Part shown: positions 1 to 64,000 of the stretch, one piece after another
How positions within the stretch are numbered: the stretch's first letter is position 1
How the letters are laid out: the number at the start of each line of letters is the position of its first letter
Assembly (NCBI GenBank): GCA_048939995.1
Contig: JBHLOY010000005.1
Location: forward strand, 64,001 to 128,000
Direction of reading: 5' to 3'
Source of the DNA: Promethearchaeota archaeon
GTDB lineage: Archaea; Asgardarchaeota; Lokiarchaeia; Sigyniarchaeales; SOKP01
DNA: 64,000 nucleotides
The notes under the pieces: model-generated
What the model was told of the DNA's origin: nothing
Database searches by the model: none
What the model saw: only the letters and a program-made list of their open reading frames with translations
Position numbers and translations under genes: made by a program

Positions 1-393
1 GGCTAAAGCAATGAGATTAATTTCATTAACTTCTTTATTCCTCCAAAATCCGTGAAAAAATATAATGGTTGGTCTTGGTTCAGGATATCGACATCCCTTA
101 GAGGTCAATGTTGTCTCTGAAACTGAACGATAAAAAATCCCAGCCGATTTAACACCATCTTCGAATTTAATTTCTACTTTTTGAATATCTACAGTACTTT
201 TAGAGATATTTTCAAAATGACTTTCTGGTCTGTGGATTCCTGCTTTGAAAAGCGCAAACCCAACGAAAATAGAAATAATAATATATATAATTCCCAGAAA
301 TAAATTTTCGTAATCAATAAAAATAACCAAAATCAAAATGCTGTTAATAATTATGAATATAGGAAAAATTAATAATAAAATCCAAAGTCGCAT
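1..393 (-). CDS. Membrane-anchored alpha/beta-hydrolase-like protein, 5' part (runs off window edge)
   Basis: Manual translation from ATG at 393: MRLWILLLIFPIFIIINSILILVIFIDYENLFLGIIYIIISIFVGFALFK... (2 TM segments), then PEPRPTIIFFHGFWRNKE (HG motif); frame stays open to position 1. Confidence 0.6.
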   Translation of the reverse strand, partial: MRLWILLLIFPIFIIINSILILVIFIDYENLFLGIIYIIISIFVGFALFKAGIHRPESHFENISKSTVDIQKVEIKFEDGVKSAGIFYRSVSETTLTSKGCRYPEPRPTIIFFHGFWRNKEVNEINLIALA

Positions 394-455
394 TTTTAAA
401 TAAATAAATTAAACCTATTTTTACTTTGCTTTTAAAAAAATAATGAAGAAAGAGA

Positions 456-1346
456 TTAATGACCTTTAAAATTCAAAGTAATATTTTTCAATAATTCTTT
501 ATATCTGGAGCGGAGAGTCACTTCTGTGACCCCTATTATTCGAGAAATGTCTTTTTGACTCACCTTAACGTTTCTTAATTTTGCTATTAAGTATAAAGAT
601 CCCGCACATAGACCTTTAGGATCTTTCCCTGATATAGATCTTCTTTTTATATAGTTTTGAAGCACTTGAACTGCCTCTTTTTCCACTTCGATTCCCAAAT
701 TCAGGTCTGCGCAATAGCGGGGTATTAAGGAGACTGGATCTATATGGGAAATCTTTAAATTTAATTCCCTTATAAGAATTTTGTAACATTTTTTAACAAT
801 ATTATCATTTATTGAAGCCTCATCTAATATCTCTTGAAGCGTAATTGGCACTCTCTCATCTTTGCAAGCATAATAAGCGCAAGCAGCAACCATTCCGTTA
901 ATAGAACGCCCCCTAAGCAACTGTCTTTTAAAAACCTCCTTATATAACCGAACAGCTGACTTCTTTACTCTTTCTGGAAAATTTAGATTTCCTCCAATTC
1001 TTTTTAGTTCTGTAATAGCCATGAGCATATTTCTTTTTTCCCATGATAAATGTGTATTCCATTTTGCTGCCCTTCTTAAGTCAGGATTCTTAATTTTTGT
1101 CCTGTCAATAACCGTACTTAAACCAATATCTGGCATTAAAATTGACATGGGTGACCCTGTTCTTTCCTTCTTATCTTTTTCATGTTTTGAATATGCCCGA
1201 ATTCCACTATGATTTATGTCAAGTCCTCTCTCTCCAACAACTAAACCACATTGCTTACATACAGTTTCTCCTCTTTCTTGGCTAATTATTGTTGCACCAC
1301 CACATTCTGGGCAAATATTAGACAGCGCATCTATTTCAACAACCAT
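456..1346 (-). CDS. tfb: Transcription initiation factor IIB (TFB)
   Basis: Zn ribbon CPECG..CKQCG, B-reader ERTGSP, cyclin repeats (LLRGRSI, GKDPKGLCAG, VTEVTLRSRYKEL). Confidence 0.95.
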   Translation of the reverse strand: MVVEIDALSNICPECGGATIISQERGETVCKQCGLVVGERGLDINHSGIRAYSKHEKDKKERTGSPMSILMPDIGLSTVIDRTKIKNPDLRRAAKWNTHLSWEKRNMLMAITELKRIGGNLNFPERVKKSAVRLYKEVFKRQLLRGRSINGMVAACAYYACKDERVPITLQEILDEASINDNIVKKCYKILIRELNLKISHIDPVSLIPRYCADLNLGIEVEKEAVQVLQNYIKRRSISGKDPKGLCAGSLYLIAKLRNVKVSQKDISRIIGVTEVTLRSRYKELLKNITLNFKGH

Positions 1347-1933
1347 ACTTTAATACCTCAACCTTATTTTTGATAAAAAATTTTTTTGTCGCTTTTTTCA
1401 TGCGAAAATTTTGAACACAATTAGTATGATTTTTTACACACACATATTTTTTTGTTATGATCAAATTAGCTCATTTTAGTATTTAAATATTATGGTCAGA
1501 AACTCACTATTTATAAATGATTTATAAACAAATTTTCCCTTTTTTTTTTTTACAACAAATTAAAATTTTGCTCAGGAGTATAAATTTATTAAAATTTTTT
1601 TTAATAAGGAGTTTGGTGTAAAGGGAGTTAATAAAGACACATAATATCCAGACATGATTTTACAAATAAATGTGGATCTTAAATTTCACCATATTTCAAT
1701 TTTTTCACACGAATTGAAGGGAAAAAAAAGAAATAATTATCACTTTTATTTGGCTTATTACGCCCTTAAATCAAAAATTCTTATTTACATAAAATTAAAT
1801 ATATGAAATACATTATCATCTTGATTTGATAACAAATCTATCCAAATATAAAGGTGATCCTTAAATCACTAAAGCGCCTTATAAATCTGATGACAAGGAA
1901 AAAGAACGGGAATTAGACAAGTCAGATAGAGAT

Positions 1934-2893
1934 ATGAACAAGGATGAACAAAAACAAAAAGATAATGAATTAGATGATATTAGAAGAACATTTAATGAAG
2001 AAGAAATTGAAAATCTTGATTTAGAGAGTGAATTAGGGAAAAAGTTGATAGAATTATATGAAGATCAAACAGAAAGACATGCTGTTTGGCGTGGTAACGT
2101 TACTGAGGCTTTTAAAAAGTGGTTAAAGGGAGAAAAAATATATAGTCGTGAAAAAGAACGCATCTCGTTATATGTAGAAGAAAAAACTAAAGATGAATGG
2201 CAAGAATTTATCAACAAGAATAAAAAGGACTTTCCAACCTTTTCCGAGCTAATTAGACAAGGAGTAAATACATTTATAGAAGATTCTAAACTAGGAGGGA
2301 ATCCATTGTCAAAATTGTATCAAAAAACTATTTCTAATATTTCTCACGCATTAAAGGAACCCCTTACCTCAATCAAAGGTTATTCACAATTTTTATTTGA
2401 AAATGAAACTTATAAAGAAAAATTAAGTGAAGATGTTCAAGAAAAACTTAAGAATATATTAGAACAAAGCAATATTCTTGAAAATAGAATAATAAGCTTC
2501 TTGGACAATATTAAAATCCAGAACCATGAGTATGATATCCTTTTAATCGAAGATGATTTAGCAACAATTCGATTAATTACAAGTTATTTTGATAGCAAAG
2601 GATATATGTGCAAAGGCGTCGTTAGTGGTTCAAAAGGATTAGAGGAATTAGGGAGAGCTCAACCAAAAGTAATTTTACTAGACATAATTCTACCCGACTT
2701 AAGTGGGTATGATATTTGTAAAACCATAAAATCAGATAAGGAGTTTAAAAAAATACCAACTTTCTTTTTAACTGCAATTTCTGGTTCTGAAGTCGAAAAA
2801 CATTTAAAAGAAACTAAAGCTGATGGATATATATTAAAGCCATTTAACTTTTCTGATTTTAGAGTAATTTTTGACATTTTGAATGATGCCTAG
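1934..2893 (+). CDS. Unknown N-domain + RHH + HisKA(DHp) + receiver domain protein, paralog 1
   Basis: RHH-like ERISLYVEEKTKDEW..FSELIRQGV; H-box SHALKEPLTSIKG; REC IEDD, LLD250, T280, KP302; no HATPase motifs. Confidence 0.85.
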   Translation: MNKDEQKQKDNELDDIRRTFNEEEIENLDLESELGKKLIELYEDQTERHAVWRGNVTEAFKKWLKGEKIYSREKERISLYVEEKTKDEWQEFINKNKKDFPTFSELIRQGVNTFIEDSKLGGNPLSKLYQKTISNISHALKEPLTSIKGYSQFLFENETYKEKLSEDVQEKLKNILEQSNILENRIISFLDNIKIQNHEYDILLIEDDLATIRLITSYFDSKGYMCKGVVSGSKGLEELGRAQPKVILLDIILPDLSGYDICKTIKSDKEFKKIPTFFLTAISGSEVEKHLKETKADGYILKPFNFSDFRVIFDILNDA

Positions 2894-3034
2894 TCATCCT
2901 TACATAAAGAGTAACTCTTTTATTTTTATATAAAAAATTTTTTATTTTTACAAAAATTAATTTTTATCTGGTAATCAATATTAGTTTTCAAATATTTTTT
3001 ACATACAGATATAAATTTATACATACTGAGATCT

Positions 3035-3988
3035 ATGGCTGAGCAAGAAATTCAAGACAGTAACCATGACGATAAGGATGAGCATAATGCTCCATTAATG
3101 GCTGATGAAGAAATTGAAAACCTTGATTTAAATAGCCAAAAAGTAAAAGGACTGATGAAAAAGTATGAAAAAGAAACTGATAAATATGCTGTCTGGCGTG
3201 GAAATGTTACTGAAGCTTTTAAGAGATGGTTAAAAGGAGAGAAGATTTATGATCGCGATAAAGAAAGAATTTCACTCTATGTATCTGAAGATACTAAAGA
3301 TGATTGGCAAGATTTTATAAACCAGAATAAAGAAACTTATAATACGATTTCGAAACTCATTCGGGATGCGGTTGATTATTTTATTCATGAAAAGTCTAGC
3401 ATTCTCGGTGATCGCTTTAATAAATTGGACACTGAAGCTTTAACAAATCTTTCTCATGCACTAAAAGAACCTTTAACTACAATAAAGGGTTTTTCCCAGT
3501 TATTACTTGAAAATTATCAAAACCAATTGGATGATAAAATATTAACAACTATTCAGAATATCTTTGATCAATCTCTTCTTCTTGAAAACAGGATTATTAA
3601 TATTCTTGATAATATAAAAATAGAGTCAACCCAGTATGATATTCTATTAATTGAAGATGATTTAGCCACAATTAGGCTACTCACAAGTTATTTTGAAAGT
3701 AAAGGATATACTTGTCAAGGAGTTGTAAGTGGCACAAAAGGAATCGAAGAATTAAGAAGTAATCTTCCTAAATTAATATTACTAGATATTATCCTCCCAG
3801 ATTATAGTGGTTATGAGATCTGCAAAATGATTAAATCAGACCCTAAATTAAAAAATATACCTGTATTTGTTTTAACTGCTATCCCTGGATCTGAAGTCGA
3901 AAAACATATGAAAGAAATTAAAGCTGATGGCATTATCCTAAAACCTTTCGATTTTTCTGATTTTGAAATTATTTTCAAATTATTATAA
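3035..3988 (+). CDS. Unknown N-domain + RHH + HisKA(DHp) + receiver domain protein, paralog 2
   Basis: Colinear with 1934-2893: AVWRGNVTEAFKRWL, ERISLYVSEDTKDDW..ISKLIRDAV, SHALKEPLTTIKG, IEDD..LLDIILPD..LTA..KPF. Confidence 0.85.
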   Translation: MAEQEIQDSNHDDKDEHNAPLMADEEIENLDLNSQKVKGLMKKYEKETDKYAVWRGNVTEAFKRWLKGEKIYDRDKERISLYVSEDTKDDWQDFINQNKETYNTISKLIRDAVDYFIHEKSSILGDRFNKLDTEALTNLSHALKEPLTTIKGFSQLLLENYQNQLDDKILTTIQNIFDQSLLLENRIINILDNIKIESTQYDILLIEDDLATIRLLTSYFESKGYTCQGVVSGTKGIEELRSNLPKLILLDIILPDYSGYEICKMIKSDPKLKNIPVFVLTAIPGSEVEKHMKEIKADGIILKPFDFSDFEIIFKLL

Positions 3989-4111
3989 AATTCCTCTATT
4001 AAAAAAATCAAAAATTAATGATCTTTTTAGCTTTAGTGTTATCCTAAAATAGAAGATTTCTTATATTATATCTACCTTATTTTACTAAGTAATTATACTT
4101 CTAATATGGAT

Positions 4112-4248
4112 GGGCTATTGGCGCAGTCAGGTAGCGCAAATATCTCATAAATTTTTTATGAGTTAGTAGAACCGGCTCTTAACCGGCAGGTCGGGGGTTC
4201 AAAATTTCATTAGGCTTTCCCTAATGATTGAAAATCCCCTATAGCCCG
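4112..4248 (+). tRNA. tRNA-Lys(CTT) with two non-canonical introns (about 4138-4169 at the D-stem/anticodon-stem junction; about 4204-4233 in the T-loop)
   Basis: Acceptor GGGCTAT/ATAGCCC+G, D-stem GCGC/GCGC, anticodon arm CCGG-CT CTT AA-CCGG, T-arm GGGGG TTCAA..AT CCCCT; both inserts fold as hairpins. Intron boundaries approximate. Confidence 0.85.
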
Positions 4249-4366
4249 CTTTTAATTATGTAAGGTCACACTCATCCTAAAGAAAATGAGATTTACTTTT
4301 GTATTATGTAATAGTCAGTTAGAAGTTAAATCAAAATGTTTTACTCTCTTTTTACCCTTATATGAG

Positions 4367-4467
4367 CGCAGACGGAGGGACTCGAACCCTCGAGCGCTTT
4401 CGCGCACCGGCTTGCTTGAATAAAGCTTTACTCAAGGCCGGCGTCTTACCAGCTAGGCTACGTCTGC
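4367..4467 (-). tRNA. tRNA-Ser(TGA) with canonical 37/38 intron (4413-4430)
   Basis: Reverse complement: acceptor GCAGACG/CGTCTGC, G73, long variable arm, CCGGC-CT TGA G[18 nt]A-GCCGG; BHB helix CUUG/CAAG. Confidence 0.9.
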
Positions 4468-4644
4468 GTATTAAAGATAATCTTTTACCTTATTTAGTAT
4501 TAACATATTTAGTATTAAAATAGATTATATTTAATATAATAAATCTTTTTTTATTCTTTTCTTTACAATGGTAAGGCTTTTACGTTATTTACGGAAAAAT
4601 ATAAATTTTACCCCATATTTAACTCTTATTGAGATGGTGTAAAA

Positions 4645-5127
4645 ATGAGTGCAGCTAAAGATTTTCGATATCTCATACCTCAACGAATTTTTGATGAGAT
4701 TACTCAAAAAGCAGCTGAAGAATATCCCTATATTATACATTTTTGGATATTTGCGGATAGAAAAGAAAATTTCGGGATTGTAAATAAATTCATAATTAAT
4801 ACAGATTTACGCAAGACTAAAGCTCATGTAAAACCTAGGAGTTGGATGCGCTATAAAAAATCAAAAATCTACAATATGCGTAAGTTCAAGCAGGAGCTCG
4901 GTTGTGACATCGTATGGCAAGGACACTCCCATCCCGGAGGCAACGAGAAGCTTCATGGGATTGACAAGAGGATCCTCAAATATTTATCCAATGGCGTCAT
5001 GATAGTAATAATTCCTCCCGTTCCAGATAAGCAACAAGAACCTCATTTGGTAGGATGGTACTATGATAAGAGATATACTAAAAAACCTATAATAGAAAAA
5101 ATGATTTTTGAGATAATCTCTGAATAG
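4645..5127 (+). CDS. JAB/MPN (Mov34) domain protein with divergent JAMM motif
   Basis: WQGHSHPGGNEKLHGID resembles HxH-x7-SxxD; N-terminal helix followed by YP as in JAB proteins. Confidence 0.7.
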   Translation: MSAAKDFRYLIPQRIFDEITQKAAEEYPYIIHFWIFADRKENFGIVNKFIINTDLRKTKAHVKPRSWMRYKKSKIYNMRKFKQELGCDIVWQGHSHPGGNEKLHGIDKRILKYLSNGVMIVIIPPVPDKQQEPHLVGWYYDKRYTKKPIIEKMIFEIISE

Positions 5128-5263
5128 ACAATAGTAAACTATGCTGCTATTGTCATTCTCTTCTTTTTTAGACTTCTATGCTTATATAAAAAAATTAAGT
5201 AAAATTAAAAAGTTTCCAAATTTTTGATTCTGTAATTTTTACTTATTAGCTGAAGAATTAGCA

Positions 5264-6436
5264 GTGAACGAAATATCCATAATAAATCATGAAATCGAAC
5301 CAATCGAATCAAAAAGAGAATACTTTCTTCAAATTGATATCCTTAAAGCACTAATGATATTTTTGGTAATATTTGATCATACAATTCCTTGGGACTACAA
5401 AGATTATATGGGAGTTGCATTATGGGAAAGAATTTCGATACCAATATTTTTAGTAATATTGGGATTTAATGTAGCACACTCATTTAGGCAAAAAGGACAA
5501 GTAAAGTTAAAAGAACTCTATTCTTGGAGCTATTTCAAGCGCAAATTCTGGCGTTATATTTTTCCATTTTTGATTCTCTATTTTGTGTCAACTCTACTTG
5601 GTTTAATTATTAATGGTTTTGAGGCTTTGACTCAGTTTCAACCTCAATGGGATTATAGTCATCTTATTATTGGAATCTTACCTTTTTGGGGACCGGGGAA
5701 CTGGTTTTTACCGGTGCTTTTTACATCTATTATTCTCTTACCACTCATATATAAAGGGTTTTCAGGCAAATTAATATGGAGAATAATCACTCTTATTGCC
5801 TGCTTCGCGGTTGAAATAGCAGTTCGTTTAATATTTTTCTTCTACGTTTATATGCCAACACACTTGGTATCATTTCCAAGTTGGCAGGCTTTCTATAATT
5901 ACTTGCATACATACCTTTGGGTGGCTACGAGCCCACTTTTTATGCTCTCTGCTATTGGATTAGGTATGTGGATTTCTAAAAATCCAAATGTCTTAGCAAG
6001 ACAAAACAAGTTTATATGGGTTTTATTTTTTTTAAGCTTACTTTATCTTATAGAATATCAATTTTTTGGATTTAGATTCACAGCTTTCGGGCTTCCGCTA
6101 ATACAAGGGGATTATAACTTTTTAGTATTTCCCTATTCTGCTTTTCTATTTCTACGAGCGATGAAGGGATTTCCTAAAAAAAGTAATAATAAATTTTTAA
6201 AATCCATTGCTGTTATAGGGAAAGCAAGTTATCACATCCTCTTAACCCAAATTCTTTACTTTGCCATAGTATATTCTATATATGGGGATCATTATTGCGC
6301 TAGTCTTCTTGGAATAAATTATACCAATATTGGGATATGTTTCTTATATTTACTAATTAATTGGTTATATTGTATTCCCTTTGGTGTCCTCTGGTGGTAT
6401 ACAGAAAACAAAATACGTACTTATCGAAAGGGATAA
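5264..6436 (+). CDS. Acyltransferase-3 family membrane protein
   Basis: QIDILKALMIFLVIFDH, IPIFLVILG, GNWFL, IGKASYHILLTQ; about 10 TM segments. Confidence 0.85.
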   Translation: MNEISIINHEIEPIESKREYFLQIDILKALMIFLVIFDHTIPWDYKDYMGVALWERISIPIFLVILGFNVAHSFRQKGQVKLKELYSWSYFKRKFWRYIFPFLILYFVSTLLGLIINGFEALTQFQPQWDYSHLIIGILPFWGPGNWFLPVLFTSIILLPLIYKGFSGKLIWRIITLIACFAVEIAVRLIFFFYVYMPTHLVSFPSWQAFYNYLHTYLWVATSPLFMLSAIGLGMWISKNPNVLARQNKFIWVLFFLSLLYLIEYQFFGFRFTAFGLPLIQGDYNFLVFPYSAFLFLRAMKGFPKKSNNKFLKSIAVIGKASYHILLTQILYFAIVYSIYGDHYCASLLGINYTNIGICFLYLLINWLYCIPFGVLWWYTENKIRTYRKG

Positions 6437-6561
6437 ATTGGATTAAATTAAAATGACTATAATTTTCATAAAATGGAGTTTATTCCTTTTTAATGAAAAA
6501 ATATTAAAATTTTGGATTTTTATATGCAAAATATAGATAAAGTTGCTATTAGGAGAATTAT

Positions 6562-6664
6562 GCTCAGGTCGCTTAGCCTGGTAGAGCGTATATAACGTGC
6601 CTAAAGCGCCGGTCTGCTAAACCGGTGTCCGATGGACCCGTGGGTTCGAATCCCACCCTGAGCG
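6562..6664 (+). tRNA. tRNA-Ser(GCT) with D-loop intron (about 6586-6603, position ~21/22)
   Basis: Acceptor GCTCAGG/CCTGAGC+G; anticodon arm CCGGT-CT GCT AA-ACCGG; long variable arm; BHB GGTA/TGCC with 3-nt bulges. Confidence 0.9.
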
Positions 6665-6684
6665 TCTCTATAAAGTATATATAA

Positions 6685-6757
6685 GGGCTCGTGGTCTAGT
6701 GGTTATGACGTCGCGCTTACACCGCGAAGGTCGGGAGTTCGATCCTCCCCGAGCCCA
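6685..6757 (+). tRNA. tRNA-Val(TAC), intronless
   Basis: GGGCTCG/CGAGCCC+A; TCGCG-CT TAC AC-CGCGA; GTTCGATC T-loop. Confidence 0.95.
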
Positions 6758-7546
6758 CTAATCTCCAAATAGATTCTTTATTCTTTCGGCTCTAATAGCA
6801 CTTATTTTACAATTGATTAAATATTTACCAATTTCAGAGATTATTCCAGGAGCCTCGGTTCCTTCTTTTAATCTCACAATACTCTCTAAGAAACCATAAC
6901 TTCCTAAAGAGATAATATCTCTTATATGATTAGTTCTAGTAAGAGCATTTTTTACTTTTCCTATTGTTTCTCCACTAATGAAAACACTATCTATATCATC
7001 GCTTATTAATTCTCTATAAAAGCGTAAAGTATCGTCTGCGAATATTCCCTCAATGTGAGCTTTCTCTTTATCCACTTTTTCAATTTTAACAAAAACTGGA
7101 AAATTGTTTATGAAATCATATTTTTTAATAACTTCTGAAATAGAAATCTTTTTCCCACTGCATAATTGATTCCTGATGGCGTAAAGTGTTATTAATACAT
7201 CAGTTTTGGGATTTAATATACCACAATCAACAAAGATGCCAAATCCAACCTTTCCTACATCTACCATTAAAGCTTTATATACGTCTCCAATAGATACGTT
7301 ATCAAAAATCTTAATAGCACCAATTTCTTTTTTTAAAAAGTTGCAGACGAAAACTTCCTCAGGACCATTGATTTCAATTTCAAATCTACTATCGTAAGGC
7401 CTTAACTTTTTTATTCTAATTTTTGTATTTGGAAAAGCCTTTATCTTTTTATTTAAATATCTTAAATATTTAGAGAAGTAACTTTTTTTTTTTTCTTCTG
7501 ATGAGAGATTATAAATCTTATCTATAAGAACTAATTTTTTAACCAT
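6758..7546 (-). CDS. DUF2110-like conserved archaeal protein (S1/OB-like segment)
   Basis: Motifs VDVGKVGFGIFVDCG and EGTEAPGIISEIG recalled from this family. Confidence 0.7.
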   Translation of the reverse strand: MVKKLVLIDKIYNLSSEEKKKSYFSKYLRYLNKKIKAFPNTKIRIKKLRPYDSRFEIEINGPEEVFVCNFLKKEIGAIKIFDNVSIGDVYKALMVDVGKVGFGIFVDCGILNPKTDVLITLYAIRNQLCSGKKISISEVIKKYDFINNFPVFVKIEKVDKEKAHIEGIFADDTLRFYRELISDDIDSVFISGETIGKVKNALTRTNHIRDIISLGSYGFLESIVRLKEGTEAPGIISEIGKYLINCKISAIRAERIKNLFGD

Positions 7547-7703
7547 TTATTAAAATAAGACCTTTGATTGTAATAGGTTTAATAAAATAATAAAATCCAA
7601 AAAAATATTTTGTTTTTTCCAATATTTAGTCCTAAGAAGATTTAAATTTAAATAATTTATGTTAGATTACACGATAAAAATAAATCTAAATTTGATAAGA
7701 GTT

Positions 7704-8075
7704 ATGGATGAGCAAAGATTTTTTGATTTAGTCGCAGCATTAAGAGAATATGAGGGAACTGAAGAGATTTTTTTATTAAATGCTAATGGTGAAATTCTTT
7801 TTATGTCTGAAAATTTTTCATTGACCAAAGAAGAGGCGAAAGAAATACTAGACGCTTGGAAAGAGAGTAAACCTGCTCTTACATTCCAAAATTTCAGATT
7901 CGCAATATTAAAGAACGATGATATTCAGCTAGCAGCGAAAAACATCACTCAAGGAAAAGGAAATATTGTTGGGTCTATAACAAAAGAAGGAGATTACCTT
8001 GTTGCTCATACAAGAGACGAGGGGATGATCTTACTAGAATGGTCAATATTCATTAACAAAGTTGCATGGAGTTAG
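7704..8075 (+). CDS. Profilin-like protein (Asgard type)
   Basis: Likely start MDEQ at 7704; IFLLNANGEILFMSENFSL..LTFQNFRFAILK..LAAKNITQGKGNIVG resembles Loki profilin strands (from recall). Confidence 0.7.
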   Translation: MDEQRFFDLVAALREYEGTEEIFLLNANGEILFMSENFSLTKEEAKEILDAWKESKPALTFQNFRFAILKNDDIQLAAKNITQGKGNIVGSITKEGDYLVAHTRDEGMILLEWSIFINKVAWS

Positions 8076-8228
8076 GACTAATTTTTTTTAGTCTTATTCA
8101 AATCATGGAGATTTGAATAAATCTTTAAAACATTAAAAAAAAATATAAATTGAATTATTTATTACTTCAATTTAATCAGTAAAAAATAATGTAAATAAAT
8201 AAAATTAAAAAAGTTAAAGGAGTTTATA

Positions 8229-8954
8229 ATGTTCCAGCAAGCAGGAAGAGGTTATGATATGGCTATAACTCAATTTTCCCCAGAAGGTCGTCTATTTCAG
8301 GTGGAATATGCCATTGAGGCTGTACGGAGAGGGACGACGGCTATTTGTTGTAGAAATAAGCATTCTGTTGTATTTGCCGTCGAAAAGAAGAGCTCTGAGC
8401 TGCAAGAGGTTATTGGTTCAGAGAAAATTTTTAAGATTGATGACCATATTGGAGTGGCGATTGCTGGACTTACGGCAGACGCGCGCGTTCTAGTTGATAG
8501 AGCGCGTGTCCAAGCTCAGGTTAACCTTTTGAATTATGATGAGAAAATTTCTGTGAAGGATTCAACTTTAAACATTTGTGAATATTTACAATTATTTACC
8601 CAAAATGCAGGAGTTAGACCATTTGGTGTAAGTTTACTCATTGGTGGAATAGATCCTGATGGTAATGCTGTTTTATATTTGACGGATCCTTCAGGAGCTT
8701 CATGGGGATACAAAGCATTCGCAATAGGTTCAGGAGCATCTGAAGCAAGGGCTTATCTTGAAGAGCATTATAAGGAGGATATCAATGAGGAAGAACTTAA
8801 ACTACTTCCACTGAGGACGTTAAAGGAAATAATGGGAGATAATTTGAATAAAAATAGTTGTGATATTGCTTTCATATTAAAAGATGATGTGTCATTTAGA
8901 TTGTTAAATTTGAAAGAAAAGGAAGAATTACTAGCTAAACTTGTAACTTCCTAA
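8229..8954 (+). CDS. psmA: Proteasome alpha subunit
   Basis: GYDMAITQFSPEGRLFQVEYA, GLTADARVL, RPFGVSLL. Confidence 0.97.
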   Translation: MFQQAGRGYDMAITQFSPEGRLFQVEYAIEAVRRGTTAICCRNKHSVVFAVEKKSSELQEVIGSEKIFKIDDHIGVAIAGLTADARVLVDRARVQAQVNLLNYDEKISVKDSTLNICEYLQLFTQNAGVRPFGVSLLIGGIDPDGNAVLYLTDPSGASWGYKAFAIGSGASEARAYLEEHYKEDINEEELKLLPLRTLKEIMGDNLNKNSCDIAFILKDDVSFRLLNLKEKEELLAKLVTS

Positions 8955-9028
8955 AAATTCAAGGTTAGCCTTTAAAGTTAAAAAGACAATACGTAAGCTC
9001 TCAGTATAGGGAAGAGGTCCATTGTATT

Positions 9029-9820
9029 ATGATCGATAGAGCTCGAATTGATTTAGGAGATTTCATTGTTGGACGTGTTGAGAAAGAAGGGAGAGTATTT
9101 GAGATGCTATTAGATCCCGAAAGAGCTTGGGAAGCAAAAAAAATTGTTCGGGATGAAATTAATAAACGTCTTAAGGAAGGAAGTGAAAAATCTCGTCTTA
9201 CTGTTCAAGAAATCTTGAATCATCCTAAAATTTCAATAGATTTAATTTTTGAAAGTTTTATAGTTTTTGAGGATTTAAGGCGGGGTAAAAAAGCAACTGA
9301 CGGGGATATGGAAGCAATATTTAATACTACAGATGGTAGATTAATTGCATGCCATATGTTATTAGATGGTGATATTCAATGGACAAAAACTCAACGAGAA
9401 GAAGAAAGGGATAAGAAATTGAAACAGATTATAACTATAATAACCAAAAATGCTATTAATCCACAAAATAACAAACCACATCCGTATCAAAGAATTGAAA
9501 AAGCAATTGAGGAAGCAAAGGTTAAGATCGATTTAATGAGAAATGCTGAAGAACAAGTTGATGATGTTGTTAAGAGTATCAGAGCGATAATCCCTATAAG
9601 AATGGAACAGGTAGAAATAGCAATAAAGATTCCTTCAGCATTTACAGCTAAAGGTTATAATATCGTTGCCCAAATAGCTCATATTAAAAAAGAAGAATGG
9701 CAATCAGATGGTTCTTGGGTTTCTGTTGTTAATTTACCAGCGGGATTACAAATGGAATTAATTGATAAGTTGAATAAGTTAACACATGGAAGAGTTCAAA
9801 CGAAATTATTAAAATCCTAG
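9029..9820 (+). CDS. Ribosome maturation factor SBDS/Sdo1
   Basis: INPQNNKPHPYQRIEKAIEEA, EEWQSDGSW, LPAGLQ; position in the exosome superoperon. Confidence 0.93.
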   Translation: MIDRARIDLGDFIVGRVEKEGRVFEMLLDPERAWEAKKIVRDEINKRLKEGSEKSRLTVQEILNHPKISIDLIFESFIVFEDLRRGKKATDGDMEAIFNTTDGRLIACHMLLDGDIQWTKTQREEERDKKLKQIITIITKNAINPQNNKPHPYQRIEKAIEEAKVKIDLMRNAEEQVDDVVKSIRAIIPIRMEQVEIAIKIPSAFTAKGYNIVAQIAHIKKEEWQSDGSWVSVVNLPAGLQMELIDKLNKLTHGRVQTKLLKS

Positions 9821-9893
9821 TCAAAATTTTTTAATTAATTTTTGTTTATATTATTTTTTCATTGATTAGGTTCAATACTTAAAAAAAACATAA

Positions 9894-10685
9894 GTGATAC
9901 TAAATATGGAAAATGAGGAATTTGATTCTGAAGAATTCGATGATTTTGAAGATTCAGAACCCACTAGGGATTTGGTTGTACCAGGAGAAGTTTTAACAAA
10001 AGATGTTGATCATTTCCTCCCCGGAAGAGGCACAATTTTAAATGAACAAAAAGATAAGATCATCTCTTTAAATATCGGTTTAAAAAATATTCAGAAGAAT
10101 TATATAAATGTAATTCCTCTGAGAGGCTTCTATACTCCTCGGCCTGGAGATAAGGTAATTGCACTAGTTGTAGATAAGAATCCAGTGAAGTATAAATGTG
10201 ACATTAATGCTAGGGATTTTGCTCTTCTAAAACCAAAAAATACCTTTAAGAGAAGTAAAATTAAATTTAGAGGTGGTGGAGGAGGGGAACCACCCAGTGA
10301 CTCATCAACAGAGATGTATTCAATAGGTGATATTTTAGTTGCAAAAGTCATTTCTGCTGATCGTTTAAATAAACCAGAATTAACAACAGTAGGCAAATAT
10401 TTGGGGAAAAAATCTAACGGAATTGTAATTTCAATAGATCCTCCAAAAATTCCACGTGTGATAGGGCGGGATGGTTCAATGATTAAATTATTGAAAAATT
10501 TAACTAAATGTAATATTTTTGTAACTCAAAATGGTCGTATTTGGTTGAAAGGAGAAGATATATCTCATGAAAAATTATTGATTGATTCAATAAGGAAGAT
10601 TGAAAAGGAAGCTCACACTGTGGGGTTAACAGATAGAATGTCAGAATTTGTTGAAAATGAAAAAAAAAAAAGAGGTATAAAATAA
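9894..10685 (+). CDS. rrp4: Exosome cap subunit Rrp4
   Basis: VVPGE N-domain, S1 (YTPRPGDKVI), KH (KIPRVIGRDGSM, QNGRIW). Confidence 0.93.
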   Translation: MILNMENEEFDSEEFDDFEDSEPTRDLVVPGEVLTKDVDHFLPGRGTILNEQKDKIISLNIGLKNIQKNYINVIPLRGFYTPRPGDKVIALVVDKNPVKYKCDINARDFALLKPKNTFKRSKIKFRGGGGGEPPSDSSTEMYSIGDILVAKVISADRLNKPELTTVGKYLGKKSNGIVISIDPPKIPRVIGRDGSMIKLLKNLTKCNIFVTQNGRIWLKGEDISHEKLLIDSIRKIEKEAHTVGLTDRMSEFVENEKKKRGIK

Positions 10686-11453
10686 ATGACATTGTTAATA
10701 AAAGATGAATACCCAGAAAAATTATTTCGAGAAGATGGTAAAAGATTAGATGGCCGAGATCTTGATGAATTAAGGCCAATAAAAATGGAAATTGGAGTAA
10801 TTAGTAATGCTGATGGATCAGCTTATTTAGAGTGGGGAAATAACAAGATTTTTGCTGCAGTATATGGCCCTAGAGAAGTTCACCCACATCATTTAGCTAA
10901 ACCAGATAGAGGTATCTTAAGAGTATTTTATCGAATGGCTACTTTTTCTGTGTTTGAGAGAAAACGACCTGCTCCAGGTCGTCGAGAAAAAGAAATCTCT
11001 ATGATTATTACAGAATGCCTAGAACCTGTTTTATTTCTTGAACTTTATCCAGGAACAGCTTTTGAAGTATTTATTGATGTTATGGATGCTGATGGAGGAA
11101 CAAGATGCGCTAGTACCACACTTGCCGCGCTAGCTTTAGCAGATGCAGGAATCCCGATGAAAAGTTTAGTTTCTTCTGTCGCAGTAGGGAAAATAGACGG
11201 AAAACTAGTTGTCGACTTATCGGGTGTTGAAGATAAAGCTGGTGAAGCAGATCTACCGTGTGCTATAACGTGGTTTAATGAAGAAATCTCTTTATTACAA
11301 TTTGATGGTGATATGGATTTAGCTGAATTAGATAGTTTTTTGGATCTAGCTATGCAAGCAATGAAAAAGATCTATGAGATACAATTAACTGCATTAAAAA
11401 GCAAATACGTTAATATTCAAGAGGAATACAGTGGAGGCGAAGAAAAGCAATGA
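10686..11453 (+). CDS. rrp41: Exosome catalytic subunit Rrp41
   Basis: RLDGRDLDELRP, ADGSAY, VYGPREVHP, ADGGTRCA. Confidence 0.96.
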   Translation: MTLLIKDEYPEKLFREDGKRLDGRDLDELRPIKMEIGVISNADGSAYLEWGNNKIFAAVYGPREVHPHHLAKPDRGILRVFYRMATFSVFERKRPAPGRREKEISMIITECLEPVLFLELYPGTAFEVFIDVMDADGGTRCASTTLAALALADAGIPMKSLVSSVAVGKIDGKLVVDLSGVEDKAGEADLPCAITWFNEEISLLQFDGDMDLAELDSFLDLAMQAMKKIYEIQLTALKSKYVNIQEEYSGGEEKQ

Positions 11454-12277
11454 TGAATGTAAGGAGAGTAATTTCTACGATTGAAAGAAATTATATTATA
11501 AATAATTTGAAGAATGAGCAGAGAATTGACGGAAGAGGTTTATGGGATTATCGAGAATGGAAAATAAAGCATGATTTTATTGATTCAGCGGAGGGTTCGG
11601 CTGATGTATCTCTTGGGGATACAAGAATAATAACCGGATTAAAGTATGAAATCGGGGAACCATTTCCAGATATTCCAAATGAAGGTGTATGTACCATAAT
11701 GGCAGAGTTATTACCATTGGCATCACCTTTGTTTGAAAGAGGTCCCCCTGATGAGCAATCCATAGAACTTGCTCGTGTAGTTGATAGAGGGATAAGACAC
11801 GCGGATTGTATCCAAACTAAAAAACTCTGTTTAAAAGAGAACGAAGCTGTGTATATATTATTTGTTGATCTTTACGTAATCAACTATTCAGGGAATTTAA
11901 TTGATGCAGGAGGAATAAGTGCCTTAACAGCTTTAATATCAAGCCATATTCCAGAAGGAAAATGGGTTGATGATCATGTAGAGTGGACTGGGAAATATAT
12001 TACTGGAGAAACAATTGTTAAAGAACTTCCAATTGTTTTAACATTTGGAAAAATTGATGATATAATATTTTTAGATCCAAATTTACCAGAAGAATTAATT
12101 TGCGATGGAAGAATATCTATTGCGGTTACTAAAGATAAAATCACCTCAATTCAAAAAAGTGGGTCATCAACGTTTTCAATTGATGAAATAAGAATGCTGA
12201 GTAAAAAAGCTTTAGATTTAGGTAAGAAGATGCGTGAAAGTTTAAATCTCTGGCAATATAAAGTCAATATTGATTAA
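11450..12277 (+). CDS. rrp42: Exosome subunit Rrp42
   Basis: RIDGRG, AEGSA, FERGPPDE, ELARVVDRGIR. Confidence 0.96.
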   Translation: MMNVRRVISTIERNYIINNLKNEQRIDGRGLWDYREWKIKHDFIDSAEGSADVSLGDTRIITGLKYEIGEPFPDIPNEGVCTIMAELLPLASPLFERGPPDEQSIELARVVDRGIRHADCIQTKKLCLKENEAVYILFVDLYVINYSGNLIDAGGISALTALISSHIPEGKWVDDHVEWTGKYITGETIVKELPIVLTFGKIDDIIFLDPNLPEELICDGRISIAVTKDKITSIQKSGSSTFSIDEIRMLSKKALDLGKKMRESLNLWQYKVNID

Positions 12278-12336
12278 TTTTTTCTATTTTTTCTATTTTA
12301 AGTTTTATATATTATAATTCATTATTTTTGATTCTG

Positions 12337-12590
12337 CTAACCAGGAACTCGTTCTAACATAAAACTTCCAAATGATTGGACTAAAGCCGCTTTGTTACCT
12401 CTTTCATCCTTGAATGGTATGGGTATAATCGTTCCAACTCTGGCTTTAAGATTATGTTTTTTCCATAATGATCAATTAATTCCAATTCTGAACTAAGGAG
12501 TAAATTGAAATATATGATTCATAAGCTTTTGTGGTTATAACATATCCATCTGGCTGTATTAAAACACTATATAATCCTTTAATTTCTAAA
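12337..12590 (-). pseudogene. Degraded gene remnant, possibly PEP-synthase/PPDK N-terminal-like fragment
   Basis: Minus strand reads IQPDGYVITTKAYESYI, then stops and a frameshift, then HNLKARVGTIIPIPFKDERG..VPG*. Confidence 0.3.
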
Positions 12591-12679
12591 ATTAGAAAAG
12601 AAAACTCAAAACTAGAAAAATTTATAGTTAATAGAATTTTTTATTTAAACACTAAACTTAAAAATTCACTGTGTTAAAG

Positions 12680-12970
12680 ATGGGAAGAACAAAAAAAACT
12701 GGCATTTCTGCCACTTTCGGTGCTCGCTACGGTTCTAATGTACGAAAAAAATGGAAATTGATTATGGAACAACAAAACAGTAAGAAACTTAAATGCCCAA
12801 GATGCGAGACTAAAGGATCTATACGAAGAATATCTACTGGGATATGGTATTGTAAAAAGTGTGAAGCTCGATTTACAGGTGGGGCATACACAATTGAAAC
12901 ACCCAGAGGATCAGAATCTTTTAGGATCGCAAAAAGAAAACAGAGAGAATTAGAAGTAACCGAAGAGTAA
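12680..12970 (+). CDS. rpl37ae: 50S ribosomal protein L37ae (eL43)
   Basis: GRTKK..FGARYGS, CPRC..STGIWYCKKC..FTGGAY. Confidence 0.95.
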   Translation: MGRTKKTGISATFGARYGSNVRKKWKLIMEQQNSKKLKCPRCETKGSIRRISTGIWYCKKCEARFTGGAYTIETPRGSESFRIAKRKQRELEVTEE

Positions 12971-13239
12971 TGAGCAAAAATAATTATTTTACTATTAAAT
13001 CAATAGTGGAATTTAATTTTAAAGATCCTAATTTATGTGAAATCTCTTATAACTCTTACTTACCTGAATTAAATGTAAGAAAATTGAAGAGATCATTAAT
13101 AACAATGGAAAAAGAAGAAAGATCCATTACTTTTAAGATAGAGAGCAAAGATATTACTGCTTTCAGAGCAGCAATTAATGAAATCATAGGATTTGGTAAG
13201 ATCATTAATAATACATTAAGAATTGTCAATGGTTCTTAA
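12970..13239 (+). CDS. pcc1: KEOPS subunit Pcc1
   Basis: LPE..IESKDITAFRAAIN motif; canonical position after rpl37ae. Confidence 0.85.
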   Translation: MSKNNYFTIKSIVEFNFKDPNLCEISYNSYLPELNVRKLKRSLITMEKEERSITFKIESKDITAFRAAINEIIGFGKIINNTLRIVNGS

Positions 13240-13243
13240 AATG

Positions 13244-13287
13244 TAATTTATATTCGTAAATTTCATAATTTATATTCGTAAATTTCA
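13244..13287. repeat. Exact 22-bp tandem duplication (TAATTTATATTCGTAAATTTCA x2)
   Basis: Read directly at 13244-13265 and 13266-13287. Confidence 0.9.
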
Positions 13288-13336
13288 TATTATTTTATAT
13301 ATTCTAAAAACTAAAAAATTGAATTGGTTAAATTAA

Positions 13337-13693
13337 ATGACAATAAATTATGATCAATTAGATGAAGAAACAAAGAAAAAAATTCAAAATCTATCTGCTC
13401 TAAGTCAGAGTTTAGAATTTCTCACTCAGCAAAAGATTCAGATCGAATCATCACTAAGAGAAACAGAATTAGCAATCGAAAGTTTAACTGAAGCTACACC
13501 TGAAACAGTTGTTTATAAAAATATAGGAGGCGTAATGGTGAGAAGTACAAGGGATAAATTGCTTGATGATAAAAAAAATTTGAAAGTTACACTTGAAATG
13601 AGGCTAAAAACTCTACAGCAAAAATTAGATAGAACTAAAACCAGTTTAGAAAGTTTACAAAAGTCTCTCCAAGCCGATTTACAAAATAAATAA
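13337..13693 (+). CDS. pfdB: Prefoldin beta subunit
   Basis: Coiled coils flanking VYKNIGGVMV hairpin; superoperon position. Confidence 0.92.
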   Translation: MTINYDQLDEETKKKIQNLSALSQSLEFLTQQKIQIESSLRETELAIESLTEATPETVVYKNIGGVMVRSTRDKLLDDKKNLKVTLEMRLKTLQQKLDRTKTSLESLQKSLQADLQNK

Positions 13694-13701
13694 GAAAAGT
13701 T

Positions 13702-14703
13702 ATGCTTAAATCTAGGATTGAATCTTTCTTAACCTTTATAAAAGGTAAGAATTTATTGATTATTACTCATCATCCAACAGATTTAGATGGATTCATTAGT
13801 TCAATTTCTTTAAAGTTTTTCCTCGAAACTTTCTTTAAATCCCAAGAAGTCTCAATATATTTTTCAGAACTTTCTAAATTTACTAAAGATTTTCTAAAAA
13901 ATTTTAGGACATTATTTCCTGATTTTAGTTTAAATTATAGTGAACAGATTTATATTCCTCTCTTTGATACTATACTTATTATTGATACTAATAATTTAGA
14001 TCAATTATATTATAAGGAATTAGACTTCTCAACTCCTTTCATATTTATTGATCATCATCTAAATTTAAACAAAAATTATAGGGCCAATTTAGATTCGCTA
14101 AATCTAATATTTGAAAACTATTCCTCAACAGCAGAAATTATCTTAGAATTATTTCGCATAAAACAGGTTTCAATTCCTATTCCTTATAAAGTGCTTCTAG
14201 CTAGTGCTATCATAGCAGATTCAGGACTTTTTAAATATGGGAATAATCAAACAATCCATAACATATCTTTCTTGTTAGAAAATGGGATACCTATTCAAGA
14301 AATCTTAAACTTATTGGAATCAGATTCAGAGCTTTCTGAGAGAATAGCAAGAGTAAAAGGTTTGAAGAGAGTAGGATTGTTAAAAGCAGAAAATTGGCTT
14401 ATTGGAGTTTCTCGAGTAAGCAATTTCAGTGCTTCTGTAGCTACAACGTTAATAAACGTGGGATTTGATGTCGGAATAATTTTTTCAAAAAAAAAAGATG
14501 GAACGATCATTACTACTCGAGCTAGAAAAGAAGTATGCCAGAAAACTGGACTACATTTAGGAAGAATTTTAAGCAACATTGAAGGATGTAGTGGCGGTGG
14601 ACATGATGGTGCTGCATCTTTAAATTGTATAAATAATGCAGAAGGCATTCTAAAGAAAGTAATTGACAAAATTAAAAAAGTATTAATGACCAAAAGTTCT
14701 TAA
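13702..14703 (+). CDS. DHH/DHHA1 phosphoesterase (NrnA-like)
   Basis: THHPTDLDG, IIDT, FIDHH, SSTAE, IADSG, GGGHDGAA. Confidence 0.9.
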   Translation: MLKSRIESFLTFIKGKNLLIITHHPTDLDGFISSISLKFFLETFFKSQEVSIYFSELSKFTKDFLKNFRTLFPDFSLNYSEQIYIPLFDTILIIDTNNLDQLYYKELDFSTPFIFIDHHLNLNKNYRANLDSLNLIFENYSSTAEIILELFRIKQVSIPIPYKVLLASAIIADSGLFKYGNNQTIHNISFLLENGIPIQEILNLLESDSELSERIARVKGLKRVGLLKAENWLIGVSRVSNFSASVATTLINVGFDVGIIFSKKKDGTIITTRARKEVCQKTGLHLGRILSNIEGCSGGGHDGAASLNCINNAEGILKKVIDKIKKVLMTKSS

Positions 14704-14735
14704 TAAATCAAAATAAAAAATCTTACATTTCTATT

Positions 14736-15581
14736 ATGTGCATAATCCGATTTAAGGACTTTTTCTTTCGTTACAAAGGAAATGAAGAATATGCATTAAA
14801 TAATATCAACTTAGAAATAAAAAAAAATAAGTTCATATTACTTGCAGGCGAAACAGGTTCGGGGAAAACCTCTTTAATAAGATGTATGAATGGATTAATC
14901 CCTCAGTTTTATGCGGGATATTACAAGGGATCAGTTCAAGTAGCAGAAAAGGATACAAGCATAACACCAATAGCAGATTTATCTACTGAAGTTGGTATTG
15001 TATTTCAAAATCCTGAAAATCAATTGATCGCAATGAACATTGAGCATGAGATAGCTTTTGGTATGGAAAATTTAGGCATAAAAGAAGAAATTATAAAAGA
15101 AAAGCTAAAATCTGTCATGCAATTGACAGAAATTAGTGAAATTGCCGATAAAGCCCCTTTTGAGATAAGTGGAGGAGAACAACAAAGAGTAGCGATTGCC
15201 TCAATTTTAGCCTTGGACCCAAAAATTATAGTTTTAGACGAGCCTACTGCGAATTTAGATCCTCTTTTTGCTCACAAAATAATTACCCTCTTAAAAAAGA
15301 TCCAACGTGACAAGGATCTTACTATCATAATAAGTGAACATAGAATGGATTTAGTTATTCCAATCGTAGATGAGATTATTTTAATGAAACAAGGGAAAAT
15401 TGTAGCACATAATAGAAAAGAAGATATCATTAATAGTCAAGAATTTGAAAATTTAGCTATAAATAAACCACTTATTTACTCCATATTCAACTATCTAAGA
15501 AAAGAAAATTTGATTCACAAAGATTTGCCAACTTCGATTTCTGAAGCAGTTTCATTAATTAAAACTAATATTTATAGGTGA
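14736..15581 (+). CDS. ecfA1: ECF transporter ATPase A1
   Basis: GETGSGKT, FQNPENQ, ISGGEQQR, LDEPT. Confidence 0.9.
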   Translation: MCIIRFKDFFFRYKGNEEYALNNINLEIKKNKFILLAGETGSGKTSLIRCMNGLIPQFYAGYYKGSVQVAEKDTSITPIADLSTEVGIVFQNPENQLIAMNIEHEIAFGMENLGIKEEIIKEKLKSVMQLTEISEIADKAPFEISGGEQQRVAIASILALDPKIIVLDEPTANLDPLFAHKIITLLKKIQRDKDLTIIISEHRMDLVIPIVDEIILMKQGKIVAHNRKEDIINSQEFENLAINKPLIYSIFNYLRKENLIHKDLPTSISEAVSLIKTNIYR

Positions 15582-16444
15582 GGATAATTAAGGGATCTTT
15601 TCCAATAATAACAATGAAAAATGTTAACTATACTTATCCTAGTGGCACCCATGCTTTAAAAGATGTATCTTTGAATATTAATAAAGGAGAACTTGTAGCA
15701 ATAATGGGTCAAAACGGAGCAGGAAAGACTACTTTGATTAGAATGTTAAATGGGTTGCTACGACCCACTAAAGGAAGTGTTTATATCGAAAATGAGGATA
15801 TTGCCCCAAAAACTATTGCTACCATGTCGAAGATTGTCGGAATTGTATTTCAAAATCCTTTAAACCAATTATTCTCGAATACTATTGAGGATGAAATCAA
15901 TTTTTCATTAAAAAATCTTGAATTAACCAAAGAAGAAATCAAAATTAGGAAAGATGCAATTTTGGAGAATTTTGAACTTTTAAAATATCGAACTCGCTCT
16001 CCATTAAATTTATCAGGTGGAGAATCAAAGAAATTAGCAATTGCTTCAATAATATGTAGAAATCCAAGAATATTGGTATTCGATGAACCAACGCTTGGAC
16101 AAGATGCCAAAGAGATTAAGTTTTTTATTGATCTAATTAACCAGGAAATTGAAAAAGATAAAACTATCTTAATTGTGACTCACAATGTTGAATTTACTAT
16201 GGAATATATACCAAGAACCATTTTAATGGCTCATGGGAATATCATTGCAGATGGTCCAACAAAATATATCTTATCAAATGAATTATTACTCAATGAATCT
16301 TCATTGATAATGCCTCAACTTTACCAACTAAAAAACGCATTAAATGAAATAAATTTGAACGTTCCAGATGATTTATTCAGAGAATTGGAGATGATCGAAT
16401 TTCTCGATAAGTATTTAAGAGACCTCAAAGGAGGTGTTAAATAA
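15578..16444 (+). CDS. ecfA2: ECF transporter ATPase A2
   Basis: GQNGAGKT, FQNP, LSGGE, FDEPTLGQD. Confidence 0.9.
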   Translation: MRIIKGSFPIITMKNVNYTYPSGTHALKDVSLNINKGELVAIMGQNGAGKTTLIRMLNGLLRPTKGSVYIENEDIAPKTIATMSKIVGIVFQNPLNQLFSNTIEDEINFSLKNLELTKEEIKIRKDAILENFELLKYRTRSPLNLSGGESKKLAIASIICRNPRILVFDEPTLGQDAKEIKFFIDLINQEIEKDKTILIVTHNVEFTMEYIPRTILMAHGNIIADGPTKYILSNELLLNESSLIMPQLYQLKNALNEINLNVPDDLFRELEMIEFLDKYLRDLKGGVK

Positions 16445-17221
16445 ATGTCATTAGAATTTCTTAATGCATTTAAATTTACTAAAAAACATACATTTATCCA
16501 CAAATTGGATCCTCGTTCTAAGCTTCTATTTGCTATAATTTATACTGCGGTTGCTTTATTATTTACTGAAATTGTTCCCTTACTTTTTATTTTCTTGAGC
16601 TTATTTCCTTTTATTCTAATAGGGAATTTATTTAACCAATGGATAAAGAGCATAAGAGGTTTGTCCTATCTCTATTTAATTATAATAATTTTAAACACCT
16701 TATTCATATCAGTAAAAGGATTATCATTTGCAATCTCAATGTCATTAAGAATCTCAATAATGATATCCGCTTTCTCAATATTCTTCTTAAGTGTGGATCC
16801 CAACGATCTCGCACTTTCATTTATTTCAATGAAAGTTCCATATGAATTTGCTTTTTCTTTCTCTCTTGCTTTTAGATTTGTACCTACAATAGCAATGGAA
16901 GCACAAAATATTATTGATGCTCAGCAAAGTAGAGGATATGAAATGCAAAAAAAGGGAATAATTTCTCAAATTAAAAATCTTTTCCCTCTCTTAATTCCAT
17001 TAATAGTAAGTTCAATAAGAAGGGCATTTAATGTTGCAGAAGCACTTGAATCTAGAGCTTTCGGAAGTAAAAGAAAGCGAAGTTATTACTTTAAAATCAA
17101 ATATTCCGCTATAGATTGGATTTTTACCATTTATTTGATTATTTTCTTAATTCTATTTTTATTTATCAGAATTCAATTCGTTATAATGCCGTTATGGTTT
17201 AATTGGAGTTTTCCAGTGTGA
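16445..17221 (+). CDS. ecfT: ECF transporter T component
   Basis: LDPRSK, RFVP, AQQSRG, ALESRAF. Confidence 0.92.
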   Translation: MSLEFLNAFKFTKKHTFIHKLDPRSKLLFAIIYTAVALLFTEIVPLLFIFLSLFPFILIGNLFNQWIKSIRGLSYLYLIIIILNTLFISVKGLSFAISMSLRISIMISAFSIFFLSVDPNDLALSFISMKVPYEFAFSFSLAFRFVPTIAMEAQNIIDAQQSRGYEMQKKGIISQIKNLFPLLIPLIVSSIRRAFNVAEALESRAFGSKRKRSYYFKIKYSAIDWIFTIYLIIFLILFLFIRIQFVIMPLWFNWSFPV

Positions 17222-17865
17222 TAATTAAAAAGTTTAGTATTGAAGAAAAAGCTTTTTTCATAGGAATAGAACAGTTTAAAATAAAATCAAAAAATTTGTT
17301 TTATGAACAATTTTTCAACACTTTTGAAAACATCCAGAAGAAATACAAGTCTATAGTTATACAAGTTTTTAATGATGAATATGTTTTGAATTCAGACCAT
17401 ATTCTTAATGCTTGTTATTATGTAGAGAAGGCTTTTTTAAATAACTATAATATCTCGAATAAAAAAAATATTGAACTTTTTTTATATCTAGCCGCAAATA
17501 GGCAAATTAAAATCGCATTAGAGGATTTTGGGCTTAATAAAGAAGCGTTTAATAAGGGATTAATTAATTTATGTTCAATCTCTTCAGAAAGTAGTTTTCA
17601 ATCAATTTATGAATTTGAAACAACTTTTAAGATTAATAATTCAGAATATTATTTAGATAATTATTCTCAGCAAAAATATAAGGAGATTAAATTATATCAT
17701 AATTTTTCTGATAATCAAATTGAAACTGTCTTAGCTTCCTATAATATAAAAATAAACCTAAATAATATAAATGATTCAGACCTTCCAAATCTCTATTTGG
17801 CACTAAACGATCTGATTTGTGAGAAAATGGCCTTAATTTACTTAGAAAAGTTTAGTTTTGATTAA
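17218..17865 (+). CDS. cgi121: KEOPS subunit Cgi121
   Basis: NISNKKNIELFLYLAANRQIKIALEDFG, terminal ICEKMAL; probable GTG start overlapping the ecfT stop. Confidence 0.85.
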   Translation: MIIKKFSIEEKAFFIGIEQFKIKSKNLFYEQFFNTFENIQKKYKSIVIQVFNDEYVLNSDHILNACYYVEKAFLNNYNISNKKNIELFLYLAANRQIKIALEDFGLNKEAFNKGLINLCSISSESSFQSIYEFETTFKINNSEYYLDNYSQQKYKEIKLYHNFSDNQIETVLASYNIKINLNNINDSDLPNLYLALNDLICEKMALIYLEKFSFD

Positions 17866-18385
17866 TATTTTTATTACTTACTTTTATGATATCATCTGGA
17901 GTTAAAAATGAAATTCCTGTGAAATTTCCCAACACCTCGACCTTTATAATCTTATCTGGATGTTCTAGATTGACCTTATTTTTAAAAATTTTTGCAATAC
18001 TTTCAATTAACCCATCACGATCAATCAATTCATTCTTTCTGCGATTTAAATCGATCATAAATGAGTCTTGGTTTTTAATATAATCTTGATAATTCTTTTG
18101 AATGATCATCTTAATTGTCTTTATATCAGTCTGACATACATAGTCAATAGGGGTAATCTTAAGTATATATTGGAAAAAGTAAGGATTCTGGATCAATAAT
18201 TCCTTTATTTTTTTAATAATCTTTCTATGATTCAATGTGGTTGTGGCTGTTATCAATCCTTGAAAATCTAAACTTGAAATGATTGAGTATTGATCTCCAC
18301 ACATTAAAAGCGTGAACCAAATTTCTGCTTTTGCATTATCTTCATTGTAACGAGATGTTGAAATTAATAGATTAAAATTATTCAA
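17852..18385 (-). CDS. THUMP-domain protein (Tan1-like)
   Basis: LKITPIDYV, F-x-I..RR, KVNLEHPDKIIKVEVLG. Confidence 0.85.
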   Translation of the reverse strand: MNNFNLLISTSRYNEDNAKAEIWFTLLMCGDQYSIISSLDFQGLITATTTLNHRKIIKKIKELLIQNPYFFQYILKITPIDYVCQTDIKTIKMIIQKNYQDYIKNQDSFMIDLNRRKNELIDRDGLIESIAKIFKNKVNLEHPDKIIKVEVLGNFTGISFLTPDDIIKVSNKNINQN

Positions 18386-18402
18386 TTATAAAACCTCTAA
18401 TT

Positions 18403-19068
18403 CTAAAACTGGTTTTTTATAAAATCTTGAACTTGCTCTTCAGTGAGAGTTCCAATACGCACAAATTCTGGTTTGTTAGATATACAATTGATTATGGTTG
18501 TTGGTAATTTAGATTTTAATTTACCACCATCAATTATTAAATCTATCGGACTTAAAAATTTTTTTGCTATTTCATCACCACTCATACAAGGAGGTTCCCC
18601 AGAATAATTGGCAGAAGTTCCAATAATTCCTCCAAAATAACCTCTTGATTTTAAAATTTGCAGGATATTTAATATTACTTCATTCCTGGGAACTCTTAAC
18701 CCAATAGTATCTTTAAATCCAGATACTTCTGGGGGAATTATGTTAGGTTCTTTTTTTCTTAATATTAGTGTTAAAAGACCTGGCCAATACTTTTTTGCTA
18801 AAGATGTTGCCAATTTATTAAATTCTGCAATTTTTTTAGCTTCTTCTAGATCTGATACTAGTAGAAGTAAGCCTTTTGAGCGATCTCGAAACTTTATGTC
18901 GAAAATTCTCTTAATTGCGTCAAGGTTTTGAGGGTCAGCCCCGATACCATAAACAGAATCAGTTGGAAAGGCAATTATTTTACCCTCAATGACATTATCA
19001 ACGGCAATTTCAAGATAAGGCTTGATTTCTGCTAAACTCTTCCCTCTAACCTTAATTAAGAATCCCAT
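18403..19068 (-). CDS. Threonylcarbamoyl-AMP synthase, YrdC domain only (TsaC/Sua5 family)
   Basis: FPTDSVYGIG, KFR, WPGLLT, GLRVP, TSANYSG. Confidence 0.93.
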   Translation of the reverse strand: MGFLIKVRGKSLAEIKPYLEIAVDNVIEGKIIAFPTDSVYGIGADPQNLDAIKRIFDIKFRDRSKGLLLLVSDLEEAKKIAEFNKLATSLAKKYWPGLLTLILRKKEPNIIPPEVSGFKDTIGLRVPRNEVILNILQILKSRGYFGGIIGTSANYSGEPPCMSGDEIAKKFLSPIDLIIDGGKLKSKLPTTIINCISNKPEFVRIGTLTEEQVQDFIKNQF

Positions 19069-19103
19069 TTAGATTCAAAATACTTCATTTATTATTTAAA
19101 AAA

Positions 19104-20045
19104 TTATTTAGGGTATTTCTCTTGACAACTTAAACTAATTTCAAGGCGACTCCATGTATGATCAAGATATTCCTGAAGTTCTATTAAATCTTTCTCTGAT
19201 ATATTAGCAAATCTTTTTTGCTTAGAAAGATATTCAATAAGTTGAACCCTCTTAGACGGATCCAATAATGATTTACTTGGTTTTGATAAATTCATGATTC
19301 CATATTCTACTTCATATAAAATCCAAGATCCTGTTTTAACAGCTAATCTAGCAATTTCAATTGCCTCATTGGATTCGAAACCCCACCCTGGGGCGCAAGG
19401 AGCGAGAATATGAATATACTTACACCCTTCAATAGATTTAGCTTTTTTAAATTTATCATATAAATCAAGTGGTTCACTTATAGAACAAGTAGCTACGTAA
19501 GGAATGTCATGAGCAGCCATTATAGCGGGTAAATTCTTTTTAAAGCGATCCTTTCCCTTTGTAGTCGTACTTGTCCATGCCCCATGAGGCGTGCTCGAAG
19601 ATCTTTGAATACCTGTATTCATATAGGCTTCATTATCATAACACACATAAATTTGATTTGAATTTCTTTCTGCTGCTCCACTTAGACCTTGAATCCCGAT
19701 ATCTGCCGTACCACCATCTCCAGCAAATGTAATTGTTGTCATTTCATCCCAGCCTTTACCGGGAAATCTATATGCTTTTGCTTTAAAAGCAGCAGACATA
19801 CCTGTTGCTGCTGCTGCTCCTGCTGCAAAAGCCATATTTGTAAATGGGAAATTTGGTGCTGTTTTTGGCCATAATCCTACGACTACATTAAGGCAGGAAG
19901 CTGGTGTTACAAGAGCAGTATTAGGTCCCAATGCTTTTATAGCCCATCTAAGGGCGAGTTCTAAACCACATCCCGCGCAACAAGAATTTCCAGGAAGAAA
20001 ATACTCTTCTTGGCAAAATTCTAAAGCTTCTTTTAATTTAACCAT
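19104..20045 (-). CDS. 2-oxoacid:ferredoxin oxidoreductase beta subunit (TPP-binding)
   Basis: CAGCG, GDGGTADIG, YDNEAYMNTG, PCAPGW; likely start MVKLK at 20045. Confidence 0.92.
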   Translation of the reverse strand: MVKLKEALEFCQEEYFLPGNSCCAGCGLELALRWAIKALGPNTALVTPASCLNVVVGLWPKTAPNFPFTNMAFAAGAAAATGMSAAFKAKAYRFPGKGWDEMTTITFAGDGGTADIGIQGLSGAAERNSNQIYVCYDNEAYMNTGIQRSSSTPHGAWTSTTTKGKDRFKKNLPAIMAAHDIPYVATCSISEPLDLYDKFKKAKSIEGCKYIHILAPCAPGWGFESNEAIEIARLAVKTGSWILYEVEYGIMNLSKPSKSLLDPSKRVQLIEYLSKQKRFANISEKDLIELQEYLDHTWSRLEISLSCQEKYPK

Positions 20046-20049
20046 TCCT

Positions 20050-21306
20050 TTATTCAACCTCCAATAACCCGTCCCAGAGAGTTCCATGAATCATATTTTT
20101 TGGAAGTTCTCCAGTTTCATTATATTTAACTAACATTAATAATTGATTTTTTTGCTGTTTAAGCGTTACTTCTCTTCCCCCTAAACCATTAATAATTGGT
20201 AGTAATTTTGCAGTCCCTTTTGTTTCATGCAGAGCAGCTTTGACTTCACAACTAACAGGCCCTCCTGTTTGACACCCAAAAGCAGTAGCTCTGTCTATCA
20301 CTCCCAAAGCTTCTACTTTCTTAGCCACTTCAATAATATCTTCTGTCGGAAACGGTCTAAAATGCCTTAATTTTACCATTCCGACTTTATATCCCTCATC
20401 TCTTAAATCATCTATTGCTTGTTCCATTTGAAGAGCTAAGTCTCCATATGTAATTACTCCTACTTTTGCGTCCTCCATTTTATATTCTTGAATTAAACCA
20501 TTACCATAATTCCTTCCGAAAATGCTTTCAAATTCTTTAGCAACTGATTTAATTTTTTCTTTTGTTCTAATAAGCGCATCATGAATTTTTAATCTAAATT
20601 CATAATAAAAATTAGAAGGCATAATAAGATTTCCAAACATCATTGGTCTTTTTGGATCCATCCAAATATGTGGCCAACCTTCCTCACTTGGTAATGGTGG
20701 TAAAAATTTATCTACAAGATCTTGATCTTCTAAAATGACAGGTTTTGATGTGTGTGAAAGAATAAATCCTCCATAAGATACAAATTTCGGTAAAAGAACA
20801 TCATGATCTTCACAAACCTTATACGACATTAAAATTTCATCATATATCTCTTGATGTTCAGCACAAAAGCAACTCATCCATCCTGTGTCCCTCTGACTTA
20901 TTACATCAGTAAAATCTGCCCATATATTCCATGGTGGAGCTGGACCCCGAGAGGCTATTGCAACAACAATGGGAAGTCTAGCTCCAGCAGCCCAGTGAAT
21001 CATTTCATGAGCATAAAAAATTCCTTGGCCAGATGTAGCGGTAAATGTACGCGTTCCTGCTTTACTTGCACCAATTACAGCAGCAAAAACACTATGTTCC
21101 GACTCCATTTTTATGTACTCAGTTCCTGGCATTAAACCATTATCTACAAATTCAGATAGCTTTTCAACTACAGTGGTTTGGGGCGTTATAGGATATGCAC
21201 TAATAACTTGCACTCGAGCTGATTTTGCAGCATAAGCTGCAGCTTCGTTTCCTTTAATTATGATGGATTCTCTTTTTTGGACAAAATCTTGCTGGCTTTC
21301 AGTCAT
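20050..21306 (-). CDS. 2-oxoacid:ferredoxin oxidoreductase alpha subunit
   Basis: AYPITPQT, ESEHS, ATSGQG, RPFP, GLGGRE. Confidence 0.93.
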   Translation of the reverse strand: MTESQQDFVQKRESIIIKGNEAAAYAAKSARVQVISAYPITPQTTVVEKLSEFVDNGLMPGTEYIKMESEHSVFAAVIGASKAGTRTFTATSGQGIFYAHEMIHWAAGARLPIVVAIASRGPAPPWNIWADFTDVISQRDTGWMSCFCAEHQEIYDEILMSYKVCEDHDVLLPKFVSYGGFILSHTSKPVILEDQDLVDKFLPPLPSEEGWPHIWMDPKRPMMFGNLIMPSNFYYEFRLKIHDALIRTKEKIKSVAKEFESIFGRNYGNGLIQEYKMEDAKVGVITYGDLALQMEQAIDDLRDEGYKVGMVKLRHFRPFPTEDIIEVAKKVEALGVIDRATAFGCQTGGPVSCEVKAALHETKGTAKLLPIINGLGGREVTLKQQKNQLLMLVKYNETGELPKNMIHGTLWDGLLEVE

Positions 21307-21646
21307 CTTTTATATCACTCTCTCTAATCATTTCTATATTATTAGTAGGACACTCCTTAGCACATATGCCACACCCTTTACAATAACGTAAATCAATTTC
21401 AAAAGAACCATCTTCCTTCCTTTTAATTACACCCTCAGGACAATACATCCAACAAATTCCACATTTATTACACCCTTCTTTAATAACTGGTCTGAAGGTT
21501 CTCCAATCACCAGTTGTACCTAGATTTCCATCAATTGGCAAAGAAATGGGAATTGGTGATAATTCCTTCCAATTTTTATATTCTTGGACTTTCGGGCGTT
21601 CTTTTATGGATTTATTAATTTTCTTCCACTTTTTTGATTCTGACAT
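21299..21646 (-). CDS. 2-oxoacid:ferredoxin oxidoreductase delta subunit (2x[4Fe-4S])
   Basis: TGDWRTFRP, CNKCGICWMYCP, CKGCGICAKECP. Confidence 0.93.
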   Translation of the reverse strand: MSESKKWKKINKSIKERPKVQEYKNWKELSPIPISLPIDGNLGTTGDWRTFRPVIKEGCNKCGICWMYCPEGVIKRKEDGSFEIDLRYCKGCGICAKECPTNNIEMIRESDIKDD

Positions 21647-21648
21647 AA

Positions 21649-22236
21649 TTACATCTCTCTTACTGATTCATAAGCGTCTCTTGCAACGCTCATATTTTTT
21701 TCCAATCTTGTTTCTCCAAATTCCTTTTTTATCACTTTTTCCATTGTTTTAAGATTGTAAAAACCAGTAACCTTTCCAAATGCCCCTAACATAGGAATAT
21801 TTAGAATCGGACCGCTTGCATGCATAAAATTATGTTTAATACAAATGCCTGTAGCATCCACGATAAAAACCTTTACATTGCTTGGTAAGGCATTCATAAC
21901 TATAGATTCCGGACTGTTGATTATTAAATTGACTCCTTCCTTTATTGTCGCTTTAATCGTTGGTATTTCCAATAATGAAATATCAAACATAAGAATATAA
22001 TCTGGATCCACCACGCTATCATATGTTTTAATCACCCTAGACTTAGAAACTTTTGTAAAAGCTTGGATTGGTGCCCCCCTACGCTCAGCACCTATTATTG
22101 GTATAGCTATGGTATCTTGGAAACCCTCTTCAAATGCCATTTCTGCTAATAATTGGCTTGCTGTGATACAGGTTTGACCTCCTCTACAATGCATAGATAT
22201 TTCTACAATCTTTTCATCGTTTGACAATTTATTCAA
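21649..22236 (-). CDS. 2-oxoacid:ferredoxin oxidoreductase gamma subunit
   Basis: HCRGGQ, GAERRGAP, VDATGI, NIPMLGA. Confidence 0.92.
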   Translation of the reverse strand: MNKLSNDEKIVEISMHCRGGQTCITASQLLAEMAFEEGFQDTIAIPIIGAERRGAPIQAFTKVSKSRVIKTYDSVVDPDYILMFDISLLEIPTIKATIKEGVNLIINSPESIVMNALPSNVKVFIVDATGICIKHNFMHASGPILNIPMLGAFGKVTGFYNLKTMEKVIKKEFGETRLEKNMSVARDAYESVREM

Positions 22237-22466
22237 CTTAATTTTCTATATTTGTATTGAATGCAATAAGTCAAATAAAGGCACAATGAATAAAAGTTCT
22301 ATTGATTTTACATAAATAACTTCAAGATGAAACAATAGTATAGAATTTATAATAATAATTGTTATAACAATTAATTTATTCACTGAAAACTATTATTTTA
22401 TATTGACTTCAAGGATAATCATTAAATCAACCATTAAATTTAATCAAAATCTATTTAGGAACTATT

Positions 22467-23039
22467 ATGACTAGAAAGAAAAGGAATAGTAAAATTATTC
22501 ATTCTTTTAAATGTCCTTCATGTCAAGAAGGAACAATAGATATTAATAGAAGTATTTATGATCTCCCTGATGGAGATAAAATGCTTATCTTAAATTTTGA
22601 ATGTAATGCTTGCACCTTTCATAAAAATGATATAATTCCACTAACAACAAACATGGAACCAGGAATTATTACTTTACGAATCGAGGGGGAAGAAGACCTC
22701 AAATCTAAAATTTATCGTTCCCCAACTGGTAAGTTAGAAATCCCTGAACTTGATTTAATAGTAGAACCTGGACCGAGAGCAGAATTTTATTATACCAACG
22801 TAGAAGGTATACTCTTTAGATTCGAAAATGCTGTTGCAATCTACAAAAATAATCTTAGTAAAGATGATTCTGAATTTAAGGAAATAACCCAAACTTTGGA
22901 GGATTTAAAAAAAGCACTTGTTGGAAAATTCAAATTTACCTTAAAAATCACTGATAACGGAGGAGGGAGTTATATTATTCCAGTTAATAAATCAAATTAT
23001 AGTTTTGAGAAAATAAAATTAGATTCAAATTTGTCATAA
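22467..23039 (+). CDS. ZPR1 zinc-finger protein
   Basis: CPSC..CNAC, IPELDLIVEPG, TNVEGIL, ITDNGGGSYI. Confidence 0.9.
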   Translation: MTRKKRNSKIIHSFKCPSCQEGTIDINRSIYDLPDGDKMLILNFECNACTFHKNDIIPLTTNMEPGIITLRIEGEEDLKSKIYRSPTGKLEIPELDLIVEPGPRAEFYYTNVEGILFRFENAVAIYKNNLSKDDSEFKEITQTLEDLKKALVGKFKFTLKITDNGGGSYIIPVNKSNYSFEKIKLDSNLS

Positions 23040-23096
23040 CTTTTTAATAGAAGACCTCAATATAATAAAATCAACTAACCATTTTGATGAATCAAA

Positions 23097-24245
23097 ATGA
23101 GTATCAAAAAAATTGGAATTTTAACTGGTGGTGGGGATTGCCCCGGTTTAAATTCAGTAATCTATGGTATAATGTTAAAAGCTTACGAAGCGAGAGTGGA
23201 TTGTATTGGTATCCTTAAGGGCTGGAAAGGTTTTTTAAATAATGATACAATTCCTCTTAATATTGCTGAACATGATGACCTGCATACTGTTGGAGGAACG
23301 ATTCTCTATACAAGTAGGACAAATCCTTTTAAGGGGATCACCTCAAAAGAAGAGAGAGCTAAAGAATTAACAGTTAAATTTACTGAATTAGGCATCGATG
23401 CCTTGATAGCAATAGGAGGCGATGATACACTAGGAGTTGCAAATTCAATGCACAAATTTGCTGGAGCAAAAGTGGTTGGCGTACCAAAAACTATAGATAA
23501 CGACCTTTTGGGAACCCATTACACCTTTGGATTTTGGAGCGCTGTCCAATTAGCATCTAACACCCTTGATAATCTCACAACCACCGCACATTCACATCAA
23601 AGAGTATTTGTAGTTGAAATTATGGGCAGGGATGCTGGATTTCTCACCATGTATAGTGGTATATCTGCTGGTGCCGATATTATATTAATTCCAGAAACTC
23701 CATTTGATCTTGAAAGTGATATTATTGATGTACTTAAAAAAAGAGCCAACGCTGGTTATAAATATCATATTATTGCAGTATCTGAAGGAGCTTATCCAAA
23801 TTTAGAGTCATTAGAAAGAGACTTCAAAACGGTTTCAAAAGAAACAATTGATAAATTACCTAAAGATTCATTTGGTAATCCTTTACTCGCTAAATTGGGT
23901 GTTTCTCAAATAATTGTAGATGAATTAAATTTGAGAGATGATTTAAAAAGAGAATTTGAAAATAATGATGTTGAATTTGAATGTAGAAGTGTTGTTCTGG
24001 GGCATACTATGCGAGCAGGTACACCCAATTCGTTCGATAGAATCCTTGGATTAAGATTTGGACTAGCTGCAATGAAATTGGCGCTTGAAGGTAAATTTGG
24101 AAACATGGTCTCTTTGCAAGGTAATAGAATTACAACAGTACCTTTATCTGAAGGAGTGAAAAAGAAGTATATCACTGCAGAAAATGATAAAATGGAACTA
24201 CGGGATTTACTTGTAAAAATAAGATACCTCTCAAAACAAAAATAA
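23097..24245 (+). CDS. PfkA-family 6-phosphofructokinase, probably PPi-dependent
   Basis: TGGGDCPG, GGDDT, PKTIDND, MGRDAG. Confidence 0.9.
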   Translation: MSIKKIGILTGGGDCPGLNSVIYGIMLKAYEARVDCIGILKGWKGFLNNDTIPLNIAEHDDLHTVGGTILYTSRTNPFKGITSKEERAKELTVKFTELGIDALIAIGGDDTLGVANSMHKFAGAKVVGVPKTIDNDLLGTHYTFGFWSAVQLASNTLDNLTTTAHSHQRVFVVEIMGRDAGFLTMYSGISAGADIILIPETPFDLESDIIDVLKKRANAGYKYHIIAVSEGAYPNLESLERDFKTVSKETIDKLPKDSFGNPLLAKLGVSQIIVDELNLRDDLKREFENNDVEFECRSVVLGHTMRAGTPNSFDRILGLRFGLAAMKLALEGKFGNMVSLQGNRITTVPLSEGVKKKYITAENDKMELRDLLVKIRYLSKQK

Positions 24246-24249
24246 CTAA

Positions 24250-24516
24250 AAAGTTATTGATGAACTAAGAGGTATCATTTTTTCTATAATTAAGGGAAAT
24301 GAAACTGAACCTAAAGGACCAGAATACTATATTAGACCGATAGATGATTATTAAATTAAGTGGTTAGAAGTCCTTGTAAGGAAAAAAACTCAAATGTGGG
24401 AGAATGATCCTCAGCTCCATGAATATCTAGATAAAAGAGTGTTGATTATCAGAGAGATAATTGAGACAAAAAGCACAATTACAGTTGACTACTTCAAGAT
24501 AAATCAAATAGATTGA
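24250..24516 (+). pseudogene. Small gene remnant with in-frame TAA (24352-24354) and no start codon
   Basis: Single frame reads KVIDELRGIIFSIIKGNETEPKGPEYYIRPIDDY*IKWLEVLVRKKTQMWENDPQLHEYLDKRV..TITVDYFKINQID*. Confidence 0.45.
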
Positions 24517-24524
24517 AGCTTTAT

Positions 24525-25769
24525 TTAACCAAAATGTTTTTCTTCTTCTGCACCGCTTTCTAAAGCATCTTTCTCAACATCCCGATCAAGCCACTTCTCG
24601 CTTAGAAGCTCTTTATAATATTCGTGTTGTATAATTAGATTCATAATTTCTGTTGTTCCTGTCCAAATCTCTCCAAGACGTGAATCTCGGAGTATCCGTT
24701 CAATTGGATATACCGTAGTATATCCAATGCCTCCCATAATCTGCATCGCATTATTAATAATCTTCCAACAGTTTTTCGTTGAAAACTTTTTTGCTTCAGA
24801 AACTAACCTCCTTTGAAGTGCTGCAGGTGCGCCATTATCAATCGTTTTAGCAGTATTTAAGACAAGTGATCTAGCAGCGTCAAGGAGTGTAATGCTATCT
24901 GCAATTTTAAAATTAATTGCTTGAAAATTATTGATTGTTTGTCCAAAAGCTTTTCTTTTAGTTGAATATTTAGTAGCAATGTGAAGACAAGTTCTTGCTG
25001 ATCCTAATGAGCCTGCAGCAGTTGTAAGGCGTTCAGGAACCATCATCTGATAAAAAATCTTCCCTCCAGCACCTTCTTCAAGAATTAAGTTCTCTCTAGG
25101 TACCTCTACATCTGTGAATTTGAGTCTTCCTGCTCCACCTCCTCTTGTGCCTAGTAATCCATAGACATACTCTGTCTCAACACCCTTATTACGATCTACT
25201 ATAAAAAGACTTAAAGCATAGTGAGGATCAACTTTTGGATCTAGCTTTGTTCTTGCATATACTAGAAAAAAATCTGCACCTTCTGCTCCAACAACAAACC
25301 TTTTTTCTCCATTAAGGATATAATATTCCCCTTCCTTTATTGCTGTACATGTTGCTCCAAAAAAGTCAGATCCTCCTCTGGGCTCTGTTAATGCTTCTGC
25401 AGTGAACTTTTTACCTTCACACATAGGTTTTAAATAATTTATCTTTTGCTCTTCAGAACCGAAAAAATGCATCGCTTCTCCTGTTATAATAGGCAGTGAA
25501 TATAAACATGGAAGAGAGCTACCTAAAACGCCAACCTCTTCAAGGGCTACAACCTCACATTCCCAATTCAATCCACGCCCACCATATTGCTTTGGAAACC
25601 GTAATCCTATTAAATTATGCTTTCCAAGGTTTTTTAAAAATTCAATGGGATAATTTATTTCTTCTTTATCCATTTGTTTAATTAAAGAATGCGGGATTTC
25701 ATCCCTTACAAAATTGCGGACTTCTTCCTTAATTTTCTTAGCATTTTCACTTATCAAATAATCATACAT
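24525..25769 (-). CDS. Acyl-CoA dehydrogenase
   Basis: [39 protein letters not shown]. Confidence 0.93.
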
Positions 25770-25941
25770 TATTGATTTTACCTATTTAATTTATACTGCG
25801 ATTAAATAATGATAGACTTAATAAAAATTAAGTAGTATAACTTCAAATCAAATTCTAAGTTCACTCGAAGTTCCAGACTTTAAACTATATATCAGATAAA
25901 TAATTCTTAAAAGTCATATAAATTGATTTAAGAAAACACTT

Positions 25942-27216
25942 ATGTCTGGAAAACTCAAACGTGCATATAATGAATATCCTAACTCATTTAAAGTGCTCAC
26001 TCTTGCCACTTTCATTGATACATTAGGTAGATTCCTACTATTCCCTTTTTTTGCAATTTACATAACTGAACACTTTAATGTTGGACTCATTGAAGTTGGA
26101 TTACTATTTTCAATATTTTCAGCCGGAAATATAATTGGTGGAGTGATTGGTGGTGCTCTAGCTGATAAATATGGTCGTCGTAAGATAATTTTATTTGGTT
26201 TGGTTGTTAGTGGAATCTCGAGCATATCAATGGGCTTAGTTAATGATCTCTATGTTTTTTATATTCTTGCATCGGTTTTAGGGCTAATAGGCAATTTTGG
26301 AGGACCGGCTCGTCAAGCTATGGTTTCAGATTTGCTTCCCAAAGAAAAACGAGCGGAAGGGTTTGGAATTCTTCGAGTGGCTCTAAATGTTTCAGCAGTA
26401 ATAGGACCTATTTTTGGTGGAATGTTGGCTACTCGCTCTTATATGCTGCTATTTATTGCTGATGCTGTGAGTAGTATAATTACAGGGATTATTGTATTTA
26501 TAGTCATTCCAGAGACTAAACCTCAAAGTCTAGATAATAAACCAGAAGAATCAGTATTTAAAACTATTATCGGATATAAGGAAGTTTTAAAAGATGGCCT
26601 ATTTCTATTATTTCTCTCGGTATCCGCTATAACGGTACTAGTATATATGCAATTAAATAGTACTTTATCAGTATTTCTATGGGAAGTTCACTCATTTCCA
26701 GTGGAGACCTTTGGTTGGTTACTCAGTATGAATGCTGTTATGGTAGTTATATTTCAATTTTGGATAACGAAAAAACTTTCAAAATATGCTCCTATGAAAA
26801 TGATGGCTCTTGGAACGCTTTTTTACATGGTTGGTTTTGGGATGTATGGTTTTATCTCAGAACCTTACATGTTTTTTATCGCAATGGGAATTCTAACTAT
26901 AGGTGAAATGATTGTGATACCCGTTAGTCAAAGTGCAGTTGCATCTTTTGCTCCTGAAGATAAGCGTGGACGTTATATGGCGGTGTTTGGCTTACATTGG
27001 GCTATTCCAAACCTTTTTGGGGTTATACTTGCTGGTTTAGTATCAGAAATTTTTGGAGCTAACTGGGTGTGGTATTTAGCGGGTATTCTATGTCTAATTG
27101 CTGTGTTGGGTTTCTGGGTTCTTCATGGTATTGCTAAAGATCGTTTTTCAAGTAAAATGCAACTAGAAGAAATTCAAAAAAAAGAAGAAAAAGAAATTCA
27201 TGAATTAATTGCGTAA
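25942..27216 (+). CDS. MFS transporter
   Basis: Motif A GALADKYGRR; about 12 TM segments. Confidence 0.93.
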   Translation: MSGKLKRAYNEYPNSFKVLTLATFIDTLGRFLLFPFFAIYITEHFNVGLIEVGLLFSIFSAGNIIGGVIGGALADKYGRRKIILFGLVVSGISSISMGLVNDLYVFYILASVLGLIGNFGGPARQAMVSDLLPKEKRAEGFGILRVALNVSAVIGPIFGGMLATRSYMLLFIADAVSSIITGIIVFIVIPETKPQSLDNKPEESVFKTIIGYKEVLKDGLFLLFLSVSAITVLVYMQLNSTLSVFLWEVHSFPVETFGWLLSMNAVMVVIFQFWITKKLSKYAPMKMMALGTLFYMVGFGMYGFISEPYMFFIAMGILTIGEMIVIPVSQSAVASFAPEDKRGRYMAVFGLHWAIPNLFGVILAGLVSEIFGANWVWYLAGILCLIAVLGFWVLHGIAKDRFSSKMQLEEIQKKEEKEIHELIA

Positions 27217-27322
27217 TTTTCATAGAAAACTATTTGGATCATATCCTTGTATACATAAATTATCGTAAAAGAGCAGTTTCACGAATAATTGATTTATAGT
27301 AATAAAAAATAAAATAAAAGAC

Positions 27323-27619
27323 TTATAACTCAAAAATCTCTTTAGCTTTTTCTTCGATAATCTCATTATTTACAAGGTCCCAAATTTCAGCATAGAAAAA
27401 TTCTTTATCATCCTTCACTATTATAGGTATTCCTTCAACACATGCGCTCATATCACAAAATAGGCTGTTGAATGTAGCATTTTTCATTAAAGGATCATCA
27501 AAATCCTTTGGATCTTGGTAATCTAATACTTTATAATTAATATTTTTATCATTAAGCCACTCTTCTAACTTTTCACAGAAAAAGCAATTCTTCTTAGTAA
27601 TAATTTTAAATTGTGTCAT
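27323..27619 (-). CDS. Glutaredoxin-like protein
   Basis: CFFC after the first strand; GIP cis-Pro motif. Confidence 0.75.
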   Translation of the reverse strand: MTQFKIITKKNCFFCEKLEEWLNDKNINYKVLDYQDPKDFDDPLMKNATFNSLFCDMSACVEGIPIIVKDDKEFFYAEIWDLVNNEIIEEKAKEIFEL

Positions 27620-27693
27620 GTTAAGAAATTAGATAAAATTATTTTTAAAAGTTCTCTTATGAAATTATAAACCTTAATTTTTCTATCATCACA

Positions 27694-28374
27694 ATGAATG
27701 ATTTTTTCACAATATACATTTATACACCATGGGACAGCCTCCATAGTGAAGATTTAACTTCAGTTAAGTTATTATCCCTAAAAAGTATTTTTGAAAAATA
27801 TCCTGTAATTGAGCCAAGCTTTTTTGATGATCTCACGTTGAATATATCAAAACATCAGCATTATTCTTGGTATAAAAGTATTAGAAGAATATTTGGCCCA
27901 GATAAAGAAGATTATGAGATAAAATCTTGGAATTTTATTTGGGCAATGGATAGAGAAAGAAGAATATTTCAATTTTTATTTCAAAGAATCGAATCTGGTA
28001 AAGATTCAAAGCGAATACTCGTAGCTTTAGCTCCTCCTGAATTAGGAAAACTATTTGTGCATTATAAAGGCGATGCAATTTTACGCACTCTCTCATTACT
28101 CAACAAGCCTCAAGAGGTCAAATTTTTAATAGTTCTTACCCCTAAAGGAAAGTCTATAGCCGAAGAACAACAACTAGTTAGATTTAATAAACAAGATCTA
28201 AATGAATCTCAATTAGTTAAAATACTAAAGAAATTGCCTAATGTTGAAGGTCAGTGGTTTCCCAATTTTACTCCAAGATGTCCCATCTGTAATGAACTAA
28301 TGATGGGTTTAAATGGCTATAAAGTGGGATTTGGTAAATTAATCTGTCCTCGTTGTGGCTATAAAAGAGAATAA
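27694..28374 (+). CDS. Hypothetical protein with C-terminal zinc ribbon
   Basis: CPIC..CPRCGY at the C-terminus. Confidence 0.6.
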   Translation: MNDFFTIYIYTPWDSLHSEDLTSVKLLSLKSIFEKYPVIEPSFFDDLTLNISKHQHYSWYKSIRRIFGPDKEDYEIKSWNFIWAMDRERRIFQFLFQRIESGKDSKRILVALAPPELGKLFVHYKGDAILRTLSLLNKPQEVKFLIVLTPKGKSIAEEQQLVRFNKQDLNESQLVKILKKLPNVEGQWFPNFTPRCPICNELMMGLNGYKVGFGKLICPRCGYKRE

Positions 28375-28528
28375 AATCTTGAATAATTTCATTTATATTT
28401 AAACTTTTACTTATTCTTGAATGAAATTTAATCATAAACTTATTATAAGAAAACACTAATTATGATACTTATAATAGATTTATTATTAACTTTTTATAAC
28501 CAAATAAATTTAAAGGAAAAAATTGTAA

Positions 28529-30067
28529 ATGTTTATCGCAGCTTTAGATCTAGGAACAACAGGTTGTAGGACATTTATTTTTGATATAGCTGGTACAATT
28601 TTAGCTAGCGATTACCAAGAATGGGAAAGTTTTTATCCATCACCATCATTTGTTGAGCAAGATGCTAATACTTGGTGGGAATCTTTAAAAAAAACAATTG
28701 AAGGAGCTATTAAGAAAAGTGGTATTGATAGTTCTGAGATTGTGAGTCTTTCTGTAACAAATCAGAGAGAAACAATAGTACCTGTAGACAGAGATGGTAT
28801 ACCACTTCATAATGCTTTAGTATGGCAAGACCGGAGAACTATTGATCAAGTTGAATTTATTAAAAAGCGAGTTGGAATTGAAAAAATCTATAGAACTACA
28901 GGTTTAACTGTTGATCCTTATTTTTCTGCAACAAAAATATTGTGGTTTAAAGATGTGAAACCTGAAATTTATCAAAAGACTTTTAAATTCTTATTAGTTT
29001 CGGACTTTATAATCTATAAATTAACAGGGAAATATATCACAGATTATTCAAATGCTTCACGAACAATGCTCTTTGACATCAACAAGTTAAGATATTCAGA
29101 GGATATTGCTTCTGAATTGGAAATTGACTTGGATAAAATGCCAGAGGCAGTTGAAAGTGGAGTTGAAGTTGGTGAAATAGTCTCTGAAGAGACATTATTT
29201 GATAAAAAAACTTTAGTTATAACTGGGGCTGGAGATCAGCAATCGGCAGCATTAGGAGTTGGAGTTGTATCACCGGGTCGAATAAAATTAACAACTGGCA
29301 CTGGAAGTTTTTTGTTAGCATTCCTAGAAAAACCAAATTTTGATTCTCAAAAGAGAGTTTTATGTAGTTGTCATGCTATTCCAAATACTTGGGTTCAAGA
29401 AGCTAGTATTTTCACTACAGGTGCATTTCTTAGATGGTTTAGAGATCAAATCGCTCAAAAAGAGTGTATGATCGCCGAAGAACAAAACCAAGATCCTTAT
29501 AACATAATAACTGATAGAGCGGAACAATCTCCTATTGGATCAAATGGGTTAATAACAATTCCTCATCTAGTTGGTGCAGGAGCACCTCATTGGAATCCTT
29601 TAGCTAGAGGCTTAATTTTTGGACTTGCTTTAGGACATAGAAGAAGAGATATTGCAAGATCTATTCTAGAAGGGGTGGCATTTGAGGTAAAAAGGAACAT
29701 TGAGGTATTTAAAGAATTAGGAATAGAAATTAAGGAGCTAAGACTAACTGGAGGAGGATCTCGCTCTGATCTTTGGAATCAAATATATGCTGATGTGTTG
29801 GGAGTCAATTGTCTGAGAAATATAGTAGAAGAAGCAACTTCATTAGGAGCAGCCATATTAGCTGCTTCTGGATCAGGTATCTTTCCCGATATTGCAAAAG
29901 CAGCTGAAAGCATTTGTAAAGTAGATAAAAGATACATCCCTGATGCCCAACATTACGAAAAATATGAAGAGATTTACAATTTTTCGGTAGATCTTTACAA
30001 TCTATTAAATAATGAAAATATGTATCAAAAATTAAATAAAATCTTCCAAAATAAAGGTAATTTATAA
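28529..30067 (+). CDS. FGGY-family carbohydrate kinase
   Basis: DLGTTGCR, TNQRET, WQDRR, GDQQSA, TGTGS, TGGG. Confidence 0.93.
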   Translation: MFIAALDLGTTGCRTFIFDIAGTILASDYQEWESFYPSPSFVEQDANTWWESLKKTIEGAIKKSGIDSSEIVSLSVTNQRETIVPVDRDGIPLHNALVWQDRRTIDQVEFIKKRVGIEKIYRTTGLTVDPYFSATKILWFKDVKPEIYQKTFKFLLVSDFIIYKLTGKYITDYSNASRTMLFDINKLRYSEDIASELEIDLDKMPEAVESGVEVGEIVSEETLFDKKTLVITGAGDQQSAALGVGVVSPGRIKLTTGTGSFLLAFLEKPNFDSQKRVLCSCHAIPNTWVQEASIFTTGAFLRWFRDQIAQKECMIAEEQNQDPYNIITDRAEQSPIGSNGLITIPHLVGAGAPHWNPLARGLIFGLALGHRRRDIARSILEGVAFEVKRNIEVFKELGIEIKELRLTGGGSRSDLWNQIYADVLGVNCLRNIVEEATSLGAAILAASGSGIFPDIAKAAESICKVDKRYIPDAQHYEKYEEIYNFSVDLYNLLNNENMYQKLNKIFQNKGNL

Positions 30068-30146
30068 TCTCTTTCTTTTCCAAAAATTATCATAATAATC
30101 AATTTTATATATTTTAATTCTTATTCTTTTTTTAATTAATAAAAAT

Positions 30147-30737
30147 GTGAGAATGATGGAAGCTACAGATTATACTGAAGGGCAAATGAAAGTTGCGAGA
30201 ATATTTTACATAATCATTGTAATTGCATGTTTAATAATAATAGGTGGAACAGTTTGGTCGATTGCAGACTTTATCTCTCCCACGGGAAAGTTAGACGCAT
30301 TTCTTGAATTAAATTGGGGTTATAAAATCGCAATTATTGCAGGATTTTTAGCAGGACTCTTTTTCTTGTTAGTTTTCTTCTATGGCTTATTTAAAAAAGG
30401 AAGCAAATGGATTCTAAGAGTATTTTTTAAAGTCAGAGAACTTGAAGAGAGATTTAAGAATCGTATAACTGTAAAAATCGCTGCTGGTGGATTGCTTACT
30501 AGCATAATACTAGTATTAATTGGAGTTGTTTGGGCTTTAGTTCAAGAAATTCTAATCCCTGAGAGTGGCTCACCATTTTCTGGACTTTTTAGTCTTTTTT
30601 CATCTGGAAACTGGGCTTTATTCATTGGAATTTCTGTATTGGTGGCAGCCTTAATTATACTTTTTATGATATATTTCTGGAAAAACGGTTATCGATTAAT
30701 TCTAAAAATAATGGGTACTTTAGAGAAAGAAAGATAA
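30147..30737 (+). CDS. 4-TM membrane protein made of two internal repeats
   Basis: Two TM-hairpin units ending FFYGLFKKGSKWIL and FMIYFWKNGYRLIL. Confidence 0.65.
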   Translation: MRMMEATDYTEGQMKVARIFYIIIVIACLIIIGGTVWSIADFISPTGKLDAFLELNWGYKIAIIAGFLAGLFFLLVFFYGLFKKGSKWILRVFFKVRELEERFKNRITVKIAAGGLLTSIILVLIGVVWALVQEILIPESGSPFSGLFSLFSSGNWALFIGISVLVAALIILFMIYFWKNGYRLILKIMGTLEKER

Positions 30738-30836
30738 AGCTACAAATTCTTATTTTTTAATATTTTACTTTAATTTAAATCAGAAAATTAACGCTCCTAT
30801 GCTATTTTAATTAATTTTGCTTCTTAATCATAATCA

Positions 30837-32348
30837 ATGCCAGTTAGAGTGGGTGTGGTTTTTAATTTTCTTCAATTGCCAGATGTTTTAAAATATCCTT
30901 TTGTTATTAATAAGAGAAAAGATGATGTTCTAGTAAAGAAGGGGATATTTGTATATACAGAGTCAATTGAAGGATTTTTAATTGGTATAGTAGAGCGAAT
31001 AGTATTATTAAATGAGTATTTCTCAGATGCTCTTACTATTAAGGCTTATAATAGTGAAAATAATCCCAATATATTGAAAGGGTTATTTCCAAGTGAAGAT
31101 TTTGAATATGCAATAGCTATTGTAAGAAATTTAGGTCTTGTTGAATTTAAGGATGATAAGAAAAATAAAATAAGTAAAATAAAACGTATGATGTATCCAG
31201 CAAGCCCAGGTAAGGAAGTTAACTTATTAGAGGAGGATACGCTGAAAAATTTTGTAGGCATAGATACAGAACATGGCCTAAGACTCGGTATATTAAAGGG
31301 TACTAAAATTGAAGCAAGAATTAATATGGATCGCCTGTTTAACAAGCATTTTGCGATTCTTTCTATATCTGGGGGAGGTAAAAGTTATCTTACATCAATC
31401 ATAATTGAAGAATTATTAACCAGAGAAAAAAAATTAGGAACTCCATCTATTATCTTAATTGATGTACATGGGGAATATACTTATTTAAAAAACATACCCC
31501 AGCTTAAAGAAAAAATCAAATTATTCGATTGTTCATTTTTTCAAATTTCAGTTCCAAACTTAAATGCCTCTATTTTTAGAAAGTATCAAGAAAAGATCTC
31601 AAATGTTCAAGTAAGAGAGCTTTCCAACTACATCAGAAAACTTAAGAAAGAAAAGAAAAATTATTCCTTAAGTGATATCATTGAATTGATAGAGAAAGAG
31701 GAAGAAGTCAATAAGAGTACAAAACAAGCACTGATAGGGTGGTTAAGCGAATTAGAACGATTAACACTATTTGGACCTCAAGAAAACCCTAATATTAATT
31801 CAATAGCAACTCCGGGAGAATTAACTATATTTAATCTTCAAAAAGAAATTTCAATTAGAAAAAAGCAAATAATAGTTGATTATATATGTAATCGTCTGTT
31901 CTATTTAAGAAGGATGGAGCAAATTCCGCCTTTTCTAATAATAATTGAAGAGGCACATCAATTTTGCCCTGAAGCTGCATATTCGAAAGCCTTGACAAAA
32001 TACATAATCGAAACAATTGCTAGAGAAGGAAGAAAATTCATGGCATGTTTGTGTTTAATTAGCCAAAGACCAAAAAGATTAAGCACAACTGCACTTTCCC
32101 AATCCAACTCAAAAATGATTTTAAACATCACTAATCCTTACGATTTAAAACATTTAATGGATAGTTCAGAAGTCATTACTAAAGAATATGCAAACATGAT
32201 TTCAAGCTTAGGGGTAGGAGAGATGCTTTTAATGGGAAATGCGGTTAATTATCCTATATTTATTGATGTTAGAAAGAGAAGATTCATGTCAAATACAGAA
32301 GAGAGCTCATTATCACAAACATGTCTGAATTGGAAGATTTTAGATTAG
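30837..32348 (+). CDS. HerA/FtsK-family ATPase with N-terminal HAS-barrel-like domain
   Basis: KHFAILSISGGGKS, IDVHGEY, IIIEEAH, AREGRKF, SQRP. Confidence 0.9.
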   Translation: MPVRVGVVFNFLQLPDVLKYPFVINKRKDDVLVKKGIFVYTESIEGFLIGIVERIVLLNEYFSDALTIKAYNSENNPNILKGLFPSEDFEYAIAIVRNLGLVEFKDDKKNKISKIKRMMYPASPGKEVNLLEEDTLKNFVGIDTEHGLRLGILKGTKIEARINMDRLFNKHFAILSISGGGKSYLTSIIIEELLTREKKLGTPSIILIDVHGEYTYLKNIPQLKEKIKLFDCSFFQISVPNLNASIFRKYQEKISNVQVRELSNYIRKLKKEKKNYSLSDIIELIEKEEEVNKSTKQALIGWLSELERLTLFGPQENPNINSIATPGELTIFNLQKEISIRKKQIIVDYICNRLFYLRRMEQIPPFLIIIEEAHQFCPEAAYSKALTKYIIETIAREGRKFMACLCLISQRPKRLSTTALSQSNSKMILNITNPYDLKHLMDSSEVITKEYANMISSLGVGEMLLMGNAVNYPIFIDVRKRRFMSNTEESSLSQTCLNWKILD

Positions 32349-32617
32349 GTTAAATCTTCCATAAATTCATCTTTCACTTCTTGATTATATTTGTTAAAGA
32401 CGACCATCTTTTTGCTCTTTGACACCCGAAAAACATTTATAATTCCCATACTCTCTAACCTCATCAATAATTCTTCTAATAATAACGGATTCATAAATGG
32501 AAATTCTTTCTTTAATAACTCTTCCATCCTCTTATCTAAAATTTCTCCTTTATTTTTTTTTAAAATGTCTAAAATTGAATTTACTATTGGCTTTTGGTTC
32601 CAACGATGTGTTTCGAT
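32345..32617 (-). CDS. Small winged-helix-like protein downstream of cdc48 (5' end uncertain; ORF track starts at 32527)
   Basis: Frame is open upstream: IETHRWNQKPIVNSILDILKKNKGEILDKRMEELL..LMRLESMGIINV; GGTGA SD-like motif 6 nt before an ATC codon. Confidence 0.6.
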   Translation of the reverse strand: METHRWNQKPIVNSILDILKKNKGEILDKRMEELLKKEFPFMNPLLLEELLMRLESMGIINVFRVSKSKKMVVFNKYNQEVKDEFMEDLT

Positions 32618-32677
32618 ATCATATCACCTTATTTTTGAATTTAAAATTTAATAGAAATATATTTATAATAATAAAAG

Positions 32678-34903
32678 TTAAACAAACAATCGATCTTCTT
32701 TTGATTGTTCAATAATTCTACTTTTTAATCGCTCACCAAATTTTTCATACCATGAAATAATATCTGCTGATATACTCGGAAAAAGAAATTCTTTTGCTTT
32801 TTCAAAATGCTGAAGTGATACTTTTTTAGCTTTAATGTTTTCTCTTAATGCAATCATAGCGGCTTCACGACAAAGAGTTTCAATATCAGCTCCAGAAAAA
32901 CCTTTAAGGTTTTTATTTAGATCATTCAAATTAAAATCGGCTATTGGCATATTTTTAACAAATATCTTTAAAATTTCTAATCTTTCATTTTCATCTGGAG
33001 CAGGTACCATAAGAATACGATCAATTCTTCCAGGTCTTATTAAAGCGGGATCTAAAATATCAGGTCGATTAGTAGCAGCGATCACGACAATATCTTTATT
33101 AATTTCTAGTCCATCTAATTCTGTCAAAAATTGAGATAGAACTTTTTCAGATACTCCTGAATCTGAAGTATATCTGCCTCTTGAAGGTGCAATAGAATCA
33201 AATTCATCGAAAAATATGATACAAGGAGCTGACATTCTGGCCTTTCTAAAAACTTCCCGAATTGCTTTTTCACTTTCTCCTACATACTTAGACAATAATT
33301 CTGGTCCTTTTATCGATATAAAATTTGCTTTACTCTCAGTAGCAACGGCTCTCGCTAATAAAGTCTTGCCACATCCAGGAGGACCATATAATAGTATACC
33401 TTTTGGAGGAGTAATTCCCATTCTTGAAAATATTTTGGGATGAGATAAGGGCCAATCTACTGCTTCTATTAGTTTCTGTTTTAGCTCGGTAAGTCCACCA
33501 ATTTGTTCCCAAGAAACATTAGGGATTTCCACAAAAACTTCTCTTATCCCAGAGGGAGTTACTTCTTTTAGAGCTTCATCAAAATCTTCTTTATTAACTA
33601 TTATTTTTTCCAAAAGTTCAGGATCTAAAGAATCTGATTCTAAATCTATCTCTGGTAAATATCTCCTTAAAGCTGACATAGCAGCTTCACGACAAACAGC
33701 CGAAATATCTGCACCGACAAACCCATGTGTAATATTAGCATAATCTTTAAGAGAAACTTTTTTATCTAATGGCATATTTCGAGTATGAATCTGAAAGACT
33801 TCTCGCCGTCCTTTCTCATTTGGTACTTTTATTTCAATCTCACGATCAAATCTTCCAGGTCGCCTTAAAGCTGAATCTAAACTATTCGGTCTATTAGTAG
33901 CTCCAATCACAATGACTCTCCCTCTGCTATGTAATCCGTCCATTAAGGCTAGTAGTTGAGCAACGACTCTTCTTTCTACTTCCCCTGTCACAGTTTCTCT
34001 CTTTGGTGCAATGGCATCAATCTCATCAATAAAGATTATAGATGGATTCTTTTCTTCGGCTTCTTCAAAAAGTTTTCTTAACTTTTTTTCAGATTCCCCA
34101 TAAAATTTACTCATTATCTCTGGTCCATTTATAGATATGAAATGAGCTTCACTTTCATTAGCAACAGCTCTTGCTAGCAAAGTTTTTCCACAACCGGGGG
34201 GTCCTCTTAACAATACACCTTTAGGGGGATCTATACCTAATCTTTTAAACAACATAGGATGTCTTAATGGCAATTCAACCATTTCCCTAACTCTTTGTAT
34301 TTCTTTATCTAACCCCCCAACATCTTCATAAGTAACATATTCTCCTCCCCGTTCCTCCTCTTCAGTAATATGCTCACTAATATGAAGCTGTGTCTCTGGC
34401 TTTATTACACAAAATCCATTAGGTTTTATGCTTATAACCTTGAAGGCAATTTCTCTACTAATTCCTATCGAAATATAGATATAATCATCCAATGAAACTG
34501 GATAATTGTTTAACTTTCTTTTAACAAATGTTTCAAACCGGGGATTTTTATTCCCTGTCATTTTGACATTTGCTGGAGCTAAAACAATGCTTTGAGCTGG
34601 TAATACTTCCACTTTTCGAATCTCTATAGTGTCGTCTATCGCGGTTCCCGTATTTTTTCTTAACCTAGAGTCTATTCTGATGATCCCTAATCCATCATCT
34701 TGAGGATAACTTGGCCATGCAATACCGACACTCTCTTTCTTTCCTATCAAAGCAACATGATCACCCGTTTGAATATTTAATTCTTCCCTTGTTTTTGAGT
34801 CTATCCTTATAATATTACGACCAATATCTCTCTTTTTAGCCTTTTGAACTCTTAGGGTAAGACTTTTCTGTTCATCTATTTCTTTTCGATTATTCGAATT
34901 CAT
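32678..34903 (-). CDS. cdc48: Cdc48/p97/VAT AAA+ ATPase
   Basis: N-domain plus two AAA modules (GPPGCGKT x2, DEID/DEFD, RPGR). Confidence 0.96.
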
Positions 34904-34986
34904 ATTTATTCGATTTTATCAATTCATTAATTATGTAAAATAATTCTTTTGTAAAAATTTTTTTGTTTATCTTCACATCTTTTTAT

Positions 34987-36042
34987 TTATGATTTTTTAA
35001 AGAAACTATCCAAGGTTAATTGTTTTCTAGAAAGCTCTTGTTTCTTTAATCGTTCTAAAGCATTATTTACTCGTTGAGCTGAGAAATTATGTTGCTCTAT
35101 TAAAAGTTCCTGAATTCCTTCATAATTTATTTTTTTCCAAACAATTTTGGGATACTCCTTCTTCACATCGGGATTAAGAAATATCTCTTTTATCTGTTCG
35201 ATCACTTCTAAATCTATGTCGATTTCCTTTCCTCTAACTTCTATATTGCTTTTTAAAATATTCTCTAAAGAGCCATATTCTTTGATCAGATTTAGAGCTG
35301 TATGCTGACCTATTCCTTTTATTCCTGGAAAGAAGTCAGTTCCAATTAGAATTCCCATTTCTACTAATTGTTCTCTAGTAATTTTTAAACTTTCCATGAA
35401 TTTATCTAATGAAATATATTCAATATCTAAAGTTTTGGTAGTATCTCTTACTTTTACTGTTCTGCTTACAGCGAAATTTCTTATTAATCTTTCTCCACCA
35501 AATAACAAAGTATCATAATCTTGCGAGGCACATGCCCAAGCATCTCCCTTTTCTACAAGATAAGCAGATTGAGCTTCACCTTCAGAACTAGCATCCACAA
35601 TAGGAATTCCAAAATAATGAATTAATTTCTTACTTTCTTCAATCATACTTTCATCTAATTTTGAAGTAAGTTGCGCATACTTTTTTGCTTCTCTTAAATC
35701 CTCCTTCTCTTTGGCTTTTATCATTTTCTCCTTATATTCTTCTTTGATCTTTCTTCTCTCTTCGATCGTACCCATCTTTAATTGAGATGGAGTTCCATCA
35801 AAAACGAAGATGGGTTTTATACTATGTTCTAAAAAATTAATTGTTCTATAAAACAGTCCAGAAAGATGCGAGGTCACATTACCTTCATCATCCATCAATA
35901 AAGTGCCATCATTTTGGCGAATAATAGCTAAAAATTGGTAAATTGTATTAAATGCATCAATTGCTATAGCACGATTAAACAGATTTTCAAAAGTTATTGT
36001 TCTTTTTACATCTGTGAGGAGCTCATTAATTTTTATTCCCAT
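34987..36042 (-). CDS. fen: Flap endonuclease 1
   Basis: IDAFNTIYQFL, SHLSG, EGEAQ, SQDYD, GTDF; PIP box QLTLDSFF. Confidence 0.96.
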   Translation of the reverse strand: MGIKINELLTDVKRTITFENLFNRAIAIDAFNTIYQFLAIIRQNDGTLLMDDEGNVTSHLSGLFYRTINFLEHSIKPIFVFDGTPSQLKMGTIEERRKIKEEYKEKMIKAKEKEDLREAKKYAQLTSKLDESMIEESKKLIHYFGIPIVDASSEGEAQSAYLVEKGDAWACASQDYDTLLFGGERLIRNFAVSRTVKVRDTTKTLDIEYISLDKFMESLKITREQLVEMGILIGTDFFPGIKGIGQHTALNLIKEYGSLENILKSNIEVRGKEIDIDLEVIEQIKEIFLNPDVKKEYPKIVWKKINYEGIQELLIEQHNFSAQRVNNALERLKKQELSRKQLTLDSFFKKS

Positions 36043-36100
36043 TTTTCATCTCTTTTGCATTTCTCAAATAATAAATATTATTTTTTATATATAATTCACA

Positions 36101-36655
36101 CTAAATATTAAGGCGATTTCTGGGTCTCCGCTTTAACTTTGTGCCACATACTTCACACGGTTGAAACAAATTTTCAGCTTGATAAATCTTAAGACAATGA
36201 GGACAGAAAACTTCAAAAATTATTTGTTTTTGAATCCCTCTTTTATACAAAGGAGAGAACTTTAAATTAAGATTAGAACATAAGTTTTCCATTGAATAAT
36301 CATTAGTAAATAAAATAACATTATCATCTTGAGATATTGAAAGTTCAAGAGTTAATGCAATCAACGATTTATCTGCATCTGATAAAATATTTAAATCTCC
36401 AGTAATCTTTGCTTTTTCCTCCACAACCTTAATGAACTTAGTCTTAGGATCTCTTATATTTAGTTTTTTATTTTCTATAGCAGATTGAATTTTATTTAAA
36501 ATGTTTCTATTTTTATCTAAATATTTTTTTACTCTAATTTCATCCAAGATTTTAGAAGTAGTGTAAACCTTTTCTTGAAAAATATTGAAATCAATTCCAG
36601 TAAAAAAGATATTAGAGTCAAAAACTAGAATTGAATTCTTCTTCTGGACTGTCAT
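36101..36655 (-). CDS. nob1: Endoribonuclease Nob1 (PIN + Zn ribbon)
   Basis: FDSN, TGD..LSDAD, TNDYSMEN, CPHC..CEVCG. Confidence 0.88.
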   Translation of the reverse strand: MTVQKKNSILVFDSNIFFTGIDFNIFQEKVYTTSKILDEIRVKKYLDKNRNILNKIQSAIENKKLNIRDPKTKFIKVVEEKAKITGDLNILSDADKSLIALTLELSISQDDNVILFTNDYSMENLCSNLNLKFSPLYKRGIQKQIIFEVFCPHCLKIYQAENLFQPCEVCGTKLKRRPRNRLNI

Positions 36656-37544
36656 CTATGGGGACCTTTAGAGAACCGATAATTTTTTTTCTCAATCTTT
36701 TAAAATAATTTTCACTTAAATTTTTTGAAAGTCGCACAAATTTTATGTGAGCACCTGCTTTTCGAATTCTAATAACTGTATGAGGTTGAATTTTTTTGAA
36801 GGTACGTTGCCCATCAATCACAATTTTTGCATTTAAACGGGGCCTTAATAATTGAATCTCAATCTCACTATCAATTGGTAATACAATTGGTTTTAAACCG
36901 GATCTAGCAAAGCTATTTAAAGGTGTTATTTGCATTATTTCTAAAGGAGATTTAACAATAGCTCCTCCTGCGCTTAAATTATAAGCAGTGGATCCTACTG
37001 ATGTAGAAATAATAAGTCCATCTAGATAGCTTCTATTTAAAAATACTCCATCAATCTTAACAGAAACTAATAATACCTTTGAACTTTTAGCCGATACTAC
37101 TAAAATTTCATTTAAAGCATTATTAAGCCTGATTTCTTCAGTATTTTTAACAATGAATGGAACAATTTTTGAACAAACTTCTGTTACATACTCTCCATTC
37201 AAAACTTTATTAAGATCATTGAAAATTGTTAATTCATTTGACTCATCTAAAAAACCAATTGATCCTATATTAACACCTAGGATTGGTGGTGCATTACGTT
37301 GAGGTAAACTACTTGCAATTCTTAGAATTGTCCCATCTCCACCAGTAGATATGATTAATTTAGTATTTTCTTCATTCATTTCGCTCAAATCTTTACCGCT
37401 ATGTGGAAATATCTTGGGGGCAATTCTAGTTTCTAATTGAACAACTTCTCCTTTTTTAACGAGATATTCAAATATTCTCTTAGTCAATTTAATAGCTCTT
37501 TCAGAATCCATCCTACAAGCTAAAGAGATCGCCTTCTTCTCCAT
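36618..37544 (-). CDS. nadK: NAD+ kinase
   Basis: GGDGT, GSIGFL, ALNE, DGLIISTSVGSTAYNLSAGG. Confidence 0.94.
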   Translation of the reverse strand: MEKKAISLACRMDSERAIKLTKRIFEYLVKKGEVVQLETRIAPKIFPHSGKDLSEMNEENTKLIISTGGDGTILRIASSLPQRNAPPILGVNIGSIGFLDESNELTIFNDLNKVLNGEYVTEVCSKIVPFIVKNTEEIRLNNALNEILVVSAKSSKVLLVSVKIDGVFLNRSYLDGLIISTSVGSTAYNLSAGGAIVKSPLEIMQITPLNSFARSGLKPIVLPIDSEIEIQLLRPRLNAKIVIDGQRTFKKIQPHTVIRIRKAGAHIKFVRLSKNLSENYFKRLRKKIIGSLKVPIDDSPEEEFNSSF

Positions 37545-37655
37545 TAAATCAGCTTTTAATAATAATTTTATTTGAATTTGTATTACTCAAAAAAAAATAA
37601 TAAATTAAATGAAAATAAAATTTTGGATTTTCCAAATCCACTTAAACTAAGACTT

Positions 37656-38084
37656 TTAATTAATGATAACTCTATTAATCAAAGTTTTTCCAGCGATCTG
37701 CCAATACTCAACTTGAGCTGAAGACAATTTAGCTGGATTTGACCTCAAATCTTTCAATTTTGAAACAGAATCCTCATCAGTAGGCCATTGGACATCAAGA
37801 GAGTTATATGATTCAAGATCCATAATGTTTATCAGACTTTCTTCGATAAAGTTAATTTGAGCATTACCTTTAATTATTTCTGGAACTTCTACCATTGAAC
37901 CTGAAGGATAAGTTAGAGATCTTTTATTATTGTCAAACATACCTACACAGACTACTCTTACTTTAGCATGACCATGTTTTCCACTTTTCGAGCGCTCAGT
38001 TGACTTGATTATGCATGGCTCCCCTTCGACCATTATATATTGACCGGTTTTTAACTTCTGAATTTCAGTTCTTCTAATAGACAA
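37656..38084 (-). CDS. eif5a: Translation factor aIF5A
   Basis: Hypusine loop SKSGKHGHAK; TTG start with upstream GGTGA. Confidence 0.95.
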   Translation of the reverse strand: MSIRRTEIQKLKTGQYIMVEGEPCIIKSTERSKSGKHGHAKVRVVCVGMFDNNKRSLTYPSGSMVEVPEIIKGNAQINFIEESLINIMDLESYNSLDVQWPTDEDSVSKLKDLRSNPAKLSSAQVEYWQIAGKTLINRVIIN

Positions 38085-38213
38085 TCAAAATTTCACCAAT
38101 TTAAATTATTTTAATCCTCACTTTTCTTTTAATTTATATTTATTGTAAAGAAAATATTAATTTTTGGATAAATTATTAATTAATAGAATATAAAAATTGC
38201 AGATGATAATGCA

Positions 38214-39587
38214 ATGGTACTTGAAAAATTAGGAAGATCATTAGATCAAGCTATTAGAAAGATAAGAAGATTACCTTTAGTCGATAAAGATGCGATTAAC
38301 GCCTTAATTCAAGATTTGCAAAGAAGTTTATTAAGCGCTGATGTGAAAGTTGAATTAGTATTTCAAATGACTGAAAATATTAGAAAAGAGGCGATGAATA
38401 CCCATCTTACTAAAGCAAAACGGAAGGATTTTGTCATAACGCTAGTACACAATGAACTTATTGATACTCTAGGAGGAAAGCCAGCCCCAATTAGGATTAA
38501 ACCAGGAAAAAGTAATGTTATTTTATTAGTTGGAATACAAGGCTCTGGAAAAACAACAACTGTGGCCAAACTTTCTCGTTTTTATAAAAATAAGGGCTAT
38601 AAAGTAGCAGCAATTACAACTGATAGTTATAGACCAGGAGCATATGAACAACTTGCTCAATTGACAGAACAGATTGGAGTTAAGTGTTTTGGCAATCCAA
38701 ACGAGAAAAATGCAATCAAAATTGCTGTAAAAGAAACTAAAAAAGCAATAAATGAAGGATTTGACATTATAATAGTAGACACTGCTGGGCGTCATAAGGA
38801 AGAAAAGGAATTGATGAAGGAAATGACCCTAATTGAACAAAATTTAAAACCAAATGAAGTCATCCTTGTGATTGACGGAACTTTAGGTCAACAAGCCTTC
38901 TCGCAGGCCGAAGAATTCGCAAAAGCAACAAATATTGGAAGTATTATTGTAACAAAATTAGATGGTACAGCTAAAGGAGGTGGTGCTTTATCTGCTTGTG
39001 CTGCAACTAATCAACCAATAAGATTTATAGGGTTAGGAGAGAAAATTGATGAACTAGAAGAGTTCGAGCCAACTTCATTCGTAGGAACTCTACTTGGTGT
39101 CCCTGATTTAGAGAGTTTGGTAAAAAAGGTTCAAGAAGCAGAGGTAGATATCGATCCAGAAATGGCAAAAAGGATGATGAGAGGAAAATTCACATTAGAT
39201 GATCTGTATTATCAATTAAAATCCATAAAAAAAGTGGGGAAAATGAAACAGATACTTGCAATGGTGGGAGGAGGTAACCTTCCAGATGCTTTAAAGGATG
39301 ATGCTGAGAGAAATTTGGAAAGATGGGAAATTGTACTAAATTCCATGACTAAAGAAGAAAAAGAAAATCCAAAGCTTATTAAAAAAACTAGGAAGAGAAG
39401 GATCGCAATTGGAAGCGGTACTGACTATTCAGTGATAAACCGAATGTTAGATCAATACAATCAAATGAAAAAGTTTATGAAGAGATTTTTACAACTACAG
39501 AAAAAAGGAAAGGGAGCTCCTTTTCCCGGCATTGGTAAGATAGATCCCTCCTTCTTTAGTAAATTAGGAAAAGATTTTAAATTTTAA
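38214..39587 (+). CDS. srp54: Signal recognition particle protein SRP54
   Basis: GIQGSGKTT, DTAGR, TKLD, M domain. Confidence 0.96.
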   Translation: MVLEKLGRSLDQAIRKIRRLPLVDKDAINALIQDLQRSLLSADVKVELVFQMTENIRKEAMNTHLTKAKRKDFVITLVHNELIDTLGGKPAPIRIKPGKSNVILLVGIQGSGKTTTVAKLSRFYKNKGYKVAAITTDSYRPGAYEQLAQLTEQIGVKCFGNPNEKNAIKIAVKETKKAINEGFDIIIVDTAGRHKEEKELMKEMTLIEQNLKPNEVILVIDGTLGQQAFSQAEEFAKATNIGSIIVTKLDGTAKGGGALSACAATNQPIRFIGLGEKIDELEEFEPTSFVGTLLGVPDLESLVKKVQEAEVDIDPEMAKRMMRGKFTLDDLYYQLKSIKKVGKMKQILAMVGGGNLPDALKDDAERNLERWEIVLNSMTKEEKENPKLIKKTRKRRIAIGSGTDYSVINRMLDQYNQMKKFMKRFLQLQKKGKGAPFPGIGKIDPSFFSKLGKDFKF

Positions 39588-39611
39588 TAATTAATATGAT
39601 TTTAGATTAAT

Positions 39612-40241
39612 TTGGTTGACTTTTTAATAATATTTGAAGAGCTTCAATATTATTCCAAAAATGATGTTGATAAAGGATCAATACCTGTAGAAATTTATAA
39701 ATTATGTTCCAGTATTAAGGAAACCTTTTGCCTTTCCTATTCTATTAGAAAGAACAATAATCTATATTTACTTTTTTATAACAATCAAATTTTAATTAAA
39801 CTTCAAGGAAATGAACTAAGATTTCTAGGACCAGATGAACGATCACAGGCAATCTTATTAAATAAAGCGATATATAAAACCAATGAAGTTAATAATGTTA
39901 ATAGGTGGAATAAATCAACTTCAGGAATATATATTAGAAAAATTGAAAGTCCACTTAAATTTCTATTTTTGTTTGAGTCATTAAGTTATAATAAAATCAT
40001 TATACTTAATGATTATATTAATAATGATATTTTGACAATTGAAGATTTAAAAAATTTAAGAAATCTAAATGATTATCTTTTTATTTTACCGAATTTTCAC
40101 AAAGGATCAAAAGTAGCCAACTTTTTGGACTTAGTTAAAAAAATCAATAATGTAAAATTTGTAATCCTTCCTAAAATCAAAAGCGATGCAAATAAAATAT
40201 TATATATTAATTTTATAATCGATCAACAGACTAAGTTTTAG
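39612..40241 (+). CDS. Divergent TrmY-like (SPOUT) protein
   Basis: FCLSYSIR, GNELRFLGPDERS, STSGIY match the TrmY N-half; C-terminal knot motifs poorly conserved. Confidence 0.65.
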   Translation: MVDFLIIFEELQYYSKNDVDKGSIPVEIYKLCSSIKETFCLSYSIRKNNNLYLLFYNNQILIKLQGNELRFLGPDERSQAILLNKAIYKTNEVNNVNRWNKSTSGIYIRKIESPLKFLFLFESLSYNKIIILNDYINNDILTIEDLKNLRNLNDYLFILPNFHKGSKVANFLDLVKKINNVKFVILPKIKSDANKILYINFIIDQQTKF

Positions 40242-40254
40242 ATATAGGTTAGAT

Positions 40255-41649
40255 ATGATATTAAAAAACGCCAAAATCTACATAGAGGGGGACCTAAAAG
40301 AAGGAAATCTTCTAATCCAAAATGAAATCATAGAAGTAATTTCTGTAGGAATAAATAAGAACAATTTAAATATAATTAGGCAAAAAAATAACGATGGTAT
40401 AGAAATAGATTGTGAAAAAAGATTAGTTTTACCAGGAATCATTGATATTCACGCTCATTTAAGAGATATGGGGCAAATCGAAAAGGAAACTTATCTAACA
40501 GGGACAAAAGCAGCAGCTTTTTCAGGAATCACAACTATTTTTAACATGCCTAACACTATTCCACCAGCTAATACATCAAACCGTGTAGATAAATGGATGA
40601 GAAAAGCTGAGAAAAATATCTTTGTTGATACTGCCTTTATAGCAGGCGTTCCTATTGGAATTGATGAAGAAGAAATAAAAAAAATTGTACAATTAGGAGT
40701 TATCGGTTTTAAAATTTATCCATTGAAATCTTTAAGCGGTATTAATTGGACGGATTCAGCTAATATTCAGAAAATTTTGCTCATTTCTTCGAGGTTTCAA
40801 ATTCCTATCTTTATTCACCCAGATTGGCCCTCTTCAAAAAGGCGAAAAGAAAGATTAATGGAGATGAATATACAAAGAGGAACTCCTCTTTTGCAAATTC
40901 ATAATTATATGCATCCATGCAGAAGAGAGCGGATGTTTATTAAACATGTTTTAGAGCATTACTTAGGAATTGTAAAACAGCATAACTTAACATCTGAAAT
41001 GTTTCCGATTGTTCACTTCTGTCACCTTAGTTGTAAAGAAAGTATTAAAGAAATGTTTCTAATCAACTTCAAATCGAATATATCCTTTGAGGTCACCCCT
41101 CACCATTTATTATTAAATTATGATATTGATTTGGACCTTCCAAGCCACGCTAAAGTTTTACCTCCTTTAAGAAATAAATCTAATTCAAAATATTTATTCA
41201 ATAAATTAAAAAAGGGGAGAATAAAATACATTGCAACAGATCATGCACCTCATACTATTGATGAAAAGTCTCTACCATTTTTTGAAGCCCCTTCTGGATT
41301 TCCTGGTTTTGAGACTTATACACTACTACTGTTGGATAAAGTCTTTCAAGATCAATTGGAATTGAAGACTTTCGTCCAAATAGCTTCGGAAAATCCTGCT
41401 AAAAAGTTCAATTTGAAAAAGAAGGGTTTTATTAAAGAGAATTATTATGCTGATCTACTTGTTGTAGAAAAAGTAGAAGATCACCCAATTGACCCTCAAA
41501 AATTCAAAACGAAAGCTAAATATACACCATTTGAAAACTCAAACTTTTCTGATCAATTAACCTCGGTAAAAATTTGGAAGGTTCTTTTAAGAGGTAAGGA
41601 AGTTAATATTGAAAATGGTGAACCAACTGGTAAAATAATTAGAATGTAA
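40255..41649 (+). CDS. pyrC: Dihydroorotase (amidohydrolase)
   Basis: DIHAHLR, MPNT, GFKIY, HFCHLS, EVTPHHL, TDHAPH. Confidence 0.88.
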   Translation: MILKNAKIYIEGDLKEGNLLIQNEIIEVISVGINKNNLNIIRQKNNDGIEIDCEKRLVLPGIIDIHAHLRDMGQIEKETYLTGTKAAAFSGITTIFNMPNTIPPANTSNRVDKWMRKAEKNIFVDTAFIAGVPIGIDEEEIKKIVQLGVIGFKIYPLKSLSGINWTDSANIQKILLISSRFQIPIFIHPDWPSSKRRKERLMEMNIQRGTPLLQIHNYMHPCRRERMFIKHVLEHYLGIVKQHNLTSEMFPIVHFCHLSCKESIKEMFLINFKSNISFEVTPHHLLLNYDIDLDLPSHAKVLPPLRNKSNSKYLFNKLKKGRIKYIATDHAPHTIDEKSLPFFEAPSGFPGFETYTLLLLDKVFQDQLELKTFVQIASENPAKKFNLKKKGFIKENYYADLLVVEKVEDHPIDPQKFKTKAKYTPFENSNFSDQLTSVKIWKVLLRGKEVNIENGEPTGKIIRM

Positions 41650-41708
41650 ACTATAAATGAATGTTGATTCTATTTATTATTATTAAGAATTTTTATTTAA
41701 AATAAGAT

Positions 41709-42347
41709 ATGTCAAACAACGAGATTTTTACTTTAGAGGACGGAAAAAGATTGATACAATTTGCAAGAGAAAATATAAACAATTATTTAAAAAATGATAA
41801 AAAGATACTTATTCCAGAAGAATTCAGAAATAAGTTCTCAGAAAATTATGGTGCTTTTGTGACATTAAATAGATATAACGTATCAGGTAATCCTTTAAGA
41901 GGGTGTATCGGTTATATCGAACCAACTTATCCACTATATGATGTAATTCATAAGGTTTCAATTAGCGCTGCTGTGGAAGATCCACGTTTTCCGTCTGTAG
42001 AAATTGAAGAAATGGATGAAATAGTTATAGAAATTTCTATTTTAACACCTCCAAAATTGATTAAAGTAAAGGATTCAAAGGAATATTTAGATAAGATCGA
42101 AATTGGAAGAGATGGTTTAATTATCGAAAAAGGAATGAGACGAGGGCTACTTTTACCTCAAGTTCCTATTGAGCATGGACGAAATTGGGATGTTGAAACT
42201 TTTTTAAAGCACACTTGTAATAAAGCATGGCTTTCAGATGATGCTTGGAAAGAAGAAAATACAAAAGTTTACTCCTTTCAAGCAATAATCTTTGAGGAAA
42301 AAACGCCAAATGGAGATGTGGAAAGAAAATATTTGAAAGCAACATGA
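41709..42347 (+). CDS. AMMECR1-domain protein
   Basis: GAFVTL, LRGCIG, EDPRF, GLLLPQV. Confidence 0.94.
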   Translation: MSNNEIFTLEDGKRLIQFARENINNYLKNDKKILIPEEFRNKFSENYGAFVTLNRYNVSGNPLRGCIGYIEPTYPLYDVIHKVSISAAVEDPRFPSVEIEEMDEIVIEISILTPPKLIKVKDSKEYLDKIEIGRDGLIIEKGMRRGLLLPQVPIEHGRNWDVETFLKHTCNKAWLSDDAWKEENTKVYSFQAIIFEEKTPNGDVERKYLKAT

Positions 42348-42376
42348 GTCTACTAAAGGGGGTTTAAGTAGAAGTT

Positions 42377-43879
42377 ATGGAAAATGTAATTTTAACTATC
42401 GATATTTCTTCAAATTCAGTTAAAGTTGGTCTTGTGTCTGAATTTTTAACTCTTAAATCACTTACTAATCAGAAATTTAAAGTAGTTGACGAGGATATCG
42501 ACGGACTTGCTAGAAGATTTAATATGGATGAGTTATGGAATGAAGTTTTAACTGGAATTGAATCAACATTATATAAACATAAATCAAAGGAATTTAACAT
42601 TATTGGAGTCTCCTCTTGTGCTCAAAGGATTGCCACAGTTTTCATTGATAGAAAAGGAGATGAAATCTATGGAGGCCCAAATACAGACGTTCGAGGAATA
42701 GATACAGAATACATCATTGAAGATAAATTTTCAGATGAAGAAATCTTTGAAATAACAGGACACAGCCCATCATTGCTATTTTGCCTAGCACGTTTATTGT
42801 GGTTTCGAGAAGAAGATGAAAATAATTACAACAGAATTAATAAGGTTTTAATGTTAGATGATTGGTTAATATACCGGCTTTCAGGAGTTTTTTGCACTGA
42901 TTTATCATCGTCTTCAGAATCTCAACTAATAGATATCAGGAAAAGTGAATGGAGTACGGAAATTATCCAGACTTTTGATTTTAACCCCGACTTTTTTCCT
43001 AAAATTGTGGATTCTGGCTCAATAATAGGTGAATTAAAACCAGAATTAAAAAAAAGATTTAATTTAGAGACAGAAATCCCAATTATTAAAACTGGGGGAG
43101 ATACACAAGCATCATTATTAGGTATGGGAGCTATTAAGGAGGGAGATATTGGAATTAGCTTAGGTACAACATCGCCCCTAGATTTAGTTATAAATCAACC
43201 AATAATAGACCAGGATCATAATTTATGGACTTCCTGTCATGTATTAAAAAATAAATGGTTAATTGAGGCTAATGCAGGGAATACAGGAACTGCCTACGAT
43301 TGGTTTAAAGATTCCTTTCTAAAAGAAAAAGTAGACAATGTAGATAATTTATTCGAATCCTATTTGAAAGATACAGAACCGGGGGACTTCTCAATATTTT
43401 CATATTTAGGGCCAGAAAAAATGAATATTAAAAATCAAACTTCAATAAAGAGAGGTATTTTTATTTTTCCACCTCCAATGATGATTTCTGAGAAACATCC
43501 TCATATTGAGCATTTTGCAAGAAGTATAATCGAAAATATTGCTTTTGGTATCTATGAAAATCATCAAGTTTTACAAAAATTCATAGATTTTAAGACGAAT
43601 ACATATTGTGCTGGAGGAATGGCTAAATCAAATGAATTCTGTAAAATTTTAGCAAATGTATTAAACACAGAAATAAAAACACCTAATTTTGAGGAATCTT
43701 CAGCTATAGGTATAGCATTAAATGTCCTAAAAACTCTGAAATATACACCTAATTTTAAAACAATTATCAATAACCTTGTAAAATTTAAAAGTTATTATCC
43801 AGTTTCTCCAATCGTAGATAAATATAAGAAGATTTATAATAAATGGAAGGCTTTTAAACAAAAAATTGACGATTTATGA
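42377..43879 (+). CDS. FGGY-family carbohydrate kinase (divergent)
   Basis: IDISSNSVK, CAQR, GGDTQAS, LGTT, AGGMA. Confidence 0.85.
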   Translation: MENVILTIDISSNSVKVGLVSEFLTLKSLTNQKFKVVDEDIDGLARRFNMDELWNEVLTGIESTLYKHKSKEFNIIGVSSCAQRIATVFIDRKGDEIYGGPNTDVRGIDTEYIIEDKFSDEEIFEITGHSPSLLFCLARLLWFREEDENNYNRINKVLMLDDWLIYRLSGVFCTDLSSSSESQLIDIRKSEWSTEIIQTFDFNPDFFPKIVDSGSIIGELKPELKKRFNLETEIPIIKTGGDTQASLLGMGAIKEGDIGISLGTTSPLDLVINQPIIDQDHNLWTSCHVLKNKWLIEANAGNTGTAYDWFKDSFLKEKVDNVDNLFESYLKDTEPGDFSIFSYLGPEKMNIKNQTSIKRGIFIFPPPMMISEKHPHIEHFARSIIENIAFGIYENHQVLQKFIDFKTNTYCAGGMAKSNEFCKILANVLNTEIKTPNFEESSAIGIALNVLKTLKYTPNFKTIINNLVKFKSYYPVSPIVDKYKKIYNKWKAFKQKIDDL

Positions 43880-43916
43880 GTTTAATTTTTATCAAATAAA
43901 AATTTAAGTGATTTAA

Positions 43917-44267
43917 GTGTCAGAATTTACAAATATAGAGTCTTGTTTAAGAGAAATTGAAAATCGTTATGTTAATACAGAAAAAGTAAGGAAAAAGTTG
44001 GTTAATTTCAGTGAACCTATTCAAATAAAGTTTTTAGATACTAGCAGATTTGTGTTAATTCTTATAAACAAAGATCTAGGGATTGAAATTAAGGATCACT
44101 CTAAAGATGATAGTGCAACAGTAAAGATTGAATTTTCTGCTGAACAGGATATGTTAGATTTATTTAATAAAGAGCTAGGTGCTGTTAAGGCTTATTCTAG
44201 TGGAAAAATAAAAATTATGGAAGGAAATATACGAAATTTAATGAAACTCAAGAGTTTAATGTTCTAA
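43917..44267 (+). CDS. SCP2 sterol/lipid-carrier domain protein
   Basis: C-terminal ELGAVKAYSSGKIKIMEGN..LMKL signature. Confidence 0.75.
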   Translation: MSEFTNIESCLREIENRYVNTEKVRKKLVNFSEPIQIKFLDTSRFVLILINKDLGIEIKDHSKDDSATVKIEFSAEQDMLDLFNKELGAVKAYSSGKIKIMEGNIRNLMKLKSLMF

Positions 44268-44291
44268 TTTTTATATAAAGGAGGCTATAAA

Positions 44292-45968
44292 ATGAAGGCA
44301 TTAATTACAGCAGAGATTTCTAATGATGTACTAGAAAAGCTCAAAAATGTTATCGAGATCACCTATGAAAGTTGGAGAAATACAGGAATTATTTATTTTG
44401 ACGTTAAGGAATTAGTAAAAAAGTTAAAGGGATATGATATATTTATAACATCCGCGGATGATTTAAAAAATGCAGAAATATTCGATCAATCAAATCTCAA
44501 ATTAATCATCTCCTGTCGAGGAGACCCCTTTAATATTAATTTAGAGGCAGCCACGCGAAATAAAATCCCTATCATTTTCACTCCCCTTAGAAATGTTGAT
44601 GCTGTAGCTGAACTTACAGTAGGGTTAATGATCTCTTTGGCTCGAAAATTAATACCAATAGATAAATTCCTACATTCCAAGGATTTTGAGGTAATTGATT
44701 TTGATGATTGGATTCAGCTCTACAATAATTATCTTGGAATCGAATTATTAGATAAAACAGTGGGTATTATTGGGTTCGGTCAAATTGGTCGAAGGGTAGC
44801 CCAAAGATTAAAAGCGTTTGGGGTTAAATTTCAAATTTATGATCCATATTTGCCAGATGAAATGTTAGAAGAGTATGGGAAGAAAGCTAGTATTGATAAC
44901 CTGATGAAAGAAGCTGATTTTATTACTATTCACGCTGCTGCAACAAAGGAAAATGATAATCTAATAAATGAAGAACGTATTCATTTAATGAAAAGTACTG
45001 CTTATATTCTTAATCTAGCCAAAGGTAGTCTTGTAGATTATGAGGCTTTACTTTTTGCTTTGAAAAACAAACAGATTGCAGGAGCTGCTCTGGACGTGTT
45101 CCCATTGGAGCCTATTGATGAAGATAATGAATTTTTGGTATTAGATAACGTGATTGTAACTCCCCATATAGGAGGAAATACTAAGGAAGTCATAACTCGC
45201 CAGTCATTAATGCTTTTTGAAGATCTTAAAGCTTGGTTAAATAATAAGAAACCTGTAAATATCCTAAATCCTGAAGTTTTTTCTGAAACTGAATATAAAT
45301 TAGATAAAATTGATATCAAAATAATTAAAGAAGAAATTGTAGCTATTTGTAAAAAATTGTTAAATGATGGACATGTAATAGGTTCTGCTGGTAATGTGAG
45401 TGTAAGAGTGAAATTAAATGATGAAGATCTAGTTTTAATAACTCCAAGTAATGTAGCATATGAAGAAATGAAACCTGATGATATATTAATTATAGATATG
45501 GAAGGTAAGGTTAGAGAAGGAAAGCGAAACCCCTCGGTAGAAAAGAGAATGCATTTAGATATTTATAAAGAAAGAGATGAAATTAATGCTATAATTCATG
45601 CTCATAGTATATATTCTACTGTTTTAAGTACTTTAAATCTCTCATTACCACCAGTTATAGAGGAGTTAGTGCCATACATAGGTGGAGAAGTCTTATGTGC
45701 TAAATATGAAGAAGCAGGTACTGTTGAACTAGCAGAAGAAGTTATTGAAGCCTTAGGAGAAAAAAATGCGGTATTACTTTCAAATCATGGAAATATTTGT
45801 TGCGGAAGCCATTTGGAAGGTGCTTATACCGTATTGCAATATTTAGAAAGAGGATCAAAAATCTATTATCATGCAAAATTAATTAAGGATCCTAATCTAT
45901 TACCTGAAGATACTGTTGATTATGAGAAAGATATATTTGAAATATTTAAAGAATCTAAGAAAATTTAA
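44292..45968 (+). CDS. D-2-hydroxyacid dehydrogenase fused to class II aldolase/decarboxylase
   Basis: N-part AVAEL, GFGQIG, LDVF..EP, TPHIGG; C-part GNVS, TPS, PSVE, HAH, NHG. Confidence 0.9.
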   Translation: MKALITAEISNDVLEKLKNVIEITYESWRNTGIIYFDVKELVKKLKGYDIFITSADDLKNAEIFDQSNLKLIISCRGDPFNINLEAATRNKIPIIFTPLRNVDAVAELTVGLMISLARKLIPIDKFLHSKDFEVIDFDDWIQLYNNYLGIELLDKTVGIIGFGQIGRRVAQRLKAFGVKFQIYDPYLPDEMLEEYGKKASIDNLMKEADFITIHAAATKENDNLINEERIHLMKSTAYILNLAKGSLVDYEALLFALKNKQIAGAALDVFPLEPIDEDNEFLVLDNVIVTPHIGGNTKEVITRQSLMLFEDLKAWLNNKKPVNILNPEVFSETEYKLDKIDIKIIKEEIVAICKKLLNDGHVIGSAGNVSVRVKLNDEDLVLITPSNVAYEEMKPDDILIIDMEGKVREGKRNPSVEKRMHLDIYKERDEINAIIHAHSIYSTVLSTLNLSLPPVIEELVPYIGGEVLCAKYEEAGTVELAEEVIEALGEKNAVLLSNHGNICCGSHLEGAYTVLQYLERGSKIYYHAKLIKDPNLLPEDTVDYEKDIFEIFKESKKI

Positions 45969-46166
45969 GTTAGTAACACGTTCAAAAGCTACAATATAAT
46001 CTTAAAATTAATATATGAAATTCTTAAAAAAGTTATTAAATTTATTAAGTTTTGTCGTATAATTTAATCTAAATATTATACTATTAATTCTATAAGAGAT
46101 TTATAACTACTATATTTCCACTTCTTATTCCATTTAGAGGGAATCTAGACAAAACAAGCAAGATAT

Positions 46167-48209
46167 TTGGTGATAATATTGTCTCAATTAAGGGGCGTCA
46201 TTGTTCCATCCATCACGTTCTATAATAAAGAATATGAAGTAGATAAAGAATTACATGCACTGTTAAATCGCCATCTTCTTGTCAATGGGGCAGATTCACT
46301 ATACTTATTTGGAGTCACTGGTGAGGGAACACTATTCTCACATAATCAAGTTGAAAAAGCTAAACTTATTAATTTCACAATAGAGAGTATTGGGAAAAAC
46401 GTTCCAATAATGGTAGGAGTACTGGGAAATGAAGTGGAAGAAATAGTTAAGGAACTCAACGATTTAGGCAAAAAATTTAATGAAATTAACTTTGTATTAG
46501 CACCACCTTATAAAGAAAAGATAAATGAATTACAATCACATTTCACACAAATATTTGATTCATTAAGTATTAGAAATAGTATTTTTTTATGCAATAATCC
46601 CTTGGAATTTGCAGGAAATGAAATTACTCCAAAAATTGTAGGCGAACTAATGGATCTTAGGCAAATATCGGGTATAATTGATTCATTTGATAATATAAAT
46701 TATTGTAGATCATATATTCAAATGTTAAATGAAGAATTTTCTTTTTGTTGTGGAAAAGAGGAAAATTTTCAGAAATTTCTCCAGCTAATACCTCTAAATT
46801 TACGGAAGTTTTGTGGTTTAGTCCCCAACATTAGCAATTTAGTAAATATATGCTCAAAATTATATTATTGTGCAGTTGAAGACAAAATTTTAGATCTCTA
46901 TCAGTTACAAGACCAAATAAATGATGTTGGGAAAAATATTTACGATTTTAAAATCGAGAAGGGAAAAGTTCAAAGAGGTTTGAAATATTCTTTTTTATAT
47001 CTCTACAGAGATATTATTCAAAACTATATTGAAATCTACAATAATATAACTCCTGAAATCCAAAGAGAATTAGATGAAATCACTAAAGTAAGGATACAGG
47101 CAACCATTAGTTCCTTATTAAACCAGAAATTTATTTACCAATTATATTCTCTTGGTAAAGAAGAAATTTATCAATTAGATGATATTATCAAAAGATTTTC
47201 CAATATAGATGTTTTAAGTAAACAAGGTAAAATTAAAAAAATTAAAGGTCCATTTCAAGCAAAAATAAATACTATTTACCGAGTGAATTTTGAAAATAAT
47301 CAATTGATTTTCAGATTTCGAACTTTAAAATCTTCTAAAAGTGAAAAATTGATAAAAGAAAAACTGTTATTTCCTTTTTTAGATAATTCATTAAATCCAA
47401 ACTTAGCAAACTTTAGGGAGAAAGTGAAAGAAATAATCGCAATTAAAAAAGGAGAATATATTTTCGATAATGATAATCCTCCTATAATACCTGTGGCTGA
47501 TTTAGTCTACTATGACGAAACCAAAGAGGCAATTCCATACTTATTTTCAATTTATAATTATCTTCATGGAAAGTCTTTAAAACGTTTGTATGAAAAATAT
47601 CGAGATGAGAATTTCAGTTTTAATAAATCGAAATTCCTTAATTTATTTACTGAGATTGGAGAGCTCTTAGGAAGATTACATAGTATAACTTTCAATTCAT
47701 TTTATAATGATATTTATGAACTGGGAAAAGAAGGAAAAGAGAATTACATAGAGTATTTTTCTTCAGATTTAGAAAATCAAATTCAATACAATTCTGCTCA
47801 AGAAAAGGAAATAATGAATTTTGTAAAGGATAATGTATCATTACTAGAAGAAGATAGCCCCATTTTAATTCATAATGACTTTCAATGGACTAATATTATT
47901 ATTAAAGATGATCCCGGGAAATTCCAATTAAGTGGAATAATTGATTTTGATGACTGGGCCGTTGGGGTAAGAGCACAAGATTTTATGCTAATGGAAAATA
48001 TAACCCTTAAAGTTATTAATAATATTGAGATAAAAAACAAATTTTATGAAGGTTATCAGAAATATCATAAAATTAATAATGATTTTTACAAAAAAATTGA
48101 ATTATTTTCCATTTTGTACTACTTAAAAGAATATAATATCGCGAAACAACAACAATTAAATACAAATTTATATTTAGAGAAAATTCAGCAAATTTTAGAT
48201 AAAAATTAG
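46167..48209 (+). CDS. DapA-like TIM barrel (catalytic Lys absent) fused to APH/choline-kinase-like phosphotransferase
   Basis: GVIVPSITF, GVTGEG, PIMVG, APPY, FLCNNP, SGIIDS; C-part LGRLH, HNDFQWTN, IIDFD. Confidence 0.8.
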   Translation: MVIILSQLRGVIVPSITFYNKEYEVDKELHALLNRHLLVNGADSLYLFGVTGEGTLFSHNQVEKAKLINFTIESIGKNVPIMVGVLGNEVEEIVKELNDLGKKFNEINFVLAPPYKEKINELQSHFTQIFDSLSIRNSIFLCNNPLEFAGNEITPKIVGELMDLRQISGIIDSFDNINYCRSYIQMLNEEFSFCCGKEENFQKFLQLIPLNLRKFCGLVPNISNLVNICSKLYYCAVEDKILDLYQLQDQINDVGKNIYDFKIEKGKVQRGLKYSFLYLYRDIIQNYIEIYNNITPEIQRELDEITKVRIQATISSLLNQKFIYQLYSLGKEEIYQLDDIIKRFSNIDVLSKQGKIKKIKGPFQAKINTIYRVNFENNQLIFRFRTLKSSKSEKLIKEKLLFPFLDNSLNPNLANFREKVKEIIAIKKGEYIFDNDNPPIIPVADLVYYDETKEAIPYLFSIYNYLHGKSLKRLYEKYRDENFSFNKSKFLNLFTEIGELLGRLHSITFNSFYNDIYELGKEGKENYIEYFSSDLENQIQYNSAQEKEIMNFVKDNVSLLEEDSPILIHNDFQWTNIIIKDDPGKFQLSGIIDFDDWAVGVRAQDFMLMENITLKVINNIEIKNKFYEGYQKYHKINNDFYKKIELFSILYYLKEYNIAKQQQLNTNLYLEKIQQILDKN

Positions 48210-48214
48210 AAATT

Positions 48215-48628
48215 CTACCAAAATGCATTCTGAAATTTTTTTATTGTATCTTCTAAACTCTCTTCAATCTCTTCTTCAAAATTAGAAAATTTTGTACTTT
48301 CTCCATCCCAATTATTAATATCCTCATCAGAACAAATTTCAAGAAACTTATCAGCAATTTTATTTAATTCTTCTGATACTTTCTTCTCATTTGCTTTTTT
48401 TGATGATTTAGCAATGAACAATAAGCCTCTTTTCTTGAAAAGTGTAAACTTTACGTTCTCTATCTCAAAATTTGACAGTCCATCATCAACTATTTCTTCA
48501 GCAAACGAAGTTAATGCACTCATTAAAGCTCCTAAGAGTTGTTCATCAATAGTTTCATCATAAATCCGATGATATAACACAATTCCTCCTTCAGATAATA
48601 TCCAGATATCTTGTAAAACTTTGGTCAT
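48215..48628 (-). CDS. Longin-like domain protein
   Basis: IWILSEGGIVLY..QLLGALMSALTSFAEE..LLFI..LNKIADKF..WDG..F, a pattern typical of Asgard longin-like proteins. Confidence 0.7.
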   Translation of the reverse strand: MTKVLQDIWILSEGGIVLYHRIYDETIDEQLLGALMSALTSFAEEIVDDGLSNFEIENVKFTLFKKRGLLFIAKSSKKANEKKVSEELNKIADKFLEICSDEDINNWDGESTKFSNFEEEIEESLEDTIKKFQNAFW

Positions 48629-48682
48629 AAATCTCTTCAAGAATTTCTATATTAAATTAATAAAAAAAATATTAATAAATAT

Positions 48683-49435
48683 TTATTTACTTTTAGGGCG
48701 TATATATCCAAAATATGCACCAATAATTCCACAGATTACAAATATCCATCCTAAATAATAAAAAACAGAGAAAGAGAATTCTTCTCCACCAATTAAAATC
48801 ATTAATCGGTCGAATAAGAAATTTAAAGGCACTAATATAAAGAATATAGACATTAGAGCTAACGCTAAGAATGCATTTTTAAAAATCCTTTCCTCTGTTA
48901 ATCTATAGGATTGATAAGATCTCCAAAGAAATGGAAAATATATATATGTCATAAAAAGAAATACAAAAAAGAATGCAATCACGTCTAGTAAAGTATTACC
49001 TCTCTAATGCACTATAAAGGAGTATCCCCCAGTAATAATCCCTAAGATCACTACAAGATACTTTTGGACTTTATTATAGCCCTTTCCAAATACATTTACC
49101 TTAAGTATATATGATATAAAGATGGCAATAGTTAGAAATAAGAAGCTAATTCTGAAATCAATAATCCTTAATACAATCCAAGATATTGGGGTTCCAGGAT
49201 CTGGAGCTAACTCATTATAAATATATTCTTCACCAGAATATAACACTAAGATTTTTGAAAGCCATGAGAATATTATTGCAATAACATAATTTAAGAAGAT
49301 CAAAAAAAGGTAAAGAGTTAATCGGTGTTTTTTTTGGTAATATTTAATTAGTATTAGTATCAATAAGAAGGCAGCCACAACAATTATAAATGATTCAAAA
49401 ACCATTCCTACGAATTGTTTATCGACAAAAATCAT
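48683..49435 (-). pseudogene. 7-TM membrane protein gene interrupted by one in-frame TAG (49004-49006): nonsense allele or read-through
   Basis: ORFs 49004-49435 and 48683-48982 are in the same frame: ..SFIVH-TAG-RGNTLLDVIAFF..; joined product has 7 hydrophobic segments. Confidence 0.75.
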
Positions 49436-49551
49436 AAAAATATGATTAAAATAAGGATATTTATATTTTCAGTTTTGAAAAGTTATTTGAAAGATTGATA
49501 AAAGTTCATACATTGATAAATTCATAAATATAAACTACTTTTGACAAAATT

Positions 49552-50475
49552 ATGGATAACTTTAACGATGAATTGGATCTAGCTTCTGACCTCGTAAATG
49601 TTGCCACTTTTATTACTGAATGGTTCAGAAAGGAAGGTTTTGAATCCTTTCAAAAGGATGATGATTCTCCAGTTACTTTAGCTGATTATGCGTCTCAACT
49701 TTATATTATTAATAAGTTAAAAGAAAACTTTCCTAAAGATCAAATTATAGCTGAAGAGAAATTTAATATCTATCTAAATAAAAGCACTCAAGATGTAATT
49801 AAAAGATGTTATGAATCATTAGGATTAGATATTATCAGAGATGTTGAAAGTATCTTAAATTATAGAGGACCTTCATCCCCACGACAATGGACAATTGATC
49901 CTATTGATGGAACCAAAGGTTTTCAGGAGAGACTAACTTATGCTGTAGGGATTGGCTTTAAAGTAGAATCGGAATTAAATGTTGCAGTAATCGGAGTTCC
50001 AAGTTATAATCAAAAAGGTAGAGCGATTTTTGTAGCGAAAAAGGATCAAGGAACTAAAGTCTCATACGGAAATAAAAATTTTCAAACTGTACATGTAAGT
50101 AAACAAGATCACATTGAATCTGCTCAAATGTGTCGCTCATTGCATTATGATAAACCATGGGTTATGGAGTTCGCAAGTTTGGCAAAAATAAAAAGTTTCT
50201 TTCAAATAGATAGTATGGCAAAATTTTGCATGATTGCTGATGGTTCTGCTGATTTATACATTAAACCTATAGATAAAGAAAGGGCTTATTCATGGGATTT
50301 TTTACCTGGAACTTTAATCGTGAAGGAGGCAGGAGGTGCAGTCTCTGATTTAAATGGTGAAAGTTTAATATTTAAAGATGAAAAATGTCTTACTACCGCC
50401 CCTGGACTTATAGTTTCAAATGGAATATTACATGAGGATATATTAAAGTTCATTAAAGAAATTTCATTTTATTAA
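49552..50475 (+). CDS. 3'(2'),5'-bisphosphate nucleotidase / inositol monophosphatase family (HAL2-like)
   Basis: SPVTLADY, AEE, IDPIDGTKGF, WD..G..IVKEAGG. Confidence 0.88.
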   Translation: MDNFNDELDLASDLVNVATFITEWFRKEGFESFQKDDDSPVTLADYASQLYIINKLKENFPKDQIIAEEKFNIYLNKSTQDVIKRCYESLGLDIIRDVESILNYRGPSSPRQWTIDPIDGTKGFQERLTYAVGIGFKVESELNVAVIGVPSYNQKGRAIFVAKKDQGTKVSYGNKNFQTVHVSKQDHIESAQMCRSLHYDKPWVMEFASLAKIKSFFQIDSMAKFCMIADGSADLYIKPIDKERAYSWDFLPGTLIVKEAGGAVSDLNGESLIFKDEKCLTTAPGLIVSNGILHEDILKFIKEISFY

Positions 50476-50487
50476 AAATTACCAGAA

Positions 50488-51576
50488 TTAAGTATAACTA
50501 TATAAATCTACTTGTTTACAGTCAATATTTCTAACTAAATTAGACAATTTTATTCCAACTAATCTGATCTTTTTATTTTTGGCCATAAATTCATTAAGCA
50601 ACTCTAAAATAATATTTAAAACCTTTTTTTCATTTTTGATGGGATAAGAGAAAGATTTTGAGCGAGAAAAAGTCAAAAATCCCTCTAATCGTATTTTTAA
50701 GGTTATTGTTCTGTAAAATACATTCTCTTCTTCTAACTTTTTATGAATTTTACTATTAATTTCCTCTAATTTGGAAAGGATTAATTTAAAATTGTTTGTA
50801 TCTTCTAAAAAAGTTCTCTCTTTACTAATAGATTTACGATCTTCATGGAACTCTTTGACTTCTCTATCATCAAGACCGTGCACAATTTTCCAAATCCAAA
50901 CTCCATGCTTTCCAAATCTTTTTTTCATTGTTGATAAGGGTACTTTGATAAGATCCCCAATAGAATAGATTCCATTCTTATTGTAATAAATCTTTGATTT
51001 TTTACCTATTCCTGGAATACGAGTAATCTCCAAATTCTCTAAAAAATGAATGATATTAGATGGTTCAACAACAGTAATCCCATTTGGTTTTTTAAAATCT
51101 GAAGCAATTTTTGCAGCAGATTTGGTAGGTGCTATCCCAATAGATAAAGTAATTCCAACCTTTTCAAAGATCTCTCTCTTTAATTCTTCTGCATATGTTT
51201 TGGCTTCAATAAAATCATTGCAGACATTACTAATATCTAGATATGCCTCGTCAATTCCTACTTGTTGAAAAATGGGAGAGTATTGTTTAATTATCATCAT
51301 TACTATTTCTGAAACTTCATTATATTTTTTGAAATTTGGATACATAAAATTTCCATGAGGACACAATTTGTATGCTCTTGAAATCGGCATTGCTGAGTGT
51401 AAACCATATTTTCTTGCTTCATAATTGCATGTGCTCACTACACCTCGACCTTCTCCCCTCTTAGGATCTGCTCCTATAATTACTGGTTTTCCTTTTAAAT
51501 TTGGATTCTCTCGTTCTTCAACTGCCGCAAAGAAGCAATCTAAATCACAGTGGAGTATAATTCGAGTCATCTTCAT
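50488..51576 (-). CDS. dinB: Y-family DNA polymerase IV
   Basis: HCDLDCFFAAVE, NYEARKYG, GIDEAYLD, KIASDFKKPNG. Confidence 0.94.
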   Translation of the reverse strand: MKMTRIILHCDLDCFFAAVEERENPNLKGKPVIIGADPKRGEGRGVVSTCNYEARKYGLHSAMPISRAYKLCPHGNFMYPNFKKYNEVSEIVMMIIKQYSPIFQQVGIDEAYLDISNVCNDFIEAKTYAEELKREIFEKVGITLSIGIAPTKSAAKIASDFKKPNGITVVEPSNIIHFLENLEITRIPGIGKKSKIYYNKNGIYSIGDLIKVPLSTMKKRFGKHGVWIWKIVHGLDDREVKEFHEDRKSISKERTFLEDTNNFKLILSKLEEINSKIHKKLEEENVFYRTITLKIRLEGFLTFSRSKSFSYPIKNEKKVLNIILELLNEFMAKNKKIRLVGIKLSNLVRNIDCKQVDLYSYT

Positions 51577-51716
51577 AAGAAGTGTTATATGATAATTAAA
51601 TCAAAATCCCATAATTTTCAAAGAATAACTAATAGTTATAAAAAAAAAGACCTATTGAATTTTTTAAACTTATGATTTTAACAACTCTTTTTAATTAATT
51701 TTTAATTTAATACTAT

Positions 51717-52391
51717 ATGTCAAAGGGTAAAGAGTCTTTCTATCGAAATGAAGTTCTCTGGGGGGCTAAAGCAATATATAAAAAAAATTTAGTAGATTTC
51801 GGAGAAGGCAATGTTAGTGTAAGAAATGGAAAAGAGAAGGAGTTATTCATTACACCTTCTTTTAATAATTATGAGACATTAGTGGAAGGACAAATTGTAC
51901 ATATGAACTTTGAAGGAACTGCGATAAGTAAAGGAAAATTACCCTCCACAGAGGTAAAAATGCATATTCTAATCTATCAATCTCGACCTAAGGTTCATGC
52001 AATAATACATACGCATTCACCTTATGCAACTATACTCTCAGTAAATCAAATGGATGTTCCAATTATAATGGAGGAGCAAATTGTATTCTTAGGTGGTTCA
52101 ATTGACATTTCTCCTTTTGGAGAAGCTCATACAGAAGAAATAGGTCAGAGCGCTCTTAGAGCTTTAGGAATTAAAAATGCTGCCCTATTAGCTAATCATG
52201 GAGTAATAGTTTGTGGAAAATCTATTGAACATGCTGTAAAGTTTGCTGAATTGGTTGAAAAGTTAGCAAAAGTATACTGGGGCGCTTTACAGGTTGGTAA
52301 GCCTAAATTTATTTCTGAAAGCCAAAGCACTAAATTTACCAAGCTATTTGAAAGCTTATTTGCTAGTTATTCTAGAATAAAAAGTAAATAA
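51717..52391 (+). CDS. Class II aldolase/adducin family protein
   Basis: GNVS, ITPS, PSTE, HTH, LANHG. Confidence 0.9.
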   Translation: MSKGKESFYRNEVLWGAKAIYKKNLVDFGEGNVSVRNGKEKELFITPSFNNYETLVEGQIVHMNFEGTAISKGKLPSTEVKMHILIYQSRPKVHAIIHTHSPYATILSVNQMDVPIIMEEQIVFLGGSIDISPFGEAHTEEIGQSALRALGIKNAALLANHGVIVCGKSIEHAVKFAELVEKLAKVYWGALQVGKPKFISESQSTKFTKLFESLFASYSRIKSK

Positions 52392-52410
52392 CGAGTATTA
52401 AGGCATCAAG

Positions 52411-53241
52411 ATGGAATTAGGAATAAGTAGTTTAGGGTTTATTATCGAATTAGGGTTATCAAACCCTTTTCAAGATATTCATGATTTATTATATAAGTCT
52501 ACGAAAGCATGTTTAGATTTTGCTGAGGAGAGGAGTATAAGTATAGTAGAATTAGTAATAGACCCTCCTGAAATACAAAAAGTAGAAAAGAGAGGTCAGT
52601 ATGTGAATTTGATTAATAATTATTCTATTAAAAAACAAATTCATGGTCCTTTTATTGATGTAAATCTCTGTTCTCATAATAATTTAATCTCAAAAGCTTC
52701 ACTCGAAATCTATATGCAAACTGCTAAATTTTGTAAGGAAATTAATGCCAAAATTATGACCATTCATCCTGGATTAGCTAATTCTATGCTTAAAACGATA
52801 CAAGACTACAACAAGAATCAATTAAAGTATTCTATCGAAGAATTATTAGATTTCACATCAAAATACAACCTCATAATTTGCATAGAAAATATGACCAAGC
52901 AAGCAGGAATCATGTTAGATGAAATTAATATAAAAGAAATTTTCTCATATATTAATCACAATGATCTCTATTTAACATATGACACAAGTCATTTTTATAC
53001 AAATAATGGAAATATTGAGTTATTATGGAAGATTTTTAATGCTAAAATTAAAAATGTTCATTTAGTTGATAATTTTACTAAGGAATCTGACACACATCCT
53101 CAATTAGGAATAGGAAAAATCAACTTTAAAGAAATATTCGATGTTATGAAAAGTTATTATTATGATGGTCCTTTAATTATAGAATTATCTTCTGCAAAAG
53201 ATTTAGATAGGAGTTTAAATTTTATCAATAAGTTTCTTTAA
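52411..53241 (+). CDS. Sugar-phosphate isomerase/epimerase (xylose-isomerase-like TIM barrel)
   Basis: IHGP, IHPG, IENM, YDTSH, HLVDN..DTH, IIE. Confidence 0.85.
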   Translation: MELGISSLGFIIELGLSNPFQDIHDLLYKSTKACLDFAEERSISIVELVIDPPEIQKVEKRGQYVNLINNYSIKKQIHGPFIDVNLCSHNNLISKASLEIYMQTAKFCKEINAKIMTIHPGLANSMLKTIQDYNKNQLKYSIEELLDFTSKYNLIICIENMTKQAGIMLDEINIKEIFSYINHNDLYLTYDTSHFYTNNGNIELLWKIFNAKIKNVHLVDNFTKESDTHPQLGIGKINFKEIFDVMKSYYYDGPLIIELSSAKDLDRSLNFINKFL

Positions 53242-53265
53242 ATCCTTATACGAGTTGATTTTTAA

Positions 53266-53658
53266 ATGAAAATTATCTCTCTACAAATAAATGATGATTT
53301 ATTACAACGTTTTGAAGAAGTAAGAATCCAAAGTGGGTTTAATTCAAAAAGTGAAGCACTTAGAGATGCTATTGTAAAATTTATTGAAGTCAATGAAATT
53401 TTTGAAAATATGAAGGGTTATAAAATTATGACCATTAATTTAGTTTATCCCTTCAAAGATATTATTGCTGATGAAATTTCAGAGATTTATAATCGTTTTC
53501 ATTCAATTATTAAAGCAATCACAGACTGGAGAATAGCTGATAAAAAAATTGAAGTTATTCTAACAGTTGGGGACATCCTTAATATAAAAGATTTATACAA
53601 TAATGTAGCTAAAATTAAAGATGTGATCTGTTCCATTCATGAAGTTATCATAGATTAG
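53266..53658 (+). CDS. NikR/CopG-like RHH regulator with ACT-like C-domain
   Basis: IISLQINDDLLQRF..SKSEALRDAI; C-domain layout resembles NikR. Confidence 0.8.
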   Translation: MKIISLQINDDLLQRFEEVRIQSGFNSKSEALRDAIVKFIEVNEIFENMKGYKIMTINLVYPFKDIIADEISEIYNRFHSIIKAITDWRIADKKIEVILTVGDILNIKDLYNNVAKIKDVICSIHEVIID

Positions 53659-53659
53659 C

Positions 53660-54523
53660 TTAATCTAAGCGTAATGATAAATCTACTTGCTTAAATGGTG
53701 CGTATGTTAAATTCCCTATACTAATTATATCTGGTTCTGCTAAAATATAATCAACAATATTTTCCTTGTTAATACCTCCTGATACTTCAACAATCACTTT
53801 ATCACGTAAATTATTATTCCTTAGTGCATTTATAGCATCTTCAACTTGATCGGGAGACATATTATCAAGCATTATGATATCTGCTCCGTTGCGAGCTGCG
53901 ATTAATACGTCTTCGACGTTTTCTATTTCTATTTCAACTTTTTTGGTAAAACTCATATTATTCATTACAGCGCTTAATAATTTCTTAATATCTTTATTGT
54001 AGTGCTTTAAATGCGTATCTTTTAGTAATATCATATCATCTAAAGAGAAACGATGGGATTCACCTCCTCCTAAAATAACCGCTTTTTTTTCAAATATCCG
54101 AAGTCCAGGAATAGTTTTTCTTGTGGCGGCTATTTTTACATTTTTACCAGTTGAGTTTACAATATTTACATATTCTCTAGTGGTGGTGGTAATAGCAGAC
54201 ATATGTGAAATTAAGTTTAATCCAACACGTTCTGCAATTAAGATATCCCTAGTATTTCCTCTTAATTCTACTATAATCTCATCTTTTTTAAATTTTTCTC
54301 CATCCTTTTTCTTAAAATCGCTTTCTACTTTTAAGATTGTAAAGAGAATAGCTAACTCTTCTAACCCAGAAATGTAACCGCCGCTTTTGGCAATTATTTT
54401 AGCAGATGATTTTGAATCGGATGGTATAAAATGAGATGATATATCGATAAAATTACAATCTTCTTCGAGAAATTCTCGTATTTTCCGTTCAATAATTATT
54501 TTATTGAAACTCATTTTTTTCAT
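53660..54523 (-). CDS. nadC: Quinolinate phosphoribosyltransferase
   Basis: AERVGLN, ATRKT, HRFSL, LKDTH, MLDNM, SGGI. Confidence 0.93.
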   Translation of the reverse strand: MKKMSFNKIIIERKIREFLEEDCNFIDISSHFIPSDSKSSAKIIAKSGGYISGLEELAILFTILKVESDFKKKDGEKFKKDEIIVELRGNTRDILIAERVGLNLISHMSAITTTTREYVNIVNSTGKNVKIAATRKTIPGLRIFEKKAVILGGGESHRFSLDDMILLKDTHLKHYNKDIKKLLSAVMNNMSFTKKVEIEIENVEDVLIAARNGADIIMLDNMSPDQVEDAINALRNNNLRDKVIVEVSGGINKENIVDYILAEPDIISIGNLTYAPFKQVDLSLRLD

Positions 54524-54573
54524 AGGAAATTATTTGTAGTATAATTATTATAGATTAAACCTTAAATAAAATT

Positions 54574-55212
54574 ATGGTAGAAATAGAAACAATATTTATT
54601 CAAAGTAATCAAGTTAAACTTGAAGCTGAATATTTTCAATCGAATAAGAACTTAAAAAACATTAGTGTATTAATTACTCATCCACATCCTCAATTTGGGG
54701 GAGATATGTATAATAATGTAGTAAGTGCAATTTTTAAAGGATTTATTCACAAAGATATCTCTTGCTTAAGATTTAACTTTCGGGGAGTTGGGCAATCAAA
54801 AGGAAGTCACACAGACGGTAAAGGCGAATTAAATGATGTAAAAGCAAGTATCGATTATCTTCTTAATGAGAGGGGAAATGAAAATTTATTTTTATGTGGA
54901 TATTCTTACGGAGCAGCAATTGGGTGTTCTTTAATTAATCATTCTGATAAAATAATTGCATATGCGGCAGTTTCATTCCCTTGGGATTTCATGGGGGAAA
55001 AATATAAAAGCTTGTCTCAATCACCCAAACCAAAACTATTTATCCAAGGAGATAATGATAATATCGCCTCTTTTGCTAGATTTGAATTACATTTCAATGA
55101 TTATCAAAATCCTAAAGAATACAAAATAATTAGTGGAGCTGATCATTTCTACTGGGGTTATGAAACTCAAGTTGCTAAAATAGTTTTAGATTTTTTATTC
55201 TCATTAATTTAA
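54574..55212 (+). CDS. Alpha/beta hydrolase
   Basis: HPHPQFGG, RFNFRGVG, GYSYG, GDND, ADHF. Confidence 0.9.
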   Translation: MVEIETIFIQSNQVKLEAEYFQSNKNLKNISVLITHPHPQFGGDMYNNVVSAIFKGFIHKDISCLRFNFRGVGQSKGSHTDGKGELNDVKASIDYLLNERGNENLFLCGYSYGAAIGCSLINHSDKIIAYAAVSFPWDFMGEKYKSLSQSPKPKLFIQGDNDNIASFARFELHFNDYQNPKEYKIISGADHFYWGYETQVAKIVLDFLFSLI

Positions 55213-55253
55213 ATGAATTTAATTAAACCTCAAAATTAATTGAGTTTAAAATT

Positions 55254-55652
55254 TTAAATTGATGAGAGCTTTTCAAGGTCATCGCGGCTGTTATCTTCTG
55301 CCCAGTCTAAAAGCTGGTCGTAATATTTTTCAATATCTTCAGATTCTGGTACTTTTGAAAGAACAGCTAAAAGAAATTGAGTCTTTTGATCTTTCATAAT
55401 TATATTCCTACAAACAATAAAATCCTCGAGATATTTTATCTTCATACTGGCAAGTCGTGATAGATCTAATTCTTCTGATGCTTTATAAGCTGAATCACTC
55501 AACAATGAACCCATCGCAGCAATCACTCGTTCATCAACATCATCAGCCTTTTGTGAAGCCAAAACTAACCCAGTTGAAGTAGAAAATAAAGATGCTCGAA
55601 AATTGCCGTTATCATTCAATTCTTTCAAGACCATTTCTAATCTACTGACCAT
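55254..55652 (-). CDS. Roadblock/LC7-domain protein
   Basis: ASLFSTSTGLVLAS..IAAMGSLL..A..ELDL. Confidence 0.8.
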   Translation of the reverse strand: MVSRLEMVLKELNDNGNFRASLFSTSTGLVLASQKADDVDERVIAAMGSLLSDSAYKASEELDLSRLASMKIKYLEDFIVCRNIIMKDQKTQFLLAVLSKVPESEDIEKYYDQLLDWAEDNSRDDLEKLSSI

Positions 55653-55747
55653 GAAATCACGAAATTTTATTTTAAAATTGTTCTCGCGTTTATTAATTTG
55701 TATATTAAATATGAAGATTCATTTATTTAATATATACTTATTTTTCT

Positions 55748-56269
55748 TTATATATTTAGATTTATTAAAAAAGTAGTTAATATCTCATCCTTATCTATAT
55801 TTAAAGTAATAACACTAGATCTAGCTACTGGCTTATCAAACCCTCTCTTCTGAGGAGGGGCTACTGGTTTGGTTGGACTTCCGGGATTAATTAATAATGT
55901 ATTGTATGGTGTACCTTTAATTAAAGGCTGATGGGTATGTCCAGTAATTAAGATATTTAAATTAGTTTCTCCAAAAAAAGCTTCTAAATTATCTGGTTCT
56001 TGATGAATTACTCCAATATTATATCGACCTACTGAAAATTTAATAAAATCAGGTAAATTTTCTATTTTATCTTCATTTCCTCTAACACATTTAGTCGGCG
56101 CTATCTTTTCTAACTCTAATAGAAATAAGTTATTACAAACATCTCCAGCATGGATTATTTCATCTACACCTTTGAATGCTTTTTTCAATTGAACGATTAA
56201 GCTTTTGATCGGAATTGGATCTGTATCTGAAACAAAATGAGTGTCAGCAATAATCCCAAATTTGACCAT
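55748..56269 (-). CDS. YfcE/Vps29-family metallophosphoesterase
   Basis: IADTH, HAGD, GNED, GHTH, NPGS. Confidence 0.9.
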   Translation of the reverse strand: MVKFGIIADTHFVSDTDPIPIKSLIVQLKKAFKGVDEIIHAGDVCNNLFLLELEKIAPTKCVRGNEDKIENLPDFIKFSVGRYNIGVIHQEPDNLEAFFGETNLNILITGHTHQPLIKGTPYNTLLINPGSPTKPVAPPQKRGFDKPVARSSVITLNIDKDEILTTFLINLNI

Positions 56270-56284
56270 TTTAATCTTTTGGTT

Positions 56285-57355
56285 CTATATTAATATAATT
56301 CCAATGATATAAATTATCAAACCAAAAAGAAAATCAGCAATAATTCTTACAATTTTATGGGAAGTATTTTCTTTAATTGTAGTGTCATTTTTAAAGTATG
56401 CTCCAAATTCTCTAACACCGATAGATAATCCTTCTTTTATTCGACGAAATTGCCAAATTAGCAATAATAGACTTATTACTAATAGCGGGCAGTATAGATA
56501 AAGTGAAAATGGAAAGAAACTATTTCCTTGTAAATAGTTCCAAATTGTATTAGCGCTAATAATGTTATTAATTGCATGAGCGAAAAACGCAGGGAATAGC
56601 CATCTTTTTCTTATAACTACCATTGCCAAAATAATTCCAACAAAGAAGGTTTGTAGAAACCAAATAATTGGAAAAATTATTGGAAGATCTATCGTATATG
56701 AGGTAAATATATAAGAAAAGTGCCCTAAACCAAAAAAGAAGGAGGACATTATTACAGCAGACATATTATTAAGATAATCGCTCCCTCTATTGGCTAGAAA
56801 TCCACGACTTAATGATTCTTCATATATCGCAACACTGCTTTGAATTATTAAGACTGATATAATGAAATAAGAATAACTTTCTAGAAGATATGAGTTAAAA
56901 GAGGCTGGAGAATAAACGTCGAGTGCTATGGTTAGGTATTCCAACATGTTTGGAAAAATCAAATAAGTAAAAAAATCCAGAGGAATAAAGACTAAAAACA
57001 GTAAAAGAAGACCATAAAGTAATTGATATTTATAATTCCTTTCTGGAATTCTTAGTAAATTAATAAAGTTTTTTGAAGGACTAACATCTTCTTTTAATAT
57101 TAATTTTCTCTTTTGTGATTGTAGAGCAAAATTAGACACAATTAGAAAAATTGGAATAGCTGCTAAAATAATAAAAGCCCTGAATAGAAAATATAAAGGT
57201 TCATAAGCTCTTGAGTTTACATCTACAACTAAATTAGGGACAAATGTGGGTATTAACAAAAATAAAAAAATCCCTAGAAAAATTATTAAGATTTCAACAA
57301 GGAAATAAAGCCTTTGTCTAAAAATTAGGTTTGTTGAACTCCTTAGTTTTACCAT
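56285..57355 (-). CDS. CPBP (Rce1/Abi) intramembrane glutamic protease
   Basis: EESLSRG, FGLGH, AHAINN; multi-TM. Confidence 0.88.
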   Translation of the reverse strand: MVKLRSSTNLIFRQRLYFLVEILIIFLGIFLFLLIPTFVPNLVVDVNSRAYEPLYFLFRAFIILAAIPIFLIVSNFALQSQKRKLILKEDVSPSKNFINLLRIPERNYKYQLLYGLLLLFLVFIPLDFFTYLIFPNMLEYLTIALDVYSPASFNSYLLESYSYFIISVLIIQSSVAIYEESLSRGFLANRGSDYLNNMSAVIMSSFFFGLGHFSYIFTSYTIDLPIIFPIIWFLQTFFVGIILAMVVIRKRWLFPAFFAHAINNIISANTIWNYLQGNSFFPFSLYLYCPLLVISLLLLIWQFRRIKEGLSIGVREFGAYFKNDTTIKENTSHKIVRIIADFLFGLIIYIIGIILI

Positions 57356-57459
57356 AAATTATCCTTACATTTGATAATTTGAATATCATAGTATTGATTT
57401 AAAAAATTTTAAACTTTACTTTTTCCCTTATCAAAATACCCTTTGAAATAATTCTACAG

Positions 57460-58641
57460 TTAATCATAACTAAAAATTCCAAATTCCGATTCGATTTCAA
57501 CGGCATTTTTATTTTGAACGGGATTTTTCTGACAATAACCAATGATTTTACAGTCTATATTATAACTTTTAATAATATTAATAATGTCCTTTGAATAAGA
57601 CTCATTACAATAAATTTCCATTCTATGGCCCATATTAAATGTCTGAAACATTTCCCTCCATTCTGCTTTAGAAGATTGTTGAATAAGTCTAAAGATTTTT
57701 GGAATCTCAAACAAACTATTTTTACAAAACTTGATACCTTTTCCAAAATTTAATATTTTTGTTTGACCACCCCCAGTATTATGAATTATGCCATTTATTT
57801 TGCTCCTAAACTTTTTTAACACTTCTATAATAACAGGGGCATAGGTTCTTGATGGAGAAAGAAGAGCCTTACCAATTGTCATATCTAATTCTTCAACTTT
57901 GTCAGTTAAAAGGCTATTTCCAAAAAATATAAACTTTTTATCAATATAAGGATCGATACATTCGGGATATTTTTTATAATAATCATGTGAAAGCAGTCCA
58001 TGCCTAGCTAAAGTCAAACCATTACTACCGATCCCACTGTTATAATCACTCTCATAAGTTGCCTTTCCATAGCTAGCTAAACCTATTATGACATCGTCAC
58101 TTTGTATGGTACTTGCATCAATTACTTCAGATTTTTTCATAGTTGTGAATATAGATGCATCAACAAGCAAAGTTCTAACAATATCCCCCACATCAGCAGT
58201 TTCTCCTCCTGAAGTAATAATTTTTAGTCCCAAACCAGAGAGTTCATTAGAATAAGATTCATATTCATCTATAATTGTATTAATTATTTCTCCGGAAATG
58301 AAATTCCGATTCCTACTGATATTATTGGATAAAAATATATTACTTGTTGCTCCAACGCATATAATATCGTCTACATTCATTACTATAGCATCATTGACTA
58401 TGCCCCTAAATACAGAAAGATCATTTGTTTCTTTATAATACATATAAGCAAGAACAGATTTTGTACCTGCTCCATCAGAATGGAAAATTGAACAATAATC
58501 TTTACGATTATTAATATCTCTTACAATTTTGCAGAAAGCTCCTGGAAATAATCCCTTATCAATTGATTTAACCGCTTTATGCACATCCTCCTTTTTGGAT
58601 GAAACTCCCAAATTAGAATATATATTTTTATTATTATGCAT
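57460..58641 (-). CDS. purM: AIR synthase (long variant)
   Basis: GLFPGAFCK, HSDGAGTK, MNVDD, GGETAD, SNGLT, HNTGGG, FNMG. Confidence 0.9.
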   Translation of the reverse strand: MHNNKNIYSNLGVSSKKEDVHKAVKSIDKGLFPGAFCKIVRDINNRKDYCSIFHSDGAGTKSVLAYMYYKETNDLSVFRGIVNDAIVMNVDDIICVGATSNIFLSNNISRNRNFISGEIINTIIDEYESYSNELSGLGLKIITSGGETADVGDIVRTLLVDASIFTTMKKSEVIDASTIQSDDVIIGLASYGKATYESDYNSGIGSNGLTLARHGLLSHDYYKKYPECIDPYIDKKFIFFGNSLLTDKVEELDMTIGKALLSPSRTYAPVIIEVLKKFRSKINGIIHNTGGGQTKILNFGKGIKFCKNSLFEIPKIFRLIQQSSKAEWREMFQTFNMGHRMEIYCNESYSKDIINIIKSYNIDCKIIGYCQKNPVQNKNAVEIESEFGIFSYD

Positions 58642-60010
58642 CTTTTAAATTGAATTTTTTCTTGAGATATTTTTTCAACTCCTCAGCTTGTTCAATTGCC
58701 TTCCCGATATATTCATGAGGGTCTAACAATTCATTTATTTCTTCTTCAGAGAATTCATTTTTAATGATACTATTTTCAAGTAAAATATCCTTGATCATAC
58801 GATTTTCTTTCCTAGATATTAGAGCAGATTTTCTTAATATCTCATGCCCCTCTTGCCTTCCAAGACCCTTATCAACCAATCTTACCATCACTTTTTCTGC
58901 TAAACAAGCGCCTTTAGTTAGATTTAAGTTTTCTTCAATTTTATTTTCATCAAATTCAATATTAGACAGATTCTCTATTAATTGTTTTATCATAAAATCT
59001 AATAATACAAAATTTTCAGCAAAAATAATTCTTTCATTTGCAGAATTTGTTATATCTCTTTCATCCTCAAGAATAATATTATCTAAAGCAGGGATTACGT
59101 TAGATTTTATAAGCCTTGCTAAACTACAAATTCTCTCGGATTTATAAGGATTTCTTTTATGTGGCATTGTTGAACTTCCCACTTGAGCTCCTTTAAAAGG
59201 TTCAAACATCTCTGATATTTCAGTTCGTTGTAATATACGAAATTGGGTAGCTATTTTTGCTAAAGTTTGACCAATTAAAGCAGTCAATAGTATTACTTCA
59301 GCATGCCTATCTCTTTGTATAATTTGATTAGCAATAAGAACTGGATTCAAATCAAGCTCTTTCATGATAGCTCTTTGTAGCTCGATACCCTGATCACCAA
59401 AACTCGCCATAGTTCCAACGGCTCCCGACATTTTTCCATAGGAAATGCGTTCTAATATTTCATTTATTCTATCAAGATGTCGATTTACTTCATAAGCCCA
59501 TACACCAAATCTCATGCCATATGTTGTTGGTAAAGCATGCTGCCCGTGTGTTCTTCCAATGCAGATATTATCCTTATTTTTATCTATCTGTATTATTAAT
59601 ACTTGCAATAGCTTTAAGAGTGATACTCGAGTATAATTTAATGCCTCTTTTAATTGTAACGCTGTAGCAGTATCTTCTATATCATAGCTAGTCGCTCCTA
59701 GATGAATATATTTGCCTGCATCGCCCTCACATTGTTCCGTTAGAGCCTTTACCATAGCCATTAAATCGTGATGAATTTTACTATCAATTTCTTTCACACG
59801 TTCTAATTTGACGTAATCTAAATTTGCTTTCTTGACAATTTCTTCTGCTGCTATTCTAGGAATATTTCCAAAGTCAGAATGAACTTTAGCTAGAACAGCT
59901 TCTACTTTTAGCCAGGTTTCCAGTTTTTTTTCTTCTGTGAATAGCTTAGCCAATTCAGTGCGATAGCGGGTTTCAATAGGATGTATATATTTATGGTTCA
60001 TAAAGTTCAC
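58634..60010 (-). CDS. purB: Adenylosuccinate lyase
   Basis: HLGATS, GRTHGQHA, GSSTMPHKRNP. Confidence 0.96.
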   Translation of the reverse strand: MNFMNHKYIHPIETRYRTELAKLFTEEKKLETWLKVEAVLAKVHSDFGNIPRIAAEEIVKKANLDYVKLERVKEIDSKIHHDLMAMVKALTEQCEGDAGKYIHLGATSYDIEDTATALQLKEALNYTRVSLLKLLQVLIIQIDKNKDNICIGRTHGQHALPTTYGMRFGVWAYEVNRHLDRINEILERISYGKMSGAVGTMASFGDQGIELQRAIMKELDLNPVLIANQIIQRDRHAEVILLTALIGQTLAKIATQFRILQRTEISEMFEPFKGAQVGSSTMPHKRNPYKSERICSLARLIKSNVIPALDNIILEDERDITNSANERIIFAENFVLLDFMIKQLIENLSNIEFDENKIEENLNLTKGACLAEKVMVRLVDKGLGRQEGHEILRKSALISRKENRMIKDILLENSIIKNEFSEEEINELLDPHEYIGKAIEQAEELKKYLKKKFNLKDA

Positions 60011-60202
60011 TTTAAATACTACTTTTCTAATCTAATAAAAATAATAATTTTTTATTATCTTTTCTATTAAAAATCTGATATCCTTAACAATTATAATAGA
60101 ATATACCAATATTAATAAGAAATTTCTATGTATTATATATAGCAAATTAATAAATTTTTAACCTTATAACAATTTTAAGCAGCTACAATTTTTTATAATG
60201 GA

Positions 60203-60397
60203 ATGCAGAAGAGATATTATTTCTTTCGATGTTATCATTGTGGCGAATGGTATTATTTTAATAGAATTATTAAAACAAAAAAATGTTGGAAATGTAATCG
60301 TTCTTTTACGTTTAAACCATCAACCAAATTTTCAAAAGAAGTAACCCCTTCTCAAGCGATTAAAATTATTAAATATTTAAAAGAAAAATCAAATTAA
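60203..60397 (+). CDS. Small zinc-ribbon protein (DUF1922-like)
   Basis: FRCYHCG..KTKKCWKC. Confidence 0.7.
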   Translation: MQKRYYFFRCYHCGEWYYFNRIIKTKKCWKCNRSFTFKPSTKFSKEVTPSQAIKIIKYLKEKSN

Positions 60398-60514
60398 GTA
60401 ATTCATACCAATTTAAGCTTAATTTTATAGATTTTAATCAATAAAAAAAAATACTTTAATTTGCAATTATTCAATCATCTTATTAGTCTAATTCTTTTTC
60501 TAAAAAAAAATAAC

Positions 60515-61966
60515 ATGAAGATTGTTGATGAATTAAAAGTATTTGATGATAGTCTAATAAAAAGATTATCAAACTTAGCCACAAATAAAATTAATTATTG
60601 GGACCTTAGGGCTAGTCTTCAAAATGGTATAACATTAGATTTTACAAACCAAAAAAGTAAAGAAATTAGTTCATATGAAACCTTAGAATGTGGAATAAGG
60701 ACATTTTTAGATGGAGGATGGGGATTTTGCGTTTTAAAGGAATTAAATAGGGAGAATATAATAAATAGCTTCTCGAAAGCGATAAAATTGGCAAAACAAT
60801 CACATTTATTTTGCAAAACGAACTTTAAAATGACTGAAAGCAAACCTATCCAAAAACATTTTATCATCAATAGCAAAAGGAATTTAGAAAGTATTGATAT
60901 AAAAGATAAAATTGAAATTGTAAAATATCATGAAGATATTGCTTCTACTTACTCTAAAAAAATAAAAAATAGTCACACAATATATCTTGACGGAAACTCT
61001 AAACATCTTTTTCTAAATTCCTTCGGTAGCAAGATATACCAAGATTTTGAAATGGTGCGGATTTTTTCCGCCGTTTATGCTCAAAAAGAAAGCATAATTC
61101 AAACTGCTATGAATTCAGTTGGGGGAGTGGGAGGCTTTGAAATACTAGAAACAGAGGAAGCTCAAAAAATAAGTTTAAAGTCAGCAAAGCAGGCAGTAAA
61201 ACTTTTAGATGCAAAATCACCGGTAGGTGGTAAATTTAATGTGATTATGGATTCTAAATTAACAGGAACATTTATCCATGAAGCTTTTGGTCATGCTTGC
61301 GAAGCAGATTTAGTGTTAAATAAGGAGAGTATATTAGAAGACAAAATCGGGAAAATAGTAGCGATTGATGATGTGAATGTAATTGATGACCCTACTATAG
61401 GTAAAGCAAAAATGTTTAATTTACCATATGAACTATATGGAAGCTATTTTGTCGATGATGAGGGTATTCCTTCACAAAAAACGGTAATAATTGAGAATGG
61501 AATCCTTCGAAACTTCCTTCATAATATAGAAACGGCCTCTAGGATGTCTGTGCTACCTAATGGTCATGGAAGAGCAAATTCATGTACTGCAACTCCCCAA
61601 GTGAGGATGGGCTTTACATACCTGGAACCTAAAGATTGGGAGTTAGATGAGATGATAGAAGATACAAAATCTGGGATATTATGCGAGGATTTCCAATATG
61701 GATATACTGATGCAACCACAGGTAACTTTCAATTTAAATGTAAGTTCTCTTATAAAATCGAAAATGGTGAGAAAAAGGAATTAATGAGAGATGTATCTCT
61801 TTCTGGAATGACGTTGGATGTATTAAAAAAAATAAATAGTATAGGTAATAAAAATACTTTTAATTATTCTGATGGAATGTGTGGAAAAGGTGGTCAAGGT
61901 ATTAGAGTTTGTGATGGAGGTCCATACATTAGGATTGAAGCTGTAATTGTAGGAGGGCTAAATTAA
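60515..61966 (+). CDS. tldD: TldD metalloprotease
   Basis: HEAFGHACEAD, DDEG, CGKGGQ..GGP; likely start MKIVDE at 60515. Confidence 0.93.
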   Translation: MKIVDELKVFDDSLIKRLSNLATNKINYWDLRASLQNGITLDFTNQKSKEISSYETLECGIRTFLDGGWGFCVLKELNRENIINSFSKAIKLAKQSHLFCKTNFKMTESKPIQKHFIINSKRNLESIDIKDKIEIVKYHEDIASTYSKKIKNSHTIYLDGNSKHLFLNSFGSKIYQDFEMVRIFSAVYAQKESIIQTAMNSVGGVGGFEILETEEAQKISLKSAKQAVKLLDAKSPVGGKFNVIMDSKLTGTFIHEAFGHACEADLVLNKESILEDKIGKIVAIDDVNVIDDPTIGKAKMFNLPYELYGSYFVDDEGIPSQKTVIIENGILRNFLHNIETASRMSVLPNGHGRANSCTATPQVRMGFTYLEPKDWELDEMIEDTKSGILCEDFQYGYTDATTGNFQFKCKFSYKIENGEKKELMRDVSLSGMTLDVLKKINSIGNKNTFNYSDGMCGKGGQGIRVCDGGPYIRIEAVIVGGLN

Positions 61967-63334
61967 ATGGATATTTCTGCTCTATTCAACCTTGCCTTAA
62001 AAGCATTAGATATTGCTGAAAAAAATGGGGGAAAGCTTGCTGAAATATACTTCTCTCTGAGCGATTATATTAATATAGATATCGAGGAAAATTCAATAAA
62101 AAACAATGAATTAGGGAGTGATTATGGATGTGGGATTCGGATAATTAATCACAATGGATCGCTAGGATTTGCTTTTACTAATAGACTAGAGAATCAATAT
62201 ATTGAAAGAATGACAAAAAATGCAGTTAGCATGATGAGGACCGGAACTAAAGATCCTGATTTTAAGAATCTTCCCTCTAAATATGAAAATTATGAGAAAG
62301 TTAAAGGATTATATGACAAAAATATAGAAAACCTTACCATTGAAGAATCAATTAAGTTTGTAGAAGCATTAATTAAAAAATGTGATGAGGACGAACTAGC
62401 TATTTCCCAGTCTGGCAATTTTTCATCTAGTTATACTAAAATATTCATATTCAATACGAATGGAATTGAAGTTAACTCAAAAACCACTATTAGCTCTTTA
62501 TCCTCACATGTTATTGTAAAGGATAAAATAACAAAGGACACTTCTTTTGGATTTGAAAATCAGATTGAAAGAACACTAAAGGGAATTGATAGTGAGGAAG
62601 TTGTTATCACAGCTATAGATAATGCGAAAAGAAATTTAAATAGAAAAAAAATAAAAAGTGCTAGAATTCCAATTATCCTTACCCCTAGAGGCGTTATTAG
62701 CTTTATTTTAAGACCATTAGCCTCAGCAATTAACGCTGAGACTTTCCAATATAAACGTAGTTTCCTTGTTGATAAGCGAGGAGAAATTCTTGGTCCAAAG
62801 TTTTTAAATATTGAAGATAACGCTTTAATTGATGGGGCTGTGGGTTCTGCGACCTTTGATGGGGAAGGTATCCCTTGCAAAAACAAGAAGATAATCGATA
62901 GGGGAGTATTTTTAAGGTCTGGTTTGCTACATAATAATTATACTGCCCTAAAAGAGGGTGTTGAGAGTTCGGGAAATGCTGCACGTAATTCTTATAGTTC
63001 TCTTCCAAATATAGGGATTTCCAATTTTATTCTTCAACCAGGAAATTCTTCAAAAAAGGAATTGATTAGAGAAATCAAAGAAGGGATTTTATTAGATTAT
63101 ACTGGAGATAGACCTAATGTCTCTACTGGGGATTTCTCTGGACTAATACTTCAAGGAAATTTGATAAAAAACGGTGAGATTTTGGACCCACTTAATGAGA
63201 CAATGTTTGGCATTAATTTATTAGATTTATTCAGTCATATTGAAGAGATTTCTAAAGAAATAAAAGTTTATGGGCCATATCAAGCCCCATATGTAAAAAT
63301 TGCAGATGTTAAAATTATTGGTAGCTCTCCTTAA
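61967..63334 (+). CDS. pmbA: TldE/PmbA
   Basis: GIRII..GFAFT, FDGEG, SGNA, TGDFS; no HExxH. Confidence 0.9.
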   Translation: MDISALFNLALKALDIAEKNGGKLAEIYFSLSDYINIDIEENSIKNNELGSDYGCGIRIINHNGSLGFAFTNRLENQYIERMTKNAVSMMRTGTKDPDFKNLPSKYENYEKVKGLYDKNIENLTIEESIKFVEALIKKCDEDELAISQSGNFSSSYTKIFIFNTNGIEVNSKTTISSLSSHVIVKDKITKDTSFGFENQIERTLKGIDSEEVVITAIDNAKRNLNRKKIKSARIPIILTPRGVISFILRPLASAINAETFQYKRSFLVDKRGEILGPKFLNIEDNALIDGAVGSATFDGEGIPCKNKKIIDRGVFLRSGLLHNNYTALKEGVESSGNAARNSYSSLPNIGISNFILQPGNSSKKELIREIKEGILLDYTGDRPNVSTGDFSGLILQGNLIKNGEILDPLNETMFGINLLDLFSHIEEISKEIKVYGPYQAPYVKIADVKIIGSSP

Positions 63335-63849
63335 GGTAAGATATTTAATCTAAGCCATAAAATATCAAAAAAGCTGGGTTCATCAATTATTTCCCATAAA
63401 ACAGCAATTATTATTTGATTAGAACCAGGTATCATAAACGAAATATTTAACATTTCTGAGATCCATCTTTCACCAATCATTAAGATCGTTTGAGAGGTAT
63501 TAAAGTAAGAGGTAGCATTTTCATAACTAGATGAACTTAATGCTGTATTATTATCTCCCTTTAAGATTTCTACCTTAAAAGTGAAATCTCTATTTAGAAA
63601 ATTCTCAACTGATACGTAAATTGATACATTTTCACCCACGTTTGCCTCTGTCGGATAATTTTCCGCTTTCTTTTCCTCATTTAACAATCCAAAGACTACA
63701 AAACCGGGTTCTGGAGTTAAAATGTAATACATTATAAACCCTGAAATAATTAAAATCCCTATAATTATACTTATTTTCACTATATTCTCAAATTGTATAT
63801 GATCTATTGTTTTTTCACGCTTATCCTGACTGCTTTTCACTTCATACAT
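63331..63849 (-). CDS. DUF1616-like membrane-anchored protein
   Basis: One TM segment, then F-x-LLNE..KAENYP, ending L-x-LNI. Confidence 0.7.
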
Positions 63850-64000
63850 TTTCTCTAAACCATGCGATAGTTTTTTCTAAACCCTCTCTTAACGGAGTCG
63901 TAGGTTCCCAATCTAATAATTTCTTTGCTTTAGATATATCAGGACACCTTCTTACTGGATCATCAATAGGAAGAGGTTTAAAGATAATTTTAGATTTAGA
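63842..64000 (-). CDS. NAD-dependent epimerase / UDP-glucuronate decarboxylase, 3' end (truncated by window)
   Basis: Manual translation [50 protein letters not shown]. Confidence 0.85.

Follow-up and report, generated by a model that had tools for sequence, protein, structure and literature searches.

Archaea have few DNA-binding response regulators, and to our knowledge none has been studied in the Asgard group. The closest described proteins are four "Arc-type RHH-HisKA-REC" proteins of Lokiarchaeum sp. GC14_75, which were listed, uncharacterised, by Galperin et al. 2018 (J Bacteriol, PMC5847659) in one sentence, without function, structure, phylogeny or gene context. The Lokiarchaeum-type proteins appear in public records as 'response regulator', with 'Arc/MetJ-type RHH' added in one JGI name. 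A Lokiarchaeum HisKA-REC protein, KKK46010, is listed directly beside the large PAS kinase KKK46009 (PMC10343646), and their consecutive accessions suggest that the two are gene neighbours. Archaeal REC-PAS/GAF-HisKA regulators without HATPase (e.g. AF_1472) have also been reported; their HisKA was predicted to be a dimerisation module and is unstudied (PMC5847659). Hybrid histidine kinases (HisKA-HATPase_c-REC) have a DHp and a receiver of the same Pfam families as the proteins described here. Spo0B and ChpT retain a CA-like alpha/beta domain in degenerate form, and have neither a fused receiver nor a DNA-binding domain.

The window, a 64,000-nucleotide stretch of a Promethearchaeota archaeon contig, contains a tandem pair of regulators, P0001 and P0002 (Table 1). 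They have the same three domains as the Lokiarchaeum proteins and come from a Loki-type archaeon; architecture and taxon suggest that all belong to one family. The original prediction had presented the pair as a candidate new system, but Galperin et al. 2018 (PMC5847659) had already recorded the architecture, though uncharacterised. The two adjacent paralogous reading frames were found at exactly the predicted positions, and their products share 65% identity over 296 aa (E 1e-138). On balance, we lean towards reading both proteins as DNA-binding response regulators that dimerise through a catalytically dead DHp and receive their phosphate in trans.

Table 1. Features of the regulator pair and its surroundings (positions in the window).
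Feature	Position	Strand	Remarks
TFB paralog	456..1346	-	zinc ribbon and two TFIIB cyclin repeats; divergent from the pair
Shared TFB/regulator intergenic region	1347..1933	.	conserved palindrome and repeats
T-run + ACAC(A) repeats	1381-1392, 1409-1420, 1430-1444, about 1549-1559		conserved, candidate operators
TATA-like palindrome TATTTAAATATT	1480-1491		conserved, candidate operator
GGTGA Shine-Dalgarno-like element, 7-nt spacer, in-frame ATC	1853..1867	+	
P0001, TFB-proximal RHH-DHp-REC response regulator	1934..2893	+	319 aa counted from ATG
Trp-rich basic module of P0001, aa 28-71	2015..2146	+	predicted helix, beta-hairpin, helix; without family assignment
Ribbon-helix-helix domain of P0001, aa 72-122	2147..2299	+	strand KERISLYV, then helices 83-95 and 103-119 (putative DNA-binding)
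DHp / HisKA four-helix-bundle element of P0001, aa 130-192	2321..2509	+	His138 in SHALKEPLTSIKGYSQ
Receiver domain of P0001, aa 200-319	2531..2890	+	E206, D207, D250, T280, Y299, K302
P0002, TFB-distal RHH-DHp-REC response regulator	3035..3988	+	317 aa
HisKA / DHp of P0002, aa 134-196	3434..3622	+	Pfam
Receiver domain of P0002, aa 203-309	3641..3961	+	Pfam

Both paralogs contain Pfam HisKA (PF00512; P0001 132-191, 39.9 bits; P0002 134-196, 34.6 bits), above the gathering cut-off of 26.9 bits, so the HisKA-type DHp of the original prediction was confirmed. Response_reg (PF00072) follows at 202-310 in P0001 and 203-309 in P0002 (E about 1e-18). Only about 10 residues separate the two domains and the Pfam scan found no HATPase_c in either protein, as expected from the predicted absence of the kinase ATPase domain. 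In the AlphaFold model of P0001, the DHp is a helical hairpin (helices 130-156 and 166-191), followed by a low-confidence linker (194-198) and by receiver strand 1 from residue 202; with this spacing a CA domain cannot fit. The model has a pTM of 0.44, and its domain arrangement is uncertain and its RHH strand unpaired because only the monomer was folded. The best partial NCBIfam matches of the regulators are hybrid kinases, such as HrmK and ArcB. Unlike hybrid kinases, the pair lacks the whole ATPase domain and any sensor domain, and H+1 and H+4 are replaced. The AF_1472 type is likewise a response regulator using HisKA without an ATPase, but its receiver is N-terminal and it has no DNA-binding domain. 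The receiver, which had been described as complete, has its acidic pair, D250, T280 and K302 conserved in the family. D207, D250 and K302 are invariant and T280 nearly so in an alignment of 52 family sequences; neither paralog clade varies at E206, D207, D250, T280 or K302. Superposition of the domain on RR468, PhoB and RpaA gives rmsd values of 1.3-1.9 A. Like the OmpR/PhoB-, NarL- and archaeal REC-HTH regulators, these proteins might couple DNA binding to a receiver. The domain order is reversed relative to bacterial response regulators, with the DNA-binding part N-terminal and the receiver C-terminal; the DNA-binding part is an RHH and not a (winged) HTH, and a permanent DHp dimeriser would lie between.

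Structural comparison indicates that aa 72-122 adopt a ribbon-helix-helix fold with a putative DNA-binding role, and the RHH-like segment suspected earlier is thus supported by the model. The model of aa 28-122 has a pLDDT of 87, and RHH proteins account for nearly all of the 50 best structural matches to aa 72-122 (Z 4-6.1, rmsd 1.2-4.1 A over 38-54 residues, with one weak match at 6.1 A). Z values below 8 are expected for such a small domain. The best fold matches are NikR (Z 6.1) and the PutA RHH (Z 5.9, rmsd 1.3 A over 44 residues); alignments to NikR, PutA-RHH, CopA, ParD, Arc and omega range over Z 4-6.1 and rmsd 1.3-3.3 A. The strand K74-E-R76-I-S78-L-Y80-V alternates outward polar or basic residues with inward hydrophobic ones, as an RHH requires. 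KERISLY, S104 and R108 show little or no variation in the family, and the predicted DNA-facing residues K74, R76, S78 and Y80 are invariant among the closest homologs. Proteins of the NikR, PutA, CopG and ParD type, the closest fold matches (Z 5.8-6.1, rmsd 1.3-2.4 A), also carry an N-terminal RHH, and in NikR and PutA it precedes a C-terminal oligomerisation or regulatory part. Unlike in these proteins, the regulatory part here is a DHp with a receiver, not a metal-binding, enzyme or toxin-binding domain, and an extra Trp-rich module lies ahead of the ribbon.

This module, just before the RHH, is also fused to Ras/Arf-type GTPases, a gelsolin-repeat protein and an ABC ATPase, which are not DNA-binding. 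It could therefore be argued that the RHH-like segment and the Trp-rich module make protein contacts, and that the protein, instead of being a transcription factor, serves another machine as an adaptor under receiver control. Sequence profiles lend this view some weight. Pfam RHH_1 weakly matches 4 of 40 family members (best E 6e-4), RHH_3, RepB and DUF6290 weakly match two of the 40 each, and the sole RHH-type Pfam match of the window protein itself is RepB-RCR_reg (E 0.15). The PDB sequence-profile search with the N-terminal alignment gave no RHH match and only chance-level ones, such as ribosomal protein S1. Foldseek with the N-terminal model gave no match at E <= 0.001; ParD antitoxins aligned at rmsd 1.5-3.0 A. 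However, DNA-binding RHH proteins make up almost all of the fold matches, and no part of the N-terminus is better conserved than the outward strand residues K, R, S and Y with the N-cap Ser of helix B. We consider the adaptor reading very unlikely, and the DNA-binding regulator remains the preferred one. An ESM Atlas search with the Trp-rich module gave no usable match. Its assignment as an RNase H1 / Cauli_VI hybrid-binding domain began with one weak Pfam match in P0197 (E 0.0028), and a sequence pattern also pointed to it. The assignment is unsupported: the Pfam model had zero matches across the same genome at E <= 10, and was absent from the families matched by 40 module sequences. The module held in common with small GTPases may tie the regulators to the Asgard small GTPases.

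The SHALKEP H-box was found in both proteins. As had been noted, the acidic residue at H+1 and the Thr/Asn at H+4 are lost, and Ala and Glu occur instead. Among 121 close homologs, H+1 is Ala in 110 and Asp in 11, and H+4 is Glu; the kinases of the same genome have Glu at H+1 and Thr at H+4. Except at these two positions the H-box is near-identical to those of two PAS kinases of the genome, and the DHp, including helix 1, is very similar to the SHELKTP-type PAS kinases of the genome. From these sequences we infer that the SHALKEP DHp descends from a SHELKTP-type PAS kinase, in which both catalytic neighbours of the His were replaced. The roles of H+1 in kinase and of H+4 in phosphatase activity are established (restated in bioRxiv 10.64898/2026.02.27.708494). 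Replacement of Glu by Ala at H+1 would have cost the kinase residue, and replacement of Thr by Glu at H+4 the phosphatase residue.

Such losses would remove the kinase and phosphatase chemistry and spare reversible His-Asp transfer. His138 might then work as in Spo0B or ChpT, exchanging phosphate with Asp250 within one dimer, or passing it onward to stand-alone CheY-like proteins, so that the protein would be both relay station and transcription factor. Like Spo0B and ChpT, the pair has a putative DHp-type hairpin dimer that would not autophosphorylate and would exchange phosphate with receivers only. Three stand-alone CheY-like proteins are encoded in the genome. His138 is invariant in all 121 closest homologs and in both paralog clades, and the 16-residue H-box is the longest invariant run of the protein in the close family. 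This conservation exceeds the need of a dimer scaffold and hints, against a mainly structural role, at phosphotransfer or a conserved partner. However, the invariance of His138 among the close homologs weighs little, since a third of all alignment columns do not vary in that set. Loss of the His in homologs, which the original prediction had named as evidence against itself, was seen in part: the residue is kept in 22 of 32 divergent cluster representatives, and in the other 10 it gives way to F, Y, V, L, R, K or N. The representatives without His still conserve LKxPLTxIKG and the receiver residues (Asp, Lys), which fits a mainly structural DHp. Neither an Hpt domain nor a hybrid kinase, which would suggest multi-step relays, was found in the genome, and we know of no precedent for a DNA-binding relay protein. 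By architecture, the pair appears not to be a Spo0B/ChpT-type member, because the CA-like domain is missing; the DHp also lies between an RHH and a receiver, and its His is not universal in the family. The internal relay is therefore a rather doubtful, though not negligible, alternative. His-to-Asp control as originally predicted is weakened in its obligatory form. Given the replacements in the divergent representatives, phosphotransfer through His138 would be possible but not obligatory, the receiver Asp and Lys being conserved.

For the preferred in-trans scheme, the candidate phosphodonors are complete kinases. In genus g14, PAS-HisKA-HATPase kinases are encoded beside the two regulator genes or between them, and in g15 and g19 they lie nearby; in most genomes, including that of the window, the pair has no adjacent kinase. 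This genome encodes 7 complete kinases, 4 of them without an adjacent regulator. In another of its REC proteins, the C-terminal part looks, from the sequence, like an Lrp/AsnC-type helix-turn-helix. A split kinase was also considered and discarded: the genome has no small stand-alone HATPase_c gene, besides lacking an Hpt domain. The close likeness of H-box and helix 1 to the two PAS kinases, and the position of a kinase between two regulator genes in g14, would also suit a DHp that heterodimerises with a similar PAS-kinase DHp. The kinase ATPase might then phosphorylate His138 in trans, or the regulator might titrate the kinase in the RetS-GacS manner. Four residues separate the proximal from the distal clade, and two of them are in the DHp (positions 150 and 189), which would agree with such pairing. 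Yet kinase adjacency is missing in most genomes, the RHH requires a second RHH chain that a kinase partner cannot provide, and DHp heterodimers are rare among known systems. A kinase-bound adaptor is thus distinctly improbable, and phosphorylation of a regulator dimer by a separate kinase remains our preferred reading.

The family is present in 62 of 68 genomes of one Loki family, plus its sister family, and absent from 232 genomes of 30 other families (E <= 1e-8). This search gave no sign of an Asgard-wide spread of the family. With 2-10 regulator copies per genome, it is very strongly conserved and near-universal in that one Loki family. The proximal and distal copies form two clades, each crossing genera. 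The tandem pair is thus an old duplication that was kept adjacent across genera, which makes a partnership between the two paralogs plausible. Outgroup and third-copy loci have no conserved partner; their neighbours are glycosidases, oxidoreductases and glycosyltransferases.

Next to the pair, and transcribed away from it, is a TFB paralog, one of the genome's 7 TFB genes; this adjacency recurs in at least 7 genera. The order TFB/proximal/distal occurs at 10 of 11 loci of the genus and, in other genera, at 11 of 15, although the flanks are rearranged. This synteny is confined to one taxonomic family, and part of it may be simple inheritance. A genome-wide scan for the T-run + ACACA repeat gave 42 sites, 15 of them intergenic, with no evident regulon, and Rfam matched the TFB/regulator intergenic region to none of its known RNA families. 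At 3900-4700, Rfam found a tRNA and ARAGORN found none. Translation of the proximal gene probably starts at a non-AUG codon, ATC 1865, upstream of the ATG. A GTGA-N8-TCAC palindrome before this gene was rejected as an operator: it consists of the GGTGA ribosome-binding site and the ATC ACx codons that follow in frame, and its symmetry is not conserved.

Under the preferred reading, the DHp would serve as a constitutive dimer scaffold that joins two RHH half-domains into one DNA-reading ribbon, and would also offer the fused receiver a surface to dock on. Asp250 would be phosphorylated in trans by soluble PAS histidine kinases. Phosphorylation might alter the packing of the receiver on the DHp, or drive receiver-receiver association between dimers, and so set DNA affinity or cooperative occupancy of repeated operator sites. 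The likeliest targets would be the pair's own promoters and the promoter region that it shares with the TFB paralog next door. Co-retained since the old duplication, the two paralogs may form homodimers, heterodimers or both. A bolder version is unlikely: the pair would be an obligate heteromer that senses PAS-kinase signals, uses His138-Asp250 exchange for timing or memory, directly switches expression of the neighbouring TFB paralog, and is linked to the Asgard small-GTPase network by the Trp-rich module that Ras/Arf-like GTPases also carry. If it were true, Loki-type Asgard archaea would use two-component signalling to re-programme their basal transcription machinery.

Since the basic architecture has been published before, the gain lies in context and hypotheses and not in a new kind of system. 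New here are the confinement of the family to one Loki family and its sister, the old tandem duplication, the TFB adjacency, the nearby PAS kinases, and the shared Trp-rich module. The family would be a case of a kinase DHp recycled as a transcription-factor dimeriser. Its stable place beside one of seven TFB paralogs suggests a route by which environmental sensing may reach the choice of basal transcription factor.

The tandem paralogs P0001 (proximal to a divergent TFB gene) and P0002 (distal) share 65% identity across 296 residues. The two ORFs lie exactly where the original prediction had placed them. HisKA matches exceeded the Pfam gathering score in both proteins (P0001 132-191, P0002 134-196) and were followed by Response_reg (202-310 and 203-309); HATPase_c had no Pfam match in either. 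The NCBIfam matches were only partial, to the receiver/DHp part of hybrid kinases and to OmpR/PhoB-type regulators. In the AlphaFold model (52 homologs as input, mean pLDDT 85; numbering of P0001), the DHp helices occupy residues 130-156 and 166-191, the linker 194-198 is disordered, and a canonical receiver begins at residue 202; its superposition on RR468, PhoB, and RpaA gives rmsd values of 1.3-1.9 A. The DHp-receiver spacing is thus too short to accommodate a catalytic ATPase domain, in agreement with what had been proposed. The architecture had also been regarded as a candidate new system; it is not. Four Arc-type RHH-HisKA-REC proteins of Lokiarchaeum sp. were catalogued by Galperin et al. 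2018 (PMC5847659), who noted that regulators with HisKA and without HATPase "likely form dimers"; none had been studied. Full-text literature searches found no work on this architecture after that paper; therefore it is catalogued but uncharacterised. The original observation was confirmed, and its interpretation was supported in part.

Features of the regulator locus and related elements (positions refer to the window unless a contig or locus is named)
Feature	Position	Strand	Remarks
TATA-like palindrome and T-run + ACAC(A) repeats	1380-1560		repeats flank the palindrome
GGTGA + probable non-AUG start	1853-1933		homologous sites: L016, L019-L025, L033, L040, L046
P0001, proximal regulator	1934-2893	+	319 aa
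Trp-rich module of P0001	2015-2146		motif core ETGK.A.W.G..T..F.KW, ~25-45 aa
P0002, distal regulator	3035-3988	+	317 aa
tRNA-like gene	4107-4260	+	two inserts
tRNA gene	4367-4467	-	101 nt
Downstream protein	4645-5127	+	160 aa
Syntenic protein	7659-8075	+	138 aa
Response regulator, own genome	G000:C17:327051-328010	-	320 aa
Other Trp-rich module carriers	L003:517-1695	-	also P0170, P0187, P0196, P0201, P0206, P0209
Seven TFB paralogs, own genome	G000 contigs C5, C11, C17, C19		four genes on C11

The first 130 residues of both proteins have no significant Pfam match. When aa 28-122 were modelled separately on a 40-sequence alignment (pLDDT 87), the segment predicted to be RHH-like (aa ~74-116) did model as an RHH, at aa 72-122 (model residues 45-95). 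The top 50 structural matches in an all-against-all search were almost only RHH proteins, including NikR (Z 6.1, rmsd 1.8 A, 46 residues), the operator-DNA-bound PutA RHH (Z 5.9, 1.3 A, 44 residues), CopA, ParD, TraM, Arc, and omega. Such modest Z values are expected at 45 residues, and the match list is nearly homogeneous. Profile support is weaker: Pfam RHH_1 was reached by only 4 of 40 family members (best E 6e-4), and a PDB profile search with the N-terminal alignment gave no relevant match. At the level of the modelled fold, the RHH is established. In the strand K74-E-R-I-S-L-Y-V81, residues K/R/S/Y point outward and alternate with I/L/V, which point inward. Few parts of the protein are as well conserved as this strand and the helix-B residues S104 and R108. 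We infer that the RHH binds DNA; an adaptor that does not bind DNA would be very improbable.

Residues ~28-71 carry the motif YE.ETGK.AIWRG.(I/V)TE.FKKWLKGEKIY, predicted as helix, hairpin, and helix. Family and fold searches with this Trp-rich module (Pfam, structural search) gave no assignment, and a suggested resemblance to the RNase H1 hybrid-binding domain found no support in a profile check. The module is very basic and abuts the DNA-reading strand, so it may contribute contacts to DNA or to a partner. Further copies are attached C-terminally to Ras/Arf/Roc-type GTPases, one of them with a receiver immediately behind it, and another protein combines the module with a Ras fragment and a gelsolin repeat. 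It also stands at the N-terminus of an own-genome MacB-type ABC ATPase and occurs in tandem copies in proteins without other recognisable domains. The module is mobile within the lineage.

No invariant run across the 121 closest homologs (each at least 64% identical) is longer than the H-box ISHALKEPLTSIKGYSQ. His138 is conserved in all of them, but this weighs little because one third of the alignment columns are invariant there. Among 32 divergent representatives (50%-identity clusters, found using the N-terminal 139 residues), His138 is kept in 22; the other 10 have F, Y, V, L, R, K, or N at this position, while LKxPLTxIKG around it and receiver residues D207, D250, and K302 stay conserved. 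The H+1 residue is Ala in 110 and Asp in 11 close homologs, and Asp or Glu in 15 of the 32; H+4 is Glu in the proximal and distal clades alike. The DHp most resembles those of two own-genome PAS kinases reading SHELKTPL(I/V)SI(K/S)G. It therefore looks kinase-derived, with exactly the kinase (H+1) and phosphatase (H+4) determinants replaced, which fits a DHp without autophosphorylation or dephosphorylation. Reversible His-Asp transfer via His138 may be possible, yet evidently dispensable to the family, and a true internal His-Asp relay is considered unlikely.

In genus g14 the pair sits within a two-component cluster, and at one of two loci (L034) a PAS-HisKA-HATPase kinase lies between both regulator genes. 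PAS kinases are also found near the pair in genera g15 and g19. The Lokiarchaeum HisKA-REC protein KKK46010 is tabulated directly beside the large PAS kinase KKK46009 (PMC10343646), and the consecutive accessions suggest neighbouring genes. The own genome encodes seven complete kinases, four without an adjacent regulator, and eight receiver-containing ORFs, one broken by an in-frame TGA; a search there for an Hpt domain, a hybrid kinase, or a small stand-alone ATPase domain found none. Regulators acting as kinase-bound adaptors seem improbable. Among the eight receiver-containing ORFs is a REC protein whose C-terminal sequence reads as Lrp/AsnC-type helix-turn-helix-like. A response regulator on contig C17, with a C-terminal domain of ~170 aa, lies beside a 907-aa kinase.

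Public records list these proteins as "response regulator" in Promethearchaeota, Lokiarchaeota, Hodarchaeota, or Thorarchaeota MAGs. The regulator N-terminal profile was found in 62 of 68 genomes of the window's own family (nine genera). At E <= 1e-8, none of 232 genomes from 30 further families in the phylum had it. A looser search found it in 4/4 genomes of the sister family of the same order and 1/11 of a third family, some of whose genomes are single-contig. Genomes carry 1-10 regulators, and nearly all of the genus have the tandem pair. In a maximum-likelihood tree (quick search, midpoint root; SH-aLRT 89 and 87), the TFB-proximal copies group together, as do the TFB-distal copies, and each group spans at least seven genera. 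This makes the duplication an old one, after which both copies were retained side by side. The clades differ consistently at only four positions, two of them in the DHp (150, 189).

Ahead of the proximal gene, a spacer of exactly 7 nt separates a conserved GGTGA from an in-frame ATC, ATA, or ATT. No stop interrupts this frame before the first canonical start, 15-54 codons downstream. That canonical start is not conserved (L020 ACG ATG corresponds to L021 ACT AAG), and after the same GGTGT element the distal gene has ATG in L021 and ATT in L020 and L023. The proximal regulator probably initiates at a non-AUG codon; P0001 would then have 342 aa. Downstream, the 160-aa protein (JAMM-like HSHPGG-x-H-x2-D motif, no Pfam match) follows the pair where the flank is kept, with 75-89% identity across genera. 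The stretch from the pair to the gene that follows holds two tRNA genes: the minus-strand one, matched by Rfam, contains an intron given its length, and the plus-strand one, which resembles a tRNA with two inserts, was missed by ARAGORN and Rfam. The 138-aa protein, without a Pfam match, is syntenic ahead of the proteasome alpha subunit gene.

A divergent TFB gene followed by the proximal and then the distal regulator is kept in 10/11 genus loci and 11/15 loci of other genera, and the genes flanking this unit vary. The adjacent TFB, one of seven own-genome paralogs with two cyclin repeats each, is 65-95% identical among the loci compared (75-95% except one). The TATA-like palindrome TATTTAAAT(A/G)TT occurs in the TFB/regulator intergenic region at 18 of 20 loci, with a one-base difference in the remaining two, and several T-run + ACAC(A) repeats, enriched relative to shuffled controls, flank it. 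Both are candidate operators; they defined no regulon elsewhere in the own genome. The most likely reading, held with moderate confidence, is that the paralogs are DNA-binding response regulators: the catalytically disabled, kinase-derived DHp would serve as a dimeriser and receiver-docking scaffold, soluble PAS kinases would phosphorylate Asp250, and the regulators would act on the promoter region common to the pair and the TFB paralog.

Follow-up and report, generated by a model that had tools for sequence, protein, structure and literature searches.

The closest described relatives of the protein reported here belong to two families. The first is the DapA/NAL family (PF00701; 4uxd, 1w37, YagE 2v8z, NanA, DapA), whose members are (beta/alpha)8 barrels with a C-terminal helical domain and assemble as homotetramers, each a dimer of tight dimers. 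In DapA, T44, Y107 and Y133 form the catalytic triad and K161 is the Schiff-base residue (PMC3369909, PMC11201819), mutation of which largely impairs the enzyme (PMC3369909). Unfused relatives carry, as YagE does, the motifs GSTGE, YNxP and GIKD. The second family comprises the APH/choline-kinase-like kinases (PF01636; APH(2''), APH(4)-Ia, APH(9)-Ia, FN3K-like, 25-hydroxysteroid kinase, LicA, NahK), which have a two-lobed fold and the motifs HxDxxxxN and DFD. As a functional analogy, a TIM-barrel enzyme is paired with an APH-fold kinase in TreS-Pep2 (trehalose synthase and maltokinase, 5jy7), whose structure was among our fold matches; the two also exist in fused forms and act at consecutive steps of one pathway. 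TreS-Pep2 differs from the present case in that its barrel is of the unrelated GH13 type, both partners are active, and neither is a dead barrel.

We analyzed 64,000 nt of contig JBHLOY010000005.1 from a Promethearchaeota archaeon (assembly GCA_048939995.1, positions 64,001 to 128,000), referred to below as the window. A single open frame of 680 aa had Pfam matches above cut-off to DHDPS (residues 8–207, E 2e-20) and APH (residues 441–609, E 6e-11). Its true start is probably TTG 46179, since the Atlas record opens at residue 5 and most homologues begin there. The AlphaFold model (pLDDT 89.4, pTM 0.79) matched NAL, YagE, DHDPS and KDG-aldolase barrels over its N-terminal half (target TM about 0.75–0.87); Pfam, the model and the fold matches thus all indicated a DapA/NAL-type barrel with its C-terminal helical domain. 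The other half carried the hallmarks of ELK kinases: HxDxxxxN, the D(F/W)x Mg motif, a basic residue on beta3 and the alphaC Glu. The features were as follows.

42377–45968: cassette of FGGY kinase, SCP2 and (2-hydroxyacid dehydrogenase plus class II aldolase)
46167–48209, + strand: fusion gene, pseudo-aldolase barrel plus APH-fold kinase, 680 aa (frame, Pfam, homologues, AlphaFold model)
46188–47123, + strand: catalytically degenerate (beta/alpha)8 barrel of the DapA/NAL family plus C-terminal helices, spanning residues ~8–319 (Pfam, fold match, alignment)
46311–46328, + strand: GVTGEG loop (DapA G43-T44-T45-G46-E47) with Val at T44 (alignment)
46590–46592, + strand: Cys142 (TGC) at the catalytic Tyr133 position (alignment)
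46677–46679, + strand: Ile171 (ATT) at the Schiff-base Lys161 position (alignment)
46959–46979, + strand: basic motif KGKVQRG, specific to the subfamily and reading GKAQRG in active relatives (conservation)
47124–47171, + strand: conserved linker that follows the final barrel helix and lies at the ancestral two-gene junction (homologue alignment)
47172–48209, + strand: APH/choline-kinase-fold (ELK) kinase domain, residues ~336–680, with the ancestral C-terminal VDxRFP segment deleted
47313–47360, + strand: beta3 Arg383 to alphaC Glu398, ATP-binding ion pair
47871–47894, + strand: HNDFQWTN catalytic loop (Asp571, Asn576)
47943–47951, + strand: DFD Mg-binding motif (Asp593)

Alignment to E. coli DapA and YagE placed Ile171 on K161, Cys142 on Y133, Val50/Thr51 on T44/T45 and Lys116 on Y107. 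Unlike DapA/NAL proteins, this barrel therefore lacks the Schiff-base Lys on beta6 (GIIDS), the catalytic Tyr on beta5 (LCNNP) and the Thr44 equivalent of the carboxylate loop (GxxGE, here GVTGE), which agrees with how an earlier note on this DNA had read the three motifs. Of the residues that mark DapA itself (Y106/Y107, R138, N248), two were also altered (Y107 to K, R138 to E). The whole subfamily departs from DapA/NAL in three ways: it lacks the interdigitating Tyr107, it carries a GKAQRG motif of its own, and it has a helical insertion behind beta7; the KGKVQRG form of that motif is present here and decayed in most dead barrels. Pocket residues retained in this protein were T51-G52-E53-G54, G196, E198, P220, K267, Q269 and R270. 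Besides being fused to a kinase, the barrel fell far below all equivalog cut-offs: 68 bits versus 206 for DHDPS (TIGR00674) and, with the active relatives included, 36–53 bits versus 390 for KDG/KDPG aldolase (NF040954) and 21–31 bits versus 382 for nanA. A role in lysine synthesis was ruled out by an intact DapA-DapB elsewhere in the genome, and the database label "dihydrodipicolinate synthase family" should not be taken to mean that these proteins make lysine or act as aldolases. The genome also encodes a DapA-Fae fusion, and no active copy of the present barrel subfamily was found elsewhere in it. An intact DapA-family aldolase fused to a formaldehyde-activating-enzyme (Fae) domain (495 aa) was seen at L002:1474-2961 (G000:C17), and many genomes of the genus contain DapA-matching frames of about 500 aa.

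Among the matches listed were about 120 full-length fused homologues, almost all labelled as Promethearchaeota/Lokiarchaeota MAGs and a few as other Asgard archaea. In the ESM Atlas, a single cluster of 157 members, all of them archaeal, contained both domain families. Across GTDB genomes, the kinase half was single-copy in 86 of the 134 genomes of the window's Lokiarchaeia family and in 3/14 and 3–4/4 genomes of two sister families, and it was not found in 246 sampled genomes outside the order; the barrel subfamily was distributed likewise. The fusion gene is dispensable, as just 19 of the 41 genomes in the window's own genus carry the kinase half and several near-complete ones do without it. 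Kinase-only genes within the family (G087, G111, G140) proved to be contig breaks, and three distant APH relatives (P0192, P0200, P0202) had no aldolase neighbour. Literature searches on the DHDPS+APH architecture, DapA pseudoenzymes, Asgard pseudokinases, DapA+sialidase and Lokiarchaea+NAL returned nothing relevant, with subscription journals mostly outside their reach. As far as this literature goes, the architecture is, as had been claimed, undescribed: it is a new combination of two known families, auto-annotated in databases, for which we found no paper.

A fusion or frameshift artefact was ruled out, because the ~120 homologues (580–710 aa) share a conserved linker. In sister families, the two halves are separate genes, with the barrel first and the kinase directly next, overlapping or separated by at most about 80 bp; such unfused adjacent pairs were found at ten loci (L043-L048, L086, L087, L094, L096). 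The unfused barrels retained Lys in 19/20 cases and Tyr in 20/20, versus Lys in 13 of the 125 fused proteins; a Lys retained in homologues was among the findings that the earlier note had named as refuting its reading, and it does occur in these 13 fusions. When the barrel tree was rooted with ordinary members of the DapA family, the fused clade of this family (98–99 SH-aLRT) was nested among unfused barrels. P0125 represented an independent second fusion, with which the kinase tree agreed. The root of the kinase tree lies on long branches and is unreliable, and the direction from split to fused is not fixed by that tree alone; the case for it rests on the barrel tree and taxonomy. The Lys state changed at least four times on the barrel tree, the commonest replacements in dead barrels being Ile and Asn, both reachable from a Lys codon by a single base change, and fused forms with the full aldolase site persist among living relatives.

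The gene thus descends from a two-gene Lokiarchaeia pair, still present with complete catalytic sets in sister families, that was fused in the family's ancestor, and once more independently, after which the aldolase site decayed at least four times, this genome included. Separate genes in relatives had been named as a sign of a fusion artefact; together with the Lys-bearing fusions, the split genes of the sister families instead reveal where the fusion came from. The main value of the family lies in this complete natural series, which runs from adjacent active genes through an active fusion and a dead-aldolase fusion to a fusion with altered kinase residues. Since all stages survive and the tested dead-barrel fusions are under purifying selection, the question of why a pseudoenzyme domain is kept becomes directly testable with matched homologues. 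A separate rearrangement or misassembly was seen at L049:9602-11980 (G045), where a gingipain-like peptidase C25 protein carries, in frame, the kinase's C-terminal third.

The fusion gene occupies a fixed place across the family, between an SRP54...AMMECR1 block and an IMPase/DinB block. In the window, it lies 198 bp after the FGGY-SCP2-dehydrogenase/aldolase II cassette, in line with the earlier remark that it directly follows a catabolic cluster. The implied functional tie did not hold, because cassette and fusion gene are each lost without the other. Across the family, the cassette was gained and lost as a block independently of the fusion gene: it was missing where the fusion was kept (L038/L058, L053, L067, L069-L072, L075, L076, L080-L082), reduced to remnants at L054, and intact at L102, where only a remnant of the fusion is left. 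The two are often set apart by a divergent gene, and unfused pairs sit in other neighbourhoods. Functional coupling was therefore ruled out; the adjacency is a matter of synteny and does not point to a common pathway.

Two neighbouring genes deserve mention. At 13 loci (L071:8122-8886, L065, L068, L070 and nine more), a conserved gene of ~250 aa without a Pfam match lies divergently upstream of the fusion; by eye, it is an aldo-keto-reductase-like barrel with a GMKTLAAG motif. The present genome carries it on a different contig, and a distant homologue (L086:8207-8995; 22%, E 9e-7) is found behind an unfused pair. On the reverse strand of the window (48683–49435), a membrane-protein gene upstream of a longin gene, which is one ~250-aa ORF in relatives (84% identical, same frame), is cut by an in-frame stop (49004–49006) into 143 and 99 aa; it is either a recent pseudogene or a sequencing error.

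The dead barrel is under purifying selection and is not junk. Its dN/dS between close relatives was 0.13–0.4, similar to that of the kinase half and of neighbouring enzymes (window versus L037: barrel 0.125, kinase 0.157), and the two halves diverged equally across the family. We compared conservation on the outside of the barrel, where L167/Q196/L197 form the weak-dimer face of DapA (PMC11201819, PMC3369909). The equivalents of that face (I177, Q206, L207) scored 0.80 in dead versus 0.32 in unfused barrels, the outer face of helices 9–10 scored 0.75 versus 0.30, and the last helix with the linker scored 0.76 versus 0.35, in a comparison that covers only a few columns (nominal P 0.04 and 0.001) among kin that are not independent and with a fused clade that is less diverged. 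The tight-dimer loops were variable in all groups (0.47 in dead barrels). Given the few columns and the lower divergence of the fused clade, the conserved outer face is suggestive of packing against the kinase or another subunit, and interface columns alone cannot separate packing in cis from oligomerisation.

The reading we prefer, and to which we give an even chance, is that the protein would be what is left of a catabolic gene pair: a small-molecule kinase that carries a pseudo-aldolase module in a structural role. Its barrel would be a pseudoenzyme with an unused pocket whose outer and final helices may pack on the kinase or another subunit, which would explain why it is kept, as a fold stabiliser or oligomerisation module. 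The kinase would still bind Mg-ATP and phosphorylate a small hydroxylated acceptor, either unlike the ancestral one or less strictly selected. Of the earlier proposal that the barrel serves as a sensor or a scaffold, the scaffold half fits a barrel that has lost its aldolase residues and is nonetheless retained by purifying selection; the sensor half is taken up below.

The kinase half was compared with its unfused counterparts. This protein has R383, E398, H569-N-D571, N576 and D593-F-D595, with Arg in place of the usual Lys on beta3 as in most of the family, unfused forms included. ATP and Mg residues were kept in 89–100% of dead-barrel proteins (D571 in 89% and D593 in 93%, weighted). Positions invariant in unfused kinases were largely lost from the dead-barrel proteins: in the P-loop GPFDGKINS, G365 remained in 29% and K366 in 26%; R391 of the AFRYE motif remained in 9%, W612 in 35%, and the C-terminal ExNxxVDxRFP segment, deleted in this protein, in about 10%. 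Judged by the anatomy of APH and choline kinases, these positions would line the acceptor site. The kinase had been called intact, which fits its ATP and Mg motifs (HNDFQWTN, DFD) but not the ancestral P-loop and acceptor-side signature. Compared with known APH kinases, identity was 11–20% with no single family standing out and no resistance context, and, in addition to the N-terminal pseudo-barrel, alphaC is followed by an insert of about 35 residues that is specific to the family.

With the ancestral P-loop and acceptor-side residues gone, the kinase may be inactive too. At least one of R/K383, E398, H569, D571, N576 and D593 was changed in 31 of the 125 fused proteins (HNN, GFD and NFD variants), which amounts to at least five events on the kinase tree, and some basal fusions keep the aldolase site while their kinase reads NFD. 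Each of the two ancestral activities has thus been relaxed in one lineage or another, with the gene retained. A rather doubtful but broader reading is that the family may be an Asgard-specific regulator built from repurposed metabolic enzymes, the barrel acting as a sensor or docking hub and the kinase now as a protein kinase or ATP-binding switch; if so, all intermediates from operon to double pseudoenzyme would survive within one archaeal order. We consider it unlikely that both halves are non-catalytic and that the protein serves as a scaffold or regulator that binds ATP and is retained for a binding role. The core changes agree with such a loss, as do the acceptor-side signature, which is lost more fully here than in most homologues, and the presence of the gene in 52/54 genomes of g28, the sampled genus of the most-changed clade. 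The other 94 fused homologues, this protein among them, nevertheless retain all six core residues, and D571 and D593 are as frequent in dead-barrel proteins as given above.

The sensor half of the earlier proposal was a barrel that senses a 2-keto acid and controls the kinase; on this reading, the dead barrel would bind a 2-keto acid or sugar acid non-covalently and gate the kinase allosterically. A sensor would be expected to conserve its pocket. We scored weighted conservation at nine DapA-defined pocket positions, with the Lys column left out because it served to define the groups. Unfused barrels and Lys-bearing fusions both scored 0.97 (backgrounds 0.49 and 0.65, respectively), and the 111 dead fusions, as a family-level measure, scored 0.54 (background 0.63). 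The T44/T45 positions fell to 0.25/0.33 in dead barrels, and the family-specific basic set fell from 0.93–0.98 to 0.55. The GxTGE loop drifted to SRIGE, GTKGA, GRMDK, NMEE and others. With the dead-barrel pocket at or below background, there is no sign of a ligand shared across the family, and the proposed sensor appears quite improbable even though the barrel is under purifying selection and this protein retains the pocket residues named above. Because its pocket is better kept than that of most dead barrels, ligand binding in this one lineage is possible.

Between the small-molecule and protein kinases that had been suggested, the second appears very improbable. A Ser/Thr protein kinase of the SrkA/RdoA or Bud32 type, with the barrel as docking domain and loss of the lid opening the site to proteins, would be consistent with a weak match to PRK11768 (SrkA/RdoA protein kinase, NCBIfam; E 7e-8) and with the missing C-terminal segment, which does not vary among unfused kinases. 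That match reached 32 bits against a cut-off of 194, the ancestry is that of a metabolic gene pair, and the model of the unfused kinase scored Z 19–20.5 against small-molecule kinases, 17.1 against YihE and 13.9 against Bud32, values that lie close together. Least credible of all is a Schiff-base-independent aldolase or dehydratase activity of the barrel, for although the fold and several pocket residues are still present, the Lys161, Tyr133 and Thr44 equivalents are all replaced, the loss of K161 largely impairs DapA (PMC3369909), and no new conserved catalytic residue appeared in the pocket of dead barrels.

The best profile matches of the active barrels were Picrophilus KDG aldolase (4uxd) and YagE (E about 5e-30). 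Common to the active barrels are Arg255 and the basic GKAQRG motif, which sit close to the mouth of the barrel and could bind a carboxylate or phosphate group. At three loci, active barrels have sialidase-like BNR genes as neighbours, and mutually homologous NUDIX genes flank several unfused pairs. The model of the unfused kinase matched small-molecule hydroxyl kinases over ~290 residues (Z 17–20.5) with no single family ahead. The simplest reading, from sequence comparison, is that the ancestral pair would have been a module for sugar-acid cleavage and phosphorylation: a class I (Schiff-base) aldolase, active and of the KDG-aldolase/YagE/NAL type, with an APH-fold kinase directly after it. 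The aldolase would cleave a 2-keto-3-deoxy sugar acid, possibly an ulosonate freed by the sialidase-like hydrolase, and the kinase would phosphorylate the substrate or the aldose product, a substrate guess based on few, variable gene neighbourhoods. The unfused pair would represent a candidate catabolic module of Lokiarchaeia that combines an aldolase with a kinase.

Paralogues of the barrel that stand alone and are catalytically complete were also observed in sugar-uptake clusters (L103-L105, L089, L092, L093). Their neighbours include MFS transporters, a Zn dehydrogenase, a 935-aa protein without a Pfam match, inositol-1-phosphate synthase and BNR sialidase-like genes, and these loci are good candidates as leads to the ancestral substrate.
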